Below, piece after piece: positions 1 to 64,000 of a stretch of 64,000 nt of DNA. Made by a program: the position numbers and the translations under genes. The stretch is from Paraphysomonas bandaiensis (taxonomy: Eukaryota; Protista; Chrysophyceae): positions 1 to 64,000 of the forward strand of contig CBFFRP010000295.1 in the NCBI GenBank assembly GCA_965644295.1, in the 5' to 3' direction. Below the pieces are notes generated by a model. The model had not been told where the DNA came from. It searched no databases and was given only the letters and a program-made list of their open reading frames with translations. Each line of letters starts with the position of its first letter. Positions within the stretch are counted from its first letter, which is position 1.

Positions 1-137
1 TATATATATATAATTATTTTTTTAAATGATTTTATATATTAAAAAATGTTTTATATATTTTTATAAAATTGTGGAGTTTTATTATTAAAATTAAGGGTTT
101 TTGTATAAATTTGTTTTCTTTTCTAATTATATATACA

Positions 138-401
138 ATGTTAATCGATGTAATTATTAAGTATAAAAAAAAAAGTGGCCCACTCTGTTTAGAACTCTTT
201 GAATCATTAGACCATTCTAAATTTACCGCTCGTAGTGTACAATTCTTTAAAGAAATAGACCATTCTAAATTTAACGCTCGTAGTTCTAACCCTAATTTGT
301 TTTGGCATGATTATACAATAAATATTAAAGACTTTGAAGAATTTGTCATGCATTTTGAAGATGTGATCGATGTAATTAATGTAAGAATAAAAAATTACTA
401 A
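138..401 (+). CDS. Small viral-type hypothetical protein (MLIDVIIKYKK...) with an internal duplicated DHSKFxARS motif
   Basis: Intronless ORF; ATG at 138 follows a TATATATA tract; lies inside the AT-rich viral segment. Confidence 0.45.
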   Translation: MLIDVIIKYKKKSGPLCLELFESLDHSKFTARSVQFFKEIDHSKFNARSSNPNLFWHDYTINIKDFEEFVMHFEDVIDVINVRIKNY

Positions 402-588
402 AATTAAGGTTTTTTAAACAAAATTGGGGGTTTTTATTTCTAAAATTAAGGGTTTTTATATAAATCAAGGTTTTTATATAAAAATTGGGATTTTGTCGTT
501 TTGTTTTAGCAAAATTGGGACTTTTCAAGATTTTAAATAAATATATGGGTTTCATATAAACTGAAAATTCTGTTGTACTCGCGAGTCG

Positions 589-624
589 GCCAGAAATATA
601 TTACAGCTGTAATATATTTCTGGC
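589..624. repeat. Perfect 36-bp palindrome GCCAGAAATATATTACAG|CTGTAATATATTTCTGGC
   Basis: Read directly; the half-site recurs at about 677-692. Confidence 0.9.
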
Positions 625-915
625 TGCATGTCTAAATGTGGGGTGTACAATCAATTGTTGTACTCACCTACACGGACAGAAATATATTACAGTGTATCAA
701 ATATCTCGATTAATGGTTTTTGTGTTGTTGTGTATGTTCTGTATGTTGTTTGTTTGTCTACGAGTATATATATGCATATATATATATTCATTGTCATTGT
801 GTATATATCATTGTGATATAATAAAGGAAATATGATGATGTCATTATGAGTGCATTTCAGGTATGTTGTCTTTGTTTGGTTGTATGTATCGTATTCGTTA
901 TATTCATTGTTATTG

Positions 916-1437
916 TTATGTAAGGGGTTCTTCTTCTTTTTCACAGGCATTTATGAAGACTCCGAATGCTTTATTCGCTCTTTTTATTCTTGCTTGTTTT
1001 GCTTCTTCCATTGTGTCGAAGCTTCCAATGTGGATTTTAATTCCATCTACTGTTATTGACGCTCGCCATTTCTTATCTCTTTTGTTATAACATACGCCTT
1101 TTACTCCACATTTGTTTGCTTTGCTTAATTTTTGGTTATATTGATTCTCTTTTGCGGTTGCCCATCTCAAATTATTAACATTGTTGTCTAATGTGTTATT
1201 ATTTATATGATCTACACAAGGCTTATTTTCTGGATTTGGTATAAACGCTATTGCAACTAATCGATGAATCTCAACTGTTTTTTGCTTTCTATCAACATAA
1301 AGACTGAGTCTATGGTAACCATCTCTATTTATAGTTTGCTTTAATATTCTTTCCGTATTGTTATTCTTTACATTTCCTTTGTTTGATACACTATAGTTAT
1401 TGTTGTATCCATCAATCACTTTCCATTCTTCAATCAT
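916..1437 (-). CDS. NUMOD4 + HNH + AP2-like homing endonuclease
   Basis: EEWKVIDGY..YSVSNKGNVKN (NUMOD4); HRLVAIAFIPNPENKPCVDHINNNTLDNNVNNLRW (HNH_3); GVKGVCYNKRDKKWRASI...IGSFDTMEEAKQAR (AP2-like). Confidence 0.9.
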   Translation of the reverse strand: MIEEWKVIDGYNNNYSVSNKGNVKNNNTERILKQTINRDGYHRLSLYVDRKQKTVEIHRLVAIAFIPNPENKPCVDHINNNTLDNNVNNLRWATAKENQYNQKLSKANKCGVKGVCYNKRDKKWRASITVDGIKIHIGSFDTMEEAKQARIKRANKAFGVFINACEKEEEPLT

Positions 1438-2611
1438 AGTAATAATATATATATAATAATTTCTTTTTAAACCATTTTATATATATTTTCAATCTGTTTA
1501 TGATTTTCTGCATTGAAAATGGCATTATTGCTTGTTTTGGGCTTTGTATAAATTGACATCTATATATAATATAGCATTACATTATTATATTCTATATTTA
1601 AATTAGAATTCAAGGTTTTATGAGTTTTTGCTTAAAGCTTCGCCATTATATCACTACAACTACATTCCAGAGCTTTAAGCATTGCCATTATACATTATTA
1701 TAAAAAAGTCATATAGATAACAAAGTAGATTTAATAAGTAGTTTTTATGGTAGAATCCCGGGGTTTTACAAACCTTACAAATTTAAATTATTTTTCATTT
1801 TAATTTTTCCCTCCCCCTATATCTACTATTAAATCTACTTATTAAATCTACTTTGTTATCTATATTACTTTTTATTATAAACATTATAAATAATATATAA
1901 AGTAATTAATTTTATTTAAGAATATAAATAATATATAAAGTAATTATAACTTATTAATAATAAGTTATAAGTTAAACTCACAAAGAGAAGGAATTACAAC
2001 CGAAGGTTGTAATTGGAAACACTCGAAGAGAAGAGGCCCCTTGAGGGGCATGTGGGGTAGAAAAAGGCTTGCCCTTGTCCCCCTCCCTTCGTTTTTTTAT
2101 GAGTATGATCCTCGTATACAAATATATGTCTCATAGTAATAATGATGCAAAGGAGCCAATAGTTACGTGCACCACCTACAGTTGACAGTGCTATACTTAG
2201 TAAGATATATCTTTTATCTATGATTAGCATAAAACCGTAGTATTATGGTTTATTAGTTTATTTGTGAAACGTGAAAACTATAATAGTAACATTCATTATC
2301 AATGGCATATTCTTTGTCATTTCAAAATTTCAAGACATTTATGTTAGGGTTTGAGTATTCATAAAAGAACGATATTCAATATTTACATTATACTAAATAT
2401 ATTGAATTGCGCAGTAATCATAATAAGACGTCCCTTGGAGTGAACAGTGCATTTACAGCTATAATATTGCACTAAACTCGCTTTTCGGCATTGCTATACA
2501 GCGTTACATAAAAACAACACCTCATCATTAAAAAAATTGTCTAACAAAAATATAATTAGTTTAATAAAAAAGTAGTAACCATAAATAACTAATGACATGT
2601 AAAGCACAACA

Positions 2612-3424
2612 TTACACATTTGTGGATTGTTCACGTAATATGCGTATTTGATAAGCAATAGAAGAGCTGTAAGATGATACATAACATAACCAGTTCTGAT
2701 CACTCTGAAAAGGAGTTTCGCCAGTGCTCTCCCAAAGTGTGATGCGCTTCACAAGGTCACTTAAATCTTTCTCCACCTTAGCTAAAAGTTTTTTTTCCAC
2801 TTGATATGTTACCTTTTTCTCGTCTGGAATTTCTTTTTGTCGGCGGAACCTAGATAGCTCCTTCACAGTTTTGGAGCGGCAAGACTCAGACAGGGCAAGT
2901 TGTTTCTCCAACTCAGTGATTCTACTGTCCTTCGATTCAATCTCAGCACTCAGCGCCTCCAACCGTTCTTTATACTGTCGACATTTGTTATCCCTGTTAA
3001 TTACCTTGCTTTCTAGAGCCTCCAACTTAGACGACGACGAGTTAACAACACCGCTGAGTTCTTTAATCTGCTGTTGTGAATCTGCTAAACATGTTTCTAG
3101 TTCATGTATAGTAGTGGATTGGCGTTTGATGATCCCTCTGAGCTCTAAGACCTGTTCCTTCCATTGATGATTCGAGAAGTCATATGAACTTGATTCATTC
3201 GGATACTTTTTCTTTCTTCCGTGTAATGTTTTTGTCCAATTAGATGGCATTGATAGTTTTATTTGATTATGAGATTTGTTTACTGAGCATACAGGACATG
3301 ACAAGCATACAGGACACGATACAGCCGGATACATGTGTTTATCGCCTATATCCTGCATTGCGGATCTGAATTGTAGTCTAACAGTATCTGCAAATGATTC
3401 CTGATCATCTGTATATAGTGACAT
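2612..3424 (-). CDS. Coiled-coil hypothetical protein with an N-terminal CPVCLSCPVC motif
   Basis: 270-aa intronless ORF with a heptad-rich middle; family not recognised. Confidence 0.5.
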   Translation of the reverse strand: MSLYTDDQESFADTVRLQFRSAMQDIGDKHMYPAVSCPVCLSCPVCSVNKSHNQIKLSMPSNWTKTLHGRKKKYPNESSSYDFSNHQWKEQVLELRGIIKRQSTTIHELETCLADSQQQIKELSGVVNSSSSKLEALESKVINRDNKCRQYKERLEALSAEIESKDSRITELEKQLALSESCRSKTVKELSRFRRQKEIPDEKKVTYQVEKKLLAKVEKDLSDLVKRITLWESTGETPFQSDQNWLCYVSSYSSSIAYQIRILREQSTNV

Positions 3425-3986
3425 GGTGTGATATTGACGGGATGTTGTATAGTTGGCAGTATATATATATGAACTTGACTGTGACTGTCATGCTATGAGC
3501 TCTGCTGCATGGTTCATTCGTAGCACTGTACATCTAGCGATATGAATGTATACCACAGTATACATAAGCGTATTTTTGCTGTGTGAATATACGGAATAGA
3601 ATACGGCGTACATACAGGTGCAAAGGAAGAGGACAATAGATGTGTCCCAATTAACAATTACACACTCACTGTTGCGCATTGAATCATCCCATGTGACCCC
3701 AAATACAAGGAATCATGAACATAGTTAACATATGAAATCGTGATATTCACCCTACCAAAACTAAGTTGATATGTGTGTTGAGTAATTATAATAACTGGAC
3801 TTCATTATTATAATGGCAACTTGTAGAATCCATAGCTCCTTTATTATTCACCCTTAGATAGTGTGCCTCTATCATATTTTCAAAAAGCTAAATGATTTAT
3901 AATATCAATGACTACTACTACGAAGTAATATATCATCTCTGATAACTTCAACTATATCAACATTCTTCTTCCAACCATTCTAACCG

Positions 3987-4288
3987 AGTTAACTTGTCAA
4001 TTTGTAACATACTAATCGCCAAGCATTAAACATCTTTGTTGTTTACCGCCATGTTGTTTAGAGGCTTCCTAAAGCAAAGAGGAAATTATTGATGTCATTT
4101 ATATCGTTTGGTTCTTCTTGAGTCAAGTATTAGTGTCTCTGCTCAAGGAAGCCTTTCTGAACAACATGGTAGTAAACACCAATGATGCTTACAACTAAAC
4201 GATTAGCATCTTAAAACTAGGAATTTTTCTTGTCGCGTTATTTGATAATGATATTGTATTAAATAATATCACAATTGACAAGTTAACT
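3987..4288. mobile_element. Putative MITE with TIR AGTTAACTTGTCAATT and an internal inverted repeat
   Basis: 16-bp terminal inverted repeats at 3987-4002 and 4273-4288; internal CCATGTTGTT..AGGCTTCC / GGAAGCCT..AACAACATGG. Confidence 0.5.
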
Positions 4289-4931
4289 AGGTCTTGTGTA
4301 TGTTGTCAAACATAACCTAGAAGTAAATTATACTTACTTTAATTTTCAAATTCTCGACAAAATTTTACAATAATATTGAAATATTATCAAAAGTTTGCAT
4401 GAAATGACTAGGATGACTATGTGCTTATGGTATTACCTAACCACCAATTAATGAAGATATTGAATTATTGTTTACTTTGACTAGGTTGAATACTATATCC
4501 CTAAATAGGATTTCCTTCCTTACCCAGATATTTATTTACACGGACTTGCTTATACTTTGCACGTTATATATATTACTTTCGGTATATAGTAGTTGCTTTG
4601 TTGCTTTATACTATATACTATAACATATTGATTGGAGTATATTGTGAGCTAGCATTAGAGCAACAATACTGATGTATTTGCTCCCTAGCTTTAGATTATA
4701 GCGTCAGTCACATACAAGTTACATGAACGGTTTGGTATTGCTGCCAGAGGAGATAGACCCCGGAAGAAACTTAAAATAAACTATAACTATGTCATCAGTG
4801 CCTACCAGTCATAAGCATAAAGCACTTGAGAGGGACTAGTAAAGAACAAAATACTGTGCAAGTTATGTAAGTATCTGATTAATTTGAGCAAGAGGAGTGC
4901 GCTAAAACAGTGACAAAACCATCCAATTCAT

Positions 4932-5635
4932 CTATGGGTTCTCCACAGGGAATTCAAAGGCAACGTCCTTGTGAGTAAGGCTGTTGTACACACAGGTGAA
5001 TGTATCGAGTTTGGTCTCAACATTGACCTGGTCCTTGGGGTCGAGATACACCTTGAGGGTCTTGGAGCCGTCCACCTTATGGCGAGTACGCTTGCCTACA
5101 ATCTCAGTGGGGTACACAATGTCCTCAAGGATCTGCTCGTGGACATGGGTAAGAGTCCTAGAGCGAGGGCGAGGACCCTTCTGGAGAGCAGAGCGGTTCG
5201 CGGTCTTGGGAAGGATGGTTCTCTGGGCGACAATAACAACGTGCCTTCCACTTAATAGGAAAATAAGACAAACACATCGAAGATGTATAACGAATTACCT
5301 GAACTTCTTCTCCAACTCACGTACAAGTCTGGACTGAATTTTGTGGAAATCTTTGAGTTGTCTGAAAGGGACGAAAATGACAATCGCCTTACGGCCACCG
5401 CCAACTTCCAACTCACGGGCAGCAGAGATATAAAGATCATGGAGATCCGCTTTCAATTCGTTAGCAGACATCTAATCACACATAAGTACAGTTATAACTT
5501 CTAATGAATAGAACATATAGTTAATGAATGTAATTTTCCCACCTCGAGGTTGAGAAGCTCCTGAGCTACCTGAGCTTCCAACTCATCTGGCTCTGCGCCA
5601 TTAGCTTTCACAATCTTTTGTCTACCAGCTATCAT
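4932..5635 (-). CDS. RPS7: 40S ribosomal protein S7 (eS7); exons 5635-5543, 5471-5299, 5250-4932
   Basis: Spliced translation [31 protein letters not shown]...[13 protein letters not shown]...[24 protein letters not shown]...[30 protein letters not shown]; GT-AG introns. Confidence 0.97.
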
Positions 5636-6162
5636 GTTGAACTAAAACACCACAATGAGATTAACTTATCTACTTATATAAATTACCCACCTTCTCCTCT
5701 TGCAAATTACTGACTCCAGTTAACTTAGTTAGGCCCTCTATATTATAGTTTCGAGTTTTTGGGTGGCAAAAGACATCATGCATTCACCACACACCACTCG
5801 AGAATATCTTGAATAGTTTTCAGTTTTCATTTTCATTGAAATATATATAGATATGATATTGTTTTTTTATGTATTGTTTAAAGTTTTGTTCTATTTTCTA
5901 GGGGTTTTTATGTATTGTTTATTATTTTAGGATATATAGCTGTAGATATGAACAAGTGTACTGCTGTGCGTACATATGCAGTGCGTATATTTCCACACCC
6001 AAAACAAGACATACAAAATCTTAAGCTCAAGAATATATACACACACAGTCATAGAGAAGATCACTCTTATAGTTCGAAGATAATTCATAGTTTATATTCT
6101 TCGTATTATCTTCACATAACAATGCTGTATTCTATCATATAATCGTATTATTATTATTAATT

Positions 6163-7019
6163 ATGGGCAATAAAGTATCGAATCCTGTGCCATCATACGA
6201 TACTGTCGCACAGTTATATTCCACTGATGAAATTGAAACCGCTAAATTAAAGTTTAAATCAATGTGGTATGTGATTAATCATACTAATGTATGGATATAA
6301 TGCATTCACTCACACTCCTATCAGTCATCAGGGACAAAATACTCTTCGATTAGAAAATTTTAAACAGGTAACTATTAAACAGAGACTATGGTAACATATT
6401 GTGGTAAGCTTTGTATTAGGTATCTAATGTGCATCCTTTAATACAAAGACGCCTCCTTCCACGCCTATTTGAAGTCATGGATTCTAAGAAAGAAAATGCT
6501 ATTGACTTTGAATCTTACTTTTGCACACTCTCATTGTTGCATCGAAGTACCGTCGATGAGATGGCTAAGTGTTAGTGTTTTTACTGTACCCTTACTTGGG
6601 ACTAATACATGTATTATATAGTCATATTTATATTATATGGGACCAGTAAGAGCTCGTCGCTACAAAGGTTGATGATATCTACTCTATTAGTTTCCGATCG
6701 TAAGCAGTTCACAATACAGGGATAATATTCGCGACCTCTTGATAGATTCCCATGCCTCTGTTATTGAAAGCAATGATGATCCAGAAGTTGTTTCACGTCG
6801 GTTGAAAGGTATGGCTGATATGATGGACGGCATGGTTAGTCTCGTTCTACTGCAGCACGCCTCGGTGCCAGATAAGCTCTCATTGTCAGAGTTCTGTGCA
6901 TTCGTAAAGGTATACTATCAAGATTACTTACATAGTTTTTCTCACGCTTCATTCAGCTGGACTCCAGTGTTCAGAATTTAATTAGTTTACTTCCACGCTG
7001 CCTCGGAGAAAATAAGTAG
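6163..7019 (+). CDS. N-myristoylated EF-hand protein (calcineurin B/NCS-like), multi-exon
   Basis: MGNKVS myristoylation-type start; LLPRLFEVMDSKKENAIDFESYFCTLSLL EF-hand; last exon LDSSVQNLISLLPRCLGENK*. Confidence 0.65.
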
Positions 7020-7327
7020 TTTTCTGTTAGTGAGTTGGCGAATCTAACATGGTGTACATATAGTGTAGACATTATATTTGATGTACTATGATATATAGTA
7101 TGATAATAAGAGGAATTTTGACATGGTTGGCCGAATTTTTTAATTTAGACCGAAACAGAACTATATAACCCTGAATTATGCGAACTAGTCAACATTCCAG
7201 AAGTTTATTTAATCTTTTATATGTGATACTTGATGAAAATGAATGACAACAAATTGCATATTATTCAACGACTATCTTATTATTATTCATAAAAAGAAAC
7301 TATTGTATAAAGATGTTTGATAACTAT

Positions 7328-9139
7328 TTATGTCATGAAACGTTTCAGTGCCCTCTGACCCGGTGGAAGATTGGATGTGGCTTCTTCTTGCTTTTGTGCC
7401 TTTTCCCTGGCCTCTTGTTGCCGTTTTAGTGCATCTCTCAGCTTGATCTACACACACTTGAATAAGTAATGTCAAGACAATGCGAATATATCTAACCGTT
7501 TGGGCGTCTATCACATTCTTCTGCTTACGACGTAGTTTAGCTGAAATTTTATTTCTTCCACGCTTTTTATCACGCTCCTGCGAAGTGTGAGCATAGGTCA
7601 AAAGGAAGAAGCAAAACATTTACCTTCTTTTCTATGACTTTAGCATTAGCATTGACAAATACATCTTGCTGCTCAACTCTCAAAGTGTCCTGATCCTTGT
7701 CAACTGTGCCCACAAAGGAAGCGTCTATACGACATATAAGTTTCATAAGATAGACACAAAAATATAATCTTACCGAGTCCAATCATTTCGTGGCTGAGCT
7801 TTGTCAATAGAGATTGGATCTCGCCTTCTCTCCTCTGTTTCGGGTTGGCATATGGATTGTTTTCAAACGTGTCAAAGTTCGCCTCTCCAGCTCCAGGAAC
7901 AACAATCGAACTCACCCCGTGGGAGTGACCAGCGACCAGTACGTCTTCAAATGGTCGGAACTTAACACTGTGTAGAGAGATACTGGACGCCAAGACCTTC
8001 TTCGAGGCCACAGCCCCTTCACCAGCGACTCTCGCACCAGTACATTTCACTTCGTGCTGCAAGTACGTGACATCCACCGGCCTGGTGAAGGCATCTTTCA
8101 GAATCTGTATCTCTCGCCCAACTGCCATGGCAATGAGGCCAGTATCACTAATGTCAAGGGAAACCGCTGGTCGCCTCGGTTTATAGGCATGAAGACAGCT
8201 GAATTTTCTTAGGTCCCAAACCTTCATGTATCCATCCAAACCAGCGGTGGCCATGTACCGGCCCTCTACGTCTACAGCAACATCCGTAACCGGACTTTTG
8301 TGACAGAACATGCTGACCAGGGCGCGCCCTGCCGCCGGGCTCCAGAGGGTTACGACGCCGTTGGCATGTCCTACATGAGAAACCGCATTGACAGGGTTGT
8401 GTTTGAGAACACGGGAAGGGCCGTGTCCAGTGGAATATCCAGCCACAAACTGGCCAGTCGACACATCATGCCACTTAATCCAGCCAGAGTGACCAATTGA
8501 TGTAAGCAAGAAGTGATAGGGGAGAAAGTCAAGCTTATATGGCCGTTCATGTCTACGCATGCAATGTAACTCCACTCCTTTGGCATCATATATATACGCA
8601 TATCTCTCCTGAGCTACCGCAAGGAAAGTTTCATTGTGAAGAAATTGGGCATCGTGCACATCTTGCTGTAGTTGAAGCTCCATGCCAACATTCATCTTAT
8701 GACAGTCCATAGTTGCCACGTGACCCTTAGACCCACAAAAAATCATATGGCGACCATTTCTGCTGTAACTCGCACGGTAAGGACCGAAATTCGTCAGTCT
8801 AAGGTCCATGATATTTCGCCCAGTATTACTATCAACATGCTGGCGGAGGTCCTTCTGTTTGAGTTTGAAGGTTTTAACGCCATTATCCATCTCAATGTAG
8901 CCAGCATCTGCAGGAAGGAGTACTTCCGTATCACCGGTGGCTTTGGCGGACTCAACAATCTGCTTATTAGTTTCTTCCAAAGTTTTGCGAAGCTTCTTGG
9001 GGGCATTTTTCTTTGGGCGAAAGTTTACAGTCCCGTGGGCATACTTTTCAATCATCTTCTTATTCTCACGCTCCACGGCACTCTGTTTATCTGTGCGAGG
9101 CCGCTTTCGACTCTTATTATTTTTCGATGGTTGCGACAT
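7328..9139 (-). CDS. WDR46: WD-repeat SSU processome protein UTP7/WDR46 (BING4)
   Basis: LLPADAGYIE, FGPYRASYSRNGRHM, LDFLPYHFLL, HVGHANGVVTLWSP, VPGAGEANFDTFENNPY..KQRREGEIQSLLTKL (BING4CT); 3' exons after short introns. Confidence 0.95.
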
Positions 9140-9187
9140 AGCTCTGAGTACAAAAAATAGTTCAGATACAGTACTAGCATATTGTGC

Positions 9188-9331
9188 ATATGTCAACATC
9201 CGCTACGGCCCAGACATTCATAATGATCCATTTTAGATCGAAATGCTGGGTGCTTTTAGAGTATGTTACTATACGCTACATCCAAATTCAGTACTCACAC
9301 AATATCAGAAAGTACCGCAGTACGTGCAGCG
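9188..9331 (-). ncRNA. Box H/ACA snoRNA, copy 5 (last 5'-UTR intron, acceptor AG at 9145-9144)
   Basis: Same fold; the intron ends TTTTTTGTACTCAG|AGCT-ATG. Confidence 0.82.
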
Positions 9332-9501
9332 AATCAAATTATAAACAGGTGGTGTACGTGTACGTGGTTTACTATACCTGCTGCTTGTTGAGGTAGAATC
9401 TTAAACCGGAGCTATCAAGAGAGATCTGTCAATTACTACATAGTCAGTACATATTACGCAAAATGAATAGTGTACAACTATAGAACTATAGCATATTGTA
9501 C

Positions 9502-9645
9502 ATATGTCAACATCCGCTACGGCCCAGACATTCATAATGATCCATTTTAGATCGAAATGCTGGGTGCTTTTAGAGTATGTTACTATACGCTACATCCAAA
9601 TTCAGTACTCACACAATATCAGAAAGTACCGCAGTACGTGCAGCG
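9502..9645 (-). ncRNA. Box H/ACA snoRNA, copy 4
   Basis: Same sequence and fold as copy 2. Confidence 0.82.
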
Positions 9646-9815
9646 AATCAAATTATGAACAGGTGGTGTACGTGTACGTGGTTTACTATACCTGCTGCTT
9701 GTTAAGGTGGAGTCTTAAACCGGAACTATCAAGAGAGATCTGTCAATTACTACATAGTCAGTACATATTACGCATAATGAATAGTGTACAACTATAGAAC
9801 TATAGCATATTGTAC

Positions 9816-9959
9816 ATATGTCAACATCCGCTACGGCCCAGACATTCATAATGATCCATTTTAGATCGAAATGCTGGGTGCTTTTAGAGTATGTTACTAT
9901 ACGCTACATCCAAATTCAGTACTCACACAATATCAGAAAGTACCGCAGTACGTGCAGCG
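9816..9959 (-). ncRNA. Box H/ACA snoRNA, copy 3
   Basis: Same sequence and fold as copy 2. Confidence 0.82.
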
Positions 9960-10129
9960 AATCAAATTATAAACAGGTGGTGTACGTGTACGTGGTTTAC
10001 TATACCTGCTGCTTGTTAAGGTGGAGTCTTAAACCGGAACTATCAAGAGAGATCTGTCAATTACTACATAGTCAGTACATATTACGCATAATGAATAGTG
10101 TACAACTATAGAACTATAGCATATTGTAC

Positions 10130-10273
10130 ATATGTCAACATCCGCTACGGCCCAGACATTCATAATGATCCATTTTAGATCGAAATGCTGGGTGCTTTTA
10201 GAGTATGTTACTATACGCTACATCCAAATTCAGTACTCACACAATATCAGAAAGTACCGCAGTACGTGCAGCG
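10130..10273 (-). ncRNA. Box H/ACA snoRNA, copy 2
   Basis: Same fold; basal stem variant GCUGCA/UGUAGC keeps pairing through G-U. Confidence 0.82.
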
Positions 10274-10442
10274 AATCAAATTATAAACAGGTGGTGTACG
10301 TGTACGTGGTTTACTATACCTGCTGCTTGTTAAGGTGGAGTCTTAAACGGGGCTATCAAGAGAGATCTGTCAATTACTACATAGTCAGTACATATTACGC
10401 ATAATGAATAGTGTACAACTATAGAACTATAGCATATTGTAC

Positions 10443-10587
10443 ATATGTCAACATCCGCTACGGCCCAGACATTCATAGTGATCCATTTTAGATCGAAATG
10501 CTGGGTGCTTTTAGAGTATGTTACTATACGCTACATCCAAATTCAGTACTCACACAATATCAGAAAGTACCGCAGTACGTGTAGCAT
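10443..10587 (-). ncRNA. Box H/ACA snoRNA, copy 1 (5'-most)
   Basis: Hairpin 1 GCUACA..CGGUACU/AGUACUG..UGUAGC; H box AUAGUA; hairpin 2 AACAU..CCCAGCAUUUCGAUC/GAUC..GAAUGUCUGGG..AUGUU; ACA box followed by UAU; about 145 nt; intronic. Confidence 0.85.
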
Positions 10588-11924
10588 TAATATCAATAGA
10601 AACAATCATGCATAATGTATGAAATTACCTGAAATGTCTTGTAGTGATCTATGATGTGAGTGATCTCTTGTAAGTGTTTAATGTATTGAATGTCTCGTAG
10701 AGTTATTGTCAAGACATGTTTAATTGAGTGGTCGACAAGAAGTGGAAGTGATTTGGAGAAGTCACAAAAATAGTCCGGTTTTGGGGACTAAAAATGTCGA
10801 TATTTTATAATCTTGATATCAAAAACTGTGCACACCAAGCTGTACACAATTAAAAAACTCAGAATATCCAGATTTTTATACTCTCATGCAGGTTTTGGGC
10901 TTTTACCTCTTGTACACAACGCGATATCTACAGTAGATATCTGGATATGCACATAGAGTACTGCTGTATACACTGTGTGCTAGCTAGGTACAGCAGGACA
11001 TGCATGCATGCATGGTTGTATCTGTACATCGGATCCAACAGCAGTGCAAAGATATGCATATGGAGTTATGGATACGATATTAGAGCAACACTGCATGACA
11101 TATAAGGTCTCGAACGTCATTAGACCAATCAGTTGACTCAGCGGATGCTGGTATGCTTCCAGTTGCTCGAGTTCGTTTGTTGGATAGGGAGTCATATGTG
11201 GGCGCTTCTTACTCTACAAGCGTCATATATGTGCAGTGTATAACTGTTGCTAACAACTTTGTGCAGATTAAATCCAATTCACAATCAATCTTTTCTATAT
11301 TACGAAGAGTCGTTCGAGGAGGAGTCGCTGCGTGATAACTCCAAAACTCCAGGCTTCCAGTGTGTCAAGACAGTGAGTAGCATTTCCAAGTTAATACTCT
11401 CTCCGGTGAGAAAATCTATGTAAGATAGTGTGCTTTGTTTCTTCACTATTAGACTGGATGGGCTATATCGCTGTATGTGTCACTATAAGTCAGGGCATTT
11501 TGCAGTTGCTCACAAATTTGTTTACTTACTTAATTCAATAGTGTTCAGTGAATATACAGTAAAGAGATAGAAGTATAATATTACGGCTTAATAAATGTTT
11601 TTACAGATTCAATAATAATTGGTAAACCATAGAGACTTTGATGTCACAACGACATGCCTATTAAATTTAATAGTCTAACAACGTCTTGATTCTAAGTTGA
11701 TCTAAGTAAATTGTGAATGAATGCACAATGCAACCATATATTGTCGCTACAATGAGAAATTATATTATATATTTGAAGTGTGATATATACTAAGGTAAGA
11801 AGAAGTATTCGTAGGTGGACAAAGTGACTCTGATCAATCACATGTATATCATATATTTAATACACTTATACTACTGTGGAGTACACTATATCTAATAGTA
11901 CTAAATTAAATACCACAGCAGAAT

Positions 11925-14900
11925 CTAAGCCAAGCCGAAGCCCTGTGAGTGTTCCAATGCCAGAAGCAATCTTTCACGCAGCTCAGCAACAGATGTATAC
12001 GAAACAGGTAAATCTAAAATATTAAAACAAGTGTGCGCTGCAGGCAGTGCGTTGGCACCCTGACTGGTCGGTTGTATGGTCAATCTACCAACAGTAATGA
12101 GAACACAAAGTAGATATATGTTGGGTTCAGTACCGCATATTTTTTATACCACCAATAGGCACTCTATCTGAAGCGCTGACAAAGAAGAGGAAGCGACGCT
12201 GATCAATGACAGAGAGTGTCCCTAGAGTTTCCTGTAACGGCATCAGTTGAAACCATAGCTGAAAAACAGATTGTCACTAACCCAGAACATGACCACAACA
12301 GGGTGTGTGTCACTGAAAACACCTAGGTATGTAGTATTTTGGCGGAGCATTGTTATATCTCCGACGTCCGGGCTCCCACATATCACATGTTCTATCTGCA
12401 ACGCGAAGTGAACAACAGCACAATTTCGCCATCACGGATGTATTACCTCGGTGTGGGTACAAAGCTCCAACGCAGGAGTATGCAAAACAACTTTCAGACC
12501 AGATATGAAGTCGTGTATAGCAGTTCTGCAGGATCCATGTAGCGCATGTCGCACAAATAGGTCTACAAACTCCTTCCTGTTTCCTCGGTCAACGTATATA
12601 TCCTGTCCGTCTTCCTTGAGATCAATAAACGCGGGACGGCCTATCTGCTCGGTCCCGTTGTCCAGTAAGGGGTTGGCGGATGCTGCAAAGGTTGCCCCAA
12701 AAATATCTGCCAGGGAGCACCCATCTTTATCAAAGTCTAATATGATTTGCAGACTGTTAGCAAGGCCAGAATCTGCCGCCCATAGATCCTCCATGTTCGG
12801 CTATTCAGATGAATAAATTCTTATCAAGTACAAGGCAGGGACGCACTCACCTCTCTTCCATAGAAGAGCTTGTACACTACCGGGACAATGGGGAGATTAA
12901 CTAAAATCCCATTATAACATGCCAACCCCACCAGAATACCCAACAAGAATTCGTCAGGAAACTCCTGTGCGTTCCCTGTAGCATGCATTTCGGTACGAGT
13001 GAACCAGAGTTGCTCGCCATGTATACCACAACTGTGAAGCGTAGGCGAAAATGAAATAAACTCTCGTACCGCCAGAGTTAGTAACTCCTTCGAAAGTCCT
13101 CCCTCATCGACTCCTTCTTCTCCTTCGAACTCCACACTACGCAGACACGACGCAAATTTAAACGGTTGGTATGAAGTGCTGGTACAGTCGCAGTAACTAT
13201 ACCTTAGTGGGAGCAAAAACACAGAAGGATCATCAGAGAGTATCTCGCATATCTTGGAAAGTAGACTTGGTAGCAAACGTTGGCGATCTACGTTTAGATG
13301 CATACCGACCTTAGGGGTTGTTGTATCTTCCCCAAGAGGCGAAAATATAAATACACCGCGAGGCATAGGTCGACCAGTGCTACCTGACTGCAAAACATAT
13401 TTGTTTGCGAATTTTACAACCTGCAAAATAACATAATGGACCCAGAAACGCACAATGAAAACAACGAGAATACCTGCTGCTGCATTTGTTGCCGGAATTC
13501 GGATCTAATAATTTCATTCTTAGCTTCCACTGGAACCAAAAAGGGATAGGAAAAGAAATTGAATACTCTCGATACATCCGTTGTTTTATACTTGTACCAC
13601 TCTGTGTGTATGTTTAAAGCCTTCGATATGGTGACATTATAGAATAGATTTGGAGGCACGATCTTCGCCTCAGAGTTACAGGCAAATAGACTGTCCATCA
13701 CAAGTACCACAGGTGTGGGGTCCAAATTTGTTGCATGACTTTCGAGAGTGAATGATAGATACCCCTGCAAAACAGACAGAATGCGTGCAAAATGCTCCGA
13801 TGGGAAATACTTTAGCCAACCGAAAAACATGACACGGTAGGACTTAGGAATGGCAAGTATGCCCGACACAAGCTATGAAAAAATCAATCACAAACTTCAG
13901 ATATCACTGGATAATGCTTACCCGCTCTAATGCCACATGAAACAGCTCTGGCTTGAGAAGAAGAGGGTTCTCAAGGACTATCAGAAATACGTACAGATTC
14001 TCGGCAGTGTCAAACTGGCAGTCGCGTAGTTGCTCTGTAACTAGTAGCGTAGCTCGTCCAAGTGTATTAAGGATTTTATCGCAGTTGGAAGAGAGTATCA
14101 ATTGATAAGTCTCGCGCACCGCCTGCAGATCAAGCTCTATAGAGGTTCGAACAGACGAGGTGGGTTGCCCCGATGTTAGGATATCGGTAGCTCGCCTCTC
14201 AACACGGAAAGATGCATTCAGCGCAGCAATAGAAGAAAATGACTCCGCCACCATTTCTCGCACTGTCTGAAGCGTGGCTTTGCTTTGGTTGATGGTCCAT
14301 CGCTCTATGGCTAATGCTAGGGCAGCGCGATTTACTGACGGAAGAGATTTCCTACCGGCGTCGCCATGTGACGACAACTGCACGAAACTATGCAACGCGA
14401 GACAATTCGAGTGCACTGTAGTAAATCGCACATTATCCCTGGTGGAGTGAAAAGACAGAAGTGTTGGGCGAGGAGTGCTGTGGAAGTTTCCCAGCCCGCA
14501 TTGTCCACTGGTATTAAGCCCCATCGCATAAACAGCCTCAGTCCTGTCGTCCGGGTCACCTCTCGCCCGACACACCACGAGAGAATGTGCACTTCCACAG
14601 GTTGCGTCAATGACCTGTTTATCCCGCAGACGATCCACAACCACGGGTGATGGGAATGTGCGCCCCCCATTTGAGGAAGCATCAGAGCTTTCCTCGTGGC
14701 CTTGTCCCAGTTGACCGTGGCTGTTGGAACCAAAAGCAAATAGCAGACCCTGAGGGTGGGAAATGGCAAGCGAGTGATGCCCCCCAGCTGACACCTTTAC
14801 ACAAACTGCCGCCTTCAGTGCTCGCACAATTTCTGGCCTAAGCCTATTCTTGCGGTCTCCAAGTCCAAGTTGCCCCTGACTGCGGCGCAGCTTCACATAC

Positions 14901-15644
14901 GCATTCACAAAAGTTGTATAACACATACCTATTTTCTCCCCATGAATAAACATCACCCCCTACCGTTAGAGCAAGAGAATGAGAATGACCACATACGATT
15001 CCAGTAATGGGTCGATGTCGCAGCTCTGAGATAGGTTTCGGTTCACTACTACTCGTGAACTGCCCATCACCGAGCTGCCCGACACGATTCCCTCCCCAAG
15101 CGAGCACATGGCCAGCGCTAGTGAGAGCAATAACATGCTCAGCTCCAGCAGACAACTGAATGATGCGGTGACTGAGTCCTGTGTTAAATCTGGGCTTTTC
15201 TCTTGGCAGCCGATTACCATTACCGAGCTGCCCCAGATCATTCCTACCCCAACTCATCACTCTTCCATCGGACAGAGCCACAACACAATACCCATTCCTA
15301 CACATATCATAGAATAAGCATATTTATCACAATGTTAAGAGATTATTTACATACCCCGCTGCGATATCACAAACACTAAAAGCCTCCAGTGCATCTACGC
15401 GGGAAAAAAGGCTCCTCTTCCCAGTGCGTCCAAGTTCATTTTGATCATTCTCCCCACAGTTCAATAACACACCATCTAATCCAACTATATATGATTGATT
15501 AGATGTTAATGAAAAATTACACACTGTGCAGTTTTTGATACTCTCGACAGCCACTGGGTGACATGCAGCATCATCCCCATAGGCATTGCCCAGTTGACCG
15601 CATCTGTTGTCTCCCATAGCATATATTTCGGTCCATTCGTTCAT
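11925..15644 (-). CDS. RCC1-repeat + HECT E3 ubiquitin ligase (HERC3/4-like), multi-exon
   Basis: RCC1 repeats ([24 protein letters not shown]); HECT motifs [17 protein letters not shown] and [12 protein letters not shown]; C-terminal [14 protein letters not shown]...HSQGFGLA*. Confidence 0.92.
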
Positions 15645-16271
15645 AGGTGATATACTGCATTAAATATAATATGAGATGAGATGATACATACAGTGTTTAC
15701 TTAATGTATGAAGAGACTATATATGCCTGTGATCGAATGGGATCTTCATAGAAGAATCCTATACACTTCGACTTCATATAGTACATCCTTCTATGTACAC
15801 CTACATGTACATACATACTGTACATACATGCATACATACATACATATATACATACATACATATACACTAAAAGGAGACTCCCTCATATTTTCGCAGAAAA
15901 ATATTATTTCAGTTTCTATTTCATTTTTGTCGATTTAAGATACGAATTTATAAAATTTCAGTTGTATAAAAAAAATTAAAATGAACCTTCCTTCCTTCTT
16001 CAAATAAAATATAGTAAAATAACAACGTTCTTTTCGGGAGGAGGATGAGGGGGGGGGATGTTGATATATGACCTTATTATACGTATATATATATAGGGAA
16101 GTTAGATGTGTATGTTTGAAAAGGTCTTTTCTTATTTTTTGTTTTTGTAGTTATATATATAGAAATTTCGTATAGATTATTATTAAGTTTGAGATATAAG
16201 GAACTGATATAGGAACGTTTATCAGTTCATTGTGATACCATTTCCCTGTTGTTGATTAATAAGAATTGCTA

Positions 16272-18503
<2,232 letters not shown>

Positions 18504-20507
18504 TCCGTGTATAATAGCAATGGTTGTATGTTATGACGTTTAGGCATGGTAGTTGTAGAGGTAGTTGCACTCTGGTGGTGCATATTTATGTAGATTTATT
18601 TTGCTGCGGGTTTGAATGTTATACACTTCATATATATACCCTTTATGATGATCTTATACTGTGTTGTTCCTGGTAATAATCAATATGATTATCGGTTTTA
18701 CTTCACCACAACATTAGTTATTAAATACCGTCTTATTTGGTTGATACGCATCATACCTTTGTCCATTTGAAATAACTTCCAAAATACTGAAACTGGTAGA
18801 CTAGACAACTACTGTAGGATGTCTGGTATATCAACATTCTGCTTGCTCACTGCGTTTGCTTAGAGTGATAGAGCGAAAGTGGTTGCCCCTTGGTGCTTGC
18901 GGTAAAATAATAGGATGTCAGAGTTAATCTCTAGTAGTTAGTTAAATTGCAAAAAAACAAATTAGTTCTATATTTAAAATGTATATTGCTAATAATAAGA
19001 CATTCACTACTTGCTGTTGATAATTAATGAGCAATGATTTCACAAAGTAGCTGTAGAGTTTTAGGAACATTTTTTATCGTGTTGGAGATTAGAAGAGATG
19101 GGAGATAGATTAAAACACGTAATTCGTAATTCTATAGAGCATATATCAAACTTCATTAAAAGCCATTAATGACCTGTTAATGGGTGTCAATTTTTCCGCG
19201 ATTAAAACGGGCGTTAATTAAAAATTCCCGCAGATATAATAGACTAAAGATTACTGTGCTCACTGTTGTTTCGTCTCACTGCATTCTACATTGAGTGGGA
19301 GTATTAGAATAATATGGATTATATTCTAGCATATTCAGTGTGGCACTTGAAGACAACGTACGAAAATACAGTGAAATATGGTGATGTACAAATGCTGTGA
19401 TGATATTGAGAAATTTAAAGAGTTTGATCTTTCAGAAGATTATGCGTGGAGCAAAAGGAGATTGTGTTGTTTATCATATTTTCGTGTAACGATATTAATT
19501 AATCTATCTAGTCTAACGACTAATTCTCTCTCTCTCAGATCTACAGTTAAGAATGAGCAATTTCCAACATAGACATCTGTGGAATGCAAGTACAGTTGAA
19601 GATGCTATTCTACTTGCAATGAGTAGCTAATTAAATTAAACAATATAATTGACAATTAAATTGCAATAATAATTTCGGGAGCTATCAGGCCCAGTCAACA
19701 AAAATAATATTGCAAGCAACAATAAATAATAATAATAATAATACTTTCAAGACCAATAATAATTACTAAATATATTGCAATATATATAAAAGAAGAAATG
19801 AATTCGATTGGTAGTAACTAGTTAGTAGAGGTTACAACATACATAATGATGAACACCTAATAACAATGCAGAAACTAGTACTCTAAAAGTGTTCCTATTC
19901 TACGTCACTGTCGTCCTCATTCTTAGTATCTATTACAGATACAAAGAAAAACATTTTTGTATGAGGATGACAGCATCAATTTAAACAGCTTGGAGTTTAC
20001 TATTTGGTGAATAGCTTGACAGAAACAGTACGATTTGTAATATTGGACATGAATAATTAATTGTGTTCTTCGTTGCAGGTAGTTATCATAATATTTCGAT
20101 GTTATAATAGTAGTTGAGTTATGTGATATTAAGAGTCGTTTATGATTAATCAAGTATAGTTTCTAAGACACACTAGCATATGAGCAATATATCCATATAT
20201 TGCAATATTGAATACCAGGGCTTCGTTTCAATTAATTGTCAATTAATTGACGCAGGTTGTGGTCAATTATAATTGCAATTATTACTTGCTGTCTCAACTG
20301 CAATTAATTGCAATTATTTAGTACTAAAATACACTAGCTGCGAATATAGCTACCTCAACTGTCATTTCATTCCTAGGCAACGATTCATGCGGAAGATCAT
20401 AATTAGCACTAAATGTTGAGGAGCCAAGCTCTTGCGCAAGCCCGTCATAACAATCGTAGCTCTACTGAACAACCCCTCAACCTTATTGGTTGTGCTATGC
20501 AAGCGTT

Positions 20508-20798
20508 TCATCCGAAACGAGTTTGCTGGTTAAGTCTTGCTCGCTTCCGCTGCCAGCTACCATCAAACAAACGTTGCGCTGCGTCGCCATTCGGAGCTAG
20601 ACTCGCACCGTCATAATCTTCTTCTTCCTCATCGAACAAATATATTTTAGTTTGATCCTTTGCCGTCCGAGTTACGGCTTCGTTGCCGCATTGAATCTTC
20701 AAGACTGTCTTTTCGAAAGCAGCATTATGAATAATAGCAGCACTGTCGCCCAGATGACGCTCAACAATCGGGTGCAATATGATGAGTTCATCAAGCAA
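20508..20798 (-). pseudogene. hAT transposase C-terminal remnant
   Basis: LDELIILHPIVERHLGDSAAIIHNAAFEKTVLKIQ resembles protist hAT transposases; lies inside a TIR/TSD-bounded element. Confidence 0.55.
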
Positions 20799-20964
20799 TG
20801 TACAAACGTCGTGGAAGTCAAGCTGGTGTTAACCTTACTTATGTAATTGTACTACACTTATTTATATAATACAGGGCATAATGTGACCACGTGGCATTTC
20901 CCATGCCCTATCTACGTGGCTATAGTATCACACTATTGAGTCACATGCATGGTTACATTGACTT

Positions 20965-21078
20965 TTAGGACGCTATGTTGGTTTAGGACCCTTTATCAGG
21001 ACCCCATGTCGGGACCCTATGTCAGGACCCTATGTCAGGACCCTATATATCGCTTCAGGACCTTTATAATGTTCAGGA
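20965..21078. repeat. Short tandem repeats of about 13 bp (AGGACCCTATGTC)
   Basis: About 7 degenerate copies read directly. Confidence 0.75.
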
Positions 21079-21546
21079 TACACTTTATGCAACACCACTT
21101 GGAGACTGATAATGTACCACAGTGTACCTATCTATATACTGAACCAACGTCAGGTATGATGTCCAATTTTTTAATCTGCTGATGATGTGAAAAAGTTCTG
21201 TGGGCGCTGTAGCAGTTGCAGTGTATACTTCCATCTTCCATATGAATACCTGCACGTACATGTGACCATCAACGCTATTTATATACTTGAGGTGCACGAG
21301 TATTTATGCAAGAGGCTTATTGGGTATGCGTACTATACGTACCGTATTTGGTGTATATCCTGGATGATGCGGTACGCCAAAAACTGTAGACTATGATTCT
21401 GTGGGTTGTTTTAGGTAGGATATAGATATGTAGTATACGAGTATACGGTGTACTCTCGGTATATGGTGGTGACTTACTCCCTATCAGGTTGCTGTGTATT
21501 TTTCAGTTTCGATTGTTACACACATCCTGTGGAGTTGTGATGATAC

Positions 21547-21743
21547 CACGGAGACGTTTTTTGACAAAGTGGACCAGCCCTCCACTTGTCGGACTGTATT
21601 TGGTCCCACTCGAAATAAAAAAATTGTGGTCATTTTGACCACAATTTCAAAGCTCTACACTCATATTCCATACGAAAAAACACAATACAAAAAAATAAAG
21701 TGGGACCAGACTGGTCCGCTTTGTCGAAAAAAGTCTCCACGTG
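21547..21743. mobile_element. MITE with CAC...GTG ends
   Basis: Imperfect TIR of about 31 bp: CACGGAGACGTTTTTTGACAAAGTGGACCAG / CTGGTCCGCTTTGTCGAAAAAAGTCTCCACGTG. Confidence 0.65.
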
Positions 21744-21786
21744 TGTTGTACCATGTTAGAAGTGTGTGTGTGCATATATGCTTCTC

Positions 21787-22172
21787 TGGTGTTTATCACT
21801 TTGTTTTTAAGTTAGACCAAAGCTTGGTGCCAGCGAACTTAGGTACTGTGGTATACTATACTACTGCGCGGTGGCTCTTTGCGGAGTCACTAACCGAGTT
21901 TAGATCTAGACTTGGATATGATATATAATAATAATACCGTTTTCACTGTGCTTGGTTCAGTGTAGGTGTGGTTGCATTGTTTACGAGCCAACACCTACAC
22001 TGAACCAAAGCACAGTGAAAACGGTATTATTATATATCTTATCTAAGTTTAGACCTAAACTCGGTTAGTGACTCCGCAAAGAGCCACCGCGCAGTAGTAT
22101 AGTATACCGCTAGTACCCAAGTTCGCTGGCACCAAGCTTTGGTCTAACTTAAAAACAAAGTGATAAACACCA
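21787..22172. repeat. Long foldback inverted repeat (arms of about 185 bp, short loop)
   Basis: TGGTGTTTATCACTTTG...GTGTAGGTGT mirrored by ACACCTACAC...CAAAGTGATAAACACCA, with few mismatches. Confidence 0.93.
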
Positions 22173-23180
22173 TACATATATATAACCTGTATATAGGTGG
22201 ATAGTCCTACAATTAGACTTTTAACACGTCGGAACCAAACTCAAATGATCACATATGATTAGATAGAAGCAAGTAGCGATCGATCACGGAAAATGTGGAG
22301 CCCCTTTTCCTGCAGGACAAATCTCTATCGCATCCTCTTCGTTGTTATTATCATCATTTACTTTCTCAAATAACACTCCTGCAATGACTTCTGGTGCCAA
22401 TTTGTCGCTCCTATCGCTAATTAATTAAATGAATTACTATGTGAGATAAACCTATGAATATTATAGTCTTTCACCAATCTTCGATTTTTAGGATCCTAAA
22501 AATTGGATTTTTTCACTAATAATGCCGTTTTATAACAACCTTTCAGCATAAAAAGGTGGGTTTAATTGAAAATTAATTGCAATTAATTGACAAATAATTG
22601 AAGCTAGCTGGAGTCAATTGTAATTGCAATTATGAATCGATGCCCCAATTTCAATAATTGACAATTAATTGATACGCAGCCCTGTTGAATACTAAATACT
22701 ATATTGCGAGTCCAAATTTTGCTAAAATAATAGATTATAGCAAGCAAGAATAAACAATTGTAATATTCCAACCCAATATATTTATTACTGGACCAGAGAG
22801 CTATAACTAATAATTACAATTTAATTGCTGAAACAATCAAATTGCAATTAATTGTCGTTGCGCAGCCCTGCTGATAATAGATAATAGTATATACTGTGTT
22901 ACGTATATATTGTAATTATGGTATGCACATTATGGATATGGATCCAATTTCTGATAGGTGTTGTCGAAACAAGTGATCACAGTGAAAGACCATGCTTGAG
23001 TCGTATCTATGTATATATAAGCAGTGCAAAATTCAATACAAAATTATCATTATAATAATTGCTACTTTGGTTTGCAAGACATTCACACAATTTCGGAGAA
23101 CATCTCTATTGCCTATTGTAATACATATGTAACGACAACTTCACAACAATTTTCCCAAACCATATCAGACGTTGACCACC

Positions 23181-25254
23181 TCACTTATGATCATCCCCCA
23201 TTATTTCATCAATATGCGACCGCAATTCCGATAGCTCTGGTAATTCCCAAAATATAATATCTCCAAATGCCCCCACAGATACAATTTGGGATAAATCTGG
23301 GCTTATTTTAACAGCTTTAACTCCACCACTGTGACCTCTTCCAACGGCAGCTGGGATGCCATCGTCGTAGTGCCAAACTTTCACGAGCTTATCCTCACTG
23401 CCAGAAATGAAAAACTCTCCTTCAGGTTCCACATCAAGAGTGGTCATAACTGCATCTCCGCCCTCAATAACTCGAATGGCCTGGCCGTCGACTGCGTCCC
23501 AATAGGATAGCTTGAAGTTGGACCCACAGGTTAGCATTTGCGACTCATCAGGGTGGAAAAATACGCTTGTGAAGACAGTAGGTTCGAAAAAGGCAGTTAT
23601 GCGTACATATCGCTCAAGGTCCCAAACAATACAGCTGCCATCTGAAGAAGCGGATATGCACTGACTACCATCTCTGTTAACTTTAAGGCAATTAATGGCG
23701 CCTCTGTGTTCTTTCAGCGAGGCTACCAGGGTCTGATGAGAGCTGTGAACGTTCCATATTCTGACCTTCCCCTCTGCTCCACCTGACACCATGCGCCATG
23801 GGGAATATGAATCATTATCACACAACGCAATTGCTGTAACTTTCTCTGAGTGGGCATCGGGAATGACGAACTTCATTCGTCCGGTTTCAGGATAAAAGGC
23901 ACGGATCCGACCATCGTTCCACCCACTTACCAGAGAGCTTCCTGTTGGAGTCACCTGACAGCACAGACACTCCAGGTTCGGTACTTGAATACGCAAAAGC
24001 TCTTGTCTAATGCGAACATTCCATATTCTTATATCTCCAACACTGGAAGTAACAATTAGGTCGGGGCATCCCTCAGGAAATGAAATGTCATTGATTGGGC
24101 CGTGGTGGCAGGACATTTTGAGCTCTACGTGACTGAGATCGGCAGACATGAGATATTTGTTGCAGAGGTCAGTACCAGCGATTATCTCATTTTTGGAGGG
24201 AGAAAGCGAGAGAGACTTCACTGCACCCATTAGTTCCGCCTTTCGCGAGGTCACAACATTCATAGAGTTGTTGAGATAAGTAACAGTGCCATCTCCGGCT
24301 CCAACAAGGATATTTGTGTTCCCAGTGTTTTCATTAAGAACACAGCAAATGGATCGAACACCCTTAGCAAACCGGTGTTTCGTACAAGCAACCATTGTTG
24401 GACATGTTGTATCAGGGTCATTGGGTGAATGAATATCGTTCCGATCAATTTTGACCTTGATAACATCACCAGTGTGTGTGCCAAAAAACGCGAAGTGGTC
24501 ATCATCGCTGATCGACAAGCACTGCATAACTCGACGAAGTTGTCCCATTTTAACATCCATCGCATGAAGCTTCGGCAACGAGAAATCAACCTGCCATACT
24601 CTGCAATTATAATGGCCAGCGGTGACAATGCGGTCGTTCCTTCCATGTAGCCACATTACACAGAGTGCAGAGTCAGGAGCAGCAGGCGAGCCACATAGAG
24701 CTTCGCCATCAGAAACACGCCACACAACCAATGCATTGTCATCTGGGCCACCTAATGTACATAAAAAATCGCTATCTCTGGAGAAGCCTATATCCTGAAC
24801 TTTGCCCAAGTGTTGCTTCAGTTTACGAATTATGCATGCATCCCCAATCATTACTCCCCCTGACACACACTGCTTTTTCGCCTCATCGAAATCCCAAATA
24901 ATTACATCAGCCTGATAATAAATGAGAAAAGCGAACACGCATGAACAAAAAACACACCTTCACGCCTGCAAAATTTTTCTGACCAGAAGCCAACGTTCGA
25001 CCATCTCGAGAAATTCGTACACATGTGATTTCATGGGTATGTCCATCTAAGAACGACTCCTTATCAGTCTTAACATTCTTAACAACAACCAATGAGCCGA
25101 GAGCATAAACTAGAAAACGCCCACAAGGCGAATACTGCAATGCACTAGGGACACTCCCTGATTATAAACTCTGTTATAATAGACTTCCAATTTGCATGAA
25201 ATCATTACCACTGAATCCAATCACAGATTTTATTTTCAGCTCCAGAGGATTCAT
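23181..25254 (-). CDS. CFAP52: Cilia- and flagella-associated protein 52 (WDR16)
   Basis: LKIKSVIGFSG; DIRIWNVRIRQELLRIQVPNLEC; SGWNDGRIRAFYPETGR; SASSDGSCIVWDL; FHPDESQMLTCGS; multi-exon. Confidence 0.93.
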
Positions 25255-25742
25255 TGTATCTTAATTCAGCTGATGACAATCCACTTATTGTTACGGACGT
25301 CTCCTACCCAGGCTATTACTTACAAGTTTTATATTAATGATCCTTTGAATAGGCAGCTTAAGCTGTGAGGTTCTAGACTTGACATGTTCAATTTTACAGT
25401 TACGCAGTTTGCAACCGCTACTGTATCTTGTAAGGTCGCCATTTTTTTCAGGCCTAAAAAAATATTTTAAGAAATAGAAATATCAAGAAAAAAATTGGAG
25501 GAGTATCCTGTAGGGAACCCGCTGAAAAAGCATCTCCAGCTAGTGTATAGTGTGCAGTGTACAGGGCCCCACACATGCTGTATAATTATTCCATATACGG
25601 TATTTTTCATACCTAAGCTATCGAGAAGGATCTATGATCTGCACTTGTATTATCTGCCACATATTACTACCATACATATATACGGCAGTCTCTCCATATT
25701 ATACCAGAAATCTGACGTCACCTCAGCGTACATCTTGATATC

Positions 25743-26881
25743 ATGTTCAGCACTCGTCCTCTTGCTAAGAAGTTGGCATCTAATGCCGTGAGAAACTACA
25801 AGGTAGCTGTGGTTGGAGCAAGTGGTGGAATCGGTAAGATAATATATATACATCAGATATGTTACATATTCGCTTACTTGAGTGAACAGGCCAACCCCTT
25901 TCCCTCCTTCTCAAGCTCGACCAGAATGTGACCCAGTTGTCTTTGTACGATGTCGTCAACACCCCTGGCGTTGCTGCTGATATTGGACATGTGTGCACTC
26001 CTGCAAAGACAAAGGGATACGTTGGCCCTGACCAAATCCACCAGGCGTTGGAAGGTAGTGACGTGGTTGTCATTCCCGCTGGAGTCCCCAGAAAGCCTGG
26101 AATGACCCGCGATGACCTGTTCAACACAAATGCTAGTATTGTGCAGAGTATCGCTGAGGCCTCCGCCAAGGCTTGCCCCAATGCCATGTTCCTTATTATC
26201 TCCAACCCTGTGAACTCCACCGTTCCTATTTTTGCCGAAACCCTCAAGAAGAGTGGTGTGTACAACAAGAAGCGTGTTTTTGGTGTTACCTCCCTTGATG
26301 TTGTTCGCGCCAATGCATTTGTTGCTGAGAACCAGAACTTCGATGTGAACAAAATGAACGTTCCAGTGATTGGCGGCCACGCGGGTACCACCATCCTTCC
26401 CCTTCTCTCCCAGGTCCCTGGCGCCAAGTTCAGCGATGACGATATTGCCAAGCTTACTCACAGAATTCAGGTTAGGATATACACTTGTTGTTAATAATTG
26501 TTCAACGTGATACTCGTAGTTCGGAGGTGATGAGGTTGTTGAAGCCAAGGCCGGTGCTGGATCTGCCACTCTTTCCATGGTATGAACTTATATATTTTTG
26601 TATGGTTGGTAATATCTATGTAGGCATACGCTGGTAAATTCTTCGCTAGCCGCCTTATGTCCGCCATGTCCGGTGAGAAGGATGTTATTGAGTGCACCTT
26701 TGTTGAGAACGACCTTACTTCCGCACCCTACTTCTCCACTAAGGTGCGCCTCGGCCCTAACGGTGCAGAGGAGGTTCTCCCATTCGGTCCTCTGAGTGCC
26801 TTCGAACAGGAGGGTCTCGATAAACTTGTTCCCGACCTCATCGTTCAGGCCAACAAGGGCATCAGCTTCGCCAACAAGTAG
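25743..26881 (+). CDS. MDH2: Mitochondrial malate dehydrogenase, 4 exons
   Basis: Presequence; [20 protein letters not shown]; [20 protein letters not shown]; [11 protein letters not shown]; [15 protein letters not shown]; [15 protein letters not shown]. Confidence 0.97.
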
Positions 26882-28492
26882 ATGCAATCCAGATTGTTGA
26901 CTCGTAGAACTTTTATGGTACATATGCGGATTGATTTTTAAGTTTCAATACGATTGACGGTATCATGCTTAATTTCTAATATTGGAATTATTTGTCAACG
27001 CTAATATAGTATGACTTGGAGTTTTTTGTTTACGGAATTAGCTAGCGGAATGGCAATTCGCAACACCGTCAGCTACACTTTTGTAAATTTATCATAGCAC
27101 ATCTGCTGGTGTGTACGCCAGGCCTAGCAGTATAGATTTATTTCGCTACCCAAACTTAAGAATATAATGAAGTCGTAGCTTTCCTCCTCGCCTGCTTCTT
27201 CCGGTTCATTGCCATTTAGTCTTATGTCAAAGGCAAATGCGGCTTCGTTACATTCTTCAAAATATAATACTTATTTAACAAAAGCGATAAACGCTAACAA
27301 TTCAAAACTTTCACCCCACACAGTACTCTAGGACTTGTTAATTCATCACATGAGTGTCTCAGCTTTCGTATGAAACAAGTACGACAATACGACTCTCTCA
27401 CAGTTATATTGCCTATCAAAGAATCCTCTTATTAGAGTAATAAGTCGTATTTCCCTTCATATGTACATGATAAGAAAGATATTAAGTTCCGTGTTATAGC
27501 TGTAGGTGCTCATATCTCATATATATGTTACTTCTTTGTCAGTATAGTGTATGTGAAAGTGTCATAGCGATTGATTAGTGAAATGATGTGCGCTTCTTTA
27601 TCCTTACTTGGTGGATATAGTATCCTTTTTTCAATAAGGTAATATTTGATACAACCTTTCAAAATTTCAGCCAGTTGCAATGCTTACTCGGTAACATATA
27701 ATCTTTACGAGGCAGTGTGCTATATAACAGCATGTTCAGAGTAGTCCAAGTTGTATAAGATAGATTGAGGGCGTAGTATGGGGTTGAGGAGCCACTTCAT
27801 ATAGTCAACTCTGCTGCCTCTCTTTCCACCTTGCGAGTCGCACCCCATCTTTCTATGGTTGTTATCATAACACCCTGATTATGTGCGATGTAGGACACGG
27901 CCTAAGGCCACAATATTGCTCTGTTTATATCATCGACCTTCAGAGTGGGCGCTCGATGAAGTAGTCTCTAGTTATAGGCATGTAGGAATTCAGTTCACAG
28001 TGCGATACTGTCACTCATAGAGATTTGTAGTGTTTACATAGAGATCGGCTTATATATATATATATCAAGATGTTGTTTTGAAATAAGTTGAGCCAATAAT
28101 ATCACTCTATTCGACTTGTCTGTCCAATCATATCATCCTGATCTCATTTTTTGGCTAAGTATGTGAATTACGTATACCTCCACATCAACGCAATTCATAT
28201 ATCAAACCCTGTAAAGGTAGTCTGCTGTTGTCATCACTTTCCACACTTCGTCAATGTGTCCAATAGTATCACCGAACTCAACTAGTCTTGTCCAATAGTT
28301 TCTCTTCAATTTATAACTTCATCTTCTATGCTGAGCAAGTGAATTCTTATAACTTCAGTTTATGTAGACAGCATCGTACAGTCGTATGTATCTATATAGC
28401 CTATTAAGAGCTACTGAATGTATATGTACATAACTACTTATGACTCAACATTACACTCACAATCTATTAAGGACCATGTCTTCATAAGAGTC

Positions 28493-31291
28493 ATGCGAGT
28501 CACACTTGAGGATATCCAGAAGGAAGTAAACGACAAGAAACACAAACGAGATCCTTTCTTACAGAAATATCGAGAGTTTGTGTCCAGAGATATCGATATC
28601 TCAGACAATCAAGATAATAGTCACGTGGGACTGGATGATCTCACTCTGAATTTGCATTTGAGAGCGAATATCATTCATGCGCAACTCGATAATTTATGGA
28701 AAGAAACAGAAAAGGTTCATCCATATTTTAAGAGTGAGATGTATCGCTGTTACATATATATACTTAGATATCAACTCAGTTTCTGGAGAAAGAAAAACAA
28801 GAGACAGATAAAAAGAGATCAAAGAAACATACTCCTCTATGCGGTGATGAACGCCTGCAATATTGCACTGGTGATATTAATATGATTTGTAACTAGAAAA
28901 CGAGAGTAGTATTACAATCGAAGAAGTTATCAATGAAAAGAAAGATATGCTTAGTCGCTTTTCGGAAAGTGATTCCTCACATATGAACAAGTTAAATGCA
29001 CCCATGAAATGGCTGAAATCTATTCAGTCTATGAAGAAATCTACTGAGCCCACCGGACTATCAGAGAACCAAGATAGAGTAGATATGACTCAGCTCTGTA
29101 TCAGTGAATTGAGCGCTGAGCTGTGAGTGACTGATGCTCCTCTTTTACTATTTAACACTATCTAGCAATCGGAGGGTGTATAAATATTCTTCACTACATG
29201 GGGAAGCATCGTGGTCGTTTACTCCTTACCTGCGCCACATCAGGTACACTTTCGACCATTGTACCTAGTTTAGGTGTGTGTACTAATTATTCAACCCTTC
29301 TGTACTTCTATCCAGACCATTTGCGTTTTGTGAGGAAGATGAACCTGAGGAATCGTCATACAGCCCTGGATATGATATCGAAAGAGATACGTACAGAGAT
29401 ATTGGGATGGATATTGTGAGGGAGGAGTGGACAATGTCGGCTGCTCCCACGGACAATGAAGAATGCATTGTGTTAGATCCTACCATCGATGATGAGTCAG
29501 AACTGCGTATTTCTACTTCTAATAGCATCAATGACGCTAGTAAAGCCGAGCCGTGTCAGCTACAGCTTACTTCATCTATGGAATCAGGTCGCCATCCACC
29601 CCAGTCTAATACGAATACCATCACAAGTATAGACGAAAATGAAGAAAAGACAGACACCTCGAGTAAAGGTGTGGTTAACGAGGAGGATAAAAATGCAGAA
29701 AGGAAAGCCGACGAGTTGCCACTACATTTTCCTGGGCTACATGACCTCAACCTCGCTCTGCAGGAGCACGGTAGAACGATATACATCCTTCTTCTTCCGC
29801 TGATGGGGTATTGTATGTATTACAGATCGAAAACTGAAGGGGTGTAGGTCGGGATTACGTCGTCCCTCTTGTAAACAAGTATCTAATGCAGAAGATCTCT
29901 TGATACCTTTACCAGACCCGTCTCGACTGGAGGAGTGTGATTATCTTACACATCGTTTTATTCCACGTCGGACTTTCGGGGTGTATAACTGGGATATTCT
30001 ATGTATTTCAAAGAGAGATAGTATGACTCAGCATGACATAGAAGGTGATTTGCAACTACCCAAGCTAGATTCGTATACTGTGGCCCCTGGGGGACAGCCC
30101 GGATGCACTATTGAGTTCCCAAACGTAACTTTTAGTTTATAGACTATGATATAGTACTGATAGTTTATGTTATTCAGGTTTTGTCAGATTCGTTAAACTT
30201 TCTCCTGGGGCTTGAAACCCCATTTGATCTGTGGTCCAATGAACAAGGAGATGACGAGGGACGTATGAGCAGAGTGTTTGCTGGATTTCAAGATGATAAT
30301 GTCGTGGTGAATTCAGTGACGGGAGATTTCACGCTACAAGTCGAGGCGGGAGAAGAGTTTGGCAGTGCAGACAAAGAAGAATGTTATAAAGAAGATAGCT
30401 ACAGTAGCAATGAAAATAACGTTGTTGATGATGTGTGGTGTGCAGAGAATTTTGATGACATGGAAGATAGTATGAAGGCCGATATTGAAGGGTGTCACAG
30501 CGATGATGGCTATGACTTGAAGGTCTCAAATGATTCCAGTCATAAGCAGAAGACAAACTCCATTGTCAGGTATTATTGACTCTGTAGACTCATCATCGCA
30601 ATCTAGTCTATTTTATACTATTATAGCATAATATGTATCATTTTATGTTTGAGATAATATTTGTGTTGTAGTGGTGTAGTATCTGCAGGAGGCACACTTT
30701 TGGCAGCTCCTGATACATCACTGTCGTCGATAGCACCTCTGCAGGTTTGGCAGGGTGAGTTGCTTACTTTACCAGAAATGCAAAAATACCTCAAACGAAA
30801 TATGTCTCCACCTCCTTCCACTTCATATATCCGGTGGGTTAGCCTGGTAGTTAAACTTGTATAAAACGACATCTATAAGGAGTGTCCAGAAGCTATATGT
30901 CTCAGATTATGCCATGCTGTTTCAATTATTAATTGATGACTTATCATTGAAAGTCTTATGTGCTTAGGCTTGAAATGGTTCTTCCAGAGTGCGTTGTTAC
31001 GAGAGGGTATCCAGGTAAATACTTAGTCCACGAAAGTGGTGCTCAATATTTCCTATAGGGCTACCAATGAATGCGGGTCTACGGAAATATTGTCGTAGAC
31101 TAATAATTGCTCTGTGTGTGCTGGGAGACACCTACAATCGAATTCAAGAAGAATTGCTTACTCAAGATAACGAAGTGAAGGACGTATACCAGATGAAACT
31201 TTTGTATACAGACCCTCCTGTCACTACTGACGATGAAAGTAAATGTTTTCCTGAAGTCGTAGTGACCTATACCAAATTATTTTGTTCGTGA
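28493..31291 (+). CDS. Multi-exon hypothetical protein with an acidic low-complexity middle (start uncertain)
   Basis: Chain of plus-strand coding-like exons separated by short GT-AG introns; family not recognised. Confidence 0.55.
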
Positions 31292-31558
31292 CAATATCAT
31301 TTATAAGTAATTGAAATCATACACTCTCTGTATTATTTGCTATCCTTACATATTTCAAACCAGGGATAGGGAACAATATATTGCAATACTATTGTTAGAT
31401 AGCGTTCCATCAATAGTATTGATGGATTTTTTAAACCGGTCCTACAATACAATTACAATATATTGCAATATATTGTCAATGTATTGCGATATATTAGTTT
31501 GACTAATCAGTGGGTAAACACATCCGTAGATTTCATTTTTAGTATTAGTCATTAAGAT
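31180..31558. repeat. 379-bp direct repeat, copy 1 (host gene 3' end + hAT left end)
   Basis: Identical by eye to 35749-36127 (offset 4569). Confidence 0.95.
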
Positions 31559-31930
31559 AAAAAAAGAGAGAGGAGAGGGGGATTTCACCCCCTGTACAGT
31601 GTTAACCGTGACCATGCAAACTATTAACTTACACCAACCCTTGCCCCTATGGTATTACTCTTTATCACGTACAAGTGCTTCCAATATTGTACATTACATT
31701 TTTTTATACACTTTTTTACATAAAAAATGTCGTGTCACCTTTCACAATAAAAAATGCAAAAAAAATCATATTTTCACAAATTTTGTAACAGTATACACTA
31801 CATTTTTTACAACATTTTTCTTTAAAAAAAACTTTTTTCTAAAAAATAAATATCAGAAATAAATATTTTCAACAAAAATGTCAAAAAAAATGCAATCAAA
31901 ATAAAATAATACTATACATATTAACCCCAG

Positions 31931-31995
31931 CGATCAACCGACCCTATTAACCAAACGATCAACCGACCCTATTAACCAAACAATCAACCAACCCT
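31931..31995. repeat. 25-bp tandem repeats CGATCAACCGACCCTATTAACCAAA (about 2.6 copies)
   Basis: Read directly, in the subterminal non-coding region of the viral relic. Confidence 0.85.
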
Positions 31996-32134
31996 GACTT
32001 AAACACCGAACAATTACAACAGATAGACGGAACAACAGACCTGTTTAACACTATATATAGACATGCCGTATTTTACTCCCTGTTTTACATATATAAGAAT
32101 ATAAAATAATAAAAAAATATATAGTTATATTATA

Positions 32135-32566
32135 ATGTCAAAAGAATTAAAATATTTTAGTTGTTGTGAAAATGTTGATTCCGAGCGTAATGGTAAATAC
32201 TACTACAAACATAAAAAGTACATTCATAATGATCCATTTGACTGTCTAAAACATAAGTTAAATAGGCCAGCTGATGAAGTCAATGATATAATAAGCAAAC
32301 GGTTTGAAAAGGGTTTTTTAAGTAGCAATTTTTTTACTTTTAGACCAGTAAACAATACACCTGAATGTTACGATTGGCATGAAAAATTTATTATTAAATC
32401 AGGTTTAAGAGAAAACGAAGGTGATGATGTTCAGGATGAATTTTATCTTAAAAATAAGTTTTGGGATTCAGTTGTTTATATCATTGAAAATGACGGCGAT
32501 AAAGAGAAAATGGAAACGGATAAGTGGGTATATTCAATGAATATTATTGATAAACTAACGCATTAA
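32135..32566 (+). CDS. Viral hypothetical protein, paralog A (CCENVD family)
   Basis: 143-aa ORF that aligns end to end with 32969-33418. Confidence 0.8.
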   Translation: MSKELKYFSCCENVDSERNGKYYYKHKKYIHNDPFDCLKHKLNRPADEVNDIISKRFEKGFLSSNFFTFRPVNNTPECYDWHEKFIIKSGLRENEGDDVQDEFYLKNKFWDSVVYIIENDGDKEKMETDKWVYSMNIIDKLTH

Positions 32567-32644
32567 AAATACTATAATTTATTTCAATTATTACATATGT
32601 AAAAATATAAAATAATTAAAAAAAATATATAGTCATATATTATA

Positions 32645-32929
32645 ATGAGTGAGTATTTATTAAAGTTGAAAGGTGAAGTATACAGTATTAGAAAAACGCA
32701 TATGCCTAAAATTCAGGAAGAGATAAGAAATTTAGACAGAGAAATAGAAGACATGAAAATTACATTATCAGAACTTCAGAAACAAAAGAAAGAGTTACAA
32801 GTAGAGCTATTAAATGAACGGCAATTAATCATATATGAAAATAAAGACGAAGATAAAAGGACTGAATTATTAAGAAAATATGATTTTCTACACGGTGAAT
32901 ATCGCAGTGATTCTGTAGGATGGAAATAA
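32645..32929 (+). CDS. Small viral coiled-coil protein
   Basis: 94-aa heptad-rich ORF; upstream motif shared with the 32135 ORF. Confidence 0.7.
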   Translation: MSEYLLKLKGEVYSIRKTHMPKIQEEIRNLDREIEDMKITLSELQKQKKELQVELLNERQLIIYENKDEDKRTELLRKYDFLHGEYRSDSVGWK

Positions 32930-32968
32930 AATATTATAAAAAATAATTTATATGCTATTATTATTACA

Positions 32969-33418
32969 ATGCCGCACAAAGATATAAAATATTATATTTG
33001 TTGTGAAAATGTTGATGGTTGGACAAAAGGCGAATGCGTGGATGATGACGATATAATATATAAACATCGCGATTGTTCTGACTGTAAAACGCATAAATTA
33101 AGCAGAACAGTTGATGAAGTTCATGATGTAATACATAGACGTTTTAAAAAACGTTTTGATGTTGTCAGGTTACATTATCCCTATGATGGTGCATTAAAAA
33201 ATTTAAATGATTGGGTATTAGAATTTATTAATGATAATAATTTAAAAGAAAGAAAAAACGAAGTTATTACTAAAGATGGCCGTTATTTATGGGATAAACT
33301 CTTAAATGCAATTGAATACATCATAGAAAACGACGGAAATAAAAGAAAAATGAAAACAAAAAAATGGAAATATTCATTAAATGTTGTTGACAAACTAATG
33401 GATGATGATGATGATTGA
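32969..33418 (+). CDS. Viral hypothetical protein, paralog B (CCENVD family)
   Basis: 149-aa ORF; shares KY..CCENVD, DC..HKL.R..DEV.D.I..RF.K.F and YIIENDG.K.KM.T.KW.YS.N..DKL with paralog A. Confidence 0.8.
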   Translation: MPHKDIKYYICCENVDGWTKGECVDDDDIIYKHRDCSDCKTHKLSRTVDEVHDVIHRRFKKRFDVVRLHYPYDGALKNLNDWVLEFINDNNLKERKNEVITKDGRYLWDKLLNAIEYIIENDGNKRKMKTKKWKYSLNVVDKLMDDDDD

Positions 33419-33694
33419 TAAACTGATAAGGTAAATTAAGGGATAAAAATCCCTAAATTTTCGGGGAAATTATCCCTTAGATGTAAAATATATAAATATA
33501 TCATGTGATATACTTATATATGGTGAATATCGCAGTGATTCTGTAGGATGGAAATAAAATATTATAAAAAAAATGCAATTGATAAACTGATAAGGTAAAT
33601 TAAGGGATAAAAACGCGATAATTGTTCGCGAAATTATCCCTTAGATGTAAAATATATAAATATATTATGTGATATACTTATATATGGACGGCCC

Positions 33695-34384
33695 AGAATT
33701 AATGACGTTGAATACATTTGTAATTTTATGGAGCTATCAGATGATGCAATGGGTACAATTAATAAGGCTTCAAATGGTGGACCTATAAAATGGGTTGTGC
33801 AAGATTACAGAAATTATTCACATACTGGAAATATTGCCCCCAACGTTGAGCTTTCAATACCCGTACCTGCTAAATTTAACTCTTTGCGATCCTTGTTTTT
33901 CAGCATGCGTTCTAAGCACGCTGGAGAAGTCACCCATTTCCCTTTATCTTCAAATCACTTCGGCCTAGAGTCATACAGTGTTAGATTAGGTAGTAAGACC
34001 GTACCAACTAAAGCACCTAGTTGCCTTCCTGAATTTTTCGGCGAATTGATCAGAGCAATTGGAAGCGTAAGTGATTTGAATCATGAGCCCTCTATTAATT
34101 TAGTAAGTTACAATTTACAAGATCCAGCTGCAAATACTGAGGTGGGCGGCAATAGGACCAGCCTTTCAACATCCGCAAACTTTTACTTGGGTTTAGATCT
34201 AGAAAGTTACAGCAGCTCAGGCATGGAAACAGTATATCAGGGTTATAATTCTAGCACTGACGATATATTTTTTATGCCTCGTTTTAGCTCATCCGCTAGT
34301 ACTGTGACCGCACGCATAGATACATACGCTTATTTTGATCAAGTCATTTTGATTGAAAACGGTTTTGCAACATTGCAATATTAA
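33695..34384 (+). pseudogene. 5'-truncated Polinton-like virus major capsid protein (C-terminal jelly-roll half)
   Basis: INDVEYICNFMELSD..., IPVPAKFNSLRSLFF, YSVRLGSKTVP, FYLGLDLESY and DTYAYFDQVILIENG resemble PLV capsid motifs (from memory); the N-terminal half is missing. Confidence 0.72.
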
Positions 34385-34467
34385 ATTTATAAAAAACCTT
34401 TAGATTTTTAAAAAAATAAAAAATTAAAAAATTTATTATTTAAAAAATAATATATATTTGTATATTA

Positions 34468-35799
34468 ATGAGTACAAAAGAGAGTTTTGAAGAGTTTGAT
34501 TTAGAACACCTTGATAACCTGACTTATGAACAGTCCAAAGCTTACGTAACAAATTATTTTTTCCCACTTACAAACGGCGCACATGCACTTAGAACAGGAC
34601 ATAAAAAATTTAGCATTATGGAACACAAAAAAGTTAAAGAAACGTATTTTAACAGAATGGATAAACGGATAGCAAAATATTATTTCACTGAATTTAAAGG
34701 GCTTCGTAAAATGGTTTATGAATTAGGTAAAGGTATATTCCCTGATAAAAAGAAATTAAATTTAGCCGCTCAGTTTGCACATGACTATAAACCATATGAA
34801 GACTTTGATGATGAGAGTAAGGAAGGTGTACAGGCGTTTTTATCATATATTAAAGAAATATTGGCATCCAATGATCAGGCGCAATATGAATATTTATTAA
34901 AGTGGTTTGCAAACATGACAAAGGGTAATAAAAACGAATCCATTATATTTTTAAAAGGCCCTCAGGGTATAGGTAAATCAACCATATCCCTATTTATGAA
35001 TACTTACGTACTTGGCCGTGACCTGTGTTTAGAGGCTGGCGCGGACGTATTGACATCTAAATTTAATTCAGATCTAGGAGGTAAACTATTTGTATATTTT
35101 GAAGAATTAGAAAAACAAAGCAGGGCTGATTGGGACGCAATCAATACTAAATTAAAACGATATACGACGAGCGACGTCTATATAATAAATCAAAAGCATG
35201 AGTCAACATATCAGGCTGCAAATATTAATAATTATTTAATTAATGCAAATTATAGTTTAAATGAAGAATGCGGAAGAAGGTATTTTATTTGTGATGTTTG
35301 TTGTAAAAAAAGGAATGACTTAAAATATTTTGGATGGCTACGTAATCTATGCTTTAATAACGAGGTAGGACATGCTTTTTACTGTTATTTAATGGAATAC
35401 AACACAGAAAAATTTTATAGTCAAAATTTTCCTATCACAAAAAACAAGTTAGATGCATACGCCAAGAGATTAGGAAGCGTTGAAATGTTTTTAAAGGATG
35501 AATTTGTATTAAAGAGATTGGATATAAATAATATACTTGTTAAAGAAATATTTAACCATTATATCCAGTATTGTACTCAAAATAATATTAAACCAGTTAA
35601 ACATACAATTGATTTTAATAAGGTCATGAGTGAATTAAATTTTATTCACAAAAAGAATAAAGATAGGCGTAATGTGTACAATGTTACATTAGACGAATTA
35701 AATAAAGTTTCTGAATCTTTACATTGGGTTCATGAATTAGATGAATATGGACGTATACCAGATGAAACTTTTGTATACAGACCCTCCTGTCACTACTGA
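34468..35799 (+). CDS. D5-like/SF3 helicase (DUF5906-type); last 16 residues come from duplicated host DNA
   Basis: QYEYLLKWFA; Walker A LKGPQGIGKST; Walker B VYFEE; RRYFICDV; C-terminal winged-helix-like region. Confidence 0.88.
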   Translation: MSTKESFEEFDLEHLDNLTYEQSKAYVTNYFFPLTNGAHALRTGHKKFSIMEHKKVKETYFNRMDKRIAKYYFTEFKGLRKMVYELGKGIFPDKKKLNLAAQFAHDYKPYEDFDDESKEGVQAFLSYIKEILASNDQAQYEYLLKWFANMTKGNKNESIIFLKGPQGIGKSTISLFMNTYVLGRDLCLEAGADVLTSKFNSDLGGKLFVYFEELEKQSRADWDAINTKLKRYTTSDVYIINQKHESTYQAANINNYLINANYSLNEECGRRYFICDVCCKKRNDLKYFGWLRNLCFNNEVGHAFYCYLMEYNTEKFYSQNFPITKNKLDAYAKRLGSVEMFLKDEFVLKRLDINNILVKEIFNHYIQYCTQNNIKPVKHTIDFNKVMSELNFIHKKNKDRRNVYNVTLDELNKVSESLHWVHELDEYGRIPDETFVYRPSCHY

Positions 35800-36127
35800 C
35801 GATGAAAGTAAATGTTTTCCTGAAGTCGTAGTGACCTATACCAAATTATTTTGTTCGTGACAATATCATTTATAAGTAATTGAAATCATACACTCTCTGT
35901 ATTATTTGCTATCCTTACATATTTCAAACCAGGGATAGGGAACAATATATTGCAATACTATTGTTAGATAGCGTTCCATCAATAGTATTGATGGATTTTT
36001 TAAACCGGTCCTACAATACAATTACAATATATTGCAATATATTGTCAATGTATTGCGATATATTAGTTTGACTAATCAGTGGGTAAACACATCCGTAGAT
36101 TTCATTTTTAGTATTAGTCATTAAGAT
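35749..36127. repeat. 379-bp direct repeat, copy 2
   Basis: Identical by eye to 31180-31558. Confidence 0.95.
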
Positions 36128-36728
36128 CACATGACAACAAAACCAACTGCTGCTTATAGCTACTAAAAATCCACCTCGTCCTCATCCTCTGAGCCATCAT
36201 CGGTGAGGTCAACATCACCATATTCATCCACAGAATTAACTGAAATATGCTAGTATCCGGTCATAACTGTCGAATAGCTTTCTAAAACAACAGCATATTA
36301 AGTAGGATGGATACTTTTGCGCAACACTGATATAATATGTTTAGCTGTGCTGAACAGACGTTCCCATGTATTGGAAGTACATACCAAGGCCAGACAACCG
36401 TTAATGACTCGTGGATCTGTACGTTTCTTAATTTTTTGAGCTGACTGAAGATTTTTAGTCGCATAGTCAACATCAGCTTCATTATCCTTTGTAATGTTGT
36501 AATCAATTTCTCGGTTATTTATATCCATTTTGCACCCTACAGTTGAGAATCTTCTCTTATATGACTATCATAATATTGATTGCAATATATTGCAATAGTA
36601 TTGTGAGCTCTTTTAGCAGAAACACTATTGATGGAATATTTGACCAGTCCACCAATCAATATATTTTACAATATATTGCAATATATTGTACAATGTATTG
36701 CAATACAATATATTGTTCCCTATCCCTG
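35930..36728. mobile_element. Non-autonomous hAT element (799 bp) with a transposase remnant; its left end is duplicated at 31361
   Basis: TIR CAGGGATAGGGAACAATATATTG / CAATATATTGTTCCCTATCCCTG; 8-bp TSD TTTCAAAC; TSNTWERLFSTAKHII dimerisation-domain motif on the minus strand. Confidence 0.92.
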
Positions 36729-37111
36729 TTTCAAACATCTTCCTTTTATATCGTAATTAATTCTTTTATTTGTAATATAGCACTTGCAACTTCTTTAGCC
36801 ACCCAGTGGTAAACGTTGCAGTCAAAATGACAACCTTGAATAACACCACTAGCTAATCCTCGATGATATCTATGAATTTAGCTATCCTAGTAGCTAGTTT
36901 CACGTACATCACGTGATCAGGGCGTGTTACCGTCGGACCTTTGCTAACAAGTAGTCTATAGTCACAGTCACATGACTATTTCCATGAATTTGGTATATCT
37001 TGTACCTATTGTTTCTTCATAAATAGTAGCGATCTATACAATTCTAACTTGTGGCGCTATTCTATTCTTACGTTAGACACAGATATACCCAATGACCACA
37101 AAGTAAGTTCA

Positions 37112-39199
37112 TTACAAATTTCTACTGAACCGGTACTTTCTATCGTCATACTTTTCCCGATCTTCAGCCGTCTTTTTGTTTATTATGATGCAATTTTGCC
37201 CAAAGCTTATCATAGATATATCAGCTCGAGTTTCCGGTGAGAAACAGCCACTGACACGCCTGTCTTGAGCCCTTCTATTGTTATTAGTCAAAAACTCCAT
37301 GTTGATGTCGTCTAGAAGGTCCTTAAATATCTCTATAGCAGAGTATTGATGGTGGTAGCCGTACTGAGTTTGATACCCATACAGTCCGTTCCGAGTCCAG
37401 TAAGATGTCTCTACATCCTCTATGATATAAACACCGCCCGGTTGTAGTAGATGAGTAAAAAAGTAATTGAAAGTTTGAACCTGGTGGTCCGGTACGTGAG
37501 ATCCGTCGTCAACGATTAGGAATATTGGGTGAGTGACGAGGTTCTTAGCTATATTCTCTAGTTGACTGGTCTTGCTCTGATCTGCCTGGAAGATTTTGAA
37601 TCGTTCCCCTTCCTTACACACTCCTATATCTATACCGTATATAAAGGCATGGGGGAAATACTCAAGCCACAAGTTAAGTGAGTGGCTCTCGTCAACACCA
37701 ATCTCGAGCATTCCCCCTCCCTGAAGAGTTCGAAATCGCTCTATGTGAATTGGATAGAAACGGTGGTAGCCATGTTGGTAGATTTTGTCAGTTCCACACC
37801 GTGATCCAATACGTGCAAAGTCTCCCGCAAGTGAAGTAATGGGGTTGGCCCAGGGTGAGGTTGCAGGTGGTTCTGGAGCTGGATCTGAGACATTAATAAG
37901 TGAGCTCCCAACCGCAGCTCAGGTGATCATAACACAATAGAAGAAAAAAAGGGACCTGAAATTTCTGGATTTTCTGCCGTAGTGGTAACGACCTCAGGGA
38001 TTCTCTGTTGTTTGTCCACTCTGTTCCCAGTCTGTCTCTCTTCACTCCACTCTGGTATTTCATACCCCAGGTAGGCGAAAAGACGCTGGTTGTGGGGTGC
38101 ATATATCTCCTTCAACTGCTCTACAAAGTCAAATGCTATTGCAAACTACTACAATATTGAATACCTTTTGTAGGTATTGTGGTGGGATGGTGGTGCCAGC
38201 TCGGTACTCGCCGACATTGTCGTCATCTACCGTGAAGGTGAAATTTCTGTGTGTCCATTAAATCACAAAACCATGATGAACATATCCACCCACTTGACTC
38301 CAAGAAACTTAACAATCCGCGAGTACTCCTCTGTAGGATTGGCCTTTAGTCGTTCGGCTATGACAATGAGCATCTGGCTCCTACGGAAAATATATTCACA
38401 TTTGAAAAAAACAAGTGTAGCTGACCAAGAGCACAAGGCTCACCTGTCCGGAAAGTGCTTCTGAAACCGCTCAATCTGATCCATATAAAAGCCACGCTGC
38501 ACAAAATGATATTCAGCCGTGCCGTATGTACGCTTTTCGTTCATCATCGTCGCTAGCTCCCGATCAATACACTCACTGAAGGAGAGTGTCTCCCTCTTCG
38601 TTTCTATTTCCATATTCCAGCTTGAGAATGCTCTGAGAAACCGATATGTTAAATAACACACTCACACCAAACACAAACCTCTTGATAGGATCTCGAAGGC
38701 ATAATATGAACTTTGCATTGGGGCATACTTCCTTAATCCGTGGTGCACAATCATCACAGTATATCAGTTCAGGAGTCTTCTCTCCAATAACAGGCTTCTG
38801 AGATCGCAACTGTTCCCGAAACCAATCCACTCCAAACCCCCAGCAAAAAGTAAAAAACTGACACTCATTCTTGACTGTAACACACACATATATATATTAC
38901 TATAAATCACCATAGTATATGTACATAATCTTAAGCGTCTCCTACACATAATTATATGCCCACTTACCGAATATATCCGGATGTTTGCTCAAATTCTTCG
39001 CTAGTGCAGTAGTACCAGCCTTCTGTGCACCCACTATCAGAAAATCCACCACACGAGAAGAAGACTCTGAGGTCGAACTGGTTGTGTTGTTGGATGTGTC
39101 GGTTTGCTTTACTCTCTTATGAGCGGGCTCATTATCTCGTGAGATTGATGCCTTCTCAGAGTTTTTATACATTTGCATAGCGGATTTAAGGCTTTTCAT
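37112..39199 (-). CDS. Sulfotransferase (PAPS-dependent, heparan-sulfate ST-like) fused to a class I SAM O-methyltransferase, multi-exon
   Basis: VDFLIVGAQKAGTTAL (5'-PSB), GEKTPE, KFILCLRDPIKRAFS (3'-PB), YAPHNQRL; then TDKIYQHGYHRFY, MLEIGV, IYGIDI, LIVDDGSH, LQPGGVYIIED. Confidence 0.82.
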
Positions 39200-39341
39200 G
39201 GGGTGATATCACTGCACAGTATTAAGGGGCGGGAATTAGTTGTCTAATTAAAAATAACCTCATCCGATAGCGATACAATCCACAGGTACATAAAAATAGG
39301 CTACTGTACCTACAGATATAATATACAGACCCGTACATATG

Positions 39342-40052
39342 TACATACATACATACATACATACATACATACATACATACATACATAGGAATTCCTACAT
39401 ACATACATACATACATACATACATACATACATACATACATACATACATACATACATACATACATACATACATACATACATACATACATACATACATACAT
39501 ACATACATACATACATACATACATACATACATACATACATACATACATACATACATACATACATACATACATACATACATACATACATACATACATACAT
39601 ACATACATACATACATACATACATACATACATACATACATACATACATACATACATACATACATACATACATACATACATACATACATACATACATACAT
39701 ACATACATACATACATACATACATACATACATACATACATACATACATACATACATACATACATACATACATACATACATACATACATACATACATACAT
39801 ACATACATACATACATACATACATACATACATACATACATACATACATACATACATACATACATACATACATACATACATACATACATACATACATACAT
39901 ACATACATACATACATACATACATACATACATACATACATACATACATACATACATACATACATACATACATACATACATACATACATACATACATACAT
40001 ACATACATACATACATACATACATACATACATACATACATACATACATACAT
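39342..40052. repeat. (ACAT)n microsatellite of about 710 bp, interrupted once by GGAATTCC
   Basis: Read directly. Confidence 0.99.
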
Positions 40053-40194
40053 TCTGTAACTATACTGCCGTATTGTGCAGAGCTGTCTCACGGCACCTTC
40101 ATACATTACTATCATATATCAGAGTTGATCCTAATAGTCCTCCACTCGAATATTTGTACTAGCACTGAGATCAACTCATAGTATATATGAGGAT

Positions 40195-43100
40195 ATGACA
40201 TCCAGATCTCTTTTATCTAAGTGGCTGGTAGAGTATACGAGCCCTGTGGTAGTAACTGTGGCGACAGCTGAAGCAGAGGCGATATGCTTAAAGAATGGAT
40301 TACTATTTCATGAGCTGCTCAGGTTTAATGAAATGATTTTATTTGCTTTCATTATAATCTTATTTATGAATAGTGCTTTTGGTCATTTGGATAATTTGAG
40401 TGCTACTGTTCGTTCAGTGAATCATCAGATCCCTGTCATAGATGCCCATATCAGATTTGAGAGAGTATCAGAAGTTGTACCCAAGAGCTCTGGATGTATA
40501 GAAGAGGTAATTTATTTATTTATTTGTGTCAATAACTGTGAAGTGTATATAGATTCTTCGCGATTCTTTTGTTGCATATGATATCGAGAAGTTGCCACAC
40601 ACACCCGACGAATTGAAATCATCACCACCATCTGGTTGGACTTCAAAAATAGAGCAGACTCTCATGCGATCCATGTCTTTCAGCGAGTTTGAGATGTCCT
40701 CTCACCCACTTATATTCCTGACGGTGGTGGCGTCTTCGGATGTAGACCATATCGCGTGTATGCACGAGCTCTCTTCGGTGCACCACTTGCCGGCCTGCTT
40801 CGGAACTGTAAGTATCCATGACCATATTGACCTGTTGCTAGTTATGTAGCCTTATACAGGGCCAATATGACCCTGATATTCACCGCGTCTATTTGCTGCT
40901 TCACGACAACTCATCTGGGCATGATGTCGACACCAGTTTGCTTCTGCGACAGGTTCGTACTCGTCCGCAATTGCGACTGTCTTGTCATTTGCTAACAGCT
41001 CAAGTCGAAGTTTTCGCCCACACACACAAAGCTGCTGTGTATAAATTCTCTTCCCGAAGACAATCCCAATCTGCACCACCCAGATATATGGGCCCGGTGG
41101 CGTATCCCTCTTTTCTTCCCACAACACGCTCCCCAGTCTCCGGCTGATCAAACCAGGTGAGGTGCTTGCTTCTTCGTCACTCTTGAAATTCACTTCGCTC
41201 CAACTTCACCCATAGTCCCGTTAACCCTGAGACGAACACTCCGGTAGTTGGGACACGTCTGTCTATGGAGGATTACATGAGCCTCAGAACTTTTTGCATA
41301 GAACTCTTCCAGCAGGAGGTGTTGCCTGCCTATGAACGGCGCGTAGGGGTATTACTTAGACACGTTAATGAAGCCAGGAAGGGTGTCAGAAATGTGTTAA
41401 AGAGTTTTTGGCGCAAGCCTCGGGACAACAGTTCCCATATGAAGGGTGTCGCTAGGTACAAACACGACCGCATAGAGGCACAAATTCTGCTCTTAGGTGA
41501 CACAGCCTTCAGTATGCGGGTAAGTGTTGCAAAATATATCTAACTAACTGAGGTTTTGCAAAGGACTACGAGGCCGCGTTGTCCATGTATCGATTGGTAA
41601 AAGATGACTTTAAGGCTGACAAGGTAGGCCTTCCTTGTGTATATTAGTACCATACTGATGGTGTCCACATTTTGCGTTGCAGTCTAACTTGCACATCGCA
41701 CACACGAACTTGATGATGGCTGCATGCCAATTCATGCTTGAGCCAGGAGTCCGCACCAGAGAGGTAGGCTCCTACGTAGAGTCTATTGGTGCCTGTATAT
41801 CCATGAATTCAGAGGTAAACAACATGTGATTTACCTTATTGACTCTGATACTTTAAGCACAGCTCCCACATGCCAGTGCGTATTATGCTTTTATTCTCAG
41901 TGAAATACTGACAGCGAATGCCTCGAATAAGTCTCCTCTGGAGGCTGTGCAAGTGCTACTTCAGGCCGCTGGAAGTGTGTCGCGGCTACCAATGCTGAGT
42001 GCACTTCTGACTGAGCGCGCAGCACAATACTGCCTTCCAGCTAGACAGGACAGGAAGTACTCGTTGCATGTGGTCCTGGCAGGACACAAATTTAACTCGT
42101 GCGGTGTGCCAGCAGCAGTCAGCCATGCGTCTGTTTGTTTTGCAGCTGCCATGGTACTGCACGACCCAGGTGCCTGGGGTACTGTCAAGAGTAGATTGTG
42201 GAGGGCACTCGCAGACAAACTGAAGCGGTCTGGTAGTGCTGATGGGGCTCGGAAAGCTTTGTTACTTCTGCTGCAGATTCTTAGTGCTGTTTCGTCCAAC
42301 GGCAAGACTTATAGTGGCACTGTAGCTCTGGTAGATGCAGTGAATGTATATCATGAGCTGATTCATGAGAGCTTCTGGGGCAATATGTCGATACCATCGG
42401 GCTGGGAGGATGTATGCACGCGCGATATTCTTCTCGACAAGACCCAGTATACCGACCAAACACCCCGCACACGTGATTGCAAGGTGGATCTGGAAACGGC
42501 GGTGGATCTTATCGATAGCAATTCTTCCTGTAGCCCCCCTATTGATTCTGGGCTCACGGTTGTGGAAGATCTCAGAATTCCTGAGGTATTCATGCCCTCA
42601 GTGGTGCTAATGGTGCCACTCAATGGCTCTGCTTGTGCCGTTCCGCATGGAACGTACAGTTCACTTCACTCTAAAATCGACCTTCTCAAGTCCCTTTTAG
42701 AAGTTGAAAAATCTTTAGAGAAGTCCTTTTCGTCTGTAGCCGAAGATGACTTGTTACTACAAACTTGTGCTGAGCGTTTTATATTAACTAATATGAGTGC
42801 TCGTTCTGATAATAGTAGATCTCTTGGAACACATGCTCTTGGAGGATCCTCTAAAGGTCTGATGATTCCGCTGGGGGAGAAGGTAATTATTCAAATGCAT
42901 ATCAACAACCCGCTGCCGGTGGAACTTTCATTGAAAGATTTTAAAATAATCATGAATTCCCCTGATTGTTTTGATGTCACTGGGGTGGACGTGGTTCTCC
43001 CTTCAGGGGCCTCCAAGGTTCTCACTCTTTATGCCACTCCTCTGAACTTGGGAAGTTTCCATGTTGAGGGTGTGAGCTGGTACCTTGGGGACAAGGTAAA

Positions 43101-45034
43101 GGTTGTCCAACATATTCGGAAAGAAGGGCCTCTTTTGCAAAAGACGCTATCTCAGCGCGCGGTGAGAGAGCGAGGCCAAGATCGAAGTTTGATGTTTAAT
43201 ATTGTTGAGACTTGTCCGTCGATTCAAGTCGAGATTGGCGAAAGCATTAACAACACCGAGATTCTGAGTGGAGAGGTAATTAATACGACAATTGTTCTGC
43301 ACAATGAAGGGGGTGCAGACGGGAAAGATATTGACTTGATATTCAACTACCCCGTTTCTGCTGTAGAATTGTACAACGAATCTGAAGGCGATGAGTCTGA
43401 GAGTGTTCAATTTTTGCCTTTTTTCGGTCAGTCGTGCACAGCAGTTCACCTGCCAGCTGGTATAGAAGTCCGTCCGGGCGATAGCGTTACTCTGCGGGCA
43501 TGGGTACGGCTACAGGACCCTGGGATTCAGGAGATTCAAGTGCTAGCATCGTATAAGTCTAAGTCTTCCGAGCGATCCTCTACACGGATGAGTTTCTCCT
43601 CCTTCCAAGTCACGGTGCTACCATCCATAGATATTTCTATGTCTGTAGTGGCGCGACAATCTTCTTCCACGTCTAAGTCCATTTTGCTGGAACTCGCAAA
43701 TCGAATTCCCACTGATGAAATGGCATCTAATTATGGTATTGTTACCCCCATACAAGCGAGCAGTGATGTCCCGGAGGCGATGAATCGCGGAGGGAATGGG
43801 TGCTGTTGTGTCTCTGGCATACTATTTCTTGGTGCTGGTGAGTTAGCAGGAACTATTATAGGTGCAACGACGGGACCAGGAAATGAGAAATGTATAGCAA
43901 ACATTTCCGAGAAATTGTCATTGTACCTTCCGGTCGAGCTGGCATCTGCTGCAGACATGCTTGATCCCAATCCCCCTATTGGAGAGTCTTGGTTTTGTTC
44001 TCCTGATGTGTCCACTAGAATTTCTCCAGTTTTTGAGATGTTTACCTTTATGTCGTTTTGCACCAATAGGTTGTTGCGAGAAATGGAGAGAGCTCGAAAC
44101 AGGATCCGGGAGTCGGAGTTAAATGGAAATGAACAAGCACCACGACTGATATCGCAAGTGAGGAAGGAGCGAAATATCAAAGCTGCATCTAACACTTCTT
44201 CCGCCAATGACTCCGGGTATGATTCTCCGTGCAGGGGTATCAGCGACGTTGGACCCTTTTCCACTGGACCTCCTAGCAACCCCGGTGTGCGTAGGAACGA
44301 AAATAGTTGTGAATACAGCACTGATGCCCTGATGAGCACTGTGGCTCGGAGTGAAATGAAAAGGGGAGAGGCTACTGTTGCGGTGGCATGGGCATGCCAC
44401 TGGAAGGGTCAACTTCATCATGGTATAAGCATACTACACCGCCAACACTTATTTCGATCCACTGGTCTGGAGAACGATTCTTCTGCCTCAATCCCTCTTC
44501 CCGCGTCACCTGTGCGTAAGTTATCACCTGGCACGGTGTCTGGCGAAAATCCTAGTGACATGCTTGGGGTAGGATTTAAACACCCCCAGTCTATAACCTG
44601 GGACTTCTCTAAGGGAAGATGCCCCGTCAGTGTAATGCTTGAACTGCACTCAACCTCCTCCGTTCCTCTAGTTGTTTACGTGGAAGCGTTGGAATGGATA
44701 GATATGCCTTCGAATAGGTCATCCTCGCGGCGTAGACGCCCACCAGTCAAGGGCCTTCATTGGGAGGGGAAGTCCAGGTATGTTGGGGTCCTTATATCTC
44801 CTCAGTCTACTGTTCAGCTTCCTTTCCTCGCGCTGATATCGCGTAAAGGTGTATATGACGTAAAGAGGTAAGCGCTATTCACATGCATTCCATATTACTT
44901 ATTGCTAAAGTTATTTCCGTAGATTCCGGGTCGCTGTAAGTTTAACCAATGATGAAACTTCTTCTCCGACAATCAAAGTCTTGCAGGGGCAAAGTCTCGT
45001 TGCTGTTGTTGAAGAGAACGTCATAGAAAAATAG
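40195..45034 (+). CDS. TRAPPC8: TRAPP III complex subunit 8 (Trs85), multi-exon
   Basis: AEAICLKNGLLFHELL.AFG; SFSEFEMSSHPLIFLTVVASSD; RKGVRNVLKSFWRKPR; EAQILLLGDTAFSMRDYEAALSMYRLVKDDFKADK; RKYSLHVVLAGHKF. Confidence 0.9.
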
Positions 45035-46488
45035 AATAACATAATCTTTGGAATTGTGTAATTGGAAATAACGATATGAACAGCTACCCCCCTAGTACTG
45101 CAGTAGGAATTACAAGTTCTGTATTTTGTGATTCGCGATCGGATTTTTTATGATATTTTGATCGTAATTGTCAAGATAGTGCAATCTGAAAGCAGCATGC
45201 ATAGTGCATAATAAGTCTCTGTTTCGGCTACGTACTTGTACGAGGGTGCTATGTATGCTCTACTCAGAATTTTCAGAAGTAATCACATATCAGCATCGTT
45301 TTTACTTCGATATACGGCAGTGTGCTTAACATAATGTCACAGAATTGTAGAAAATTCGCCCATCTAACTCGTTTACTAACTAACCTTGGCATATTAATGT
45401 CATTTATCATTATAAAATTATTAAGGAGAGGGCCCAATTGGCCCTTGGGGGTAAAGAGTAAAATTGGGCTCGCCTCTCCCCTCATTTTTAGACTAAAGTC
45501 TAAATAAAAGGGACAGGGTATGTGTGTGAAAGTCTTATTATTAGCAGTAGGCGTCAAGAACCTGTTAGAAATAGACATTTTTAGTAATAAGACCTTCGTT
45601 AACACTTATATGGAATATTATTTAATTATGAGAGATACCATACTTCATTCATTGACGTTCACCAACTCTTTCTATCTCTACTACACCAACCATTTCTAGT
45701 ACGATCTTACATCGTCACTATCTTGTACAGTCAGTATATTTCAGTTTTATCACTACAATGGCTATCATATTATTGGTTCTCATACTACAGCTAGCTACTA
45801 CTGTATTCTTTGAGTAACGGATATAATTCTAATATCTTGGAAACTACAGCTTTTAATTGCTCACAAACAGCAAAACTCAACACTCCCTCTCAATTCAAAG
45901 CTGTAACACATGGCATAACTGACGGATACATACTGAAATTACAACATCAAAATTTACATTCTGTTCACATAGAGGCAATCGCGTTCATTAAAAAACTGTT
46001 TACTTCCTCTGAAATTATACTTTCGTATATGAATCATATAGTATTGCAAAACTTATCCAAACCATACATGACCCTTGCAAAACTATAACAATAATTGCTT
46101 GCCATTGATGTTGAAACCATACCATTGATATTGAACAACTCTTTGCAGACTTTTTACCAATCTCAGACAATACTGTCATTCATTGAAACTTGATAAATTC
46201 ACTGAAACCCATTCTTATACATTGAACTTAAAACCGAATTATTCTCTCGTAGTAGTCAGTATCACACAGGACTATTGAGCATAATTTTAACTAGACATTA
46301 TTGAATATGGATCACACTTCTCAAAAACTCAGAACTCTCATATTGTAACTCCTATCACAACGGTAAGGCTCACAACAACCTCAATCCATTCCGAAATAAA
46401 ATGAATAAAACCATGATAAATATTGCATCATCATAAATAATAAGATGAACTTTGAAACAAAAGACACTTGCTGGATTTGGAATTGAAC

Positions 46489-47136
46489 TTACTGAATTAA
46501 TGGCGGCCCTGGCCCATGCTCCGCAATAAACACAAGATTTGAAAGCAATAAACTCAAACTCTTGTTCAACGTAAGAAACTGAAAAACGTAACAAGCTGCA
46601 TCTTGCTTTATCAGCATAAACAAGGAATATTCAAACACCGAATAATTGAACACTGAAAAAGGTACGACTGACATGCGCTCGATTACATCTGTAGCATCAT
46701 TGGCAGTAGTCTCTTTTCCAAAGGAATTTGGAATTACCATTTCAGGATCAATGGCAACATGCTGCATAACAACTTGAGAATTATCAACAAAAATCTCAGC
46801 CTCGAATGACTCTGACTGAACGTCCTGCTGCTCAACAAATTCCAACATATCATTGACAACATTCTGCACAATACAGTTCTCATCGGTTCTGTTCTGAAGT
46901 AGATCTGAATTAGCTGGAATCGCTCGTCTTGAGGAACGTCGAGACTCCAACTGCTGCAATCTTTGTTCGAACATTTCGAAATGAAGATCGATGGACTCAA
47001 AACGCTTGTTCAGCTGCTCTTGTTGTTCAGCAAACCGCTGCTTTTGTTGAGCAAACTGTTCATTTTGTTCAGCAAACCGCTGCTGAAGGAACTCCATAAT
47101 CTTTGAAACCTCTTCTTCCGAACTCATAGTCGACAA
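46489..47136 (-). pseudogene. Gag-like coiled-coil ORF of a second, degenerate LTR-type element
   Basis: Intronless Q/E-rich coiled-coil N-terminus downstream of an LTR-like segment starting TGTCACG at 47573. Confidence 0.4.
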
Positions 47137-47573
47137 TAATATAAATAAACAATGTTTCTTTCTATCCGACTAAAGTATTAATACTGTAATCTTTCTGATG
47201 AGAAAGACCGTGTTTACAACGTTTTATATGAATTTAAAGTGCTTCCCAAACCGAGAATACACTGTCCAGAACACCAAACCGGTGAAACTGCCTCCTAACA
47301 CAAGCAAACCGCGAGTATAGAATGAATTAAATTACGTTAAAACGTGTAAAGAAAGAAAGTGAAATCATACAACACTCTATCTTGCTGTGAATCATCTACA
47401 GTTTACAGTATCATACTTGTACATATACGGGACTTATATCCCTTCAAGAATACAGTAACCGCAATGTATACTAAATAAACTGAAAATGAAAGTACAACAG
47501 CATGCTACCTAGAGTACCGCAGTATAACACCGTATAACTCCACGTATAACAGTAACTACAGGTATGCGTGACA

Positions 47574-49950
47574 CATCATATCCTACCTTTTCATCTGAAT
47601 ATCCTATCAGATATCCGATAAGGGCCTTGTCGTCCCAGTCTTTCCGTCGATCCGCCTTTGTAGTGAGGACATACGCACGACACCCCCATACTCTGAGATA
47701 TTTCAGATTGGGAGCCTCACCAGTCAAAAATTCAAGAGGGGACATATACCCCTTCGCTGTCTTTGTAGGCAATCGAATTAATATGTACCTGGCTGCCATG
47801 TAGGCATCTAGCCAAAACTGTGAAGGCAATCCTGACTGAATCAGCATCGCTAATGTCATCTCACCACAGGTCCTGAATTTCCGCTCCTCAATCGCGTTCA
47901 TCTCAGGAGAGTCCGTAGAGCTCCACGTATGTTGATAGCAACCCTGTGACCTAAGATATTGTCGCAGCTCATCACATATTAGCTCCCCTGCTCCATCTGC
48001 ATGGTAATGATGCATTTCTAATTTGTACCTTTTCACATCTCCTTCAAAAATCTTCTTGAAAACCTGCAGTACCGATGACCCAGTCCTATGAACAAGCCCT
48101 TCCGACCAGAACATCCGACTGGCATGGTGTGTTAGTTTGAGCACATATATTTCCCCTCCTCGAGCTGGACAATTTAAGTATACTGCTATATCGGCCGAGA
48201 AATTTGGACGAACGGAGTCCTCATCCTTTGTCCGAAAACTTACTCTGGTGATCTTCGCCCTGGCGCATACATCACATAGACACTGTTCTTTGGAAACACG
48301 TTTCGAGAGATGTTTTCGTTTCAGTCCAGTCCCAATAATTAGCATTCTTTTGTGGGCTTCTACCAACGCATGCTTGTTAAAATGACCCGCTCTCCTATGT
48401 AACAGCTCCAGTTCATCCTCACCCGTACGGTCACTGAGATTTACTTCTGAATCACTGGATGTCGATACGTCTGGAAGCTCCAATAACTGCTGTGTTGGCA
48501 CAGCAGTCATTCCATTCTTCATAGGTCCCTCCAACACCAGCTCATCCGTATTTCTGTCATATATCTGTATACCATACCATACAGTAAATCGATATCCCAT
48601 ATCGTTCAACTTCCGTCCAGAACAAAGACACCGATTTATCTGACTTGATACCTCAATGTTCTTCCATGCTCCACGGGAACCTACACTCGTGACGCATATC
48701 TCTGACCCTTTTTTCGAACCATTAATAACCTTTGATGTGTGCATATGACTATCAAGTATATTCACATCATTTATCAAAAACATTGATGACGAACAACAGG
48801 TATCAATGTATGTATAGTGAATATCCTCATGCACACTACTGCATATATTCGTCTCATACACATTACATGACAAGTGATACTCTTCCTGTTGCTCGATCAT
48901 ATTTGCTTCGTCTTCGTCAGACAAATCCGCTGGCTCTCCACGCCTGATGTTTTCAACTGTAAGTAGTCTTTTGTCTGGTTTCCTTCCATCTTGAAACCTC
49001 ACAGCCTTGCTCTTGCTTTGCGAGTACTTCTTTTTCGATGCTGGACAATCGATGGCAAGATGTTCCTTTGACTTACAATTTCTGCACCCAGTATATTCGG
49101 CACTTCCAGGTCGCTGCCCTGTAATCTCTGTATCCTTCTTCATCGGCTTCTTCTTACCGTTGTTCTTCTTACGATGATCCCTCTCTCTGCGATATCGTTT
49201 CTTACTGTCTATCAGGTTCAGCTCCTCCACTCTTTTACGCTTCTTCTCCAACGCTTCCTTCCCAGCCATAGTATCATCATAGCCTTCTATCTTACGTGAT
49301 ACAGTTACATAATTAACATCATCATCCATCAAGTATAATCCAACTCTCAGTTGAGCATACTCTTCATTGAGCAAGCCTTCTCGTAGTCGACTTGTTTTTG
49401 ATACCTCCGAGATATCCTGCTGCTGCTCCTGTAGTTCCTTCAGCAGTAGTTCGAACCGTAGTACGTAGTCCTTCGCCGTCTCCTCCGGACGCATACGGAA
49501 AGAACCATATTGAGTTAAGAGGTCACTGATCCTATTTTGCTTCCCTCCAGCAAAACACTTCTTCAACTCATCAATCATTACATGTGTTTTGAACCTGTTT
49601 ACACCACTCCCTTCTGCCTTGAACGCTTTGTGGGTAAGATGGAATTTACGCAGCGCTTTCGGGGAATGCTGCACCGCATCCCTGCAGTAAGAATAAGCTA
49701 TGGCGTTCGCCTTCCAATACCTCTTCACAGCCTGTCTGTACGCCTTCTCCTCCATCAACGTAAGTGGCTGCTCCCCGAAGTCGCTCTCCTTAGGTGGCAG
49801 TTCCACCGCTACCTCGCTTTGTTCCTTCCTCATAAGGAATGTCTCGAAGTCCTCAATCCATTGTTCAACGTTAGTCTCGTTGAACTGAGGAACTACTCCT
49901 CTATCCTCCTTCTCTCCTCCTCGCTCGCTACCATGTTGGGAAATGCTCAT
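47574..49950 (-). mobile_element. Ty1/Copia retrotransposon gag-protease-integrase, truncated before RT/RNase H
   Basis: Zn knuckle CRNCKSKEHLAIDC; protease YIDTCCS; HRRAGH..CDVC; rve ADI/HADGAGE/NAIEER; LRVWGCRAYV..WDDKALIGYLIGY; integrase follows protease. Confidence 0.93.
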
Positions 49951-50727
49951 TTTACTTAGATCAAAGAGAGATTAAGTTGTTAGACTAGATAGATTTATTA
50001 ATATCGTTTACACGAATTGTGTTAAACAACACAAGCTCGTTTTGTGCCATGCATAAATCACTACTTCTGTAGACCTTTCGCTACTAAACATATCTTGAAA
50101 GAGCAAACTATTTCAGTTTTCTCAATATCATAACAGCATCTACACATCACCATACTTCACTGTATTCTCGTACATTGTCTTCAAGTACCACATTGAATAT
50201 ACTAGGATACAGTCCATATTCTAATAGGTTGACATGAACGAAATAATTTATCATGTTGTTGACATATGTTACATGACAACACACACAATAGTGTATACAA
50301 TTTCAATAAAAGAGACAATGAACTTCTCTTAACGATCATAACTGTTATAATGATCAATAGTCAATAGGTTAAGCGTATTGTATATAAATGTTAAGCCTTT
50401 CGTGAGACTACCACAGTTCGTATTCACCATCACACTTATGTACGAATTTTAACACCTCGCAGTTGCCATTCCCTCAGTATCCTTCTGTGGTAGGAATGTA
50501 TTTGTTGTAGTTGTTATATGTATACATTTTGGGGTTATTGTTTGAGTTGATCTATAGTGTAATTGCTATTCCCAAAGCATACACATTCAATACGAATTCT
50601 CATTTGTTTTCTTAATGTTCATCAGGAAACAACTATTTCTTCTTACAGTAAGCAGAAAGCAAGCTACTAATAGCTAATAGATATACAATCTAATATTAAG
50701 TTTTCAACATCATGAGGATAAGATACA

Positions 50728-50848
50728 ATTTAACCTAGGGATAAAGAGTATCGTCCCGCGCTTAAAATTCTAAAACTCGGGCTTTTCGCTCTCGTTTCAA
50801 AATTTTAAGCGCGGGACGATATAGCCTCCTTATTGCCCGTGGTTAAAT
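50728..50848. mobile_element. Small palindromic MITE-like element
   Basis: Inner perfect IR TATCGTCCCGCGCTTAAAATT / AATTTTAAGCGCGGGACGATA; outer imperfect ATTTAACC..GGG / CCC..GGTTAAAT. Confidence 0.6.
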
Positions 50849-51252
50849 ATAGCTATATTCCGCTCTCCCTATCTCCATAGAGCCATAAATCATACAGACC
50901 TTTCAATGGAATTCTGGTTGGACATCTACAACTTTGGAACGAAGTGCATATTCTTACCTTTTACTAAATTCCAACAAGTATGTTTGTATGTCGATATACC
51001 ACCACAATATGTTACAGCTTCAAAATATAATACAATATGTTTCAAAAAGCAAAACAAAGACAACGAGGAGAGAGAAGAAGGGTCAATCAATGCAAACTAA
51101 AGGCAACGGTGTGAGAAAAATACCAACACTTATGAAATGTATTTGCTGATAACTTCATCAACAACTTTTTCAACAATGATTCTAAAACACTTCATCAATT
51201 GAATTAAGCCGGTATACAGCCGCATATAGGATACCACCACAATAACAGATGT

Positions 51253-51738
51253 TCATTTTTTTCTCCGGAACTGAACGGTTCGTAGTGATAGCAATAGCTT
51301 TGTTGCCAATTCATGGTGCTCTCTGAAGTCAATTGTACCACATGCTGTAACGAAATCATTTTGCTTTCTCGCTGATCTTAAATCTGAGTGGGCTAGGTCA
51401 TGACGCTGTCTTGATGTCTCAATCAACAATTCAACATCAACAGATTGTGGTAAGATTGCATTGATAGGGTCTTTGAAATTATTCAACTCACTGCTATCAC
51501 ATTCTCCATCGTCGATCATCGCTTTAATATCAGCATATCTCTCTAGCAATTGATTCCAAGATGAATACCCAAGAGTTGAAAAATGCGGTGTAATAAAGTA
51601 ATACTCAAACAAGCATATCAAGTCATACATTATCACAAGATTACTCTGTTGAGATAGTTGTAATTGAAGACCATTAACTTGCACCTGAAGATCATTAACT
51701 TGCAACTGAAGATCTTGAACGGTTCCTTCTAATTGCAT
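51253..51738 (-). CDS. Hypothetical protein with an N-terminal coiled coil (true start may be upstream)
   Basis: 161-aa ORF with LQLQVNDLQVQVNGLQLQL heptads. Confidence 0.55.
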   Translation of the reverse strand: MQLEGTVQDLQLQVNDLQVQVNGLQLQLSQQSNLVIMYDLICLFEYYFITPHFSTLGYSSWNQLLERYADIKAMIDDGECDSSELNNFKDPINAILPQSVDVELLIETSRQRHDLAHSDLRSARKQNDFVTACGTIDFREHHELATKLLLSLRTVQFRRKK

Positions 51739-51997
51739 TCGTCTTATACGTTCATCCTTTAAATTATTCTGTAAGGTTTTAATAATCTTCTCAATATTTG
51801 TATAATTGTCTTAATAATCTGATAATGTTTATTAAAGTATGTACTGGGGGTGGTTGTGGATATATCGATTTCATCGATTTGTTCATCGTTTATTTCATTG
51901 AAAAATCATCGTTTTTTTATTAAAAAGTCACTTTTCTCACTTTTCACTGAAAAAAGGACGATTTTTCGATGATATAAACGATAAACAAATCGATGAA

Positions 51998-52520
51998 ATA
52001 CATACATACATACATACATACATACATACATACATACATACATACATACATACATACATACATACATACATACATACATACATACATACATACCTACATA
52101 CCTACATACATACATACATACATACATACATACATACATACATACATACATACATACATACATACATACATACACACACACCTACATACATACATACATA
52201 CATACATACATACATACATACATACATACATACATACATACATACATACATACATACATACATACATACATACATACATACATACATACATACATACATA
52301 CATACATACATACCTACATACATGCATACATACTGTACATACATACATACATACATACATACATACATACATACATACATACATACATACATACATACAT
52401 ACATACATACATACATACATACATACATACATACATACATACATACATACATACATACATACATACATACATACATACATACATACATACAGACATACAT
52501 ACAGACATACATACAGACAT
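51998..52520. repeat. (ACAT)n microsatellite of about 520 bp
   Basis: Read directly; a few variant units. Confidence 0.99.
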
Positions 52521-52607
52521 CTACATACCATAGTCACTCCATTCACATGTACACACATCTCTTAATCTCATTATTATAACCTCCTCCTCCTCATCTCCCA
52601 TTCTACC

Positions 52608-53886
52608 ATGTTCAAATACACCAGATCTATCTTTCATACTCCAATTCTTTCACGTCATCGTTCTAAATTACGTCCACAAGTATTTCAAGAAAATCAATGG
52701 TTACCTGCATTTGCAGGTATCTCATCAATGCTTGTATTAGGTATATTAACAGCAATAAAAAGACGTAATGAAACAAAAAAGAAAAATAAACAAATTAAAA
52801 AAATGAAAAAAGATTTAAAAAATCTTTTAAAGAATGATTTACATAATCATTCAATTAATGCATTTACTCCAATGATGATACGTTTAGCATTTAATTCATC
52901 TGCTACATATTCAAGATATGATAAAAGTGGTGGTAGTAATGGTGGATTTATGCGTATATTACCAGAATGTAATTGGAATGCAAATGCTGGACTTGATAAA
53001 GCAAGAGAATTTTTAGAACCAATTAAAGAAAAGCATCCGGATGTATCTTATGGGGACATATGGACACTTGCAGGTGCATTAGCAGTGGAATTAATGGGTG
53101 GACCAAAGATTACATGGCGATATGGTAGGGCTGATTTAGATGAATCAGAGCATGATCCCAATGTTGATGAATCGCGACTACCTGTGCCATCTACTGGATG
53201 TCCTGCAAGTGACATTGCCCATATCAAATCCATATTCGGTCGTATTGGCCAACTGAATTATAAGGAAATTGTGTCCTTAATAGGCGCTCACTCTGTTGGC
53301 CGCTGTCATGAGGACGCCTCGGGGTACACGGGTCCTTGGACGAAAGATGAGACCTCATTCTCAAATGACTATTTCAAAGTTCTTCTTCAGGAACAGTGGA
53401 CTCTCAAGAAAACTCACAACGGAAAGGTTAGTATTGTGTTTATTTATTTCTGTCTGCGATGGATACGTTAACCACAATGCTTCTACAGAAGTGGACTGGA
53501 CCTCCACAATATGAGAATGCGGACGGAACTCTAATGATGCTCCCAGTGGACATCGCCCTCCTTTACGACAGTCGATTTCGGGAGTACGTAGAACATTTTG
53601 CCGAGGACGAAGAAGATTTTAGAGCTACATTCTCCAAGGCATTTAGCAAGGTGTGTTAAGTCTATAGTATAGTGGCGCGTGCGTATTGTTTGTATGGATT
53701 TTGAGCTGTAAATATGTGGATTTCTGAGTAATCGTTAGCGACCATGCATGTGTACTTGTTGTCGTTTTATGAATTACTTAACGGTAGCTGATATGTGCAC
53801 GTATTGCTCAGGTGTTAGAAAATGGCGTTGAGCTGCAGACCCCAAAACCTGGGGTAATGTCGAAGTATTGGGGTTTTGATATATAG
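52608..53886 (+). CDS. Class I heme peroxidase (cytochrome c/ascorbate peroxidase-like) with a presequence and TM segment, 3 exons
   Basis: GGSNGGFMR, NAGLDKAREFLEPIK, ITWRYGR, LIGAHSVGRCH (proximal His), SGYTGPWT, LMMLPVDIAL, FSKAFSKVLENGV. Confidence 0.92.
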
Positions 53887-54664
53887 ACAGTAACAGAGTA
53901 TTGTTATACCATAGTGTACTTCACGTGGATAGAGTTTGATAGTATCTGACTGAGACCATTCACTGTGTTTTGAAACCGGTGTGATTGAGCAGTCTAAGTA
54001 ATCACATCTACGTGTAATATGTCGTTGCTTGATACCTTGGTAATACTTACCGTGCTTACGTGCTTAAGAGTAAGTGGCACCCTTGATCATAGGTGGGATA
54101 TTACTTTAGTCAACATTAATGGCTACATGGCTACATATCTATCTACAGCAATGGCTTACGTTAAAACTACTTTCACTATATTGAGTTTTGCTGTTCAAGA
54201 GCAATTAATAGCTGTAGTTCTAAGCGTTCTAAAGTATTACATCAAATGAACTATCATATAGTAGTGAAACGGAATATATTGAAAGTATAAGATCGGATGA
54301 AAATTAGTGGTAGTTGAGATAGCATGAATTTGGCGCATGACAATGAATGTTAAATGAGATTGATCATAATTTCTAAGTAAAGCATTGAGTGTGATTTACG
54401 TTCAGTTTATCAAGCTTTTGTGTGCAACGAGATGAGTACAAAACGTTGTAATGCAAGATCATTATACGTCCAGTAATATAGTAACTTATTTAAGTGCTTG
54501 AGGGTCACATCATGGTGAAATGGTCGTCTAATAAATCCCCATATGTACTACGACAAACCATTCCACAGGTAGAGGCTACCTCATGTTCTAATACACACAT
54601 ACTACGTGTAGTTTTTATGTGCTATGCCCTGGTATTCGAGTTATAACAGTTAAAGTATAGGTAT

Positions 54665-56161
54665 TTAAGAAACGTACATGGTATCTCCGAACATGCGTAT
54701 CTGCAAACAAAAAGTCAAAATCACAACAGCGCTAGTAGTGCTACATACATCTTTGCCCACTGGATTTCCACCAAGGATATCATCAGTCAATAACCCCGGC
54801 GAAGGGGTGAGGTTGTCGAAAAGATCCATTACTCTGAATACACGTCGCACCCACTCATTCCAAGATATATCCGGGCGATCACTGGCATTGATATGTGTTG
54901 TGCTATGTTCGCCCGCTTCGGAAGGGTTGATCTCGGAGGCGAATGCCCAGTAGACGATCAGAGAAAATACCGCATACTCTATAAGCACACCAAAACCTGA
55001 GGACATCGAGATCCATAATTAGTCGGCGCATTGAGCACAGAGTGTAACACATGATGATCATAAGCTAATTTAACAAGATATTTTATACGGTAATAAGTAT
55101 ACGTACACAGCGCTCGCTGAGCCCTCTGTTCTGCGCTGTATTGGTCTGTGGCCTTGATATCCAAAGTGCCCGTGGAGTAAAGAAGCTCTTCAATCAGCCC
55201 TTGTACCACCATTGCACCCACACTTACTTTGAGTAGAATGATCTTGCACGTTCCATTGACATTGCCGCTCACATTGTACACATTTTCATCTACCAGTGAG
55301 AAAGCATTAGATCCGCACAATGTAGTCGGTGTACTTACAAAAAAGAACGATTGACCCAAAGCCGATGATAAACATGACAACGGTGGTGAGATTAAACACG
55401 AGGTACCCCGCTTTGTTATCATTGTACGCGAATAGAGCCGCGAGTATAACAAAAACGGGTCGAACGCAAAGAAATTGAAGCAGACCAAGCTTAACACGGT
55501 TAAAAAACTTTAGAGCGTCCGACGGACAGCAGAAACAAGGTTTACGATCTTGAGATCTCATGATCTTGAGGCACATATCGGGACCACCCAAGTTTGCAAT
55601 AATCATAGCGAAGAATCCGTAAAACGAAAGCCCTAAGACGAGATTAAGGATTATCTCTACATAATGCTATATATATTCAAATATACTTATCTTAACACCT
55701 ACTTCTACTTATATATATCTATACACATTTTCTATACCTACATATCTCTATATACATCTAGTTATACATATCTATACTACAATATAATACACCATCTGTC
55801 TATATCTATCTATATATATACACCATACACTGTCTATCTATACATACATATATATATACTGCATATCTATACATATATATACATACACTGCCCATCTATA
55901 CATACATATACATACTGTACCTTCAGCAATCGCAATAGGTGCCTCTATAATCCCAAACATTGAAGGAAATGTAAGTGATAACCATAATAAACATGCATAT
56001 GTTGGTAAAAATAATGCAATTCTTGTTGTTAAAACTTGTACACGTAATGTTCCAACTTTAAGTGTAAGATAATGTGCTCGTAAGATGCCAATCCATGCAA
56101 TTAAAGGGATACATACGAGTGATATGCCTATTAATGAATAAATATCTATTTGTGTAGTCAT
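54665..56161 (-). CDS. TMEM184/OST-alpha family membrane protein, multi-exon
   Basis: RAHYL..RIALFLPTYACLLWLSL..IAEG.SFYGFF..LGG..RVKLGLLQFLCVRPV..ILLKVSVGAMVVQGLI. Confidence 0.8.
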
Positions 56162-56269
56162 TTCAATGATTGATGATAAGAAATGAATAAAGAATGAATG
56201 AATTGATATGATTAAGTTGTTAAGGTAGGAGTGGATTATGATAATGTTTAATTTATGATGAGATGGGAA

Positions 56270-57105
56270 GATTTATGTACATTAGATGTACCTGGAGATT
56301 ACGTATATGGACATGTACTGATGTACATTAGATGTACCTGGAGATTACGTACATAAATATACTGCTGATGTACGTACTGATATATATGGACATGTACTGA
56401 TGTACCTGTAGATCACATACAACTGATGTATATATGGCTGATGTACATTAGATGTACCTGGAGATTACGTATATAAATATACTGCTGATGTACCGTACTG
56501 ATATATATGGACATGTACTGATGTACATTAGATATACCTGCAGATCACATACAACTAATGTATATATGGACATGTACTGATGTACATACTGCTGATGTAC
56601 TACGTACTGATTTATATGGACCTGTAGTACCTGTAGATCACATACAACTAATGTATGTATGGACCTGTAGATACATGGATACTGTACATACATCTATATG
56701 GGCCTGTACTGATGTACATTACATGTACCTGTAGATCACATACAACTAATGTATGTATGGACCTGTACTGATGTACATAACTATACTGCTGATGTACATA
56801 AATATACTGCTGATGTACATAAACATATTGCTGATGTATATATGGACCTGTACTGATGTACATAAATACACTGCTGATGTACGTACTGATTTATATGGAC
56901 CTGTAGTGATGTACATTAGATGTACCTCTAGATCACATACAACTGATATATATATTGACCATATATATAATGCTGATGTACGTACTGATATATATGGACC
57001 TGTACTGATGTACATTAGATGAACCTGTATTGTACTGATGTACATTAAATATATATGAATATGGACCTGTAGATAACACTCATTGATGTACACATATGGA
57101 CCTTA
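56270..57105. repeat. Degenerate minisatellite built from GTACTGATGTACATTAGATGTACCTG / ATATATGGACCTG modules
   Basis: Shuffled modules read directly. Confidence 0.85.
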
Positions 57106-57580
57106 ATATACTGCTGTACTGTACATATGTATGATATTCTGTATATAAATAATTAAAAAACTGGATTTAATACAAAAACTGGAGAATATTCCTCTCGAAA
57201 AACCTCTTTTTGCTATATACTGCTGTGTATGATACACAGTCTGTGAATAAGAATATTCTTCAACACGTAACTCTCTCTTCATACTCTGAAATGAAGTCAC
57301 TTTTCATATATAATCATAGTTAAAAGAACATACTGATTACACTTCAGAATATTCTTGGAAATATCTCTCTTCTTAATGCCATAGTATATATACTCTCATT
57401 CATTATAAAAGAACATACTGATTACACTTCAGAATCTTCCTAGAAATATCTCTCTCTTCTCAGTAGTATATATATACATACTCTCATTCATTCATTATCT
57501 TCCCATTCTAACACTCATATATATACACATCACACACTTACATATACACACTTACATATACATACATACATCCATTAAAC

Positions 57581-57922
57581 ATGACATCAAATCATATATA
57601 AATATTTCAATTTAATAAAATTGAACATTTTAATGATGATGGTGAATGTAATAAAACTTGTTGGCAAGATGCTGAAGAACAAATTCATAATGAATATAAA
57701 AATGAAACTGATCCACGTAAAATTGAATTATTACAACAATTAATTAGTTTACTTCCTAATATACGTGAATTAGATCGTCCTGAAACAATATTAAAAAATG
57801 CTGAAGATGGATGTGATTGGCATATACATCTTGTATGAATTGGATCTGTACATATATATGTATATATTGTGATATAATCTTCGTAGGAGGCTGTATATTA
57901 TCTTACGCATGAATCTATATAA
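57581..57922 (+). pseudogene. Small two-exon gene with an in-frame TAA at codon 7
   Basis: MTSNHI*IFQFNKIEHFNDDGECNKTCWQDAEEQ...DWHIHL, GT-AG intron, then EAVYYLTHESI*. Confidence 0.45.
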
Positions 57923-58703
57923 TGTAACAAAATGTTATTCCTCTCTTGTCCACTATAATTATATTTAAAGCAATATCTCCATTGTTTCACTAGTCGTCGC
58001 TCGCCGAGTTTGTGCAATAGATATATAGTATATAGCACAATTCTCATTCTACAGCATATATCAACTGAGTATACTGCATATTCGCAACATTCTAAGTGCT
58101 TTATAGTAATGACTCTAACATACACCTCTATGAATGGTCGCATTTTGGTGCTTGCGGCGACGCTCAAGCAACTCTTGTAGCGTTAAACAGTAAGATATTA
58201 GAGTTTGCACTAGTTAGTAAATGGTGGATGCTTATCTCGCTTGACTCCTTTGTTCATTTAGCTAGTAATCTGATTCTGACTCTTGAACGCTGTGCTAAAT
58301 AATAAATAAACATTTACTGCTAACTACTAACAATGCAACAGTTGTCCTTTCCCTAAAATAAGTTGTACATTATATTCTACGTTGTCACATTCACTAATAA
58401 TAAGGTACACTTACTTCAAATACTTAAAATTCTAAATTGAATATTTTAAGTTTAGTTCGGTACTCTGACGCTACTGACAAGATCTATACGTTACTTAATC
58501 AAAACAAAGTAGCACGTTACCATACTGTACATACGTGCATACATACGTAACATACATACATACATCATATTCCACATCAGTACAAAATATGCCCACATGA
58601 ACAAGATATAGGACCAACTGCCTGCAATGGCACAGGGAACCAGTAACATCATCTTCGTCGCTAAAATCGTACAGCCATTCATTCTTAACGGGATTTAAAC
58701 AGT

Positions 58704-59453
58704 ATGTGGGTTGTATTATTTGGTGAAATTACGAAACTTTTAGCTTCTAAAATTGAATGTATTTCTGAAATTATGCTAACAATCGTAAGCGTATCAGAGG
58801 AACCTATCGGTTACTGGGCTAATACAATATGTGATGCATATTTCTTATTCTCATCAGCTCTTTTACTAGCTAAGTCACCAGAAACTGGTTGTAAAAATGG
58901 TGGTCCGTGTTATGAAGAGTATGCTGATGAGGAGGAGTTAGTATCTGCATATAAAGCTTATCAAATAATTACACTTATAAATGGTGCCATTAAAACATCT
59001 CTTTGTGCATTATATATTGCATTATTTCTTGTTGTTAACTATTTTGCAGTGAATAGTGGTACTATGGGACATATTGATATGTTCGATAACTTCAAACCAA
59101 TAAATGCTTACATAGGTCGCCATTTATCGAAAGCAGATGATCCAACCATATTTCTGCACTTATGTAGGATTCTAACATGTATAGCTTCCGTTGCCCAGCT
59201 TGGAGCATTTTTGGAATTGTATAATACAGCAAAAGAGTATGATGGGACCTATACAACTTATGACTGCAGCAATTACTCGTCGCATTTTTGTGGAGGAAGT
59301 TCCAAAGACGTGCATATAGACATGAAGCAAGTTTATGCTACAATGTCAATAAGTTGTATAAACCTTGCTGATTCTGCTATCTTTCTTATTGTCTTCACAA
59401 TCATCATGAACTGCAGCATTGAAAACAGGAATCTCATATTTTACGGAGTTTAA
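58704..59453 (+). CDS. Multi-pass membrane hypothetical protein with Cys-containing loops
   Basis: 249-aa intronless ORF with 4-5 hydrophobic segments. Confidence 0.55.
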   Translation: MWVVLFGEITKLLASKIECISEIMLTIVSVSEEPIGYWANTICDAYFLFSSALLLAKSPETGCKNGGPCYEEYADEEELVSAYKAYQIITLINGAIKTSLCALYIALFLVVNYFAVNSGTMGHIDMFDNFKPINAYIGRHLSKADDPTIFLHLCRILTCIASVAQLGAFLELYNTAKEYDGTYTTYDCSNYSSHFCGGSSKDVHIDMKQVYATMSISCINLADSAIFLIVFTIIMNCSIENRNLIFYGV

Positions 59454-60298
59454 CCATGGAATATCTAGAATCATAGCGGGACTGTGAACTGTAAACCTCT
59501 ACTCTACTTTAGGCTCCATTCTGAGCGCGTACTTAGGTAGATCCGGGTGGGTGCCTAACTAAATACTTGATTAAGTCCCATGTGTTATTTGCTACCAATT
59601 GAAACCAACTAGCTACATAATTATCACACAGTTTATAGCGCTGAACTAAGAATTGTGTACATAGGTTGAGGTGCACTCAGCAGCACTCACTAGACAGTCA
59701 AACGCCGTGATTAGTTACGCTGTCAATATGGGGCATCCTCTTCCATTAAAATAATCAATGATCAATGTGAATCAATTAATATGTCTACAACTACAATATT
59801 ATCTGCAAGCAACTTCCAAAGTACAGAACTTGCATCTTATTATCAATAATCAACAGGGGGCGATAACAATATACAGAAAAAGCGGTTGTACCTTGGTGTT
59901 TGCGGTGATGCACAAACACCTTTCGTAGCGCCACATAGTAGCTACTTATCAGAGATAAGCTGTAGTTAGTTATTTTGCTACATTAGTTCTGACTCTAACT
60001 CGCCCATTGCTAATTCTTATTCAACTGGAATCCCTTCAAAAGGTAGCACTGCTTGAATCTGTGCATAGCACTAGAATTAGTATACGTAGATTCTTAGTTT
60101 CTAGAACTATAGCATATTACCCTGAGAGGGAGTGTGTGGTCAACACGACTGGAAGGAAAGGGAAATACAGCGATAACGTAAGACTACGATTATGAGCACC
60201 TCATTACTATGAAATATAACAGTATATAGTTACGAGCGTTATGAGTGCAGTATATAAAGATGAAACATATGTACTCTTCTTAATTGCGCATAAGTGGC

Positions 60299-60634
60299 TC
60301 AGCTAATACAGCAACCTGCATCAGGATTATGCTTTTCACATTTACATCGCTCGGAGTCCTATAAAACAAAATATAACAAAACATACAAGTTAATAATATA
60401 CAGATGTGTTATATATACAGATGTGTTATATACAGATGTGTTATATATACAGATGTGTTATATATACAGATGTGTTATATACAGATGTGTTATATACAGA
60501 TGTGTTATATATAGATGTGTATTGCAGTCTGTCCATATACTTACAGGGACTCCAGCAAGCGCTTGTTCAATATGCTGACCACACCCAGCCCATGTAAACT
60601 TTGTACATGTTTTACATTTTACTTTACGACACAT
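60299..60634 (-). CDS. 49-aa Cys-rich putative metal-binding protein with a C-terminal CaaX motif; exons 60634-60545 and 60358-60299
   Basis: MCRKVKCKTCTKFTWAGCGQHIEQALAGVP|DSERCKCEKHNPDAGCCIS*; GTAAGT...TAG intron. Confidence 0.8.
60396..60519. repeat. Intronic minisatellite (ATATACAGATGTGTT, about 7 copies)
   Basis: Read directly. Confidence 0.9.
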
Positions 60635-61701
60635 ATCTGCTGATGAATGAGATGTATAGAGAGGAGGTTGGTAGTATGTGATAGTCTCTAGAGGGACTGT
60701 GTATATGTATATATAGCAGCCTGTAAACTGAGAGGCAGTTGGATTTAAGGGTTTAGTAATGGCGTTTTTGTCATCTATTCCTAAAAAACCCAATATTTTG
60801 TATTTTTAGAAGATATATATTGGGATTTATAGAAAATACGCGTTTACTATTGATGGGGGGTGTATTGTATACTGTACTGCTGTATAACCAATTGTCCAAA
60901 TTTCCCAAAATTTGGTGATGTAAGACTTAAAATCTCATTTTTTTTGATGACTACAGCAAAAAACTACAGTTTTGGGACAACTACATGTTGTAATATCGCG
61001 ATTTTTGTAGGACCACATTGTGTATAGCAAAGGGACATAGCTCAGATGTAGTGAATGTCTTATTAGTAGCAATAGGTGTTGAGTCAGTGCTTAACTCTGA
61101 TATCCTACTATTTAATGATACGAAAGATGCTTGTGTGTCACCGCAAGTATCAAGGGGCTACTACTTTTATTAAGATACTCGATACAACATTCACGTACAT
61201 CTCTTAAGGCGTGAATACAATACATATATACGATAAAATATCAAATTAAGTGAATAATTACGAGATTATACAAAATACGCGACTGTACAAGATACGTAAA
61301 AGTGTGTGACGCTAACGCTCTGTTCAAACGTGTCTTGCTATTATACTATTTTGCTATTTGGCCTTGTCCTTTATATGAAGTTTATATAAGTAATCTTTAT
61401 GGATCTCTAATAGCAATACGAAGTGTATCTTTCATTAAATACTAAGGCTAGCTATAAATCTTGTTTACTTTTGCTCTATCACATTCAGGAATTGCTTTAC
61501 TACCACTGCTATTCTATTCTAGCTACTGCTAGTTTCATTAGATTAGCTTCGGTCTAATAATAAAATATTTGTTACATATGCTAGTATGTAAAATCGTGTT
61601 ATTATATACAATATTAGTAACGTATAAATCAGACTTTGCTGACATAATATTGACAAAAACTAACAACTGCTAACTGATACTCACATTAACAAACGCCTAA
61701 G

Positions 61702-63028
61702 CTAATATTCAGTGTGTTTCTTTCCTTTGAAATGTGGCTGAAAAGCTTGATGAGCAAGATCTAACGCTGAGATACGTCGAATTATGTCTCCTGGTAACAA
61801 GTAAAACTAAGTAGACTCAAAATATTCGTTAACACCTACCTTCACCCCCTCCATTCCCATCAAAACTGACACGAACCTTGCGTCCAGTCCCACGTCGGAC
61901 TCTTCCCACCACAGGTACTGCTTCACCATGCCCTGATCGCTGGCCGACTGACTGGTGCTGGCCGTCCTTAATACTATCCGCAATATCCATAGGAGCAATC
62001 CCCATGCCTAAATACAGATCCATTATTCCTATGATATTGGAGAAATAAACTCATATACCAATGGGAGCCTTTAGTTTATCTTCTTGTAGTACACTGAGCA
62101 TTGAAGACGATCTCGATGAAGGTATAGTGCCTACCGGGTCAAGGGGAGGAACATGTTTGACTTTCACACCTGATACGGGGGCCGTTCTATCACCTCCCCA
62201 TAGATATCTACACATCGTTAGAAATTAACGGTGAACATGTATGCGAACAGAACATACTTGGGTATACTTTCAGGAATAATAAATTCAGTAGAAATTTCAT
62301 TGATAAACCGATCAAGGTCTCTCGTTTGTCTCGCCTCTTCCGCATAAGTGGATTGTGCAGAGATCTGAAACCTGCAGAGGAACTCTCACAACCAATTTAT
62401 TAAACACGGTACAAACACTGAACACAGTTTCTACAAATGATCACGGTACTATTGGATGCAAAATAATACCTAAGGAATTCTGCGCTGGCAAAGTCAGGAG
62501 AATAACCCTGAAGCTTTCTTAACAGTAGAACCAGCAGCCCTGTAATCCTCCTTCCATCGAGACAGTGGACATATATCGACGAATTTTCGTTCTCAATGAT
62601 AACCTAAATACATAATATAAGACTAGTACAACAAACTATAAACCATTGCAATACATTAATGGCTTTGATTAAAGTAGATTGAAGGGCTTGATTGAGAGGA
62701 CATAGACGAGACACCTGTTCAAATACGATATGAATACATTCATATTCCATATAACAAGAACATATCTATACATATATATACATAACATAACATCTATACA
62801 TATACGTGTGTATGTATATATATGTAACTCTACCGGTATATGAACACTTTTAATCCCAAAACAATTACAAAACTCCATAAGATCTTTTGTAGGTGTCTCT
62901 GGTGTCAGAGATATGATCATATCTAATTGCAATCGTTTCATAAATCGAAAGTTTCTTAATGTTGGATACGCTCCTCTATAGAGGCCTATTTCAATGATAT
63001 TGTAACGTAATGGTGTGATAAGGGACAT
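61702..63028 (-). CDS. Siw14/OCA-family atypical dual-specificity phosphatase, OCA6-like, multi-exon
   Basis: LITPLRYNIIEIGLYRGAYPTLRNFRFMKRLQL; IYVHCLDGRRITGLLVLLLRKLQG; IPESIPKYLWGG; C-terminal ISALDL. Confidence 0.82.
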
Positions 63029-63686
63029 GTATATGGTGAGAGAGAGGGTAGAATATGAGGAGTGAGAGAGATATGTGTATATATATGTGGATGTAGAGAG
63101 ATGTGTCTCTATATATATGTATATATACCTCTATGAGTGGAATGGCCTGCGTATCGGTAGTCAGCGTCTTATATTTTGCGGGAATAATTTGAAGCAAATA
63201 TTTTCTATATTACTGCAATACAAGTACGGCTGGAATACAGATAATTATTGTCTCAATATTAGAGGCATATTTGAACAAAAATATACAAAGGATGCCGATA
63301 CGTGATAGAGAGACGAGTGCTTTTCACCTGGGAATTCCTACCTACCTACATACATAGCTACCTACGTACAGTATTTACCTACATACAGTACCTACCTACC
63401 TACACTGTACCTACCTACCTACACTGTACCTACCTACCTACACTGTACCTATCTACCTACTTACTTACCTACATACATTATACGTAGTATACTTGTGTCG
63501 TGCTTTTTTCAGTTTGCAGACCTGGTCCGAATAATGTACATATCCGGGAAATGTCTTTTCCTTGGTCTTTTTGTCCCATAGAGGATATGTGCCTGCTCTC
63601 ATATGCTATCATAACCTGAAATCATCTCATTATCATTTGCTGTTATAGATATCAACATCAATTTGACTTGGCATTCATTTTGTGTT

Positions 63687-64000
63687 ATGGACGATCTAAG
63701 AGAAGAATTTACTAGGCTAGGTGTGAATGAGGAGCCTGTGAATGAGGAGCCTGTGAATGAGGAGCCTGTGAATGAGGAGCCTGTGAATGAGGAGCCTGTG
63801 AATGAGGAGCCTGTGAATGAGGAGCCTGTGAATGAGGAGCCTGTGAATGAGGAGCCTGTGAATGAGGAGCCTGTGAATGTGGAGCCTGTGAGTGAGGAGG
63901 AACTTTTCAATTCAGCACAAACTTTCAAGAATGCAAATAATATTACTCTGGAGTATAGATATCAACATATGGCAAGCACTATGGCTGGAAGATTTCCTAT
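63687..64000 (+). CDS. ORF with (VNEEP)x10 repeats, open to the window end
   Basis: MDDLREEFTRLG(VNEEP)10VNVEPVSEEELFNSAQTFK..., no stop before 64000; 15-bp unit GTGAATGAGGAGCCT. Confidence 0.5.
   Translation, partial: MDDLREEFTRLGVNEEPVNEEPVNEEPVNEEPVNEEPVNEEPVNEEPVNEEPVNEEPVNEEPVNVEPVSEEELFNSAQTFKNANNITLEYRYQHMASTMAGRFP

Follow-up and report, generated by a model that had tools for sequence, protein, structure and literature searches.

The tandem array and its host gene

The window, i.e. the whole 64,000-nucleotide stretch that was analysed of contig CBFFRP010000295.1 from Paraphysomonas bandaiensis, a marine stramenopile protist, harbours a tandem array at positions 9175–10585, read here on the minus strand. 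Tandem Repeats Finder reported 4.5 units with a period of 314 bp (313 in the first unit), 98% matches and no indels. A preceding sequence-only reading had described a 314-bp repeat with five snoRNA copies from about 4.5 units, and this was borne out, since five copies could be placed on the minus strand: copy 1 at 10443–10585, copy 2 at 10130–10272, copy 3 at 9816–9958, copy 4 at 9502–9644 and copy 5, the last, at 9188–9330, within the intron directly before the UTP7 coding exon. On the minus strand the array does begin at a snoRNA 5′ end, in line with the earlier claim of an array boundary there, position 9188, given as the start in that reading, being ACA+3 of copy 5. Using one unit as a query against the whole genome returned these five places only, and the covariance-model matches in the 64-kb window were likewise exactly five, all inside the array. 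Copies 2–5 are identical to each other, while copy 1 differs from them at RNA positions 4 and 108. Within the array, the snoRNA is the least variable part, with 2 variable sites in 143 nt, and a short exon described below is the most variable, with 7 in 48 nt.

The gene downstream of the array was correctly named as UTP7/WDR46: its product carries a BING4CT domain (Pfam, E 3.6e-31) and its homologues are named U3 snoRNA-associated protein 7. The first coding exon lies at 7774–9143 on the minus strand with its ATG at 9139–9137, as judged from the BING4CT domain, the homologues and the joints 9143 and 7724>7774 in three RNA runs, and is followed by an intron of 49 nt (7773–7725, minus strand).

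The open reading frames called across the array are artefacts, including a 499-aa read-through ORF (7700–9199) and 97-aa ORFs on the plus strand. The plus-strand 97-aa ORF of each unit was considered as a coding sequence and rejected, because it has no Pfam match and the indels in its orthologues are not multiples of three.

Splicing of the UTP7 leader

RNA contigs from three runs, one of them a polyA marine metatranscriptome, contain the GT..AG joints 10629>10366, 10320>10053, 10006>9143, 10320>9143 and 9692>9143; these runs consist of assembled contigs, from which snoRNA ends and levels are not readable. In the spliced leader, exon 1 is joined to the coding exon through up to four mini-exons of 47–48 nt, so that there are five introns with one snoRNA copy each. 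The 3′ part of leader exon 1 (10629–10674, minus strand) is contained in RNA contig X11 record 2, where it is spliced from 10629 to 10366; it has no ATG. Mini-exon 1 is non-coding, 47 nt long and located at 10320–10366 on the minus strand, with the joints 10629>10366 and either 10320>10053 or 10320>9143 in runs X11 and X16. Mini-exon 2 (48 nt, 10006–10053, minus strand) is defined by joints 10320>10053 and 10006>9143 in X11, and mini-exon 3 (48 nt, 9692–9739, minus strand) by joint 9692>9143 in X8, the placement of the latter being ambiguous between the two, as they are identical. Putative mini-exon 4 (48 nt, 9378–9425, minus strand) shares the splice-site sequences and has four differences from mini-exons 2 and 3, with no splice joint among the RNA contigs.

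The leader intron region (9144–10628, minus strand) thus comprises five GT..AG introns, at 10628–10367, 10319–10054, 10005–9740, 9691–9426 and 9377–9144, in each of which the snoRNA lies 43–47 nt from the 5′ splice site. One unit of the array therefore pairs a spliced mini-exon of 47–48 nt with an intron that is about 266 nt long, or 262 nt in the case of the first intron. Contigs with junctions between mini-exons were present in X8 and X16, their depth was similar to that of the mRNA, and some of the spliced contigs show mini-exon skipping. X11 record 2 shows the modules joined by splicing to the UTP7 coding exon, in an mRNA that encodes complete UTP7. The sequence-only reading was therefore right in placing the snoRNAs in intronic sequence upstream of UTP7, while its single intron has to be replaced by five introns with mini-exons between them. 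The copy number is based on the assembly, the distinct unit variants and a transcript joining two different mini-exons.

Structure of the predicted snoRNA

On the minus strand, each unit contains an RNA of 143–145 nt with the order hairpin, AUAGUA, hairpin, ACA, in agreement with the layout and the length of about 145 nt that had been proposed. In copy 1 the RNA measures 143 nt from the basal-stem G to ACA+3, or 145 nt with an AU extension to 10587. Numbered from the first base of the 143-nt RNA, the H box AUAGUA occupies positions 59–64 (10522–10527 in copy 1, minus strand, with an equal offset in the other copies) and the ACA box positions 138–140 (10446–10448, minus strand), with a second, pocketed hairpin between them. 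The basal stem is GCUACA/UGUAGC; at position 4, copy 1 has A instead of G and therefore an A-U pair in place of G-U, i.e. the GCUACA and GCUGCA variants both keep pairing, as the earlier reading had it.

The pocket of the 5′ hairpin consists of 7 and 8 nt beneath an upper stem of 8 pairs. Its 5′ strand CGUACUG (10573–10579, minus strand), a predicted guide element, is complementary to LSU CAGUACG, and its 3′ strand AAUUUGGA (10536–10543, minus strand), of which the leading AAU is conserved, stands 16 nt before the H box. In the 3′ hairpin, the 5′ pocket strand with UAAAAGCA (10506–10517, minus strand) is kept in six of seven related loci, and the 3′ pocket strand CCGUAGCG (10456–10463, minus strand) stands 15 nt before ACA, with GGCCGUAGC invariant in the nine-row alignment described below. 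The distances from pocket top to box in the window copy, 16 nt for H and 15 nt for ACA, agree with the roughly 16 and 14–15 nt reported before, and both distances are 15 nt in the related loci L176 and L179.

Folding the window copy alone returned the two-hairpin layout that had been expected, with a stability (z = −1.59) not significantly better than that of shuffled sequences. Since this single-sequence fold is not above chance, the case for more than a chance structure rests on the comparative data. Scoring against Rfam, which the sequence-only reading had proposed as a check, assigned the RNA to no family even at permissive E-values: the unit had no match at the gathering score or at E up to 10, and four orthologous loci had none at E up to 5, with SNORA21, snR189, U17/snR30 and the scaRNA families among those covered. 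A metagenome scan with the invariant 3′-pocket motif found GC-rich bacterial sequences only, mostly with one conserved 42-nt spacing and none with other snoRNA motifs.

Conservation in related UTP7 loci

In blastn, nhmmer and covariance-model searches, the same RNA turned up in seven other UTP7 loci, directly 5′ of the start codon; these loci come from metagenomes and sequencing runs. Five of them (L017/L018, L019, L020/L021, L178 and L179) carry a single copy and two (L176 and L022) carry two; beyond these seven, L024 gave a weak match only, and no copy was found upstream of the gene in the more distant UTP7 locus L023. The proposal of a local amplification, to be checked by looking for the leader copy in related species, is supported, as a lineage-specific event, by these one or two copies in the same place. 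Similarity among the loci is limited to the snoRNA part of the unit and ends at the edges of the RNA. In L017 and L019 a single GT..AG leader intron surrounds the snoRNA, and in L176 and L022 two tandem copies lie about 35–40 nt apart in a single UTP7 leader intron. In the genome of the window, the spacer between copies is 171–172 nt and holds the spliced mini-exon.

The L019 orthologue alone folds as hairpin-hinge-hairpin-ACA with z = −4.1. In a 15-row alignment of the four helices, 82.6% of the cells were paired, compared to 35–42% with slid partners, double changes occurred in 17 of 26 pairs (3–10 in the slid controls), and the covariation score of 0.444 (maximum in controls 0.154) was reached by none of 500 shuffles. 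The boxes were followed in the nine-row alignment A4, comprising the window and five related loci. The H box of the orthologues reads AUAUUA, AUAGCA or ACAUUA at the same place, and ACAGCG in L178, which deviates from ANANNA at the last base. The ACA box comes immediately after the 3′ hairpin and shows no variation in any row of A4; it is AUA in L022 and unclear in L024. The 5′-pocket motif GUACUG is kept in five related loci, is AUACUG in L022 and is lost in L020. The alignments thus show that the helices covary and that the boxes and pocket strands are the conserved parts, and together with the orthologues they support the H/ACA identity claimed in the first place. The same comparison shows that this stramenopile group has long had the RNA in its UTP7 leader intron.

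These data bear on two other readings of the locus. The array could be no more than a minisatellite, or have been expanded in assembly, with a unit that folds in an H/ACA-like manner by chance, as the 98% identity of the units, the weak fold z-score of the window copy and the missing Rfam match would allow. Yet seven further UTP7 loci preserve the snoRNA part, with covariation, the units differ at defined sites, including the 47- and 48-nt mini-exon, and one contig from an independent marine sample runs without mismatch from exon 1 through both mini-exon variants, 1 and then 2, into the coding exon. Since this contig joins two mini-exon variants, several units exist in nature. We regard this reading as largely refuted and extremely improbable.

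Alternatively, a structured element conserved in the UTP7 leader intron could act in cis, e.g. in splicing or autoregulation, and look like an H/ACA RNA without being released as a guide. The RNA is always found in the UTP7 leader, its conservation is strongest beside the ACA box, near the 3′ splice region, and there is no small RNA in the contig data, which cannot show RNA ends or levels. However, the H/ACA grammar is kept throughout, i.e. two hairpins with internal loops, an ANANNA hinge, ACA after the second hairpin and spacings of 15–16 nt, whereas the distance from the snoRNA to the splice site varies between species. In addition, conservation of the unpaired pocket strands next to covarying stems is what guide sequences would be expected to show, and in each of the six species examined the 5′ pocket fits one and the same rRNA site (see below). 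A cis-element is therefore highly unlikely. Instead, the unit very probably encodes a box H/ACA snoRNA of about 143 nt that is cut out of a UTP7/WDR46 intron within the non-coding 5′ leader.

Predicted rRNA targets

The target scan covered the LSU rRNA present in this assembly, which lacks about 700 nt of it. The 5′ pocket shows bipartite complementarity around an unpaired U-N with canonical geometry, pairing with LSU GAUU[UU]CAGUACG by 7 Watson-Crick pairs plus 4 pairs, and 3 more past one mismatch. The site GAUU[U]UCAGUACG was top-scoring for the 5′-pocket guides in six of six species tested, and the score of the window guide (28, shuffled mean 20.4) was matched by 2 of 300 shuffles. Guided by the 5′ pocket, the third U in GAUUUUCAGUACG, within domain V of the LSU rRNA, would thereby be converted to pseudouridine. 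We take this uridine to be the position of yeast Um2724, by our own indexing of yeast 25S; position 2724 in yeast is a 2′-O-methylated U, and the predicted uridine is absent from the listed pseudouridines of yeast, human and Arabidopsis. Yeast psi2735, guided by snR189, was considered as an equivalent and rejected, because the predicted U lies 11 nt upstream, at the Um2724 position by our indexing.

For the 3′ pocket, the top site in six of six species was LSU GCGACG[U]UGCUUUUU, with a score equalled by 52 of 300 shuffled guides. Pairing at GCGACG[UU]GCUUUUU works only with two unpaired guide bases, one to either side of the pocket top, and a G-A mismatch. Modification guided by the 3′ pocket would probably fall on the first U in GACGUUGCUUUUU, close to the peptidyl-transferase centre. 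By our own indexing this statistically insecure best site presumably corresponds to human 28S U4401, the site attributed to SNORA21. Two other candidates for the 3′ pocket were rejected. A target of canonical geometry, GCUACGG-UN-UGCUUUU, was searched genome-wide as a degenerate pattern, which proved no commoner than the reversed control (178 and 161 matches, respectively); the multi-copy matches were dispersed repeats with no RNA-family match, and the best single match, on contig C173, lies outside known RNA genes, with a 5S rRNA gene 1.3 kb off. The LSU site ...GACGG[UU]GCUAGUGGG offers 4+3 pairs only.

The insecure rRNA target of the 3′ pocket leaves room for a true H/ACA RNA with another job, either as a Cajal-body scaRNA acting on snRNAs or as a processing snoRNA resembling U17/snR30. 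A CAB-box-like UGAG lies apically in the 5′ hairpin of the window, L017, L019 and L178, and the host gene encodes a member of the SSU processome. Nevertheless, UGAG is replaced by GUGAU in L176 and L179 and by ACAUAU in L022, is partly within the upper stem and does not occur in the loop of the 3′ hairpin, so that scaRNA identity based on a CAB box was rejected for its absence from these three loci. Moreover, Rfam gave no match to U17/snR30 or scaRNA families, the pocket strands showed neither long complementarity to SSU, ETS or ITS nor U17/snR30-like pairing, and a clear LSU site of canonical geometry exists for the 5′ pocket. Such another job is quite unlikely, and we favour an rRNA guide.

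Comparison with known snoRNA loci and the proposed amplification of the module

Intron-encoded H/ACA RNAs are known from ribosome-biogenesis and ribosomal-protein genes, e.g. SNORA21, which sits in an intron of human RPL23 (PMC5552212). The UTP7-leader RNA resembles canonical intronic H/ACA snoRNAs in its hairpin-H-hairpin-ACA order, its pockets 15–16 nt from the boxes, the presence of one RNA per intron and a host gene for ribosome production, but its 5′ pocket would target a uridine that is unlisted as a pseudouridine in yeast, human and Arabidopsis. With SNORA21 it shares the predicted U4401-type site of the 3′ pocket, where the pairing is imperfect and not significant, whereas neither sequence nor covariance-model comparison detected any similarity to SNORA21 or another Rfam family.

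Tandem modules of an exon and a snoRNA-bearing intron occur in mammals at SNORD116/SNORD115 (SNURF-SNRPN) and SNORD113/114, and GAS5 and UHG are multi-intron snoRNA host genes. As in SNORD116-type loci, the unit of the UTP7 leader is a short non-coding exon plus an intron with one snoRNA, spliced head to tail, and the exons are the least constrained part. In contrast to those loci, which have non-coding hosts, the UTP7 modules make up a protein-coding gene's 5′ leader, are five in number and contain an H/ACA rather than a C/D RNA, with a predicted ordinary rRNA target for at least one pocket. The two copies in one intron of L176 and L022 are more like plant-type polycistronic intronic clusters, from which the genome of the window differs by giving each copy its own intron through the 171–172-nt spacer with the mini-exon. 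Taken together, the data support an array of five modules of non-coding exon and intron, each intron with one uncatalogued H/ACA guide. The array is real but of a familiar kind, since one or two copies occupy the corresponding position in relatives.

Once the introns are spliced out and debranched, exonucleases would trim each of them down to the RNA protected by dyskerin/Cbf5-Nop10-Nhp2-Gar1. The amplified module probably comprised the snoRNA, the 3′ part of the intron, the mini-exon and the 5′ part of the next intron, and its expansion to five copies would be recent. Amplification should raise the guide yield per UTP7 transcript and tie it to a ribosome-biogenesis promoter, and, as the sequence-only reading also suggested, guide dosage may have increased about fivefold per host transcript. 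It is tempting to speculate, albeit with somewhat more doubt than confidence, that an exonised spacer turned the state of two snoRNAs in one intron, still found in L176 and L022, into modules of one snoRNA per intron, which were then amplified. If so, the locus would be a protist, coding-host, H/ACA counterpart of mammalian SNORD116-type loci, and a case caught in the act of exonisation making it productive to amplify in tandem an intronic snoRNA that is processed by exonucleases.

The UTP7 leader intron thus provides an uncatalogued H/ACA guide family with a stable address in a poorly sampled branch of the eukaryotes, together with two concrete predicted pseudouridylation sites in LSU domain V. 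The comparative series of one copy, two copies in one intron and five modules of exon and intron bears on the amplification of intronic snoRNA genes and on the origin of non-coding mini-exons. For this genome in particular, apparent ‘satellites’ in introns and leaders should be annotated as guide-RNA arrays.

Organization and splicing of the array

Tandem Repeats Finder identified a single array at 9175-10585 (period 314, 4.5 copies, 98 % matches, 0 indels), whose five positions were the sole matches when the 62.6-Mb assembly was searched with one unit. Each unit opens on the minus strand with a 143-nt segment of two hairpins, with AUAGUA between and ACA after them, i.e. copy 1 at 10585-10443, copy 2 at 10272-10130, copy 3 at 9958-9816, copy 4 at 9644-9502 and copy 5 at 9330-9188. 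The first hairpin comprises a GCUACA/UGUAGC basal stem, an internal loop with strands of 7 and 8 nt and an upper stem of 8 bp, the loop top lying 16 nt upstream of the hinge box AUAGUA, and the second likewise holds an internal loop, with its top 15 nt upstream of ACA. Copies 2-5 are identical and copy 1 carries two changed positions, one of which converts a basal-stem G-U into an A-U pair. The details listed in the sequence-only reading (five copies, boxes, spacings and basal-stem variant) are all present. On the plus strand, every unit bears an ORF of 90-97 aa (MSTSATAQTF..., 9504-10404), a by-product of the repetition that gave no Pfam match.

Below the array, the ORF on the minus strand encodes UTP7/WDR46 (BING4CT domain, E 3.6e-31) and matches an MMETSP transcript at 100 % identity; homologues of 60-79 % identity come from marine metagenomes, and farther named matches are brown-algal and chrysophyte (Ectocarpus, Ochromonas), which places the organism among the marine stramenopiles. 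Public RNA runs cover the array as assembled contigs, from which splice joints, not small-RNA ends or levels, can be read, and these were aligned to 7600-11400. One contig of a polyA marine metatranscriptome (X11, record 2) joins 10674-10629, 10366-10320, 10053-10006 and 9143-8772 with 0 mismatches, and all skipped stretches are GT..AG on the minus strand. Run X16 splices 10320 straight to 9143, run X8 joins 9692 to 9143, and short contigs of both contain junctions between mini-exons at a depth about that of the mRNA. Each unit therefore consists of a 47-48 nt non-coding mini-exon and one intron. While the RNA joints confirm the proposed intronic location, the single host intron assumed at first was wrong, since there are five minus-strand leader introns (10628-10367, 10319-10054, 10005-9740, 9691-9426 and 9377-9144) with one candidate RNA each, at a distance of 43-47 nt to the 5' splice site and of 76 nt (last intron: 44 nt) to the 3' one. 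No ATG occurs in the leader exons, and the UTP7 ATG is found at 9139, four bases inside the coding exon. As the X11 contig, from an independent sample, includes two distinct mini-exon variants within one transcript, a single unit expanded by the assembler is excluded.

The units differ most in the mini-exon (7 variable sites in 48 nt) and less in the intron flanks (2 in 123 nt) and the snoRNA (2 in 143 nt), which fits a leader exon that may be required for its splice sites alone. In three RNA runs, a 49-nt GT..AG intron (7725-7773, minus strand) is removed from the UTP7 coding region close to its 3' end, and the mechanical ORF 7700-9199 continues across it as well as across the last leader intron. 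A weak box C/D-like match to snoU30 (10839-10890, minus strand; E 7, far under the gathering score), with CUGA and then a U run, lies between a TATAAAA immediately on its 5' side and leader exon 1; it is probably due to chance or belongs to the promoter region.

Conservation and identity of the RNA

RNAfold recovered the expected two-hairpin layout for the window copy, but at an ordinary energy (z = -1.59), and the Rfam search for a known family, run with the window unit, matched none, whether at the gathering score or with the E limit relaxed to 10. By itself, the window sequence therefore leaves the H/ACA case undecided.

We searched the DNA around UTP7 homologues with blastn and nhmmer, and then with a covariance model, which gave exactly five matches across the 64-kb window, every one inside the array. 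In relatives' loci, the RNA was found directly 5' of the UTP7 start codon. One copy is present in L017/L018 (UTP7 protein 79 % identical; RNA 74 % identical in DNA across 138 nt), L019 (72 %), L020/L021 (84 %, partial, 60 % of query), L178 (79 %, partial, 58 % of query), L179 (73 %) and, as a weak match (E 0.002), L024 (62 %), and two copies in L176 (73 %) and L022 (61 %; E about 2e-6, outside the model seed). When the full 314-bp unit was used as query, alignment to the relatives was limited to the snoRNA part. In L017 and L019, one GT..AG leader intron encloses the RNA. The tandem copies at L176:867-1187 and L022:3588-3902 are 35-40 nt apart and, with no AG between them, share one intron; the gene was therefore duplicated repeatedly, in these two loci without a mini-exon. 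The postulated local amplification is borne out by five near-identical copies here against one or two at the relatives' UTP7 loci, a lineage-specific increase. The RNA itself has long resided in the UTP7 leader. In L017, L019 and L020/L021, UTP7 has a divergently oriented Methyltransf_16 gene upstream; the upstream neighbour in the window appears HECT-like (ORFs 12432-13453), so that local gene order is unlike that of these three relatives.

Conserved are the hinge box (AUAGUA, AUAUUA or AUAGCA), the ACA box, and the pocket strands of the 5' hairpin (GUACUG and AAU) and of the 3' hairpin (UAAAAGCA and CCGUAGC), which are the parts to be expected in a guide RNA, and the stems vary through compensatory substitutions. 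In an alignment of 15 rows (13 of them distinct) built with the model, whose fit to the structure makes the figures flattering, 82.6 % of cells were paired against 35-42 % in slid controls, 17 of 26 pairs changed on both sides against 3-10, and the covariation score was 0.444 against at most 0.154, with 0.444 reached by none of 500 shuffles. A MAFFT-only alignment of four sequences had already given six compensatory pairs, and the L019 orthologue folds by itself into the canonical shape (z = -4.1). Judged by comparative analysis, H/ACA identity can be regarded as established short of biochemistry, and the candidate RNA would resemble a box H/ACA snoRNA in action, agreeing with one in its testable features.

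Predicted rRNA targets

The rDNA in the assembly is fragmentary, with truncated and scrambled copies, and for the target scan we assembled a full SSU, the 5.8S and LSU sequence amounting to some 2.7 kb, roughly another 700 nt of LSU being nowhere in the assembly. Pieces are located on contigs C196, C551, C525, C543, C545, C516, C653, C68 and C188 of the assembly (loci L007, L014-L016, L051-L055). Copies of the SSU are cut short at 1669 and 1526 nt, against 1796 nt for the complete gene, an LSU fragment on C525 is fused directly to an SSU 5' end, and the cmscan LSU match on L016 is stretched across about 640 nt of non-rRNA sequence.

For the window 5' pocket, the LSU site GAUU[UU]CAGUACG was the best by far, forming 7 Watson-Crick pairs to one side and 4 pairs (+3 past one mismatch) to the other, with a score of 28 versus a shuffled mean of 20.4, matched by 2 of 300 shuffles; it was also top for the guides of L017, L019, L178, L022 and L024. 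On our own indexing of yeast 25S, anchored on listed modified positions (PMC5699541), the predicted U is presumably the position of yeast Um2724, not psi2735. This U is absent from the pseudouridines listed for yeast, human and Arabidopsis (PMC5699541; PMC8351944 supplement), so that, despite a heavily modified conserved segment, the predicted modification would be lineage-specific or unrecorded.

For the 3' pocket, the rRNA assembled here (SSU, 5.8S and some 2.7 kb of LSU) contained no site of strictly canonical geometry. With one guide base per side left unpaired at the pocket top, GCGACG[UU]GCUUUUU was the best site in 6/6 species (5/6 pairs plus 6-8 pairs), and L024 has a U in place of the mismatched guide A, giving a G-U pair. 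On the same indexing, we take the predicted U to be yeast U2854, Arabidopsis U2844 and human U4401, of which the human one is an established pseudouridine assigned to SNORA21 (PMC8351944 supplement; PMC5552212). Since 52 of 300 shuffled guides score equally, this putative assignment has about an even chance of being correct. Searching for 3'-pocket targets also brought up a family of dispersed repeats, at least several hundred bases long, that share CTTCTGCGGTATG(T/C)TTTTT (L037-L041, on C75, C87, C123, C143 and C202), with no Rfam match.

Possible function and significance

Module structure and splicing are demonstrated. By analogy with known intronic H/ACA snoRNAs, the RNA would be freed by splicing, debranching and exonucleolytic trimming, would assemble with Cbf5, Nop10, Nhp2 and Gar1, and may direct isomerization of two LSU uridines, with more guide made per host transcript. 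Where mini-exons are skipped, several RNA copies are excised in one lariat, and as such copies may or may not mature, the suggested fivefold yield is an upper bound.

Modules of exon plus intron carrying snoRNAs are best known from mammalian SNORD116/115 and multi-intron host genes. The UTP7 array is like SNORD116/115 in this arrangement, and its modules occupy the leader of a gene that codes for a ribosome-biogenesis protein. The array is a real feature, correctly read from the sequence at the outset, and its arrangement is of a known type, for which the relatives give a useful series of one, two and five copies of this H/ACA RNA.
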